Below, one piece after another: positions 1-32,017 of a stretch of 32,017 nucleotides of DNA. The stretch comes from a virus. The notes beneath the pieces are model-generated. The model saw only the letters and a program-made list of their open reading frames with translations, was not told the origin of the DNA and made no database searches. Every line of letters starts with the position of its first letter. The first letter of the stretch is position 1. The stretch is from the IMG/VR virus record IMGVR_UViG_3300010049_000008, positions 1-32,017 of that record, one strand, 5' to 3'. The position numbers and the translations under genes were made by a program.

Positions 1-123
1 AGTGGCAGAAGCGTTAGAACGCTCATTCATCCAGCACATAAGCCTCCATCAGAATAGATTGTATTATCACATTTTTTGTGATGACCCCTTACAAATGCAG
101 AGTTATCAACAAGAATTAACCAA
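1..123. repeat. Terminal direct repeat, left copy (exactly equals 31895..32017)
   Basis: Compared base by base: agtggcagaagcgttagaacgctcattcat...agttatcaacaagaattaaccaa occurs at both window ends, 123/123 identical. Unit length 31,894 bp. Confidence 0.95.
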
Positions 124-141
124 AGGAGTATACGGAATATA

Positions 142-288
142 ATGGTGCAATTGGACTTTGAGAAGAAACAATTAGTTGAATGCAGACAACTCATCACAAC
201 CTACAAATGCGCTAACTGTGGATATTGGCCTTGCGGGTCATGCAGTTGGAAAAAAACCTTAAATGCCATAGACGGAGTGAAAACTTAA
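142..288 (+). CDS. 48-aa Cys-rich micro-protein (MVQLDFEKKQLVECRQLITTYKCANCGYWPCGSCSWKKTLNAIDGVKT)
   Basis: Below the track cutoff. CxxC...CxxC pattern. TAATG overlaps at both ends (140..144 and 286..290) chain it to its neighbours. Confidence 0.4.
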   Translation: MVQLDFEKKQLVECRQLITTYKCANCGYWPCGSCSWKKTLNAIDGVKT

Positions 289-929
289 TGTATATGTTTA
301 AGGTGGTGCAAAGCACTACTCAAGTAATTTTAGAATATCCAAAATTCCGAGACAAAAACGAAACATATACAAACCCTAATATTATGAGTAAGAAAATAGG
401 TGTTCTACAGTCCTGTAATAATGGTGAGCATATTTGGGATGTGGGAGTTAAATATAAAATTTCCGATGATAAAATGTTGAAGGCGTGCAGAGTTGGATTT
501 CACACTTGCATATATTATCCCATATGGATGCCCCCTTTTCAGGGGAGGGTCTTTATTTGTGAAGTTGAGGAACCTCTTCGTAACTATATTCATCATGGGT
601 TTTCTAAAAACTGGAAACTTGTAAGCCGTACCTGTAAACTCATCACCCGAATATCCCAAAAAGACGCCAACCGCATAATTAGAAGTTGGTTAAAAATAGA
701 TATTATGTTAATCAAACGCAATACTACAATGATGGATATTAGAAGAAGATTGATAAATGGGGAATTAGTCACAGATAAAAGCAGAAAATATTATAATGAA
801 ACATTATCAAGGTATAATCTTCAATCGGCTCAAAATATTCAATTTGTTTTTAAAAACTATTTAACACATAAAGAAAACAAAACATTAGCTCAATGGAGAA
901 AACAACTAAATGAAAGTTTACAATTGTAA
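288..929 (+). CDS. Hypothetical protein, 213 aa
   Basis: Track ORF 225..929. I chose the internal ATG at 288 (MYMFKVVQ...) because it overlaps the stop of the upstream micro-ORF. No family recognised with confidence. Confidence 0.6.
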   Translation: MYMFKVVQSTTQVILEYPKFRDKNETYTNPNIMSKKIGVLQSCNNGEHIWDVGVKYKISDDKMLKACRVGFHTCIYYPIWMPPFQGRVFICEVEEPLRNYIHHGFSKNWKLVSRTCKLITRISQKDANRIIRSWLKIDIMLIKRNTTMMDIRRRLINGELVTDKSRKYYNETLSRYNLQSAQNIQFVFKNYLTHKENKTLAQWRKQLNESLQL

Positions 930-1041
930 ACGATGCGGCAAAACTTATCTCCGCTACCCCGACGGCCAAGACCCCAAAGTAGAAGTTGTAACAGAAACCA
1001 TATGCCCGGAATGTTTCGTAGAAGGTGCCCAAAACTGGTAA
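910..1041 (+). CDS. 43-aa zinc-ribbon-like protein (MKVYNCKRCGKTYLRYPDGQDPKVEVVTETICPECFVEGAQNW)
   Basis: Hand-translated and below the track cutoff. CxxC(22)CxxC pattern. More protein-like than the Arg/Pro-rich N-terminus of track ORF 933..1271 in the other frame. Confidence 0.45.
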   Translation: MKVYNCKRCGKTYLRYPDGQDPKVEVVTETICPECFVEGAQNW

Positions 1042-1064
1042 ACCCATATGATGACCCTGATGTT

Positions 1065-1271
1065 ATGGGGTATTGTCCCCGGTGTGCTAAATATATCCGA
1101 TACCCCGAAAACGTAAAGTATGATAAAATTGGCCGTATGAAATGCCGGATACACCCAGCCCAACAAATGAGACTCAAAACAAACAAAAGCCGAGCAGACG
1201 CACATAAACGCCAATGGGAAAAAGAAAAAGAAAAAAAACAGAAAGCACAACAGGAGAACCCTAACCCATGA
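1065..1271 (+). CDS. 68-aa zinc-ribbon-like protein with basic Lys/Glu tail (MGYCPRCAKYIRYPENVKYDKIGRMKCRIHPAQQ...)
   Basis: Internal ATG (codon 45) of track ORF 933..1271. CxxC...CxxH pattern. Its stop overlaps the next start (ATGA at 1268). Confidence 0.4.
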   Translation: MGYCPRCAKYIRYPENVKYDKIGRMKCRIHPAQQMRLKTNKSRADAHKRQWEKEKEKKQKAQQENPNP

Positions 1272-1486
1272 AAATGGGCTTCAAACAAGTATTCGCCTAT
1301 TGCCAACAATGCCAAAACTGCGCCCCGCACTGTTTCGAGGACTGTACTACATTGTGGAGTCACAGCCGCCGCATAGAACCCCCTCCCACAGTAACCGTTG
1401 TAAATGGGGAATATGTGCGGGTGGATGCAAAAATAATATTAGACTGGACACAATCCCGATCAATAAAACCACTGGAGAAAGTGTAA
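1268..1486 (+). CDS. 72-aa Cys-rich protein (CQQCQNCAPHCFEDC)
   Basis: Track ORF with ATGA overlap to the upstream gene and a dense Cys cluster near the N-terminus. Confidence 0.55.
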   Translation: MKMGFKQVFAYCQQCQNCAPHCFEDCTTLWSHSRRIEPPPTVTVVNGEYVRVDAKIILDWTQSRSIKPLEKV

Positions 1487-1487
1487 C

Positions 1488-1673
1488 ATGAAACATGAAA
1501 TAGTTGTGACACAACGAATGTTGACGATGATGCAGACCCGGGAACTAATAATCCGATGCCGAAAATGTGCTAAAGAAATACATGTCGGGGATGAAATTAC
1601 AAGTTCGCCCACAGGACGCAACTGCACACGAAAATGGTATCACCGCACCTGCTGGAAAGAAATGTTTATCTAA
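1488..1673 (+). CDS. 61-aa zinc-binding-like protein (CRKC...CTRKWYHRTC)
   Basis: Track ORF starting 1 nt after the upstream stop. CxxC plus C/H cluster. Confidence 0.55.
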   Translation: MKHEIVVTQRMLTMMQTRELIIRCRKCAKEIHVGDEITSSPTGRNCTRKWYHRTCWKEMFI

Positions 1674-1704
1674 CCCCCCCCCGTTAACATTGTGAGGAAT
1701 AAAT
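1665..1704 (+). promoter_or_regulatory. Promoter-like element with a C9 tract: TTTATCTAA-CCCCCCCCC-GTTAACATTGTGAGGAATAAAT-ATG
   Basis: A/T box at 1665..1673, homopolymer C9 at 1674..1682, and GAGG 9 nt before ATG 1705. The same CCCCCCCCCGTTA 13-mer occurs on the other strand at 28848..28860, also upstream of a gene. Confidence 0.4.
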
Positions 1705-1941
1705 ATGAGTGAAGAAATACAAAAACAATATGATCTAAACAAACAAATTCTAAAAAAAGCTCAAGTCCAAATCGTAAACATCTTGAGTGAAATTCAAGAA
1801 AAAACAGAAATAAGATGCATGACGGTTAAAATTGAAACTGACTTTCCGAGAGGAGAAGAATTCAAAGTTAATTTTGAATCCTTGTACCAACAGCTACAGT
1901 CTATGTATCAGGAAAAAATGTGCAGACTGTTGAAAGTTTAA
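1705..1941 (+). CDS. 78-aa helical/coiled-coil-like hypothetical protein
   Basis: Track ORF with GAGG upstream. Charged heptad-like composition. Confidence 0.6.
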   Translation: MSEEIQKQYDLNKQILKKAQVQIVNILSEIQEKTEIRCMTVKIETDFPRGEEFKVNFESLYQQLQSMYQEKMCRLLKV

Positions 1942-1952
1942 AAAAGATGGGG

Positions 1953-2213
1953 TTAGAGCCGTTTTAGCTCGTCGGTGATTAACACCGTTTTTTCATCTAC
2001 TATTTTTTGAAACTCTTTCTCATTTACATTGGTGTCTTTGGCGGCTGATATGATTTCTACAACGTGTGCACCTACTTTTCCGGCTATGTTGGTGGCTTTA
2101 GCTTCATTTATTTCACTGTCTTCAGCCCGGTTTTTATTATGATACGATGCAAGCAGTGCGGGGATTATGCCGATTATGGCGGTGAGCAATATTATTATGT
2201 GGTATTCGTCCAT
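1953..2213 (-). CDS. 86-aa N-terminally membrane-anchored protein; lone minus-strand gene inside the plus-strand arm
   Basis: Track ORF with hydrophobic stretch HIIILLTAIIGIIPALLASY and AAGGTGGTGA 4-5 nt before the ATG. Its upstream region shares the TATA box of the divergent promoter at 2243. Confidence 0.6.
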   Translation of the reverse strand: MDEYHIIILLTAIIGIIPALLASYHNKNRAEDSEINEAKATNIAGKVGAHVVEIISAAKDTNVNEKEFQKIVDEKTVLITDELKRL

Positions 2214-2242
2214 ATTTTCACCACCTTATTAGTTGCAGAGGG

Positions 2243-2285
2243 TTTATATATCCGTTTGGTATATGTTAACATGGAGTTAAACAAC
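2243..2285 (+). promoter_or_regulatory. Promoter/operator/leader cassette P1: TTTATATA-N12-ATGTTAACAT-GGAGTTAAACAAC-ATG
   Basis: TATA-like octamer at 2243..2250, 10-bp palindrome at 2263..2272, GGAG, then ATG at 2286. The 49 nt at 2243..2291 are identical to 31310..31358. Confidence 0.6.
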
Positions 2286-2654
2286 ATGACCGTACTAATG
2301 AACTATAAAAAAATTGAACAATCTCATCTTAACCAAATAATAAAAAACATGGAACAACTCGGATACACAGGTAAAGACTACCACACAGCCAAACAACCTT
2401 TCCCCCAAGACAAAAAACTCAGCGGAATACAAAAAGAAAGCTTCAGCTACTCAGTTAATGGCCGTGGAGAATTAATTGACGAAACCGTAAGCCAAATGAC
2501 AATACACTCAGCCGCACAAGGCAAAGTATTAATTTATAATAAAGAATGCTTCGAAATAATAAGCCGCAACGGAAAAGGCATAGAAGCCCAAAGAATAGTA
2601 GAACTCTATCCAAAACGATTTACATGCAAGGTAGTTTTTCGCTACCTCTACTAA
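2286..2654 (+). CDS. Hypothetical protein, 122 aa (MTVLMNYKKIEQSHLNQ...)
   Basis: 3' part of track ORF 2064..2654. Start set at the ATG after the conserved GGAGTTAAACAAC leader. The upstream part of that ORF is antisense to gene 1953..2213 and crosses the promoter. Confidence 0.65.
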   Translation: MTVLMNYKKIEQSHLNQIIKNMEQLGYTGKDYHTAKQPFPQDKKLSGIQKESFSYSVNGRGELIDETVSQMTIHSAAQGKVLIYNKECFEIISRNGKGIEAQRIVELYPKRFTCKVVFRYLY

Positions 2655-2706
2655 CTTTTTCATCTCATCAATTAATCGCGGTATTGATAGAGGAGGTGAA
2701 AAGTGT

Positions 2707-2922
2707 ATGGGTAATGCATTAAGCGGGTTCTTCGGAATGATTATATGTGCTGTCCTCGGCATAGCTTCTCTTATTTTCGGCATATGGAACATTATTCAGG
2801 GAGTTATTGCTTGGAGTAGTATTTCTATTTGGCAGGTAGTCTATGCCGTCGGCGGGATTTTAGGCTTTATAATCTTTCTGGTGTTAGGCTTAGTTTGTTT
2901 AGCCATAGCAAACTCTAACTAA
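2707..2922 (+). CDS. 71-aa polytopic membrane protein (holin-like candidate)
   Basis: Strong GGAGGTGA 7 nt upstream. Almost entirely hydrophobic, with 2-3 predicted TM segments. Lies immediately upstream of the peptidase gene. Confidence 0.65.
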   Translation: MGNALSGFFGMIICAVLGIASLIFGIWNIIQGVIAWSSISIWQVVYAVGGILGFIIFLVLGLVCLAIANSN

Positions 2923-2959
2923 TCCCCAACTTTTTCTTTATCTTTTTTTAATACGAACA

Positions 2960-3002
2960 TTTAAATACTCATAAGCCTATGTAAACATAGGGAAGGAACA
3001 AC
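2960..3002 (+). promoter_or_regulatory. Promoter cassette P6: TTTAAATAC-N7-CCTATGTAAACATAGG-GAAGGAACAAC-ATG
   Basis: TATA-like box at 2960..2968, palindrome at 2976..2991 (7-nt arms), and leader ATAGGGAAGGA shared with the promoters at 24996..25038 and 19763..19809. Confidence 0.5.
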
Positions 3003-3653
3003 ATGAAAAAACAAACCTATGAATACCTAATAGCGGCATTATTAATAACCGCAATAATTTTAGGCATAACAGCTTTTATAATACTTTATCCGTGGGGACA
3101 AGAAACCACACAAGCAAACTGCAACATCACACCCACGGTAAATGTCACAGATGCAGAGTTAGCCGTATATCAACAAGTCAGCCAAGAAACCCGCATGAAC
3201 CACAAAACAAACCCCGCCTATTTCATGCAAAGCAGTCACCCAAAAATAATCGCGCTATGCAAACAATTAAACCAGCAGGGCGTAGACCAAAACCTAACCC
3301 CGGAAGAATTCGCACAATACCTCCTCAACTACGTATACACCGCCATCCAATATGCAGAAGACAAAGACACAACCCCCTACAACGACTACTACAATTTTCC
3401 CATAGAAACCTTAGCCCTCGGCTATGGCGACTGCGAAGACACCGCAATGCTCTACATGACCCTTTTAGATTACTTCAATTATGACTATTGTGCTTTCATA
3501 ACCAACACCCACTATTTTGTGGGTATAGCTGGAAACTTTAGCGGCAACCAAATAAACGGATACTACTATGCAGACACAACAACATACAACTATATTATCG
3601 GTAATCCGGTGGTACAAATAGAGGGAGAAAGAGTATGGCAATACTACCCTTAG
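3003..3653 (+). CDS. Signal-anchored transglutaminase-like (papain-fold) cysteine peptidase; candidate lysin
   Basis: N-terminal TM segment (YLIAALLITAIILGITAFIILY), then LALGYGDCEDTAMLYMTLL (the G-x-C-x-D core motif of transglutaminase-like enzymes), a later HYFVGI (His) and YYADTT (Asp). Confidence 0.65.
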   Translation: MKKQTYEYLIAALLITAIILGITAFIILYPWGQETTQANCNITPTVNVTDAELAVYQQVSQETRMNHKTNPAYFMQSSHPKIIALCKQLNQQGVDQNLTPEEFAQYLLNYVYTAIQYAEDKDTTPYNDYYNFPIETLALGYGDCEDTAMLYMTLLDYFNYDYCAFITNTHYFVGIAGNFSGNQINGYYYADTTTYNYIIGNPVVQIEGERVWQYYP

Positions 3654-3817
3654 CGGACTTGCATCTCTTCTATATTTCCCACGTATTCAAAAACTTCAGC
3701 TAAACTTCTAAACGCATACTGCTTATCTGCATGATTCAAAACATAACCCATAGTCAACTTTATTATGGTAACTGCGTTTTTGGGGGGAGATTGATTTTGA
3801 GTTTGACTCATATTCAT
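3650..3817 (-). CDS. 55-aa ORF directly after, and in frame with, the Tal/fibre stop codon (MNMSQTQNQSPPKNAVTIIKLTMGYVLNHADKQYAFRSLAEVFEYVGNIEEMQVR)
   Basis: Hand-translated. The sequence reads TAA-GTG-ATG-AAT-ATG in the Tal frame. The ORF's stop overlaps the stop of the convergent gene 3003..3653 by 3 nt (3650..3652 vs 3651..3653). Confidence 0.35.
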   Translation of the reverse strand: MNMSQTQNQSPPKNAVTIIKLTMGYVLNHADKQYAFRSLAEVFEYVGNIEEMQVR

Positions 3818-3820
3818 CAC

Positions 3821-6800
3821 TTAAGAGTTAGCTAACTTAGATATTAGTTTTTCGAGTGCCTCAACTCTTCGAGTCAATATTTGAATCGTGTCTTTCTCCT
3901 TATCCACTCGCCCCCAATATTGTAATAATTCGCCGTCATCACTATACATAGCTAAGTCACGCTCAATTTCAGTCATGCGCACATCATTTTCAAAGACCAA
4001 GTCACCGGGGGTAATGGTTACGGCACGCACAAGGCTAAATCTGTTTCCGTTCTGGCCTATAGTGCCGCTGTTATCATTTTTCGGAACAATAGAACCCGTT
4101 ATGGCAATGTTCCCGTAAGAACTACCATTATTATAATTCAACAACACATCATAATCACCAAGGCCGCCGGAAGATAACGAGGTGCCGTTAGCTTTCAGCC
4201 ACATCGTACCCTGACCGCTCGCATACACAGAAGCATTACCCGTATCAGTAGAATAGCCGGATGCAAACCCATAGTTGCCAAAGGCTGTTATTCCGTTGCC
4301 TGTGAAAGCTCCTAATACGCCCGAGTTAGCGCCTACGCCGCCTGCATTCATAGTCCAGTAGTAGAGGGGATTGTATCCGGGGAAATACCAGAGATAAGAG
4401 GGTGCAGTGTAATTTTGGCCTATCGCCGCTGTGAAATTAATAACGGTATTACTGCTGTCAAAACCTATGGTTCCTTGCTGATTTCCGCTCCCGTCCACAA
4501 AACGCAGTGATTGGCCAAATATTGAGATGCCGTTACTTGCTATATTGGCGAATGGGCTTACTAAGCCGTTTGCGCCTATGCTCATAGTTCCCGCGCCGAA
4601 AGTGCCTTTTCCAGTAGAAATATCAATGTAGAATTGTCTGACTTGGGCGCTGTCAAAGCCTGCGATGCCGCCGCTGTCGATAACTATTTCGTTGCCGCCG
4701 CCCCCGGGAGGCATAATAAACATTCCGTTTCTATTCATTGTAATTGACCCATTTGCAAAATAAGCATTACCATTAGATGCATCTATGTAAAATGAAGGTT
4801 GACCGCTTGAATTATAACCGCTTAAACCATTGCCATCTAATTTCAAAAATGGTGTTACATATCCATTTCCTATGTTGCCGTTTGAGAAGTCGAGGCGGCC
4901 GTTAGCATCGACGCCGTAAATGCTGAGTTGCCCGGCGTGTATTTGGCCTGCCATGAGTGCAAGGTTTAGGGTGCCGCATAATGTCCATACGTTTAAGCCT
5001 GTGATGGGGTCAGGTTCAGCGAAGTAATACGCTTGGGTGTCTGTGGCATAAAACATAGCGCCCTGTGAGACTGTGTCAGGTGCAGGTTTTTCAGCATCTA
5101 ACCCAAACAACAACACACCAAACCCCTGCATACTACCTATCAAATCTTCCAACGGAATATTTTTCAGGGTCTCAAAAGTGATACCACCGCGAACTTGGAT
5201 TCCGTTTACTTGTGTTGACCCGTTGCCTACCATCTGCCCGGTAATGTCTTGCAGTAACCGCATTTGCTGAGGTATGGCCACATCAAGTTCCACAGTTACC
5301 ATTGATGGGGTTTTAGTAATGCGTTTAATTTGAAAGCCGTCTGTATCAGATATGAAATCTAAGTCAGGACGATTAACAACAATAAACTGCCCCGCCCGCA
5401 TCATATACGTCTGATGTAACAAAGCATTAAGAGAGTTCCCGTTTGCGGAGGGATTGCTTAGACGTGTCCAAAGAAATTTGGCCATAGTATTTAGAGTATC
5501 TATGTCTGCGGCGTTAGGATTTTGATAAACTTTTACGGCCCCTGTTTTTACTGCTGGATATTGACCCATGATTAAGGTCTGTTCTTCGTCGGTTCCGCTT
5601 CCCCAAACTTGTACCGTCCCGATAACTTTGGATTCGTCTTTCGTTGTGTGTGACCCTGACTGCCAAAGTGGAGACTCATATAATGTTGAGCTACGGTAGC
5701 CTATGTTTATTTGGCCGTTTGCAGGCCAATAATCTAAACCAAGAACCGCCGCTAACTTTTGCACCGCCGTCAATGCATTTTCTTCGTTGAACGCGATTGA
5801 TACGGGTGTAGTAGGACATTGACCCGCGGATATATTGAGCGCTTGAGCCGCTATATGCTGCAGAATAAGGTTAGCGGGGGTTTGATCGAATGCTCTTGTT
5901 ATTGTGTTAACTGCTTTGTAGAGGTAATTTAGGACAGGGTCGAATAAACCACAAGTAATACGCGTACTATTAATATCACGTGATAACAACACACCCTGAA
6001 ATACTATAACGTCATTATATGTTAATTGAAAACTTTGACCCTGAACCGATTGCACAAACGCTAAAGCCGCCGGAGTATTAACTGTTGCAATTGTAGCTGA
6101 TAAGTTCCCGCCCGCTTCGCCCATTTCATCAAGGATTTCAATCCAATCAAATTGAAACGGAGGAGCTACATAAGCGGAACCATTCCAATAATTAACTCGT
6201 GGTTTTCCAGTGGAAGTTAACGGGGGAGTAATACGTGGACGCCAAACAGCATATAATGTTACGGGCGCAGTGCCCATAGCGAAGCTTGGAGGAGTAACCG
6301 TGTTATCAATATTCACTTTGAAGGTTGATAATGAGGCTAACGGATTGAAGTCCCAGCCGTCTAAACCATATTCCAGTATAGCCAAGTTTCCCGTATTACC
6401 TATAACGCTGACCGTTGCAAATTGGAAATATTCGTTAGGGTCTACTGGTACAGTACCCGTATAAGTTGTGCCAGATGGGGGATTAGCCGCATAAGTTACT
6501 CCAAATGATTCTTGCCAAACCGCATTAAGTGTGATATTAGCCGCTCCAATTATGAATGATGAAGGAGCTACTGTGATGCCGTCGGTTTGAATTCTGAATG
6601 AGGGGCTGTTAAGTTCTCCGGGTAAATCCCACCCAATAACCTTGTAACCCGTAGTATTGAGGTTGTTTGGGTTTGCTTGCACGGTTACGCTATCAGTTGA
6701 CCTGTACAGATTATTATCTACTGGTACTGACCCGGTTAGGGTGGTGCCTGCAGGGGGATTAGGCGCATAAGTTACGGTGTAGAGTTGTTGCCATACTGCG

Positions 6801-8452
6801 TATAGTGTAGTATTCGCGGCGGGGCTGGTGAACGTTGACGGGGTTACGGTTGAGCCGGACACCGCAAAATCAGGGGTGACCGCTGACGCAGAAAAAGCCC
6901 AGCCGAGATAGAGAAAGGGAACCGCTTGCAGATTGCCCGTATTCGCTAATACTGTTACGGGGTCGCCTGCATAGTAAGTGTTGCTATCCGTGGGTACGGT
7001 TCCGCTTGTGCTGGTTGCAGTACTGGGAAAGTTAGCGTTATATGTTACTGTTCGAGGTGTTGTGTCATGATACCAGACTGCATATAATTGCACATTGTTA
7101 GCGGGCATACTCATAGTCGGAGGTGTTGTGCCTGACCCAGATAAAGTAAATGTGGGAGTTGTTGCAGATGGATTTGTATCCCACCCCAACATTTGATAAG
7201 GCGGCGCGGTTAGACTTCCGGTGTTGCCTTGAATTGTGACCGATTCACCCGCTATATACACATTAGCATCAGTTGGCACATTTCCTCCTGTGCTGGTTGC
7301 GTCTGAAGGAAAATTAGCATTATAACCGATAGTAAATAACTGTTGCCATACTGCGTATAAAGTAACGTTAGCATTACCCATTGTAAAACTTGATGGAGTT
7401 ACAACGGTTCCGTTACTGCTAAAGGCAAATGTTGCTGTGGTGGCGCTTGGATTTGTATCCCAACCTAACAAGCGGTAGCCCATGCGGGCAAGATTTCCCG
7501 TATTCGCCGCAACTGGAACCGCCCATCCCGGCTCATATAAATTATTGTCAACGGGAACGGTTCCCGTTAATCCGGGGCCGATGGGTGCATTAGCATTATA
7601 TGTTACGGTATAGGTAGGAGTGACTTGCCATATCATGTATAAGGTGGTTGTAGTGGGGTTGGCTACGGTTGGAGCAATAAAGCTCGGAGGAGTAACCGTA
7701 TCATTAGGGCCAAAAACATAAGTTGGCACGGAAGCATTAGCCGTTGTTGCCCACCCTAACGGGGTATGATGAGGAATAGCTAAGTTCCCACTATTGGGCG
7801 CAATATACACAGTATCTCCTGCGAAATATTGGTTTGAGTCTTGGGGAACGGTGCCTGTGACGTTTCCAGCTTGACCGGCGGGGGCATTTACGTTATAAAC
7901 TACGGTTTGAGGGATTTTATATGCGTATATTCGAAACTTCCAGTTTATTGAAGATACTATCGGTGAGCCACTGTCCGTACCGCCGACCAGAGGCACGCCT
8001 GAACCACCAGCATTAAACGAGGTGAAACTGCGCCCATTATAATTCACATCATTTATCCCGTTGGAATTTCGTTCAATATCGAGAGTAGTGGCCAAGCTTG
8101 TTGAACGGGATAGCACCCAGACATATGTTTTAGCAGGGTCAAGATAAAAATCGGCTGATAAGGTGAAATCAACCCAGCCCATAGTAGTGTTTACTTGTAA
8201 CTGGGTAACGTTTGCGGGGCCAGCTAAATAACTGCCGATTGGCAGTCTTGTGGTGAGATTGGCTTCTTGGAGATAAAGTGAAATGTTGCCGTTGAATGCG
8301 GCGTTTCGTTTCATGGAAAGGGAAACTCTTCGAATATTCTTTCCATTACCCTGAAACGATGTGCCCAAAATATAATTTAATCCAAAATCCCAATTTTGGG
8401 TTGCTGTTCCTGTATCTGTACTGTTATCAATTATAACTTCATAAAAACTCAT
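3821..8452 (-). CDS. Tail tip / Tal-like baseplate hub fused to receptor-binding fibre, 1543 aa
   Basis: Follows TMP and Dit in the canonical order. It has an N-terminal beta-rich domain (aa 1-180), six ~90-aa tandem repeats (aa 182-738), a hub-like middle region, a Gly/Asn/Ser-rich fibre region and a C-terminal coiled coil (TRRVEALEKLISKL). Confidence 0.85.
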   Translation of the reverse strand: MSFYEVIIDNSTDTGTATQNWDFGLNYILGTSFQGNGKNIRRVSLSMKRNAAFNGNISLYLQEANLTTRLPIGSYLAGPANVTQLQVNTTMGWVDFTLSADFYLDPAKTYVWVLSRSTSLATTLDIERNSNGINDVNYNGRSFTSFNAGGSGVPLVGGTDSGSPIVSSINWKFRIYAYKIPQTVVYNVNAPAGQAGNVTGTVPQDSNQYFAGDTVYIAPNSGNLAIPHHTPLGWATTANASVPTYVFGPNDTVTPPSFIAPTVANPTTTTLYMIWQVTPTYTVTYNANAPIGPGLTGTVPVDNNLYEPGWAVPVAANTGNLARMGYRLLGWDTNPSATTATFAFSSNGTVVTPSSFTMGNANVTLYAVWQQLFTIGYNANFPSDATSTGGNVPTDANVYIAGESVTIQGNTGSLTAPPYQMLGWDTNPSATTPTFTLSGSGTTPPTMSMPANNVQLYAVWYHDTTPRTVTYNANFPSTATSTSGTVPTDSNTYYAGDPVTVLANTGNLQAVPFLYLGWAFSASAVTPDFAVSGSTVTPSTFTSPAANTTLYAVWQQLYTVTYAPNPPAGTTLTGSVPVDNNLYRSTDSVTVQANPNNLNTTGYKVIGWDLPGELNSPSFRIQTDGITVAPSSFIIGAANITLNAVWQESFGVTYAANPPSGTTYTGTVPVDPNEYFQFATVSVIGNTGNLAILEYGLDGWDFNPLASLSTFKVNIDNTVTPPSFAMGTAPVTLYAVWRPRITPPLTSTGKPRVNYWNGSAYVAPPFQFDWIEILDEMGEAGGNLSATIATVNTPAALAFVQSVQGQSFQLTYNDVIVFQGVLLSRDINSTRITCGLFDPVLNYLYKAVNTITRAFDQTPANLILQHIAAQALNISAGQCPTTPVSIAFNEENALTAVQKLAAVLGLDYWPANGQINIGYRSSTLYESPLWQSGSHTTKDESKVIGTVQVWGSGTDEEQTLIMGQYPAVKTGAVKVYQNPNAADIDTLNTMAKFLWTRLSNPSANGNSLNALLHQTYMMRAGQFIVVNRPDLDFISDTDGFQIKRITKTPSMVTVELDVAIPQQMRLLQDITGQMVGNGSTQVNGIQVRGGITFETLKNIPLEDLIGSMQGFGVLLFGLDAEKPAPDTVSQGAMFYATDTQAYYFAEPDPITGLNVWTLCGTLNLALMAGQIHAGQLSIYGVDANGRLDFSNGNIGNGYVTPFLKLDGNGLSGYNSSGQPSFYIDASNGNAYFANGSITMNRNGMFIMPPGGGGNEIVIDSGGIAGFDSAQVRQFYIDISTGKGTFGAGTMSIGANGLVSPFANIASNGISIFGQSLRFVDGSGNQQGTIGFDSSNTVINFTAAIGQNYTAPSYLWYFPGYNPLYYWTMNAGGVGANSGVLGAFTGNGITAFGNYGFASGYSTDTGNASVYASGQGTMWLKANGTSLSSGGLGDYDVLLNYNNGSSYGNIAITGSIVPKNDNSGTIGQNGNRFSLVRAVTITPGDLVFENDVRMTEIERDLAMYSDDGELLQYWGRVDKEKDTIQILTRRVEALEKLISKLANS
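6239..7909 (-). repeat. Six tandem ~90-aa coding repeats resembling Listeria-Bacteroides (Flg_new / InlB B-repeat) domains
   Basis: Each unit reads like TVTYNAN..TGTVP.D.N.Y..G..VTV..NTGNL...GY..LGW.T.......F.......TP..F......V.LYAVWQ. Units end at LYMIW, LYAVW (x4) and LNAVW. An identical 19-mer TGTTGCCATACTGCGTATA occurs at 6786..6804 and 7341..7359. Confidence 0.7.
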
Positions 8453-8865
8453 TAGATTAATACCACCGTAACATTAGTACCCGTCGCTTCACGGAATATC
8501 ATGTTATACCTATATATTACTTCTTTCCCCTCTTGTTTGCGGGTATAATCAAAGCTGAAAAGCCATCCTGCAGAAGTGAAAAACTGATTATCCGGGTCAC
8601 TCAACTGCACAACCTTACGATTCCAAGATTCCAGTTGTGTGAGAAAATTAGTTATCAACTGCTGATTCGTTGAGCCCGTAACCCATAAGGCCCCTGACAG
8701 CGTTACAGTTTTCGATTTCGGAAACCGAGAAATCAAAGCCGTCCCCTGTCCCTCAATGGTGAATTCTTCCAATTGGAACGGCAGAGAGACCTTTACGTTT
8801 GTGGGGGCGAACGGTAAGGTGATGGTGTTTGTTCCGTCTCCAATTTGCCAAGTATTAACACTCAT
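8452..8865 (-). CDS. Distal tail protein (Dit-like), 137 aa
   Basis: Position only: it lies between TMP and Tal, with TAATG overlap to the Tal start at 8452. Confidence 0.5.
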   Translation of the reverse strand: MSVNTWQIGDGTNTITLPFAPTNVKVSLPFQLEEFTIEGQGTALISRFPKSKTVTLSGALWVTGSTNQQLITNFLTQLESWNRKVVQLSDPDNQFFTSAGWLFSFDYTRKQEGKEVIYRYNMIFREATGTNVTVVLI

Positions 8866-8866
8866 T

Positions 8867-10477
8867 CTAATAGCGCACTCCTAATCTGTTCTGTCCTTCA
8901 GTTCCAAGCGCATTGCTTATGGCGCGGACTAAGGCTTGTTCTTCTCCCCGAGTCACCGCGTCCTCTATGGCTGAGACTATTTCGTCTAAGCTTTGCGAAC
9001 CGGAAACACTCTCTATACTTATGGTGGGGGTGCTGGTTACGTGTATTGTTACGTCTCCAGTACCGCCTCCTGTTGGGCCAGAGGGAACTATTGAACCGTC
9101 AGTACCTCCTACGGGAACCACTGCCTCGGGGCCAGCTTCCCCAATCACCCCCTGCGGAACCCCTGCTGAATCTACAAGCGTGTAGGGTTCGGTAACTATG
9201 CCGCCTGTAGCCATCTTAGTGCCCCCAGACGACCCGCCCCCGCCAAATAAGCCTCCAAAGAATCCTCCTAAAGCATTTCCAATACCGCTTAAAAAATCCC
9301 CAACGGGCTTAAATATTGTATCATAAACCTTCTTTAGGGCGTCAGCTACAGGTTTAATAAGATTATCCCAGACCCATTTAAACGCATTCCCTAAGTTTTC
9401 CCAAGCCTTTTGTAAAACATTCTTTATGAAGTTGCCAATTGGAACCAGCACATTCTCCCAAAAAGCAGTGAGTAATTTCATAACGTTCTCAATAATGCCT
9501 GTAAAGATTGTTTTTAGAACTTTGCCGAAGGCGTCTATAGCATTTTTCACAGTCTCATTATTTTCATAAAGATAATACAGGGCCAAAGCTAAAGCTACTA
9601 TAGCCGCTATAATTATTACGATTGGATTGGCCGCTAAGAAACTCATAGCGCCTCCTAAAGCTGTTGTGGCCCCTGTTTGCACGGTGGTTGCTGTGGTGGC
9701 TAATCCCTGAGCCGCTGTTTGTGCGCCAGTTGCGGCAGTGTTAGCAACTGTAGTGCCAGTTAGCGCGGCTTTTACAGCAGAAAGGGCAGATTGAGCACCC
9801 GTAAGCAATCCAGTGGCACCCTGCAGAGAAGTAACCATAGTAATCATGCTGGGAAGAACGGTTAAGGCCATTTGGACATAACCCTTCTCAAGGTTTTTCT
9901 GGGCCTGCTCTTCATTCGCTAAGGCGAGGCGGCTTTGCTCACTTTTAATGGAAAGGTTTTCATCTGCTAACGCCTGTTTATTTTTCGCATCTTCTAATTT
10001 GAGTGTGGCCTCTTCCCACTGAGGAGAATCCCTTCCAAACTCCTGCATAGCCTGATATACGGCGTCCTCGGCAGTTTGAACTTTCCAATTCGCATCTTCT
10101 AAGGCTTGGCTGGCTTTCTCTTCCGCAAACTTGGCTTTAGTTACCGCTTGAGATGACTTATCAACAGCTAACTGTTTAGTAGATAAAGAATCATAAGCAT
10201 TATAAAGCGACATAGCAGAAGTAGCTACATTGTTGGCGGCTAAAGCAGATTTGGTAAATGAAACATCGGTAGCGTTAGCGCCTTTACTTATTTCAGCGGA
10301 TGCAGAAGAAGTTGCGGAAGCGGCATCATTCATCCCCGTAGTAACAGCGGCACCAGCCGAAGCACCCGCCTCAGACATAGTATTCATAGAAGAGGTAACT
10401 TGATTACTTGCGTTATTGATAGCTTCGGAAGCTTCATCTATTACAGAAATATGTATAGTTACCTCTTCAACGCTCAC
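8867..10477 (-). CDS. Tape measure protein, 536 aa
   Basis: GTG start with GAGGT 7 nt upstream. Ala/Ser/Gln-rich helical N half, hydrophobic segment PIVIIIAAIVALALALYYLY, Gly-rich linker, and the C-terminal GVIGEAGPEAVVP motif typical of tape measures. Sits downstream of the chaperone frameshift. Confidence 0.85.
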   Translation of the reverse strand: MSVEEVTIHISVIDEASEAINNASNQVTSSMNTMSEAGASAGAAVTTGMNDAASATSSASAEISKGANATDVSFTKSALAANNVATSAMSLYNAYDSLSTKQLAVDKSSQAVTKAKFAEEKASQALEDANWKVQTAEDAVYQAMQEFGRDSPQWEEATLKLEDAKNKQALADENLSIKSEQSRLALANEEQAQKNLEKGYVQMALTVLPSMITMVTSLQGATGLLTGAQSALSAVKAALTGTTVANTAATGAQTAAQGLATTATTVQTGATTALGGAMSFLAANPIVIIIAAIVALALALYYLYENNETVKNAIDAFGKVLKTIFTGIIENVMKLLTAFWENVLVPIGNFIKNVLQKAWENLGNAFKWVWDNLIKPVADALKKVYDTIFKPVGDFLSGIGNALGGFFGGLFGGGGSSGGTKMATGGIVTEPYTLVDSAGVPQGVIGEAGPEAVVPVGGTDGSIVPSGPTGGGTGDVTIHVTSTPTISIESVSGSQSLDEIVSAIEDAVTRGEEQALVRAISNALGTEGQNRLGVRY

Positions 10478-11009
10478 CGCTTTTGACCTCGCTTATTACG
10501 CCTATTATACCACGCAAGCCAGTTAATAAGGAAAGAATACATTCCCACAGAGGCCGTATTAGGGTCAAACTGCGGGAACTCGTGCATCACATACCCCAGA
10601 TTTTTCGCGTCGGTGCAGAGGGTTATATTACGTCCTCTAAAAAACCAGTAGTCAACTTGGAAAGCAACACAGAGAAGCGGCTAAACTTTAATGCACTGCT
10701 GTCCTTGATTTGTGCTATGGTGATGTCTGGGTATACTCTTTTTTGCATGTAATATGCTAACTGTACGGTCTTGTCTATGCCGTCGGTGATTTTTTCAAGG
10801 CTTTGTTGTTCCGCTACAGTAATCATGTTGAATTTGATTTTTCCAAGTATGGGGTCTGTTATGAAAAGTTCTTTGTGGACGTCTGAGACTGTGTCAAAAA
10901 TGCTAAATTCGGTTGTAGTTTGTTCTTTGATTAATCTTTGAATTTCTGCTTGATAAAATTTGGCTTCTAATTCAGGATTACTTTTAGGGGCTGGTTTAGG
11001 AGTAGACAT
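10474..11009 (-). CDS. Tail assembly chaperone -1 frameshift product (GT-like), ~178 aa
   Basis: After a -1 slip at T_TTT_TTA (10638..10644), the frame AGA GGA CGT AAT ATA ACC ... CAA AAG CGG TGA is open for 54 codons. It ends at TGA 10474..10476, overlapping the TMP GTG start (GGTGA). Confidence 0.55.
10623..11009 (-). CDS. Tail assembly chaperone (G-like), 128 aa
   Basis: Lies between the tail tube and TMP genes and carries a TTTTTTA slippery heptamer 5 codons before its stop. Confidence 0.6.
   Translation of the reverse strand: MSTPKPAPKSNPELEAKFYQAEIQRLIKEQTTTEFSIFDTVSDVHKELFITDPILGKIKFNMITVAEQQSLEKITDGIDKTVQLAYYMQKRVYPDITIAQIKDSSALKFSRFSVLLSKLTTGFLEDVI
10638..10644 (-). promoter_or_regulatory. 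Programmed -1 ribosomal frameshift slippery site T_TTT_TTA
   Basis: In-frame X_XXY_YYZ heptamer (GGT TTT TTA) near the 3' end of the chaperone gene. The -1 frame is the only open frame filling the 145-nt gap to TMP. Confidence 0.55.
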
Positions 11010-11042
11010 AATTATAACAGTGTTATACCCGAAATAAAAGGG
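11010..11042 (-). promoter_or_regulatory. Promoter-like CTTTTATTTC box plus 15-bp palindrome TATAACACTGTTATA just upstream of the chaperone ATG
   Basis: The minus strand reads CCCTTTTATTTCGGGTATAACACTGTTATAATT-ATG, with the box 31 nt from the ATG. The same palindrome occurs at 24647..24661. Confidence 0.4.
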
Positions 11043-11456
11043 TTAGGGTGCAACCGCCCGGATGGGTGGTGCAATAATCACAGCTTCCAAACTAAAGGTC
11101 ACAATGGCCTCTTGTTCTACGCTCTGTGTGGCAGATGAAACAATTACGGAGTAGGTGTGCATTGGTTTTCCTGTTACGGGGCCAAGCGGATAATCGATGA
11201 TTTCTATAGCCGCGCCCGCCTCCAAAAGATTCGCATAAGTATCATCAACATAGAGATGCTCCATTGATATGTTTCCTGTGAGGTTCCCCATAACAGAAAT
11301 ACCCCATTGAGCCGCGCTTGTTTGGCCCAAAACATATTCCTGAACCACGTTTCCCTCTTCAGATACTTCATAACTTGTGCAATAACCAGCTATAGCGCCG
11401 TCTATCACTAACTGTGCTAATCTGCCAATTTGAGGCGTATTAGTAGGTGTACTCAT
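11043..11456 (-). CDS. Major tail (tube) protein, 137 aa
   Basis: Position immediately upstream of chaperone/TMP, with its own TTTTTTAACTTC promoter like the capsid and scaffold genes. No sheath gene is present, so a non-contractile tail is expected. Confidence 0.55.
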   Translation of the reverse strand: MSTPTNTPQIGRLAQLVIDGAIAGYCTSYEVSEEGNVVQEYVLGQTSAAQWGISVMGNLTGNISMEHLYVDDTYANLLEAGAAIEIIDYPLGPVTGKPMHTYSVIVSSATQSVEQEAIVTFSLEAVIIAPPIRAVAP

Positions 11457-11497
11457 GAATATTCACAAATAAGTTAGGTCGAAAGAAGTTAAAAAAC
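11457..11497 (-). promoter_or_regulatory. Late-type promoter: TTTTTTAACTTC box 40 nt upstream of the tail tube ATG
   Basis: The minus strand reads GTTTTTTAACTTCTTTCGACCTAACTTATTTGTGAATATTC-ATG. The 12-mer (11485..11496) recurs at 15351..15362 and, with one change, at 16729..16740. Confidence 0.5.
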
Positions 11498-11521
11498 AAA
11501 AATTATCTTGAGGTGAATAGT

Positions 11522-11560
11522 CCCCGGGTAGCATAGGAAGTTCGGAGGAACTACCCGGGG
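11522..11560 (-). terminator. 10-bp GC-rich hairpin followed by T5/T6 runs (terminator-like) between the neck genes and the tail tube
   Basis: CCCCGGGTAG (11522..11531) is complementary to CTACCCGGGG (11551..11560). On the minus strand, ATAATTTTTGTTTTTT follows about 20 nt later. Confidence 0.5.
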
Positions 11561-11625
11561 GATTGAGGCATATACGACCATGTGAGGCTTGTTCAGTTCA
11601 CAGCATATCTTCAATGGTGAAACAG

Positions 11626-12045
11626 CTACTTAAGGTTTGCGTCATACAATCTGCGCCAAACCTGCAGTGAGTTATCCTTAGTTTCAACCCGTGTTTGTTT
11701 AACAAATTCCTGCGCCTGTGTACCCGGGTGCATAACCTTCGTTGCAAAGGCGTCCTCTCCTGCATCATCAACCCAATGCAAAATAGGCTTACCAATAATA
11801 GGATGCGGCGGCGTACCCTTCTCAACATATACTGCATAGGATGCGGTGACTTCTACTTTACCCGTTAACCCGCTGACTTGTTGGGTGATAGAATCCCGCA
11901 TAGCTCCAGACTTCACGGGACAATTCTCCCGCAACCGCTGATACGCAAAATCGGTTAAGTCCTGCGCCAAATCGGGAAGAACCGCACTAAGTTCCTGCGC
12001 ATAAATGTTTAATCCTTTGCCCTGCTTGGACACAGTAACCGACAT
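11626..12045 (-). CDS. HK97 gp10-like head-tail joining / tail completion protein, 139 aa
   Basis: SYAVYVEKGTPPHPI ... VMHPGTQAQEF resembles the gp10-family signature. Start moved to ATG 12045, 5 nt after the upstream stop, rather than the overlapping track start at 12096. Confidence 0.65.
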   Translation of the reverse strand: MSVTVSKQGKGLNIYAQELSAVLPDLAQDLTDFAYQRLRENCPVKSGAMRDSITQQVSGLTGKVEVTASYAVYVEKGTPPHPIIGKPILHWVDDAGEDAFATKVMHPGTQAQEFVKQTRVETKDNSLQVWRRLYDANLK

Positions 12046-12050
12046 AGGCA

Positions 12051-12488
12051 CTACGCAATCACCGTGTGAAAAACCGTTTCCACTTTCAGCCGCCACTTCT
12101 CCGGAGCTTCAATCTTTTCGGTTGAGGGCTTCACAAAGAAAACTCTGGGGGAAGTGCTTAGGGTACGGCCTATAGTGTAGAGTTGCGCTTCCAAGTTTTC
12201 ACGGTCAGCACTAATAGCATCGATGTCGCCGCCGTAAGCATCTACACTAAATATGCAGTCGATGGTTACTTGTTCCTTTTCATATATCACAGATTTCACA
12301 GGGTGTGTTATAGTGCCTGTTTTAGGTGCATTGTAGGTGCTTATCACAATTTTAGCGCTTAGCTGACTCCAGTTATCCATAGCTTGATTGCGCGTTGAGT
12401 AATATTGGATTGGGGGTAAATCTGTTAGGTTTGACTCTATTAGCGATATAAGGTATTGTGCGTTATTTAGGGTAGGGGTATTGCTCAC
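12051..12488 (-). CDS. Neck / head-closure-type protein, 145 aa (by position)
   Basis: GTG start with AGGAGG 8 nt upstream. Lies between the adaptor and the gp10-like gene. No motif recognised. Confidence 0.45.
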   Translation of the reverse strand: MSNTPTLNNAQYLISLIESNLTDLPPIQYYSTRNQAMDNWSQLSAKIVISTYNAPKTGTITHPVKSVIYEKEQVTIDCIFSVDAYGGDIDAISADRENLEAQLYTIGRTLSTSPRVFFVKPSTEKIEAPEKWRLKVETVFHTVIA

Positions 12489-13687
12489 ACTTTTTGTCCT
12501 CCTATTCGGCCGCTGAAATCATGACCCGACGTCACCCGTAATAAACCAAGTTGTCTTAAGATTTGATTTGCCTGTGTGGTATAGTTAGCCCACTGTACGC
12601 CGTATTTCCCATCTTTGGGATACTGCACACGTAAATCTCCCAAACTGTAACTCTGCAAGACACCTCCGCTCCAAGCCGCTAACACTTTAAGCGCCGCTAA
12701 CATACTGCTAAGATGAGCAACATTAGTGGGAACAGTCGCATAGCCAAAAGTGTAGTCTACCTGAAATACTTTCATGCCGTTTACAAAGTTGCGGTAGAAT
12801 TGGATTTCACAGCGGGCCGGATAAACTTCATAATTCGCATCTGTGGGGCCGCCGTCTGCTGTTCTTCCCTCGATTGTGGGCCACCATTGGTTAGACTGCC
12901 AAAACGTCACATTATTAACTTGTACTAATGGAAAATTGTTTAGCAGAATTTGTCCCGGCGGCATCTCTAACAAGCGGTCATAAGTTTCAACTGTATCATG
13001 TAATCTGAAGTCATGTCCGCACCAGCCGTCAATAAACGCGTCCGCTTCCTCAATCATTGTTTGCGCTTGGGCTAAGGTGGGTTTGGTGGTGTCGGTGAAA
13101 GTGAAGCCTAACAAAGCTTGTAAATCTGCTATACTGCTGTAACTGTTTCCTATAGGGGTGGGAGGGTCGGTGTGCAGGGTGAGCAATTGAAAAGGCAGGA
13201 CTTCAGAAATCACTATAGCAGAATTCCAAGCCGCAGAATATTGCAAAAACATTTGACCGTTGCGCGATGCATCAGGAGAGGTACCTGTGGTGATAAACAT
13301 GTTTCCTGAACCGGGCGCAGTAGCATTCACAATAGCCACAAAATAGATAGAGCCGGAAACGGTTTGTACGGGGTTAGCAAAATCAAACTCTATCCATCCT
13401 GCCACGTTATTTATGGATTGCATCGCTATATTTACACTTGAACCCACAACAGTTTTGTTTTGGTCGAGTATTAGCATCTGCATTTGGCCTGTCTGATTAT
13501 TATTTTGGCGGCTGATAATCACCCGACCTTTATTAATTATGTCTCCGGTACCCATAAATTGTTGCGCTACGCCCGCATTATTTAGTGCGGTGCTGAGGTA
13601 TGCGGCCCCTAAGTTTTGAGTTGATGTGGGAGGATAGAGTATGATTTCATCTATGACGTCATATACTATTTCTATGGGTTCGGTCAT
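12485..13687 (-). CDS. Head-tail adaptor (gp6/gp15-like connector) with an extra N-terminal beta-rich domain, 400 aa
   Basis: The C-terminal half begins SSIADLQALLGFTFTDTTKPTLAQAQTMIEEADAFIDGWCGHDF, the usual opening of head-tail connector proteins. The N-terminal ~175 aa resembles the Tal N-terminal domain. Confidence 0.6.
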   Translation of the reverse strand: MTEPIEIVYDVIDEIILYPPTSTQNLGAAYLSTALNNAGVAQQFMGTGDIINKGRVIISRQNNNQTGQMQMLILDQNKTVVGSSVNIAMQSINNVAGWIEFDFANPVQTVSGSIYFVAIVNATAPGSGNMFITTGTSPDASRNGQMFLQYSAAWNSAIVISEVLPFQLLTLHTDPPTPIGNSYSSIADLQALLGFTFTDTTKPTLAQAQTMIEEADAFIDGWCGHDFRLHDTVETYDRLLEMPPGQILLNNFPLVQVNNVTFWQSNQWWPTIEGRTADGGPTDANYEVYPARCEIQFYRNFVNGMKVFQVDYTFGYATVPTNVAHLSSMLAALKVLAAWSGGVLQSYSLGDLRVQYPKDGKYGVQWANYTTQANQILRQLGLLRVTSGHDFSGRIGGQKV

Positions 13688-13691
13688 GTTA

Positions 13692-13901
13692 TCAGCCTAT
13701 CTTTTTTTTCAGAGTTTTATCTGGGATGTATTGTGCGGGATTTGGTTTGGTGACTTCTTTTATTGTTACGGGCGCGGCGGGTTGATTGTATAGTTTGTCT
13801 CGGATGTCTAAGAGAACTTCCAGCATTGCACGGTTAGTGTCTAATTTTGTGAAATAATTCGGGCTATCAATTGCCGCTATAATTTCTTGTTTGGTACGCA
13901 T
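13692..13901 (-). CDS. Hypothetical protein, 69 aa (MRTKQEIIAAIDSPNYF...)
   Basis: Track ORF 13692..13910 trimmed to the first ATG. A CTTTTTAAG box (13930..13938) lies 37 nt upstream. Confidence 0.5.
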   Translation of the reverse strand: MRTKQEIIAAIDSPNYFTKLDTNRAMLEVLLDIRDKLYNQPAAPVTIKEVTKPNPAQYIPDKTLKKKIG

Positions 13902-13939
13902 AACAATCAAAAATAGTAAGTAACTTGTGCTTAAAAAGG

Positions 13940-14224
13940 TTACATTTGACTTTGTAACAACGCTAAACGGTTCGCTACCGACTGTTTACTTACCAGATGC
14001 GGGTTGGGTAAGTCGGCTTGGATGTTAGGCAGTGGAATGTTAGGTTTCTTTGCCAGTGCTTGAATTAAGGGTGCGTCTAAGGCGGCTTGTGCATTGAAAT
14101 TGTCGCCAAAAGCATGGAATATTCCTTCTTGATTGAGTGGGTTAAGTATGCATTTGTTACAGTTTCGATTAGATTTATAGGTGCATATGTCGCAGGTGCC
14201 TGCTGTTGGTTTAGGAGTTGACAT
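13940..14224 (-). CDS. 94-aa Cys-rich protein (MSTPKPTAGTCDICTYKSNRNCNKC...)
   Basis: Track ORF 13940..14323 trimmed to ATG 14224, downstream of the capsid stop at 14271. The first 18 nt are 17/18 identical to the start of the chaperone gene. Confidence 0.5.
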   Translation of the reverse strand: MSTPKPTAGTCDICTYKSNRNCNKCILNPLNQEGIFHAFGDNFNAQAALDAPLIQALAKKPNIPLPNIQADLPNPHLVSKQSVANRLALLQSQM

Positions 14225-14256
14225 CAGAAAAATAAAAGGTTGAATGAAATAAAAAG
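14225..14256 (-). promoter_or_regulatory. CTTTTTATTTC box 32 nt upstream of ATG 14224 (possible leaderless or short-leader promoter)
   Basis: The minus strand reads CTTTTTATTTCATTCAACCTTTTATTTTTCTG-ATG. The box and spacing match those upstream of the chaperone gene. Confidence 0.35.
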
Positions 14257-14270
14257 ATTGTGGTAGACTG

Positions 14271-15317
14271 TTAACCAGTCTGTAGAAGTGTGACAGCTTC
14301 AGCAACGATTTTAGCGGGTGCACCGATAACGCTGGTGGTAACGTAAAAGCCTACATCTACTCCCCATCGTGTCATTTCACTGGATACGTCGCGGATTTGG
14401 GCCCATCCAATAGCCTCGTCAGCTTGCAATACTGCGCCAAGATTTGCGCCAGAGGTTGCAGGTGCGGTTGGAGCATATACAGCATCACTGAATATTTTCA
14501 TACCGAAGATTTCAGAGATTGCGCCAGACTTCACATAGCTATCCAATGCACTGGTAAATTGCACAGAGGTGATGTTGTTCATGATAAACGGATAGAATCC
14601 GAATGCACCTGTAGCATCGACTGGGAAGGTTTGGAATACATCAGCACGAAAACGTTGTCTTTCAACTTGGCCTCTTGCGGCAAGTAGATTGGCAAAGGTA
14701 TAGTTTGCGCCTGCGGCTGTGGTTTGAATGTTGGTGTTAGCGTTTGGTGTTGCGGTTGTGGTGTCGTTTACTGCGGCATAGATGTTAGCGTTTATTGCGG
14801 CATTCAACACGTTGCCGTGCAGGACACCGACAGTCTGAGCCAAGTTATAAGCCAATTGACGTTGCAGTTTGTCTTCGATGAAGGTGCTGACTGGTAGAGT
14901 GACGGTTTTTGCTTGAATTTCATATAGTGAGAGGTTTAGGGGTGCTACACCATTTGGGGGCATGGTGCCTTGTCCGTTATAGGGTTGAACTGCAGTGCCG
15001 CCTAAGCTGAGTGGTAGCCAGCCTGCTGGGGGTTTCGCGTATTGCCAGCCATAATTCACACCAGTGCCCTCGGGCATGAGTTCTGTTCGGCAGTAGGCGC
15101 GTGCGTCGATGAGTGTGGCGAGTTGGACTGCGGCGCGTGCGGCAACCATGTATGGGAATGCGGCACCGGGAGTTTGAGTGTTCATTTGTTTAATTGGTGC
15201 GATCATGGGGTTTGCGGCGTCTGTTACAAGCATGGAACCATATTTTTCGGCGAGTGTGTCAAAGGATTGCTCTATTTTTTTAGACCATGGATATTGTTTA
15301 ATGTTTCTTTGACTCAT
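14271..15317 (-). CDS. Major capsid protein (HK97-fold expected), 348 aa
   Basis: Immediately downstream of the protease-scaffold gene, with size typical of a delta-domain-less MCP and its own TTTTTTAACTTC promoter. The call rests on position and composition. Confidence 0.75.
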   Translation of the reverse strand: MSQRNIKQYPWSKKIEQSFDTLAEKYGSMLVTDAANPMIAPIKQMNTQTPGAAFPYMVAARAAVQLATLIDARAYCRTELMPEGTGVNYGWQYAKPPAGWLPLSLGGTAVQPYNGQGTMPPNGVAPLNLSLYEIQAKTVTLPVSTFIEDKLQRQLAYNLAQTVGVLHGNVLNAAINANIYAAVNDTTTATPNANTNIQTTAAGANYTFANLLAARGQVERQRFRADVFQTFPVDATGAFGFYPFIMNNITSVQFTSALDSYVKSGAISEIFGMKIFSDAVYAPTAPATSGANLGAVLQADEAIGWAQIRDVSSEMTRWGVDVGFYVTTSVIGAPAKIVAEAVTLLQTG

Positions 15318-15363
15318 AATAGTTTTTCACTACATAAGAATGAGAGACCAGAAGTTAAAAAAG
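15318..15363 (-). promoter_or_regulatory. Late-type promoter: TTTTTTAACTTC box 45 nt upstream of the capsid ATG
   Basis: The minus strand reads CTTTTTTAACTTCTGGTCTCTCATTCTTATGTAGTGAAAAACTATT-ATG. Confidence 0.5.
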
Positions 15364-15396
15364 AAAAAATAAGCTGAGAAAAACAGCTAAGAAAGG

Positions 15397-16698
15397 TTAG
15401 GGGTTGGCACCCATTAGGGCCGCCATAACTGCACCAATATCCCCATTATACTGGATGAGGAGTTCACGTGCATTCTGTTCTACACCGCGTGCCCGCTTAA
15501 CATTGGGGCCTGACCCGGTTTCTGCTGTTGGGCTGGTTTGTTTAGCATCGGTTCGGGTGGGGACTAAGTCAGGGTTCGCGTTTGGTATGGTGCCCGCATC
15601 TGCGCCCGCTTCAACTTGTTTAGCTTGCTCGTATCCACCGGTGTTGGGGCCGCCCATAGTTGGAGGACAAGTAACATTAGCGGGAGTCCAAGTACCCTCC
15701 TGATATTTACCACGGAATTTACGTTCAGCCGCCATAAGAATCTCTTGGGGTGTACGGTTCTGTTTTAGCGACTCTTCTTGTTCTTCTTCCTCTTCACCTT
15801 CGCCCTCTTCCCCCTCTTCTTCTTCGGTTTCAACTTCTACAGTAGTGATGTTGACTTCGACAGATTCTTTAGGTTTTTTCTTCTCTTTCTTTTGCTTCTC
15901 CTCTTCCTCTTCTTCCTCGTCTTTGTCGTCCGCTTCTTCTTCCTCCTCCTCTTCATCTTTAGCTTCTTCTTTGGATTTCTTTTTCTTAGCGGCCTCTTTA
16001 GATTTCTTGGTTTTGGTTTCTTCTTCTTCTTCTTCTTCTTCTTCTTCTTCTTCTTCTTCTTTGGCGGCTTGTTTTAGGGGTTTGCATGTTGGGCATCCGC
16101 ATTCTGCGACGTGTACGGGTTGGAGTTTAGCCATCATAGCTTCCAATATTTTTAGTTTCGCGTCAAAAGTTTCATCTATACGTTTCATGGCTGATTCATA
16201 TATGCGAGTTGATTTTTCGCTGTCTCTGAGGCTTTGGGTGATACGTGATATTTCAGTCATGGCCGCCTGTTCAATTGCCGGGAAAGGTGTGATGCTTAAT
16301 TCTTCGGGGTTGAATTCGATAATCATTTCTTTCCCGTCTGCGGTTAGTACCATTGGGCCGTTACCGCCGACAGAAACACCCATCAACATTTTAGGCTTAC
16401 CGTTCTCGCCGCTCATTTTTTCGAAAAGGGATTCGTGAAGCAAGCCGCGGCCAGACAACCAAAGACCATCAACAGTTTGACCCAACGCATTTTTTCCTGT
16501 ACCATATTCTGCGGATTCCACAACACCCGCAACATCACGAGACCCAAAGCCGTGGTCTAACATGAGGGGTTTTCCGGGGTACTTTGGTGCGGCGTCCATT
16601 AATGTTTTTTCGTTCCAGATATAGCCGTTGCGCGACTCGGTTGGGTAAGCCGCGAAAGCTTTCCAATTGAAATATGCATTACCTTGTTTATCTGCCAT
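15397..16698 (-). CDS. Prohead protease (HK97 / S78-like) fused to a coiled-coil and highly acidic scaffold domain, 433 aa
   Basis: PLMLDHGFGSRDVAGVV, LMGVSVGG and EELSITPFPAIEQA match the landmarks of HK97-family prohead proteases. A coiled coil and a ~100-aa Glu/Lys tract follow. Confidence 0.8.
   Translation of the reverse strand: MADKQGNAYFNWKAFAAYPTESRNGYIWNEKTLMDAAPKYPGKPLMLDHGFGSRDVAGVVESAEYGTGKNALGQTVDGLWLSGRGLLHESLFEKMSGENGKPKMLMGVSVGGNGPMVLTADGKEMIIEFNPEELSITPFPAIEQAAMTEISRITQSLRDSEKSTRIYESAMKRIDETFDAKLKILEAMMAKLQPVHVAECGCPTCKPLKQAAKEEEEEEEEEEEEEETKTKKSKEAAKKKKSKEEAKDEEEEEEEADDKDEEEEEEEKQKKEKKKPKESVEVNITTVEVETEEEEGEEGEGEEEEEQEESLKQNRTPQEILMAAERKFRGKYQEGTWTPANVTCPPTMGGPNTGGYEQAKQVEAGADAGTIPNANPDLVPTRTDAKQTSPTAETGSGPNVKRARGVEQNARELLIQYNGDIGAVMAALMGANP
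16018..16059 (-). repeat. Perfect (GAA)14 trinucleotide microsatellite inside the scaffold domain
   Basis: The plus strand reads ttc x14 without interruption and encodes a poly-Glu run. Further imperfect GAA/GAG/AAG runs extend down to about 15770. Confidence 0.9.
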
Positions 16699-16741
16699 TA
16701 TGAATTCACAATAAAAATAAGAGGTTGGGAAGTTTAAAAAG
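16699..16741 (-). promoter_or_regulatory. Late-type promoter: TTTTTAAACTTC box 42 nt upstream of the protease-scaffold ATG
   Basis: The minus strand reads CTTTTTAAACTTCCCAACCTCTTATTTTTATTGTGAATTCATA-ATG. It shares CTTATTT..GTGAAT with the tail tube promoter. Confidence 0.5.
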
Positions 16742-16756
16742 AAAAGAAATTAAGAG

Positions 16757-17290
16757 TTAGAATGTGTCTAATAGGTTCTGAATATCCGACCAATTCACAA
16801 CTTGTACTGCAGTCACTTCTACCGCTTTAGGATATTTGGCTAATACCGCGTTTTTAGCTTCTTCGAGCGTCATCCCCATTTTGTATTCAGTGAGTATATA
16901 GTATCCGAAAAGTTTCTTGATTCGGCAGGTGACTTCTATACATACATCCAAATTTGCTATTGTGTCTTTGAACTGTGTTAAGCGTTTTTGGATTTCAAGT
17001 AGCCCGGTGATTTGGGTTTCTAATTCTGTTATTTTTTCTGTTGCTTGGCTGTATAGTATGGCGTTTGGACATTCGGGTTTTTCATTGATGGCTTCAGTAT
17101 ATATTTTTGGAGGTAAGGTTTTTCGGTAGGGATATTTATGGTTTTTAATGCGACTTATAAGAGTTGAGCTTATTTTCACGTTCCAAAGTTTCATAATTTG
17201 ACTTTGGATACCGTATATTGGTTTATTTTTGTTTTTTGGGAATTGGATATAGTTTATAATTTCGGGGGTTAACTTTTTGTTTGCAACCAT
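16757..17290 (-). CDS. HTH DNA-binding protein, 177 aa
   Basis: The N-terminus LTPEIINYIQ...GIQSQIMKLWNVKISSTLISRIK looks like a resolvase/transposase-type helix-turn-helix, with a coiled-coil middle. No catalytic motif seen. Confidence 0.55.
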   Translation of the reverse strand: MVANKKLTPEIINYIQFPKNKNKPIYGIQSQIMKLWNVKISSTLISRIKNHKYPYRKTLPPKIYTEAINEKPECPNAILYSQATEKITELETQITGLLEIQKRLTQFKDTIANLDVCIEVTCRIKKLFGYYILTEYKMGMTLEEAKNAVLAKYPKAVEVTAVQVVNWSDIQNLLDTF

Positions 17291-17399
17291 GTTGATTACC
17301 TAAACCAAACTTAACGCGATACTCATACATAAGCATTATGATACCCAACACAATAATAAAGAAAGAAAAGAGTAAATTAAACAGGAGGTCGTAGTTCAT
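17223..17399 (-). CDS. 58-aa ORF with one hydrophobic helix (MNYDLLFNLLFSFFIIVLGIIMLMYEY...)
   Basis: Hand-translated and below the cutoff. Its 3' third overlaps gene 16757..17290 in another frame, which lowers confidence. Confidence 0.25.
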   Translation of the reverse strand: MNYDLLFNLLFSFFIIVLGIIMLMYEYRVKFGLGNQHGCKQKVNPRNYKLYPIPKKQK

Positions 17400-17489
17400 G
17401 ATATCCTACTCCGTCGTCCAGTAACTCACCGTCTTGCCGTCTCTTAATCTGCGCAAGTAACCGTTGTTGTTTTCTTTTTCGATTAGGGT

Positions 17490-17636
17490 TCACTGTTTTG
17501 CGGCCCGTTTCGGTTTCCCACCCTTCCAATGTGATTCTTCAGGTACACCGGGGTTACACTCATTACAGATATACTCATATTCTTCATCTGTAGAGGTGAG
17601 GTAGCGAAATATGCAGGTGTGGCAGTTTTCACCCAT
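17490..17636 (-). CDS. 48-aa zinc-ribbon micro-protein (MGENCHTCIFRYLTSTDEEYEYICNECNPGVPEESHWKGGKPKRAAKQ)
   Basis: Hand-translated. CxxC(16)CxxC pattern. Its ATG overlaps the upstream stop (ATGGGTGA). It displaces track ORF 17483..17671, which lies in another frame. Confidence 0.5.
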   Translation of the reverse strand: MGENCHTCIFRYLTSTDEEYEYICNECNPGVPEESHWKGGKPKRAAKQ

Positions 17637-17808
17637 TTAGTTTGAACCTTCCTTGTCGCATTAGTTTCCACGTGTTTATTTGGGTTTGCCAGCAGGTACG
17701 GTACATTTCTCCATCAGGCCCTACCTCTAATTTACAGTGGTTGCAGACGCAAGTAGAGGGGCGGGTGTCGAGTTTTTCATTTTTGCAGTTATGGCATGAG
17801 GCTAACAT
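17629..17808 (-). CDS. 59-aa zinc-ribbon micro-protein (MLASCHNCKNEKLDTRPSTCVCNHCKLEVGPDGEMYRTCW...)
   Basis: Hand-translated codon by codon, one residue below the track cutoff. CxxC...CxCxxC pattern. Its ATG overlaps the upstream TAG (ATGTTAG). Confidence 0.55.
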   Translation of the reverse strand: MLASCHNCKNEKLDTRPSTCVCNHCKLEVGPDGEMYRTCWQTQINTWKLMRQGRFKLNG

Positions 17809-18095
17809 GTGTGTTCATCCGCTCTTAGTTTCTGCGGGCAACGTGTCCATATGGCTGGGTTGGCGAAGCATCCGGGTGTACAACTGGTTCTTTGGGTTTC
17901 TGCATTACATTGTCTGATAATTCGGAATTGTGCGGGGTTCATGCGGCCGGCGTAGGGACAATAGTTTTGAGTGTTCTCTTCTTCATCGTTGACGGGTTTG
18001 CGGTTGGGTGGGGGAAGAATAGATTCTACTCCCCGTTCAGTTTGTTGTTTTAGTTCGAAGGTTTTGAAGGTGTTGCGTGGGTCAGAGGTAGTCAT
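17802..18095 (-). CDS. 97-aa Cys-containing protein (MTTSDPRNTFKTFELKQQ...)
   Basis: Track ORF 17802..18137 (GTG start) trimmed to ATG 18095, which overlaps the end of the upstream 38-aa ORF. Confidence 0.5.
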   Translation of the reverse strand: MTTSDPRNTFKTFELKQQTERGVESILPPPNRKPVNDEEENTQNYCPYAGRMNPAQFRIIRQCNAETQRTSCTPGCFANPAIWTRCPQKLRADEHTC

Positions 18096-18198
18096 TGGGT
18101 CGGGCCTCGAATTGAGATTTTCGGAAACAGCATTCACAGCGAAATTGACTTAGTTGATGGTGTTTGCAGTTAGCACAAGTTTTAGCTGTGTCGGTCAA
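18082..18198 (-). CDS. 38-aa zinc-ribbon micro-protein, TTG start (MTDTAKTCANCKHHQLSQFRCECCFRKSQFEARPNDYL)
   Basis: Hand-translated. GAGGAA 6 nt upstream, the TTG overlaps the upstream TGA (TTGA), and the pattern is CxxC...CxCC. Confidence 0.4.
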   Translation of the reverse strand: MTDTAKTCANCKHHQLSQFRCECCFRKSQFEARPNDYL

Positions 18199-18392
18199 GG
18201 GGGGTTCCTCGTGTATATGCTGGCGGTTTGGTAGGTTCCGTTTAGGAAGTTGTTGAGGTGTTCTTTTTTTATGTATCCGATGCCTTTGTATTTTCCTGTT
18301 TGTGGGTCTTTCATTACTACGTTTATGTAGCTGTTGTTGGTTTGGTTTTGGCTGATGAATCCTATTCCGTCACTTTTAGTTTGGTTACTCAT
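18195..18392 (-). CDS. Hypothetical protein, 65 aa
   Basis: Track ORF with ATGA-type 4-nt overlap to the upstream gene at 18389..18392. Confidence 0.55.
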   Translation of the reverse strand: MSNQTKSDGIGFISQNQTNNSYINVVMKDPQTGKYKGIGYIKKEHLNNFLNGTYQTASIYTRNPP

Positions 18393-18739
18393 GTTGTTAT
18401 CTCACCTTCACATAACTTATGTAGTTTTCGTATAGATTGCGCTACACTGTGGTCAACCAGTTTTAGGCGTTTTTCAGCATCACGGTTTCCCGTGGTGATG
18501 TTGAGCCACTCCGAACCTAAGAGAAATACGTGTCCCATTTCTAAGGCTAAGTTTTTTTCAGATGCTTCGACCTTATCATTTGTGGAGGCATATTTTATGG
18601 CGCGGATGTAGTGTGATACTGCTAAGGCCGCTTCGGTTAATTCTTCTTGCAAGCGTTCTAAGCGTTCTACTTCCGTATATTTAGCGGTTACCGCAAATAA
18701 TACGTTTATTTCAGGTAAACTGTTTATTATTTTTACCAT
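18389..18739 (-). CDS. Hypothetical all-helical protein, 116 aa; weak MazG-like NTP-pyrophosphohydrolase resemblance
   Basis: LQEELTEAALA (EExxE) followed by LALEMGHVFLL resembles the two-helix metal-binding pattern of MazG-like proteins. The second motif has His where Asp is usual, so this is tentative. Confidence 0.3.
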   Translation of the reverse strand: MVKIINSLPEINVLFAVTAKYTEVERLERLQEELTEAALAVSHYIRAIKYASTNDKVEASEKNLALEMGHVFLLGSEWLNITTGNRDAEKRLKLVDHSVAQSIRKLHKLCEGEITT

Positions 18740-19626
18740 TAAGTTTCATTCTCCTCTCTTAATTCATCTATACATATCTGGCAGAAACAACCTCCTCCTA
18801 CAACAGGCTGGTTGTGGATTTGGCACCATTTCGCTGGGTTCTTCATGTCCTCGGCTGTGGGGATTTGGGGTGCGCCTTTATCGTGTTCGAGGCAGTCAGG
18901 GCGTACTTTAGGTGTTTCTTTTCCATAGAATGATTGGTTTTGTTCTTCGGTGTTTCCGGGGGGCTGAATATTGGGTGTTGTGGTGGCTACGGTGTCTTTT
19001 GTCCATGTTTCTTCTGCACGTTTATATTGCTCTACTACTTTGGCAGGGGCTTGTTTGGCGGGTATTTTGTAATCAGCTAATGTTTTTTTTGGGTTGTAGG
19101 TTGCGGGTGGTGTGGCTTCGGGTTCAGACTGAGATTCAGCAGTAGGGGCGGGAGTTGTTACGGTGATGTCGTCGGGGTTGAGGTGCATAATGTTTTCTTC
19201 CTGTTTCAGATAAGCGTTAATCATAGATGCTATGAAGTCTGCGGGAAGAATCTTCATAAAAGCATTTCGCTCAGCCTTATTCACACATTGTTCAAATGCG
19301 AAGGGTTTATGTTTCTCCTGTTCCTTAGCGCCTAACACGTCAATGTTGTTTTCGCCGTCATGTATCTGTACTATTACGCGGTAGGTTTTTTCTGTTTCTA
19401 AGAATTGGTGGCTGGTGATGGTTACGTTTTTGCGGCGTCGTATGACTTCTTTTACACCGGCGTAGCTTAGGCATGATACTTCTCGGCCTCCTTGTTTTAT
19501 GACGTATACGTATTTTTTTAGGAGGTGGGTTTGTCCTTCCATTTCGGCCAAGATTTGTGCGTCATCTTGTCGGTCAAAGGTTTGGCAGTCTTGGGTTGTG
19601 GGTTTGTTTGTTAATTCGGTTGTCAT
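18739..19626 (-). CDS. 295-aa protein of unknown function; possible DNA-metabolism role
   Basis: A globular N-terminal ~150 aa (..LSYAGVKEV..., ..CVNKAERNAFMKILP..), a Thr/Pro/Glu-rich linker, and a C-terminal CQIH...CFCQIC knuckle. The largest non-structural gene. I could not place it in a family. Confidence 0.6.
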   Translation of the reverse strand: MTTELTNKPTTQDCQTFDRQDDAQILAEMEGQTHLLKKYVYVIKQGGREVSCLSYAGVKEVIRRRKNVTITSHQFLETEKTYRVIVQIHDGENNIDVLGAKEQEKHKPFAFEQCVNKAERNAFMKILPADFIASMINAYLKQEENIMHLNPDDITVTTPAPTAESQSEPEATPPATYNPKKTLADYKIPAKQAPAKVVEQYKRAEETWTKDTVATTTPNIQPPGNTEEQNQSFYGKETPKVRPDCLEHDKGAPQIPTAEDMKNPAKWCQIHNQPVVGGGCFCQICIDELREENET

Positions 19627-19691
19627 GTTTTCACATTCATCATGTTGTTTAATTTTATGTGATGTTTACAGTGTTTGTTGTGGTATTTAAA
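19627..19691 (-). promoter_or_regulatory. Promoter cassette P8 with micro-uORF: TTTAAATAC-N12-cTGTAAACAT-N9-TTAAACAAC-ATGATGAATGTGAAAACATGA
   Basis: TATA-like box at 19683..19691 (minus strand) and a 9/10 copy of the operator at 19662..19670. AACAACATG opens a 6-codon uORF whose TGA overlaps the gene ATG at 19626. Confidence 0.45.
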
Positions 19692-19762
19692 CCTTGCACT
19701 TACATAACCGCTTACATAACTGGTATAGTTTTTATTATGTCGTGCACCAGTTTACCAATAGT

Positions 19763-19809
19763 TTTATATATTCGTTTGCTATATGTAAACATATAGGAAG
19801 AACAACAAC
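19763..19809 (+). promoter_or_regulatory. Promoter cassette P5: TTTATATA-N8-CTATATGTAAACATATAG-GAAGAACAACAAC-ATG
   Basis: TATA octamer at 19763..19770, 18-nt palindrome at 19779..19796 (8-nt arms), and ATGTAAACAT at +21..+30 from the TATA start. Divergent from P8. Confidence 0.5.
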
Positions 19810-20007
19810 ATGACCACACAAATAACCAAAGAACGTAAAATTGAATTAATTGCACAAGCTGAAAATATTCATCGACAAGCCTTCAAACTATACTGTGACT
19901 TAGGAGAGGCAGAGGTTGGAGTTAAAATTGACAGCCAAGTTGCAAAAATCAGCCAACTTTTAAATAAAATTGTTAAAGACCTGAAAGCTCTGGAAGTTAA
20001 TAAATGA
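19810..20007 (+). CDS. 65-aa helical protein; first gene of a plus-strand island
   Basis: Track ORF with AACAACATG start context and its own promoter. Confidence 0.6.
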   Translation: MTTQITKERKIELIAQAENIHRQAFKLYCDLGEAEVGVKIDSQVAKISQLLNKIVKDLKALEVNK

Positions 20008-20144
20008 CCCTAACAGAACTTAACACCCTTTTCCAACAATATGAAGCCAAAATAGAAAAAGAATACACAGGATACCAGAAAGACCTGCAGAAACAGAGTT
20101 TAGCACGCTGGTTCTACGCCGAAAAAAAGAAGCTGGGACTCTAA
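20004..20144 (+). CDS. 46-aa helical micro-protein (MTLTELNTLFQQYEAKIEKEYTGYQKDLQKQSLARWFYAEKKKLGL)
   Basis: Hand-translated. ATGA overlap with the upstream stop. Its TAA is interleaved with the stop of the convergent gene 20141..20863. Confidence 0.45.
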   Translation: MTLTELNTLFQQYEAKIEKEYTGYQKDLQKQSLARWFYAEKKKLGL

Positions 20145-20863
20145 GCCTCCATATCTTCCGGCTTAACATCTTTGGGCACCCGCAACAGCGGCCCCCGCTC
20201 AGGTGTTACCAATCCAGTGTCTTCGGGGCTGTTCTGCTTAGAGGGCGTGTTTCCTTTCGGGAAAGTTTTTCTTGTACCGTAGGGAGACTCCACATCAATC
20301 CTATTAAGTTTAACCCACTTCTTGAACATGTATTCTCCGTGAGCAATGGTTTCGCCGTTGAAAACTGCTTGTTTCTGAAACGCTTTCTGAATCCGCTTAA
20401 TATCATCACTATAAGTTTTACGCTGATGTATTTTATTTGAGAAAGAGTAATCACCGGGGTTTTTCTTAATCAAGTCTATTTCTGGAGTTTTTAGTGGGTC
20501 AGGAGGTGAGAGACTGCCCCAATCGAAGCTGTAGGGGTCAAGGTCTTCGGCAGGTTCCAATAATTTCGCTAAGCTGTCCGGGGTATATTCTCCCGCTTTC
20601 ACCACAAGCATGCAACGGTCGTGAGGATGTACCATTGGGAATATAAGTTCATCATCATGCTCAATCTTTTCGGGGAACTGCCCATTCACTTCCATCATCG
20701 ACATAATTGATGCGTTGTATTGTTCACAATCTTCACAAGTCTTTTCATCCGCTACAGCAACATACATCCACCAGCGGGAAGCCTGCACAATCCCCCGTAA
20801 CTGCAAGATTTTCAATTGGTCGCTGACTCGAAAAGCCATAAAGGGAGGGAGAACTGATGACAT
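20141..20863 (-). CDS. Minor head / head morphogenesis protein (Mu F / SPP1 gp7-like domain), 240 aa
   Basis: VADEKTCEDCEQYN ... FPMVHPHDRCML fits the D-x-x-T-C-x-x-C ... HP-x-x-R-C signature of the Mu F family. Immediately follows the portal with TAATG overlap. Confidence 0.7.
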   Translation of the reverse strand: MSSVLPPFMAFRVSDQLKILQLRGIVQASRWWMYVAVADEKTCEDCEQYNASIMSMMEVNGQFPEKIEHDDELIFPMVHPHDRCMLVVKAGEYTPDSLAKLLEPAEDLDPYSFDWGSLSPPDPLKTPEIDLIKKNPGDYSFSNKIHQRKTYSDDIKRIQKAFQKQAVFNGETIAHGEYMFKKWVKLNRIDVESPYGTRKTFPKGNTPSKQNSPEDTGLVTPERGPLLRVPKDVKPEDMEA

Positions 20864-22458
20864 TAGCTTACACGTGTTAAGATTGTTTTACCGTCCTTAA
20901 TTTCTGTTGCCCACGATTCAGCTTGAGTTCCCGCTACGTTTGAGGAGTCGCGTAAGGTGGGTTTGGTGTTTCCTTCGTACAGGGTGCCTTCGGCGGCGTC
21001 TTCGGGTAGCTGGAGTTGTTCTCTTACGGTTTCTGCATCAATTACCCCCGCCATAAACAATTCAAGCAGAGGCCTTGTGAGCGCGGTTAGGTCGGCGGTG
21101 ACTATGGGTTTGAATCGGAATTCTAAGCCGGGGCCAATCCACTGCTTAATTAACTGCTCGTTTATGAGGTCTTCTATGGCTTGCTGGTGAGCTTTCACGT
21201 TGTTTGTGAGAACTTCAAACTTTAGGCCGCCCCACTTAATTTCTCCCTGATTATTTCCTTGCGGGTCAAGAAGAGAACTGGGTACACCCAAACCAAGTAA
21301 TACACGTTCTTTCCAGATGTTTATTAGTTCGGCTATTCCGCGTATTTGACCCTCATTTTTATAAATCTGCTCAATGGTGGTGAATATATCAGTGTATATG
21401 TCGCTGGTTGGGGGAAGAGCAGTCATCTGGGCTTTCCATTTTTGGAACCCGTCCGCAGGCGCAAAGATTGTGTCTTCTACGCCTGATTGTTTCATGTTCC
21501 CGCCATACTTTAGCTGTAGCCTGACATCTGCTCTTTTCTGTACGATAGCTGGCAGATATTGAATCATGAGCAGGTAAGCTTTGAGCGTGTAATATACTTC
21601 TTTGAATGAACTGTAACCATATATGCCTCCAGCCATGTTGTTAAATTTCAATTGATAAATCTGCTCACGATGCAAATAAATATCAGTATACGCCGCAGAT
21701 AAACCCGCCTCTATACTGGAGATGTTCTGTTCCCACGCACGCTGTATGTATGCGTCTGTTTCTATTTCTGCTAATTTCTTGTTGAACATAGATGGATTTT
21801 TTATTACTCGCATGGTTCGTGGGTCAAGTTTTTTGAGACCGTAGAACTCGGTGGCGGGCACCCATTTTATAAGGGTGCGGGCGGCGGCTAACTGAGCCGC
21901 ACCGACAGCTGTGGGAGCGGATTGGTTATTAGTCCACGTGGCCCGGCTGTTATCATTACTTTCGCAGTATCCATTTCCATAAACTATTGCGTCATGCGTC
22001 ATTTCTTTAAATTTGGCTTCTAACTTTTTGTTGTTCCATAATTCCATAAACTTTTCTTTAAGTTTAGTGTCTTTTTTGTCTGCAACAATTAAGTTAAAGC
22101 CATTTTTCCAAACTAAGTTAACGTAAAGTTTAACCATGAATGAGGCTTCAGGACAATTAGCCCGGGTCTGGATATAGTCCCAATAGAACGCCCAGTCATC
22201 CGGCCACCCGAACTGAGGATTATACACACCAAGCGGAAGTAAAGTTTGAGCTTGAGCTATGTCCGCTTGTGTAATTCTTCTACTCGCCAAGGTTGCCGCT
22301 GAAATTCCGGGAGCAAAATAAGCGTCTTTCCCATCAATATTCACACCGGTACCCATCACTCTGTAGGTGTTTTCTTCGCTGAAAGCCGGCAGTTTATTAT
22401 CCCCATAGGCTTGGGCATTGGGAGTTTGTTTGGCTATTACTTTGAAAGGATTGCGCAT
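20863..22458 (-). CDS. Portal protein, 531 aa
   Basis: Size and canonical position, 4 nt downstream of TerL and upstream of the Mu F-like gene. Confidence 0.8.
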   Translation of the reverse strand: MRNPFKVIAKQTPNAQAYGDNKLPAFSEENTYRVMGTGVNIDGKDAYFAPGISAATLASRRITQADIAQAQTLLPLGVYNPQFGWPDDWAFYWDYIQTRANCPEASFMVKLYVNLVWKNGFNLIVADKKDTKLKEKFMELWNNKKLEAKFKEMTHDAIVYGNGYCESNDNSRATWTNNQSAPTAVGAAQLAAARTLIKWVPATEFYGLKKLDPRTMRVIKNPSMFNKKLAEIETDAYIQRAWEQNISSIEAGLSAAYTDIYLHREQIYQLKFNNMAGGIYGYSSFKEVYYTLKAYLLMIQYLPAIVQKRADVRLQLKYGGNMKQSGVEDTIFAPADGFQKWKAQMTALPPTSDIYTDIFTTIEQIYKNEGQIRGIAELINIWKERVLLGLGVPSSLLDPQGNNQGEIKWGGLKFEVLTNNVKAHQQAIEDLINEQLIKQWIGPGLEFRFKPIVTADLTALTRPLLELFMAGVIDAETVREQLQLPEDAAEGTLYEGNTKPTLRDSSNVAGTQAESWATEIKDGKTILTRVS

Positions 22459-22461
22459 ATT

Positions 22462-23910
22462 TTATGACCCGCTTACATAACTATTGGGTGCTGTTTTGTT
22501 TATAAGCTTATTTTCAGCTCCCCCCACATTAGAGCTTGGTGCACGCACACCCCTAAACACATTCTCACAGAGTAACACTACGGCATCAACGGCGTCGTCG
22601 TGAGCATCTTTGGGAAAACTTACCCATTGCTGGGTAAATAATGAGTCTCTAAGTGCTGGATTGATAAGCACTCTCATGGCTTCGAAGTGAGCACTTGCCA
22701 CCGTAAAACGTATCTCCTTATTTGTGTGGGTGTGTACGGGGACGATGGGGTAAGTGGTGCCGTTGGGGTGGGTTCTGAAGTTGGCATGTTTTATCAATAT
22801 TTTCTGCATGAAATTGGCCTCAACATACATTTTTAATGGATTATATTTTTCAAATTCGTTTGGCAGATGAGCTGATAATATTTCAAAATAATCCTTATGT
22901 TCTGCCCATACATTATAGAGATATAACCTATTCTGAAACGCCGAATAACCCCCCGTGGCTATTGCAAAGTAGTCATTTTCTCCTCCTGCTGGGTCAATTG
23001 CCATATATGGTTTTATGTCGGTGGGTGTGTAGGGGCTTAAGTTTGGCTGGGTTGTATCCCAATAATGAAGCCACTCCGCTTTTAGCATATCACCCGTGGC
23101 GGGCAACGGCTGGTTTATATATTGGTTAAAGAATTTGATTGTGCCCAAATCATTTTTACGTTCTAAAAGGGCTTCGATGGGCCAGACTTCCGGCCACAAC
23201 ACTTGAGCGGGTTCACGGCCTGCAAAGTAGGCCTCGCTGTTTTTGATGGCGCTTAAACTTTGAGACGGCCATCCTAAACCATTCTCCGATTTGGGGTTTA
23301 TGAGATTACTGTATAGGTCGTTATTGTGCCATCGGGAACCTATCACAATTATTGCGCCTGTGCTAAACATTGTGGGGAGCAACGCCTCACGAAACCAATC
23401 AAACGCCTTATTTCTTTGGAGTTCGGTGCCGACATTCTCTACATCTATTATGTCGTCACAAATGATGAGGTCAAATCCCTGTCCCGTCAGATTTCCCGAA
23501 CCGTATAGGCCCGAGGCGCTTAGGGTGGGAAATTTACTTATCTGTTTTCGTTCTAAGGTGAAAGCGTTATCGTTCCATTGTTGTGGGTTATCTGGTTTTA
23601 GATTACCAAATACTTCTATGTGACGTTTATCAAATTCAATCCTGCGCCGAACAGCTTTCAAAGTATTAGTAGCCAGAGTGTCAGTTTTTGAGGTTATTAA
23701 TGCGTGTAATTCTGGGAACCGGGAGATTATCCAGCTTAAACAATTAATTGCAAAAACTTCTGATTTAGCATGTTTTCGAGGGCCAAGAAAAACATATTTC
23801 TTGAGCGCCTGCTTATGGTCGGGGAGGGGGCTTATGTGGTTCTGGTTGTTTTGGGGAGAAAATAGGTTATACCAATAGTTTTGATAATCAGCTATGTTTT
23901 GGTAACCCAT
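22462..23910 (-). CDS. terL: Terminase large subunit, 482 aa
   Basis: Walker-A-like FLGPRKHAKS, Walker B FDLIICDD, and C-terminal nuclease acidic motifs MAIDPAGG and HDDAVDAVV. Confidence 0.9.
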   Translation of the reverse strand: MGYQNIADYQNYWYNLFSPQNNQNHISPLPDHKQALKKYVFLGPRKHAKSEVFAINCLSWIISRFPELHALITSKTDTLATNTLKAVRRRIEFDKRHIEVFGNLKPDNPQQWNDNAFTLERKQISKFPTLSASGLYGSGNLTGQGFDLIICDDIIDVENVGTELQRNKAFDWFREALLPTMFSTGAIIVIGSRWHNNDLYSNLINPKSENGLGWPSQSLSAIKNSEAYFAGREPAQVLWPEVWPIEALLERKNDLGTIKFFNQYINQPLPATGDMLKAEWLHYWDTTQPNLSPYTPTDIKPYMAIDPAGGENDYFAIATGGYSAFQNRLYLYNVWAEHKDYFEILSAHLPNEFEKYNPLKMYVEANFMQKILIKHANFRTHPNGTTYPIVPVHTHTNKEIRFTVASAHFEAMRVLINPALRDSLFTQQWVSFPKDAHDDAVDAVVLLCENVFRGVRAPSSNVGGAENKLINKTAPNSYVSGS

Positions 23911-23942
23911 ATATGCGGCGTAAGCTCCCGGATGGGCGTAAG

Positions 23943-24320
23943 CTAAGTTTCGTGCTGTGTATATTCCGCATCAACTATCTGCTGTGAGTCTTGTATTTTC
24001 TTCTGGATGATGGGTAGATTTTCGAGTGTGAAAAGGTCTATAGCAGGGGTTTTTCTCACAGGTTCGGTAGTATCTTTTTGTTCAATTTTTGCGTTGATGA
24101 TTTTCGGTGTGAGAATCCGCAGTAATTCGGCTCGGCGTAGCATGCGGAATAATTCGTTACCACAGTTTTCAATCTCCTCAAGCTGGCGGCGTACTAAGCC
24201 GTCTCGAAATTCTCCGCTTAGGGTGCCATGCATATGCAGGTTTACGGTTGCCGGGGATAAGCTGATTTTATGGTTTTGGTAAAGTTTAGTTTGAATATCC
24301 CGCACAGAAAATCCTTTCAC
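23943..24320 (-). CDS. Small terminase-like DNA-binding protein, 125 aa (by position)
   Basis: GTG start. N-terminal HTH-like FSVRDIQTKLYQNHKISLSPATVNLHM followed by a helical region. Lies directly upstream of TerL. Confidence 0.45.
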   Translation of the reverse strand: MKGFSVRDIQTKLYQNHKISLSPATVNLHMHGTLSGEFRDGLVRRQLEEIENCGNELFRMLRRAELLRILTPKIINAKIEQKDTTEPVRKTPAIDLFTLENLPIIQKKIQDSQQIVDAEYTQHET

Positions 24321-24382
24321 TTGGTAAGAAATGATTAAGAGTTTAGTTTCATTATCAACCTTTTGGTTACCGTGATAGTTAC

Positions 24383-24643
24383 CTATTTCTGATGCACCCC
24401 AATAATCTTCCAGTAAAGCGGTGTGTGAATTATGCGTGCTTTAGGATGCTTCACTCCAGTGGCTTGTTTTTCAGCATCCGCACGGGTCATCTTACAATAA
24501 CGACAAAAATCAGTTGGCAACGGTGGACGGGAACCGACAAGCATCCTTTTTTTTCGCGGCTTAACAATATCTTTGTGTTTCACCATCACAATAGTTTTTC
24601 TGGCAAAGCTGTGATGTGTCTTGGGACAGGGAGAAGAGACCAT
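24383..24643 (-). CDS. Basic 86-aa protein (possibly 67 aa from MVKHKDIV...)
   Basis: Track ORF, Lys/Arg-rich, preceded by two palindromes with TATAAC half-sites. Confidence 0.45.
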   Translation of the reverse strand: MVSSPCPKTHHSFARKTIVMVKHKDIVKPRKKRMLVGSRPPLPTDFCRYCKMTRADAEKQATGVKHPKARIIHTPLYWKIIGVHQK

Positions 24644-24646
24644 AAG

Positions 24647-24661
24647 TATAACAGTGTTATA
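24647..24661 (-). promoter_or_regulatory. 15-bp perfect palindrome TATAACACTGTTATA 3 nt upstream of ATG 24643 (second copy at 11013..11027)
   Basis: The plus strand reads tataacagtgttata at both loci. An adjacent second palindrome, ATATAACC-N5-GGTTATAT, lies at about 24668..24688. Confidence 0.5.
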
Positions 24662-24689
24662 ATAGTCATATAACCGTTATGGTTATATA

Positions 24690-24995
24690 CTACAATACTT
24701 TCAAAACAACATCAGAAACAAGCGTTATTATCATAACAGCCAACCCAGCAACGACTAATTTAAGTTCTTGACTAATTTTCTTATCATGTTGAACCATCAC
24801 CCCCAAACTAATTTTTATCTCCGTTAATTCTTTTGCGAGGGGGCCGTTCATGTTGTCTTCTATTTTCGAAATTCGGTTAGAAGTTTCTTCACATTTACGA
24901 TTAAAATCGGGTATAAAGTGTCTTTGGAAAAAGTTTGAGTGACTCTTTAGCTCTACAACTGAGCGTTCTACAGCATCTATTCTTGTTTCTGTCAT
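24690..24995 (-). CDS. 101-aa coiled-coil protein with C-terminal membrane anchor
   Basis: Track ORF ending in LKLVVAGLAVMIITLVSDVVLKVL, with its own promoter. Confidence 0.6.
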   Translation of the reverse strand: MTETRIDAVERSVVELKSHSNFFQRHFIPDFNRKCEETSNRISKIEDNMNGPLAKELTEIKISLGVMVQHDKKISQELKLVVAGLAVMIITLVSDVVLKVL

Positions 24996-25038
24996 ATCCT
25001 TCCCTATACATTTCAGGGAATAAAAGCTTATAAATAAA
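24996..25038 (-). promoter_or_regulatory. Promoter cassette P7: TTTATTTATAA-N..-ATAGGGAAGGAT-ATG (TATA start 43 nt from the ATG)
   Basis: Same 43-nt TATA-to-ATG spacing as P1/P3/P6, and the same ATAGGGAAGGA leader as P6. Confidence 0.45.
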
Positions 25039-25041
25039 CTT

Positions 25042-25081
25042 GGTGGTTCTGTGCGGGGTGAATAGTCCCCGCGGAACCACC
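25042..25081 (-). terminator. Strong interrupted hairpin (8 + 6 bp stem) right after the stop of the 56-aa ORF
   Basis: GGTGGTTC/GAACCACC and GCGGGG/CCCCGC pair around the loop tgaatagt. On the minus strand the T-rich TTTATTTAT follows. Confidence 0.55.
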
Positions 25082-25083
25082 CT

Positions 25084-25254
25084 TTACAAGGGGGTTATAT
25101 GGATTTTGTCTATGTGTTCTATGATACACCGGAATATAAGGCTATCTTTTTCTTCAACAGGTATATCGAAATTATGGATTATCTCTTCAATGTCTTTCCG
25201 TAAGTTTTCGGTGAAAATAATTTCATAGTTTGCACGTTTCCAACCCATAACCAT
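25084..25254 (-). CDS. 56-aa protein (MVMGWKRANYEIIFTENLRKDIEEIIHNFDIPVEEKDSLIFRCIIEHIDKIHITPL)
   Basis: Hand-translated. Its ATG lies 1 nt after the stop of the wHTH gene. The YEIIFTENLRKDIEEI opening is reminiscent of RelE/ParE-type N-termini, but the protein is too short to call. Confidence 0.45.
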   Translation of the reverse strand: MVMGWKRANYEIIFTENLRKDIEEIIHNFDIPVEEKDSLIFRCIIEHIDKIHITPL

Positions 25255-25255
25255 G

Positions 25256-25609
25256 TTAATCCCTCTCAGTTAAGTTAGTTTTGTCATAATTGAAACGTAC
25301 ACTGCTTATTCGGCTTTCTATACCTGCAATACGTCTATTTAATTCACCTATATACAGGTCAAGTTCTACACCATCTTGGATTAGGTAATATCCATTAGAG
25401 GTTGCTCCTATGGGCAGATAGGTATGTTTAATCAGGAATCGGATGTAGCTTCTTGTTTTGGGATTGGCTTCGCCGTCGTTTATGTCAAGTTTTTCTGCTA
25501 TCTCGGTGCTGGTTATAGGGTTATCTTTTCCGGCGTGTTGTACAAGTAAGTTTTGAAGCTGTCTCAATGTTTGGCCGTCTAAACGGTGTTTAGTTCCTTT
25601 TTTGTTCAT
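25256..25609 (-). CDS. Winged-helix (HTH_11/BirA-like) transcription regulator, 117 aa
   Basis: NPITSTEIAEKLDI...KTRSYIRFLIKHTYLPIGATSNGYYL is a typical wHTH, followed by a helical tail. Start set at the ATG after the conserved leader. Confidence 0.65.
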   Translation of the reverse strand: MNKKGTKHRLDGQTLRQLQNLLVQHAGKDNPITSTEIAEKLDINDGEANPKTRSYIRFLIKHTYLPIGATSNGYYLIQDGVELDLYIGELNRRIAGIESRISSVRFNYDKTNLTERD

Positions 25610-25652
25610 GTTGTTTAACTCCATGTTAACATATACCAAAGTAGTATTTAAA
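25610..25652 (-). promoter_or_regulatory. Promoter cassette P3: TTTAAATAC-N11-ATGTTAACAT-GGAGTTAAACAAC-ATG
   Basis: 35 nt (25606..25640) are identical to P1/P2. TATA-like box at 25644..25652 and palindrome at 25623..25632. Confidence 0.55.
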
Positions 25653-25854
25653 CTTTATCTGGATATGGGAAATGCACTAAATGAGTGTGACCACCTAAAT
25701 CAAGAGACCATCTTAACCAATTTAGAAATCTATATAAAGTTATGCGGTCAGTTTGATTGTAATGCATTTTGTTTAAAAAATAAAAAGCGTTATCATGATA
25801 AACACTTATTCTTTGTTGAGAATAAAAAATGTTTATGGATTCTGAATGTTTCAT
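25648..25854 (-). CDS. Hypothetical protein, 68 aa
   Basis: Track ORF with TAATG overlap to the upstream gene. Its stop codon lies inside the P3 TATA box. Confidence 0.45.
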   Translation of the reverse strand: MKHSESINIFYSQQRISVYHDNAFYFLNKMHYNQTDRITLYRFLNWLRWSLDLGGHTHLVHFPYPDKV

Positions 25855-26102
25855 TACTCCATCAACTCTTTTCTAAAAACCATGCCTAAATGGTAGGTGT
25901 TGTTTGGTTGAGCTTTTGCATAGTTAACATACTCTTGTAGTATTGTTCGCATGCAAGAGAAACATAAATCTTTCTCATATGTTACATAATCGGTATCACC
26001 TGCGGCGTCAGTAAAACTTCCCCCTTTAATATGCATCGTTTTTATTTCGACGTCTTTATTGCATATGTCACAGTATGTTTTAGTTATGGTTTTTGTTACC
26101 AT
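25854..26102 (-). CDS. 82-aa zinc-ribbon protein (CDICNKD...CFSC)
   Basis: Track ORF 25854..26105 trimmed to the ATG. CxxC(33)CxxC pattern. Confidence 0.6.
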   Translation of the reverse strand: MVTKTITKTYCDICNKDVEIKTMHIKGGSFTDAAGDTDYVTYEKDLCFSCMRTILQEYVNYAKAQPNNTYHLGMVFRKELME

Positions 26103-26104
26103 CA

Positions 26105-26332
26105 CTATTCACTCACTACAATTTTATGAATTAACAATATAGATTTAATCATTCGGTCATTAATATTTTCATAACCTCCAAAAATCAAGTCATCTAAAAC
26201 CTGTTTAATCTCCTCAACTCTTAAGGTATCTGACTTTTTCCAGCATTCGTTAATAGCACTCGCATTAAAATCTCCACATCTACCACTAACTTGGCATGTA
26301 TCACATTTTTTATATGGTTTAGTTTCATTCAT
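26105..26332 (-). CDS. 75-aa Cys-containing protein (MNETKPYKKCDTCQVSGRCGD...)
   Basis: Track ORF 26105..26407 trimmed to ATG 26332, which interleaves with the upstream stop (ATGAATGA). Confidence 0.5.
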   Translation of the reverse strand: MNETKPYKKCDTCQVSGRCGDFNASAINECWKKSDTLRVEEIKQVLDDLIFGGYENINDRMIKSILLIHKIVVSE

Positions 26333-26471
26333 TTTTATTTGTCCATCCATCACATTTACCCATTTTATCACGAAGTAAATCAAAGCCACCCATAACAAAA
26401 CAGACAACTTTCACATCTCCCCATTCTTGGGAAGGCTTGCTGAATTTACAATTCTCACAAGTTTCACTCAT
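26325..26471 (-). CDS. 48-aa zinc-ribbon-like micro-protein (MSETCENCKFSKPSQEWGDVKVVCFVMGG...KCDGW)
   Basis: Internal ATG of track ORF 26325..26510, with ATGA overlap to the upstream 55-aa ORF. Confidence 0.45.
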   Translation of the reverse strand: MSETCENCKFSKPSQEWGDVKVVCFVMGGFDLLRDKMGKCDGWTNKNE

Positions 26472-26635
26472 GGCAATACCCTCGTTTCTTTGTTTCCGCA
26501 TATAGTACAAGCAATTATTATTTTCGATGTTGGTGGCCCAAAAATATAAAAAAAGACCACATCAGGATTTGATGATTTACAAAAGTCACATTTAAATTTA
26601 AATTGCTTGAACTCAAGATAGCCGTTCGATGTCAT
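26468..26635 (-). CDS. 55-aa zinc-ribbon micro-protein (MTSNGYLEFKQFKFKCDFCKSSNPDVVFFYIFGPPTSKIIIACTICGNKETRVLP)
   Basis: Hand-translated codon by codon and below the cutoff. CxxC(23)CxxC pattern. ATGA overlaps at both ends. Confidence 0.5.
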   Translation of the reverse strand: MTSNGYLEFKQFKFKCDFCKSSNPDVVFFYIFGPPTSKIIIACTICGNKETRVLP

Positions 26636-26985
26636 GGTTTCTCACTGTTGATTATGTGTTGTATGTCGAGTAATAGCGCTAAATAAACGTGTGGTTCAGT
26701 TTTTTCAGTTAGATTGTAATCTGAGATATCTTTGGCGATTAGTTTTAGTTTTGCGTCTGCGTTTGGCCTATAACATTCTTGTGGTTTTTGGTGCATGGTT
26801 GAGTATGATTCTTGACTGCAACTATACGTATTGCGGTATTTGCATGATTTGCATAAATCTTCTGGTTGTTTTTGTTTATAGTTACTTTTGAACCTGTCTG
26901 GATTAACGTTTAATGCACACATTAAACAAGATGTGCTGGTATTGCAGGGGCCGTGTGTACAGGTTTCACAAGATTCATTAATCAT
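26632..26985 (-). CDS. 117-aa Cys-rich protein
   Basis: Track ORF with CETCTHGPC...CLMC...CKSCKYRNTYSC clusters and ATGA overlap with the upstream gene. Confidence 0.6.
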   Translation of the reverse strand: MINESCETCTHGPCNTSTSCLMCALNVNPDRFKSNYKQKQPEDLCKSCKYRNTYSCSQESYSTMHQKPQECYRPNADAKLKLIAKDISDYNLTEKTEPHVYLALLLDIQHIINSEKP

Positions 26986-27671
26986 AAAAAACCCTCAAGC
27001 TCTGATATAGTTTTATTCAATTTTAATTTTTCTTGGTGCAAACGGTCTATTTCTTCATATAATGCTCTATTTTCTCTGCGTATACTATCTATGAGGTTAT
27101 TTCTTTCGTTTATTGTAGTTTGGGAAACGTTCCAGCCTGTTTTATATTCCTTAAGTTCTCGTTCAAGCTGTACACATCGGTCATGATAAGGCATATCTTG
27201 AGGTGATGTACGTTTAAGAGGTTTGCTTAATCGTTCATTTTCTAACCATAGATTATGATAGTCTTGTTCTAATAATTCATTTTGTGTTTTTAACTTCTTA
27301 TTTTCATCTTTAGCCTGTTGTAGTTGGAAAACTAATGCAGTGAGTCTTTCACCCATATAATCAGCATAATTACTCACCCCTTTTTGGGCCGGATTCAAGT
27401 AACGCTCCATAATAATTCTTACGAATTGAACTTGAAATTGTTCCTGCAGGTAAGTTTGTAGTTGTGTTATGATTTCAATTTGAGTTTTTGCATTAATATT
27501 TATTTTAAGCGTAAATGGGTATTTTTGGTCTATAAACTCTGACTCAAATCTTGAGGATGAGATGTAGTTATCTTTTATATGATTTTTGGTGTCATAACAG
27601 TTATGGCATTTTATCCAGAAATCTTTAACTGAATAATAACAATCATCACAAGGGACATATTTAGTATTCAT
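26982..27671 (-). CDS. 229-aa protein: N-terminal CxxC..CxxC finger plus long coiled coil
   Basis: Track ORF with PCDDCYYSVKDFWIKCHNC followed by about 150 aa of heptad-like charged sequence. Confidence 0.65.
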   Translation of the reverse strand: MNTKYVPCDDCYYSVKDFWIKCHNCYDTKNHIKDNYISSSRFESEFIDQKYPFTLKININAKTQIEIITQLQTYLQEQFQVQFVRIIMERYLNPAQKGVSNYADYMGERLTALVFQLQQAKDENKKLKTQNELLEQDYHNLWLENERLSKPLKRTSPQDMPYHDRCVQLERELKEYKTGWNVSQTTINERNNLIDSIRRENRALYEEIDRLHQEKLKLNKTISELEGFL

Positions 27672-28008
27672 AAAGTTTACAACCTATTTTTGATAAATAC
27701 AACTGACTCGTCAAACTCAACTCAAACTTAGCCTCACGAGGAAACACACCGCCATTAATTTTAATCACATGCTGAATGAGATACAAGTTATCTTTAGCAA
27801 TCTGCCTAAGTTTTTCGTCTAAATCTTTGGGGTTGGTGATGTGGTAGGCGTCAAGCATTTTGGTGTTGAATTGTTGCGTGTATTTCATGGTGCGTTCTAT
27901 GGTTAGTTTGCGTTGTTTTGCGGTTTTAAAACTGAAATGATACCCGGAACTCAATGTTTCCGCGCGGCTTATACCTGTCTTATAAATTTTGTCTGTGTGA
28001 GTTTTCAT
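27661..28008 (-). CDS. Hypothetical protein, 115 aa
   Basis: Track ORF with start context TACAACATG. Confidence 0.6.
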   Translation of the reverse strand: MKTHTDKIYKTGISRAETLSSGYHFSFKTAKQRKLTIERTMKYTQQFNTKMLDAYHITNPKDLDEKLRQIAKDNLYLIQHVIKINGGVFPREAKFELSLTSQLYLSKIGCKLYEY

Positions 28009-28037
28009 GTTGTATCAAAAAAAGTAAAGGGAATAAC

Positions 28038-28247
28038 CTATTTAGGTTTTTCGGAGGGAAACAATCCCGCAATAATAACCACGGTTAACACAAGAGCAAA
28101 AAATAAGGCTAAGCCTCCTAAAAAGTAATCCCAGCCATTAATAGTATAATTCCACAAGTATTGAAGCGCCCAACCTAAAATAAGGTTGATGAATGCAAAG
28201 CAGACAGATGTTAGTAATCCTGCGGTTAAACTTTTTCGCAAAGTCAA
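28038..28247 (-). CDS. 69-aa two-TM membrane protein (TTG start)
   Basis: Track ORF with two long hydrophobic segments. Confidence 0.5.
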   Translation of the reverse strand: MTLRKSLTAGLLTSVCFAFINLILGWALQYLWNYTINGWDYFLGGLALFFALVLTVVIIAGLFPSEKPK

Positions 28248-28252
28248 GTTAT

Positions 28253-28834
28253 TTATGCTCCCGGAAAAGTAACTTTCAAATCCTCAGCGTGCCCGGTAAA
28301 TATAAAAGTTCGTTCATGTTTTTCGGTTAAGTTGTCTGCGCATACTTTTATGGTTACCCAGAAAGTTTTCTCCTTTTCACTCTCAGACAACAGAGTCAAG
28401 GTTTTTTCTTCAGGTATGGCGGGTTCTGCTTTAGCTTTTGTTTTTGCTTCATTGAAAACTTGAATAACCTCTTTTCCCACAATATAGGGTTTAATTTTAG
28501 GATATTCTTTGATAACTTTTTTCACTATTTCAAAATATCCTAATTCAGAATCAACCAATTCTTTTATACGTGCCCAATATTTAACTTCATACATACAAGT
28601 TTCAACATTCATTTGGCACCATTGATTAGAAACAGTTTTACCCGTAATCATACAATAACCCACTACGTCATCCGCTGAAAGCTTCACAGCACACGGAATT
28701 TCCGTGCTTATATTTTCGGGATAAGTTTCTTTTTTCTCTTCGGTTATGGGGATTTCTACGGTTGGTTTATCCTCTTTTTTTGGGGTGGGTGGGATACAGG
28801 TTTTACAATTCGTTTTAATTTTGGTTTCAGTCAT
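28253..28834 (-). CDS. Hypothetical protein, 193 aa; first gene of the leftward arm
   Basis: Track ORF 28253..28843 trimmed to ATG 28834 (MTETKIKTNCKTC...). It has a Lys/Glu/Pro-rich N-terminus and several Cys. No family recognised. Confidence 0.6.
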   Translation of the reverse strand: MTETKIKTNCKTCIPPTPKKEDKPTVEIPITEEKKETYPENISTEIPCAVKLSADDVVGYCMITGKTVSNQWCQMNVETCMYEVKYWARIKELVDSELGYFEIVKKVIKEYPKIKPYIVGKEVIQVFNEAKTKAKAEPAIPEEKTLTLLSESEKEKTFWVTIKVCADNLTEKHERTFIFTGHAEDLKVTFPGA

Positions 28835-28872
28835 GTTGACCACACCATAACGGGGGGGGGAACATAAATAAA
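28835..28872 (-). promoter_or_regulatory. Leftward promoter-like element with a C9 tract: TTTATTTAT-GTT-CCCCCCCCC-GTTATGGTGTGGTCAAC-ATG
   Basis: A/T box at 28864..28872 (minus strand) and G9 on the plus strand at 28852..28860. Same CCCCCCCCCGTTA as at 1674..1686. Confidence 0.4.
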
Positions 28873-29144
28873 GCTTTCCTTCAGACGACGAAATTAAAAA
28901 ATGGTGATATATCCTACTCCGCTACCCGCGTGAAGCTAAAATGAAGAAATACCGTAAACACCAGTTTGGAGACCTTACGCCAACATGAAAACGTAAGATT
29001 GTTTTTGCGGTGCATCACAGGCAATCATCACCACCCAATAACAAGTATACAGGAATATAAATGTTAATAAAATGGCGGCTGGCTACAGCCATAACGCACC
29101 AATATACACGGCGTTTATAACCACATATACATGGATTTTGTCCC

Positions 29145-29400
29145 ATATTTTAGCTCTAAGGGGCGAGCGTCATCGTTGAGGGATAGCTTCAGCCGTTAAT
29201 CATAGCGGGCTTGGAGGCCCGTTCTTATAGCGCAAGCGGCAACTCACTATCACTTATTTCGACTTGACTGATAGCCCGGTTCATATGTGGACACTATCAG
29301 CCATTCCCGACAATCCGGCAGGGATTGACGAGCTTAACCAAGATACTTTCAGCGGTAACCGTCACAAGCCTTACGAGGGCAAGCCGTCATTACATGATTT
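29145..29400. ncRNA. Candidate structured non-coding RNA (visibly G+C-richer island inside the control region)
   Basis: Local hairpins: AGCGGGC/GCCCGTT (29204..29223), CTGATAG/CTATCAG (29268..29300) and CAATCC/GGATTG (29310..29326). TTTATAA at 29114..29120 could serve as a TATA box for plus-strand transcription. Strand and ends are unknown. Confidence 0.2.
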
Positions 29401-29567
29401 CTCTATATCTGCACTCCTACGCAAATAGTAAGTTTGCGTTAATTGCCACAATTGATTAAGCATACCCTAATAGGTGAAAGTCATAATTAAAGTTATCTGA
29501 AATCAACCAAAACAACATTTTTGTTGTAGAGGCAAAGTTTCCGTTTTTCTATTCAACCAATGACTTA

Positions 29568-29610
29568 GGGTTAACGGGGTTAAAGAGGTTTAACCCCGTA
29601 AGGGGTTTTT
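29568..29610 (+). promoter_or_regulatory. Cluster of GGGGTTAA boxes forming two mutually exclusive hairpins
   Basis: H1 pairs ACGGGGTTAAA (29574..29584) with TTTAACCCCGT (29589..29599). H2 pairs AACCCC (29592..29597) with GGGGTT (29602..29607) around a GTAA loop, followed by a T run. Confidence 0.5.
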
Positions 29611-29841
29611 GAGTATTATAGTTTAGCGTTTTTTAGAGGGAGAAAAAGAAAAGTTAAGAAAGTTAAAGTTATTAATAGTATATATACTACTACTATCTAC
29701 ATTTACTTTTACTTTTACTTACAAGTAATACAATCGATACTTACACAACATCATATTTAAGGCTTTCCCAACAAACAATCAGGTGATTAGGGTGGATTTT
29801 TGGGTGCTGGAAAAAGTGTTTTATTGTTTTTCGCTTAGAAA

Positions 29842-29868
29842 GTTTAACCCAGTTAACCCCGTTAACCC
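29842..29868. repeat. Three tandem GTT(T)AACCC(C) boxes, inverted relative to the 29568..29584 boxes
   Basis: GTTTAACCC a GTTAACCCC GTTAACCC. Together with the upstream G-strand boxes they bracket a ~230-bp A/T-rich stretch containing (TTTTAC) repeats. Confidence 0.7.
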
Positions 29869-29930
29869 TGTTTGGTTGTTGTAGTTAGTTGCAATATTCT
29901 AAAAGTTATTCAACTAAAGTTTAATCTATT

Positions 29931-30018
29931 GTTAAACATGTTAAAGGTTGTGCAAAAGGTTAAGATGTTAAACATGTTAAAGGTTGTGCAAAAGGTTAAG
30001 ATGTTAAACATGTTAAAG
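29931..30018. repeat. 36-bp tandem direct repeat, 2.4 copies (iteron/operator-like)
   Basis: gttaaacatgttaaaggttgtgcaaaaggttaagat occurs at 29931..29966 and 29967..30002, both identical, with a partial third copy at 30003..30018. Each copy contains the AACATGTT palindrome. The array abuts the TATA box at 30019. Confidence 0.9.
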
Positions 30019-30063
30019 TTTATTAATGTGAGTGCAGTAAAGTCTATTATGGAGTTAAACAAC
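30019..30063 (+). promoter_or_regulatory. Rightward promoter P4: TTTATTAAT-N21-ATGGAGTTAAACAAC-ATG (opens an 11-codon uORF)
   Basis: It shares the 18-nt leader ATGGAGTTAAACAACATG with P1-P3. The ATG at 30064 encodes only MTTNKRNYLWL, which overlaps the real start at 30090. Confidence 0.5.
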
Positions 30064-30089
30064 ATGACTACAAACAAGAGGAATTATTT

Positions 30090-30326
30090 ATGGTTGTAAA
30101 AGAAATTAAAACACATGAAACCCGTCATCTGCTCATAAAAAGTCGTCATCCCGGAGAGGCCGCGTTAATAAAAGAGTTTAAGTTAATGGCAATACGTCAA
30201 AACAGTAATCACAACGAACTGTTTAACACTGTAATTCAGTTGGTAAAGGTGATTGAGCAGTTAGAAAATAAGTCATTAAATGAAGTGTATTATGAATACA
30301 CAAAAAAGTTATCGGTAGAGGGATAG
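30090..30326 (+). CDS. Hypothetical protein, 78 aa; first gene of the rightward arm
   Basis: Track ORF with GAGGAA 7 nt upstream. Possibly a small DNA-binding protein, but no motif is certain. Confidence 0.6.
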   Translation: MVVKEIKTHETRHLLIKSRHPGEAALIKEFKLMAIRQNSNHNELFNTVIQLVKVIEQLENKSLNEVYYEYTKKLSVEG

Positions 30327-30328
30327 TG

Positions 30329-30697
30329 ATGTTAGAGTTAAAATGTGTGCATAAGCCAAGTTTGGCCGTATCGTGTACTGGTGTGGCGTGTTCGCTGAAT
30401 CCCTCACAAGAGGGATTATGCCCAAAAATGGAGAATAGATGTACTTTTGATTTTCAATGTTTTAAGGAAACCAACACTATATCTCCAAAGGAAACTCCAG
30501 ATATTAGATATGAAAGAATAGAAATAAATTGCGACTATAACAACTCAAACATATGCTGTATTTGTGATAAATGTGGGAAATATTATGATCTAACCACAAT
30601 CAGATTTAACAAAGAATATAAACATAAAGAACTGATAGTTATGAGTTGTATTAATTGTAGTGGCATTAACTTTCATATTTTCAGGAGTCCAAAATAA
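30329..30697 (+). CDS. 122-aa Cys-rich protein
   Basis: Track ORF 30326..30697 (GTG) trimmed to the ATG. Multiple Cys pairs, including CCICDKC and CINC. Confidence 0.6.
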   Translation: MLELKCVHKPSLAVSCTGVACSLNPSQEGLCPKMENRCTFDFQCFKETNTISPKETPDIRYERIEINCDYNNSNICCICDKCGKYYDLTTIRFNKEYKHKELIVMSCINCSGINFHIFRSPK

Positions 30698-30999
30698 TGG
30701 TGCAAATTATTTTCGAGGGTAGAACTCATAGGGAAGTAAACTTAGCAATAAGCGACTTCTTTGATGCAGAAAATAACCAACAGAGAAGTCTGCGACGGCT
30801 TGAACAGGCGAAGTTGGAGCAACATATTTTTGATTTAATTCTTATGGATAATTCACAGATTGAAAAATCTTCAATTCCATCAATATTAAACCGATTATAT
30901 TCGATTAAAGCCGTGGATGTGTTGCAGGCAATTATACAGTTAAGTATTGATGGAAAAATCAGCATTTCTATAGCTGGAGGCTTAAAAGTTGAGTGTTGA
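30697..30999 (+). CDS. Hypothetical protein, 100 aa (possible wHTH at the C-terminus)
   Basis: Track ORF with TAATG overlap to the upstream gene and GGAG 11 nt upstream. Confidence 0.55.
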   Translation: MVQIIFEGRTHREVNLAISDFFDAENNQQRSLRRLEQAKLEQHIFDLILMDNSQIEKSSIPSILNRLYSIKAVDVLQAIIQLSIDGKISISIAGGLKVEC

Positions 31000-31153
31000 A
31001 AGAATTTTCTCGGAGACTTACCTAAAAGGCCTGACGTGGATAAAATTACTAAATCTCAAAGCAGGTTATGAGTGCCAGCGGTTATTGCCTCCTCCAGAGA
31101 TCCAAGAGGAAATAGCGCGGAGAATAGGTGAGATAAATGGCAAAACAAGATAA
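30989..31153 (+). CDS. Possible 54-aa ORF with TTG start
   Basis: Hand-translated (LSVERIFSETYLKGLTWIKLLNLKAGYECQRLLPPPEIQEEIARRIGEINGKTR). GGAGG 8 nt upstream. It fills an otherwise empty gap and overlaps both neighbours. Confidence 0.25.
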   Translation: MSVERIFSETYLKGLTWIKLLNLKAGYECQRLLPPPEIQEEIARRIGEINGKTR

Positions 31154-31307
31154 GATAATCTGTATGTTCTGTGGGAAAGAAATAAGCGAATACACTCGGG
31201 TAACTATCACGTATAACAAGAAAACTTCGATATTGTTCACGTGCCCCAAGTGCCAGCAGGGTTATTATAGCGGGGGTTCACTCGATGACCCTCCCACATC
31301 ACCCTAA
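31137..31307 (+). CDS. 56-aa zinc-ribbon micro-protein (MAKQDKIICMFCGKEISEYTRVTITYNKKTSILFTCPKCQQGYYSGGSLDDPPTSP)
   Basis: Hand-translated and below the cutoff. CxxC(23)CxxC pattern, with GGTGA 5 nt upstream. Confidence 0.5.
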   Translation: MAKQDKIICMFCGKEISEYTRVTITYNKKTSILFTCPKCQQGYYSGGSLDDPPTSP

Positions 31308-31309
31308 CT

Positions 31310-31352
31310 TTTATATATCCGTTTGGTATATGTTAACATGGAGTTAAACAAC
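31310..31352 (+). promoter_or_regulatory. Promoter/operator/leader cassette P2 (identical to P1)
   Basis: 31310..31358 equals 2243..2291 (49/49). TATA at 31310..31317 and palindrome at 31330..31339. Confidence 0.6.
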
Positions 31353-31526
31353 ATGACCAGCACAGAACAATACAGAATAATAAACCGATTAACAACAGTA
31401 TGGGAAGAATTAGACGAACTACAACAAAGCCTATACCAGAAAGAACGCGACCAAATAATAGAGGCTAAAGTAGCGGTTGACAAAATTCTCAAAACCTTAA
31501 CAACCAACGACCACTATATAGAGTGA
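31353..31526 (+). CDS. 57-aa helical protein (MTSTEQYRIINRLTTVWEELDELQQSLYQ...)
   Basis: Track ORF 31323..31526 trimmed to the ATG after the conserved leader. Confidence 0.55.
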   Translation: MTSTEQYRIINRLTTVWEELDELQQSLYQKERDQIIEAKVAVDKILKTLTTNDHYIE

Positions 31527-31531
31527 ACAAC

Positions 31532-31861
31532 ATGCGACTAAACAATAAAGCAGACATAAAATATACTAAATCCCCACTAATTTTCAAAGAAATTACCGAA
31601 AGAGCAGAGAAAGGATTAGTACACGTCTACTTAAGAGACTCTTACTATAGTGATAAGTGTGGTGCACTTATCGCGACATTTAACAAAAAAGAAACACATG
31701 TGAAAACACTAACAGTATACCATGAAACTATAGGAAACAAACATCATAGTGTAGGGTTGCAAATGGTGAATAAACGAGATAACAGTCTTGTTTGTATTTG
31801 GGTTTTAGATAATTATAATGAGGAGAATACTCCATCTGAGGTGTGCTGTAGTGCACCGTGA
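31532..31861 (+). CDS. Hypothetical protein, 109 aa
   Basis: Track ORF 31523..31861 (GTG) trimmed to the ATG in the AACAACATG context. Confidence 0.6.
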   Translation: MRLNNKADIKYTKSPLIFKEITERAEKGLVHVYLRDSYYSDKCGALIATFNKKETHVKTLTVYHETIGNKHHSVGLQMVNKRDNSLVCIWVLDNYNEENTPSEVCCSAP

Positions 31862-31886
31862 GCTACACACCAGATACTTAGCTACT

Positions 31887-32017
31887 ATGCGTATAGTGGC
31901 AGAAGCGTTAGAACGCTCATTCATCCAGCACATAAGCCTCCATCAGAATAGATTGTATTATCACATTTTTTGTGATGACCCCTTACAAATGCAGAGTTAT
32001 CAACAAGAATTAACCAA
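31887..32017 (+). CDS. Small ORF crossing the junction (49 aa, MRIVAEALERSFIQHISLHQNRLYYHIFCDDPLQMQSYQQELTKGVYGI); finishes at TAA 140..142 in the left copy
   Basis: ATG at 31887. The frame stays open through the repeat, and its TAA overlaps the next ATG (TAATG at 140..144). No family recognised. Confidence 0.3.
   Translation, partial: MRIVAEALERSFIQHISLHQNRLYYHIFCDDPLQMQSYQQELT
31895..32017. repeat. Terminal direct repeat, right copy (exactly equals 1..123)
   Basis: Same 123-nt string as 1..123. The window stops exactly at the end of the overlap, as expected for a circular or circularly permuted contig written with redundant ends. Confidence 0.95.

Follow-up and report, generated by a model that had tools for sequence, protein, structure and literature searches.

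A repeat-rich intergenic region between divergent gene arms as a candidate transcription-control hub in an uncultivated tailed virus

Between the leftward and the rightward gene arms of an uncultivated tailed virus lies a non-coding gap of 1,255 nt that we tentatively read as the central transcription-control region of the genome, a hub of promoters and operators, with a rough probability of 45%. The window (the whole 32,017-nt stretch of IMG/VR record IMGVR_UViG_3300010049_000008 that was analysed) corresponds to a genome of about 31.9 kb that closes into a circle in the assemblies. The virus is probably archaeal, because the closest relatives of its terminase are all found in Bathyarchaeota genomes: the best terminase loci (41-50% identity) lie in Bathyarchaeota or Bathyarchaeia genomes in 11 of 11 cases, whereas bacterial matches reach at most 31%. 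These sequence comparisons suggest that it probably infects Bathyarchaeia. All terminase relatives are at most 52% identical, and one locus alone, L009, has further genes in common with the window; the proteins shared with it are about 50% identical and exclusively structural and packaging proteins. No DNA relatives were found in the INPHARED phage collection. To our knowledge, metagenomes are the sole source of Bathyarchaeia viruses, and the control of their transcription, replication and packaging is undescribed throughout. A divergent control region with repeats is ordinary in kind for a virus genome; the group of viruses that carries this one is little known.

The gap and its flanking genes

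A reading of the same DNA made from its letters alone (hereafter the sequence-only reading) had described a gene-free region of about 1 kb between divergent arms. The region is real: in our ORF lists and gap table 28835-30089 is the largest non-coding gap of the genome, the runner-up measuring 514 nt, and it is empty in the public gene calls. Two details of that description had to be amended. It held that there was no ORF of 60 codons or more, but a TTG-initiated ORF of 75 codons is present at 29872-30099; this ORF is made of a 36-nt tandem repeat, and we rejected it as a gene on the grounds that its codon usage scores near zero and that it is missing from the public gene calls. The rightward arm had been started at ATG 30064, which opens only an 11-codon mini-ORF, the first real gene beginning at ATG 30090. 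A hidden gene elsewhere in the gap was likewise rejected, since no long ORF was opened there by alternative genetic codes or stop-codon reassignment, since the codon-usage scores of the gap ORFs (-0.22 to +0.065 per codon, against 0.165 ± 0.108 for small genes of at most 125 aa) were graded low or ambiguous, and since tblastx against the relatives came back empty.

Pfam and/or PHROGs searches with about 48 viral proteins returned no polymerase, primase, helicase, initiator or integrase, in line with the earlier statement that no initiator, polymerase or primase is recognisable, and no recombinase domain was found among them. The proteins of the flanking genes (193 aa, 78 aa and 213/234 aa) have no real homologues; the tested early proteins are all without homologues or family matches. 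For the 78-aa protein a single-sequence AlphaFold model (pLDDT 55) was uninformative, and a ribbon-helix-helix fold was not confirmed.

The sequence-only reading had overlooked the 36-nt tandem repeat (2.5 copies), the G+C-richer DNA at 29150-29450 and the TATA-type promoter motifs, all of which are entered in Table 1. The G+C-richer stretch is bracketed by the promoter-like motif P2 and by T-runs at 29076-29066 and 28905-28895, includes a terminator-like hairpin with T-run at 29091-29066, and is a candidate leftward non-coding transcript or long 5' UTR. It belongs to no Rfam family and has no translated or DNA similarity in the relatives, and its fold z-scores of only -1 to -2.6 are unremarkable. 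Over the whole window Rfam 15 gave 0 matches at gathering thresholds, the best sub-threshold scores being 19.2 bits (CRISPR-DR36, threshold 38) and 18.6 bits, and ARAGORN found no tRNA or tmRNA. A structured RNA in the gap was rejected on these results, namely insignificant Rfam matches at both gathering and permissive E-values, the empty ARAGORN search and the unremarkable folds.

Table 1. Features of the divergent gap and its right-hand border (window positions).
Feature	Position	Strand	Remarks
Non-coding gap	28835..30089	.	from leftward arm ATG 28834 to rightward arm ATG 30064/30090
C9 homopolymer (G9 on +), then GTTA	28852..28860	-	between P1 TATA box and start codon
P1 motif GGAAAGCTTTATTTATG	28863..28879	-	TATA box TTTATTTA at 28872-28865, 38 nt before ATG 28834 of the first leftward gene
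G+C-richer non-coding stretch	28900..29480	-	up to 54% G+C at 29150-29450
P2, promoter-like motif copy 2 (AGATAACTTTAATTATG)	29482..29498	-	putative promoter, by similarity to P1
Left box cluster	29567..29599	+	GGGTTAAC 29568-29575, GGGGTTAAA 29576-29584, inverted TTTAACCCC 29589-29597
P4, TATA-like CTATAATAC	29613..29621	-	position homologous to L009 TATA box TTATATTC in pairwise alignment
Conserved A/T-rich core	29640..29728	-	(GTAAAA)n, TAG/GTA repeats, TTTAAC repeats, pyrimidine tract
P3, promoter-like motif copy 3 (GGAAAGCCTTAAATATG)	29752..29768	-	aimed into the conserved core; no ORF downstream
Right box cluster	29842..29869	+	GTTTAACCC 29842-29850, GTTAACCCC 29852-29860, GTTAACCC 29861-29868
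36-nt tandem repeat x2.5 (TGTTAAACATGTTAAAGGTTGTGCAAAAGGTTAAGA)	29930..30018	+	TRF score 178, 100% matches
P_R	30019..30068	+	TATA box TTTATTAA at 30019-30026, 45 nt before ATG 30064
11-codon mini-ORF	30064-30099	+	overlaps the start of the first rightward gene
First rightward gene	30090-30326	+	78 aa, without homologues

Box clusters, promoter candidates and the A/T-rich core

All six boxes reported in the sequence-only reading (29568-29597 and 29842-29868) lie exactly where it had placed them, and its picture of two clusters facing each other in inverted orientation is borne out by a repeat search, in which arms of 28 nt (29567-29594 and 29842-29869) are 86% complementary and 247 nt apart. 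The right cluster consists of three units (GTTTAACCC, AGTTAACCC and CGTTAACCC) at 9-bp spacing, inverted with respect to the left one. Six of the ten genome copies of GGGTTAA/TTAACCC fall within the 300 bp of 29568-29868 as these two inverted triplets, and the triplet pattern TTAACCCNNTTAACCCNNTTAACCC, with up to 3 mismatches allowed, matches the genome at the two clusters only (0 matches in 100 shuffles). Within 29544-30054 GTTAA/TTAAC occurs 20 times, whereas the mean is 1.9 per 511 nt and no more than 7 are found elsewhere; GTTAA-core sites saturate about 500 bp (29567-30060), for the most part as direct pairs at 9-bp spacing. Direct GTTAA pairs spaced by 2-8 nt number 14 in the genome: 10 in 29570-30020, 3 in promoter cassettes and 1 at another site. 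Each unit of the 36-nt repeat holds GTTAA pairs as well, the last partial unit running into the P_R TATA box; in the ENA assembly of the same virus this repeat is one unit shorter. We infer that the 9-bp-spaced GTTAA/GGGTTAA box must have a specific binding protein. TTAACCC triplets also occur in 19 IMG/VR contigs, but a widely shared motif was rejected, given that a permuted control box was found in more than 120 contigs and that the triplets in several of the 19 are coding Val-Asn-Pro repeats.

Inverted arms around a short segment with promoter-like elements would also suit an invertible promoter switch, in which the 28-nt arms act as recombination sites and flip the 247-bp segment with P3 and P4. 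This is highly improbable: the virus encodes no recombinase, the arms are internally 9-bp tandem arrays unlike recombinase core sites, and a single orientation is seen in the JGI window, the ENA contig and the Logan contig, the last of which runs unbroken through both arms and was presumably assembled with k = 31, longer than the arms themselves. It is scarcely credible, too, that a miniature inverted-repeat transposable element of about 303 bp was inserted between the genes. The 28-nt terminal inverted repeats and A/T-rich interior have the look of one, yet the junctions (...GACTT/AGGG on the left, CCCT/GTTTG on the right) show no target-site duplication, the genome holds no second copy, the 30-nt left arm (the exact left cluster) has no match in IMG/VR, and the interior is conserved with L009, which is without the arms.

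The left cluster contains a perfect 11-bp hairpin at 29574-29599 (DNA fold -11.6 kcal/mol, z = -4.6), and from a reading of the sequence an alternative hairpin, AACCCCGTAAGGGGTT, overlaps it and is mutually exclusive with it, followed by T5 at 29606-29610. Two exclusive hairpins before a T5, together with a weak Rfam CRISPR-DR36 match at 29579-29613 (19.2 bits, E 0.24) that has the CCCCGUAAGGGG hairpin in common, would be in keeping with a small RNA element, either a left-cluster hairpin RNA that mimics a CRISPR repeat (a solitary-repeat anti-CRISPR decoy) or a terminator/antiterminator. We give such an element very little credence, as the score is far below the 38-bit family threshold, no second repeat stands at spacer distance, the motif is missing from two supplementary text files of the Bathyarchaeia virus study, and both the right cluster and the 9-bp spacing would be left without explanation.

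Promoter candidates can be located by their TATA boxes. At five gene starts the distance from the first letter of a TATA 8-mer (TTTATATA, TTTAAATA or TTTATTTA) to the ATG is 43 nt; it is 38 nt for ATG 28834 and 45 nt for ATG 30064. This spacing fits the archaeal rule for SSV1, by which the centre of the TATA box lies about 27 nt ahead of the transcription start (bioRxiv 10.64898/2026.06.17.732947), and by that rule P4 would initiate inside the left box cluster. The promoters predicted at the two edges of the gap would fire outward, P1 leftward and P_R rightward, with three more TATA-like candidates (P2, P3 and P4) inside it, all of them directed leftward. The 17-nt motif of P1, P2 and P3 has three copies, all of them within the gap and on the minus strand. 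On the other side, the P_R leader TATGGAGTTAAACAACATGAC is common to three promoter cassettes elsewhere in the genome, where GTTAA pairs lie between TATA box and ATG at a spacing of 11 bp, not 9 bp. A scan for this leader gave one chance match, within a coding region, and was discarded. G/C runs of at least 7 nt occur twice genome-wide, once beside P1 and again at 1674-1682, where the run is also trailed by GTTA and, with the box-pair variant TAAC-C9-GTTAAC, stands 23 nt before ATG 1705.

The A/T-rich core that the sequence-only reading had seen between the clusters was recovered at 22-31% G+C, with a hexamer repeat, (TACTTT)3.8, at 29698-29720 by TRF and a purine run, GAGAAAAAGAAAAG, at 29640-29653. 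Duplex stability over 100 and over 150 nt is at its genome-wide lowest here (-104.8 kcal/mol; mean -132.1, sd 8.5), and the box clusters flank this minimum. The core is conserved in L009 over about 75-90 nt: its local alignment with L009 8903-9000 scores 44, against 20.8 ± 3.3 (maximum 36) in 1,000 core-only shuffles, whereas other A/T-rich segments score 14-24. Among loci L001-L059 L009 was the best core match, and scans for the core returned L009 and L060 only, the latter being the same virus as L009 (99.6% identity). In L009 the core, which is the stability minimum of that locus as well, lies just 5' of a TATA box, which follows about 15 nt after the end of the core and is itself 43 nt ahead of a gene start; this gene precedes the putative small and large terminase genes. 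The boxes fared differently, and the expectation that they would be conserved in related genomes failed: the GGGTTAA triplet clusters are absent from L009, the nearest relative, TTAACCCNNTTAACCC is absent in L009 and in the terminase-relative loci examined (11 Bathyarchaeota loci included), and what recurs in L009 is the core and, loosely, GGTTAA/TTAACC motifs only.

Transcription control, replication and packaging

We prefer transcription control for several reasons. The predicted promoters have a TTTAWATA-like TATA box at a fixed distance before an ATG, and putative regulator sites overlap or abut their elements. Nearly all close GTTAA pairs (13 of 14) are in the gap or in the three promoter cassettes; the core of L009 adjoins a TATA box, with a TATA-like sequence at the homologous place in the window; and repeated promoter cassettes have been tested in the halovirus HF2 (PMC8707807). 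In the mechanism that we propose, one sequence-specific DNA-binding protein, viral or host, would bind GTTAA half-site pairs cooperatively. Its left triplet would cover the predicted transcription start of P4, and the 36-nt repeats would place it against the P_R TATA box. The inverted triplets, about 273 bp or some 26 helical turns apart from centre to centre, might be joined in a loop enclosing P3, P4 and the core. Such a complex could balance the short rightward (early) arm against the long leftward one, which leads to the packaging and structural genes, with the conserved core serving as the upstream element of a strong leftward promoter and possibly, in addition, as a place where DNA is opened for replication.

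Other observations sit less easily with a transcription hub. The cassette pairs are spaced by 11 bp rather than 9 bp, so that the same protein need not bind both; archaeal promoters normally need no conserved A/T-rich upstream DNA of about 90 nt; inverted triplets placed symmetrically about an easily melted core are no less typical of origins; and about 650 nt of the gap (28900-29560) fall outside the model. No regulator is recognisable among the tested early proteins. Because the triplets are absent in L009, GTTAA pairs stand at promoters and the L009 core lies by a TATA box, the layout of the gap could equally be that of an operator/promoter complex or of a terminase recognition site.

It is possible, though doubtful, that the region is an origin of replication, either alone or overlapping the promoters, at which an initiator (a viral protein without homologues, or a host factor) binds the triplets and opens the core. 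P3 transcription into the core could then assist opening or priming, by analogy with the T7 primary origin. An origin would account for a site at the divergence point of two gene arms, for inverted box clusters that are unique in the genome and flank its least stable duplex, and for a core partly conserved in L009. Archaeal oriC regions have inverted ORB or mini-ORB repeats around an unwinding element, next to orc1/cdc6. The window resembles them in that inverted G-run repeats flank its least stable and most A/T-rich DNA in a long intergenic region. It differs in that GGGTTAA(C/A) does not resemble the ORB dyad TTCCAGTGGAAAC, in that the boxes are contiguous 9-mers rather than ORB elements of about 36 bp or 13 bp, and in that no orc1/cdc6 or other initiator gene is adjacent, both flanking genes being without homologues. 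Searching with a TTCCAGTGGAAAC-like consensus (at most 3 mismatches) gave 16 genome matches, against 10 ± 3 expected, none of them in the box clusters; the sole one in the gap, at 29347, has 3 mismatches. Iteron origins are defined by at least three direct repeats, usually of 17-22 bp and helix-phased, beside an A/T-rich region and an initiator gene. Here the direct repeats are contiguous 9-mers beside A/T-rich DNA with no recognisable initiator gene, and the triplets are missing from the relatives examined.

The compositional evidence gives no backing to an origin, cumulative skew proving uninformative. Cumulative GC skew, which the sequence-only reading had put forward as a check, has its extremes at 13.1 and 24.3 kb (detrended minimum 13,058, maximum 24,293) and neither in the gap, and the AT-skew extremes (28,837 and 3,757) are switches of gene orientation and mirror orientation only. 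The stability minimum is weaker as evidence for an unwinding element because relatives have theirs within or next to likely promoter regions: in the more distant relatives L183, L182 and L039 the minimum falls either between divergent genes or immediately before the capsid gene. GTTAA pairs, too, mark promoters elsewhere in the genome. What stands of the origin-like architecture proposed earlier is the pair of inverted box clusters around the most easily melted DNA and the partial conservation of the core; none of the tests of origin function that were run lends it support. Should the boxes and core prove, against present odds, to be the origin of a Bathyarchaeia tailed virus without a recognisable replication protein, they would give viruses of Bathyarchaeia their first defined cis-acting replication element, and would imply either a new initiator family among the homologue-less proteins or host machinery captured via a non-ORB sequence.

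A packaging site (pac or cos), with the small terminase binding the two box clusters and the large subunit cutting in or near the core, is unlikely. Sites of this kind include SPP1 pacL-pacC-pacR, the 4+3 hexamers of P1 pac and the R sites of lambda cosB, with two box clusters around the terminase cut. In the window two short-repeat clusters similarly bracket about 150-270 bp, and the L009 core is just upstream of the terminase genes, about 350 nt from the putative small-terminase gene. That the proteins shared with L009 are confined to structure and packaging means that a conserved cis element could pair with one of them, the putative small terminase, which is weakly homologous to its L009 counterpart (27% identity over 85 aa, pairwise E 1e-6). 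In unrelated phage contigs (L015, L018, L022, L023 and L025) a 204-aa gene and, after it, a GpA-type large terminase are immediately preceded by a GTTAACCC array. Yet this likeness is not special, as the permuted control box again outnumbers it (more than 120 contigs against 19). Unlike the phage sites, that of the window does not adjoin the putative small-terminase gene (23943-24320) but precedes it by 5.3 kb and about 15 genes, and two independent assemblies are continuous through it, with all contig ends lying in other repeats.

Comparable regions in other viruses

In HF2, an archaeal tailed virus, repeated intergenic cassettes carry a TATA box and a transcription start, and the bidirectional promoter region holds three short direct-repeat boxes, of 12 bp at 15-bp spacing within about 50 bp, that are conserved among its relatives (PMC8707807). 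The window is similar in that it has three or four cassettes of promoter and leader, and box arrays where the arms diverge. It differs in its 9-bp units, which form two inverted triplets separated by 247 bp, in the additional 36-nt tandem repeat, and in that its promoters are predicted. The Tind-Tlys region of SSV1, a transcription control point and a long-hypothesised, unproven origin (bioRxiv 10.64898/2026.06.17.732947), offers a parallel for both transcription control and replication, being likewise regulatory DNA of an archaeal virus that is low in G+C and rich in repeats and palindromes. On the other hand, SSV1 belongs to a different virus realm, its transcripts converge there whereas those of the window diverge, and the two share no sequence similarity.

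Bacterial systems provide further analogies. Operator arrays with flanking or looping sites are found in lambda OL-OR and coliphage 186 FL/FR, and the omega heptads and R1 parC are tandem-repeat operators or centromeres bound by ribbon-helix-helix proteins. In such systems short contiguous direct or inverted repeats bind their proteins cooperatively, and clusters separated by a few hundred bp act together by looping. The window may be compared with them in its short contiguous repeats and in two clusters, a few hundred bp from each other, that flank predicted promoters. Those arrays, unlike the present one, are bacterial and have known binding proteins.

For a little-known virus group the region offers cis elements that can be tested, namely a TATA box about 43 nt before the ATG, a shared leader, and a core of about 75-90 nt common to two viruses whose proteins are only about 50% identical. 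Boxes and core could be used as baits for binding proteins and as landmarks for read-depth and read-end analyses.

Genome organization and probable host

The first 123 nt of the window are identical to its last 123 nt, and an independent ENA assembly (ERZ27264051 k141_5877115, 31,884 nt) has this sequence with its break elsewhere, so the window represents a circularly closing genome of ~31.9 kb. The ends of the ENA contig are located inside a perfect (TTC)14.7 microsatellite (16018-16061), within a 433-aa head-related gene that has further TTC-rich repeats at 15772-15971; on the minus strand these repeats would encode an acidic, Glu-rich run. The long leftward arm, from 28834 down to 3821, consists of many small genes and then a structural and packaging module, with portal, head proteins, tape measure protein and a 1,543-aa tail protein beyond the large terminase (Table). 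The short rightward arm extends from 30090 across the junction to 3653 and holds ~15 small genes. In Pfam and/or PHROGs searches of ~48 proteins almost nothing was recognized outside the structural module, and neither a replication protein nor an integrase was found.

Because the 11 best genomic matches in a terminase profile search (41-50% identity) all belong to Candidatus Bathyarchaeota/Bathyarchaeia genomes, including a match within a 3.05-Mb chromosome, whereas bacterial matches are at 31% identity or lower, this is probably an archaeal, Bathyarchaeia-type tailed virus. Many small zinc-ribbon-like proteins and the promoter motifs of the window agree with this assignment. As far as the text of PMC10541130 permits checking, the virus is not among the Bathyarchaeia viruses described there.

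Coordinates of candidate promoter, repeat and packaging features in the window
Feature	Coordinates	Strand or direction	Context
Large terminase	22462-23910		leftward arm
49-nt cassette copy	2243-2291	+	before gene 2286
49-nt cassette copy	31310-31358	+	before gene 31353
49-nt cassette copy C, inverted, 92% identical	25653-25606	-	before gene 25609
Partial cassette, last 21 nt	30048-30068	+	before ATG 30064
P2, P1-motif copy	29498-29482	leftward
P3, P1-motif copy	29768-29752	leftward
C9 run	1674-1682	+
C9 run (gene orientation)	28852-28860	-

Inverted boxes and a melting-prone core between the arms

The arms are separated by a gap of 1,255 nt (28835-30089), the second largest gap in the genome being 514 nt. 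Every sequence element that the sequence-only reading had listed here was recovered in place, and some of its gene calls required revision. About 1 kb here had been called free of ORFs of 60 codons or more; the gap does contain a 75-codon TTG ORF (29872-30099), but this is an artefact of a 36-nt x2.5 tandem repeat (29930-30018) that had been overlooked, as had a G+C-richer stretch at 29150-29450. The repeat lies beside P_R, the rightward candidate promoter at the gap edge, and has 2.5 units in the window versus 1.5 in the ENA assembly (L003 9877-9929), either by copy-number variation or by assembly collapse. The rightward arm had been taken to start at 30064, yet that ATG opens only an 11-codon mini-ORF (30064-30099, MTTNKRNYLWL) at the canonical start position behind P_R, and the true first gene starts at 30090. 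Given that its end overlaps the ATG of this 78-aa gene, the mini-ORF may be a leader peptide or provide translational coupling.

Six of the genome's 10 GGGTTAA/TTAACCC copies lie inside 29568-29868, and matches to the 9-bp-spaced triplet pattern are confined to two clusters there (0 in 100 shuffles). Together they make up a pair of inverted 28-nt arms with 86% complementarity and 247 nt between them, and the left cluster folds into a perfect 11-bp hairpin (z = -4.6). Judging from sequence, we are close to certain in predicting that the boxes are cooperative protein-binding sites. The core between them (22-31% G+C) has the lowest duplex stability of any 100- or 150-nt stretch in the genome, deviating from the mean by >3 sd. 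The interval 29544-30054 contains 20 GTTAA/TTAAC sites versus 1.9 expected (elsewhere at most 7), and this field holds 10 of the 14 direct GTTAA pairs with 2-8 nt spacing found genome-wide, eight separated by 4 nt (the 9-bp register) and two by 3 nt; of the other four pairs, three lie in promoter cassettes (6-nt spacer) and one elsewhere.

This layout had been read as origin-like, and its inverted boxes around a melting-prone core do stand; neither the GC skew nor the ORB (archaeal origin recognition box) consensus bears it out, and no initiator gene was recognized. A replication origin, possibly overlapping promoters, would account for the box symmetry and the melting-prone, conserved core, but we consider it rather doubtful: detrended cumulative GC-skew extremes fall at 13.1 and 24.3 kb, and the boxes do not match the ORB consensus. 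AT skew flips exactly at the gene-orientation switches. Among more distant relatives, the stability minimum of L183 maps to a divergent intergenic region and those of L182 and L039 to the DNA shortly before the capsid gene; such a minimum is therefore no specific sign of an unwinding element in these viruses.

TTAACCC triplets were rejected as a specially recurrent motif, being found in 19 IMG/VR contigs versus >120 for a permuted control box; such arrays include coding Val-Asn-Pro repeats. In five IMG/VR contigs of an unrelated phage family (60-65% G+C; L015, L018, L022, L023, L025), 4 or 5 GTTAACCC-like units stand immediately upstream of a ~200-aa gene followed by a lambda GpA-type large terminase, a layout resembling the cosB site of phage lambda.

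Predicted promoters, cassettes and a possible control hub

Every full 49-nt cassette comprises a TATA box (TTTATATA or TTTAAATA), 35 conserved nt that contain GGAG and end in GGAGTTAAACAAC, and the ATG of the gene; the three copies are 92-100% identical, and Logan contigs break at them. ATG 30064 is preceded by the cassette leader TATGGAGTTAAACAACATGAC behind a TATA box TTTATTAA (30019-30026). Genome-wide, the distance from the beginning of the TATA 8-mer to the ATG is 43 nt for five genes, 38 nt for ATG 28834 and 45 nt for ATG 30064, and the gap is therefore bounded by two predicted promoters, leftward P1 and rightward P_R. This geometry agrees with the archaeal pattern in which the centre of a TTTAWA-type TATA box lies ~27 nt ahead of the point where transcription starts (bioRxiv 10.64898/2026.06.17.732947). 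The cassettes, whose promoters are predicted, resemble the intergenic promoter repeats of halovirus HF2, which are experimentally verified (PMC8707807). The P1 motif GGAAAGCYTTAWWTATG has two further copies (P2 and P3), which are confined to the gap and likewise point leftward.

In gene orientation both C9 runs, the genome's only two G/C homopolymers of at least 7 nt, have GTTA after them and a start codon 18-23 nt downstream. One belongs to TAAC-C9-GTTAAC, a variant box pair with a lengthened C run 23 nt ahead of ATG 1705, the other lies between the P1 TATA box and ATG 28834, and they may be slippage-prone spacers of promoter or leader regions. Together with the GTTAA pairs of the cassettes, these variants tie the box core to promoters at several places beyond the inverted clusters.

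The bulk of the evidence is in keeping with a transcription-control hub that has operator arrays at and between promoters, to which we give a probability of roughly 0.45; looping between the two inverted triplets could enclose the core plus its putative internal leftward promoters. It is unlikely that the gap is instead an invertible switch, a transposable element or a CRISPR-repeat mimic. A divergent viral control region with repeats is familiar in kind; what is new is this particular box, along with its 9-bp register and the conserved core, and the literature searched yielded no description of cis-acting elements of this virus group. The value of the region lies mainly in a set of testable landmarks.

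Flanked on the minus strand by P2 and T-runs, the ~650 nt of 28900-29560 might be transcribed leftward as a non-coding RNA or form a long 5' untranslated region; this stretch has no convincing ORF among the gap ORFs examined, no Rfam family, a modest folding signal only and no conservation detected in relatives. Among the small non-structural proteins, a family was matched only by the 117-aa protein behind cassette C (25256-25609, minus strand; phrog_2113, E 9e-15, annotated as function unknown), and by eye this protein looks like a winged-helix DNA-binding protein, making it a candidate regulator.

The core in the nearest relative

No close relative was found, the nearest terminases being 52% identical or less, and no homologues of the gap-flanking proteins were found. 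Only L009, from the same ENA sample as the window's ENA assembly, shares further proteins: tape measure (72% identity), major capsid (53%), large terminase (51%), portal (48%) and, weakly, the putative small terminase. The sequence-only reading had tied the origin to conservation of the boxes in relatives; L009 lacks the TTAACCC triplets, and ~75-90 nt of the A/T-rich core are conserved, oriented alike with respect to the terminase arm. The alignment between window minus strand 29728-29640 and L009 8903-9000 scores 44, versus 20.8 +/- 3.3 (maximum 36) in 1,000 core-only dinucleotide shuffles and 14-24 for other A/T-rich segments of either genome. This was the best core match among all loci fetched up to then, and scans of IMG/VR and JGI metagenomes added solely L060, the same virus as L009.

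The L009 core is likewise that locus's stability minimum, contains two TTTTAACC units and ends ~15 nt ahead of a TATA box TTATATTC (9029-9036), itself 43 nt ahead of a 91-aa gene that precedes the putative small and the large terminase genes. The homologous position in the window (29621-29613) retains CTATAATAC, from which transcription would start inside the left box cluster. The core's place ahead of the L009 terminase genes, and the fact that packaging and structural proteins are the only trans-acting viral products shared with L009, would suit a terminase recognition site, but in the window 5.3 kb separate core and terminase genes, and we regard this reading as improbable.

The divergent intergenic region of L009 (7960-8110) contains a nested G+C-rich hairpin, a perfect 11-bp stem (8013-8023 with 8073-8083) enclosing a TTCG-loop hairpin, and at 8115-8197 a 21-nt inverted repeat with GGTTAA/TTAACC brackets the first gene's start; these may be structured RNA or an operator.
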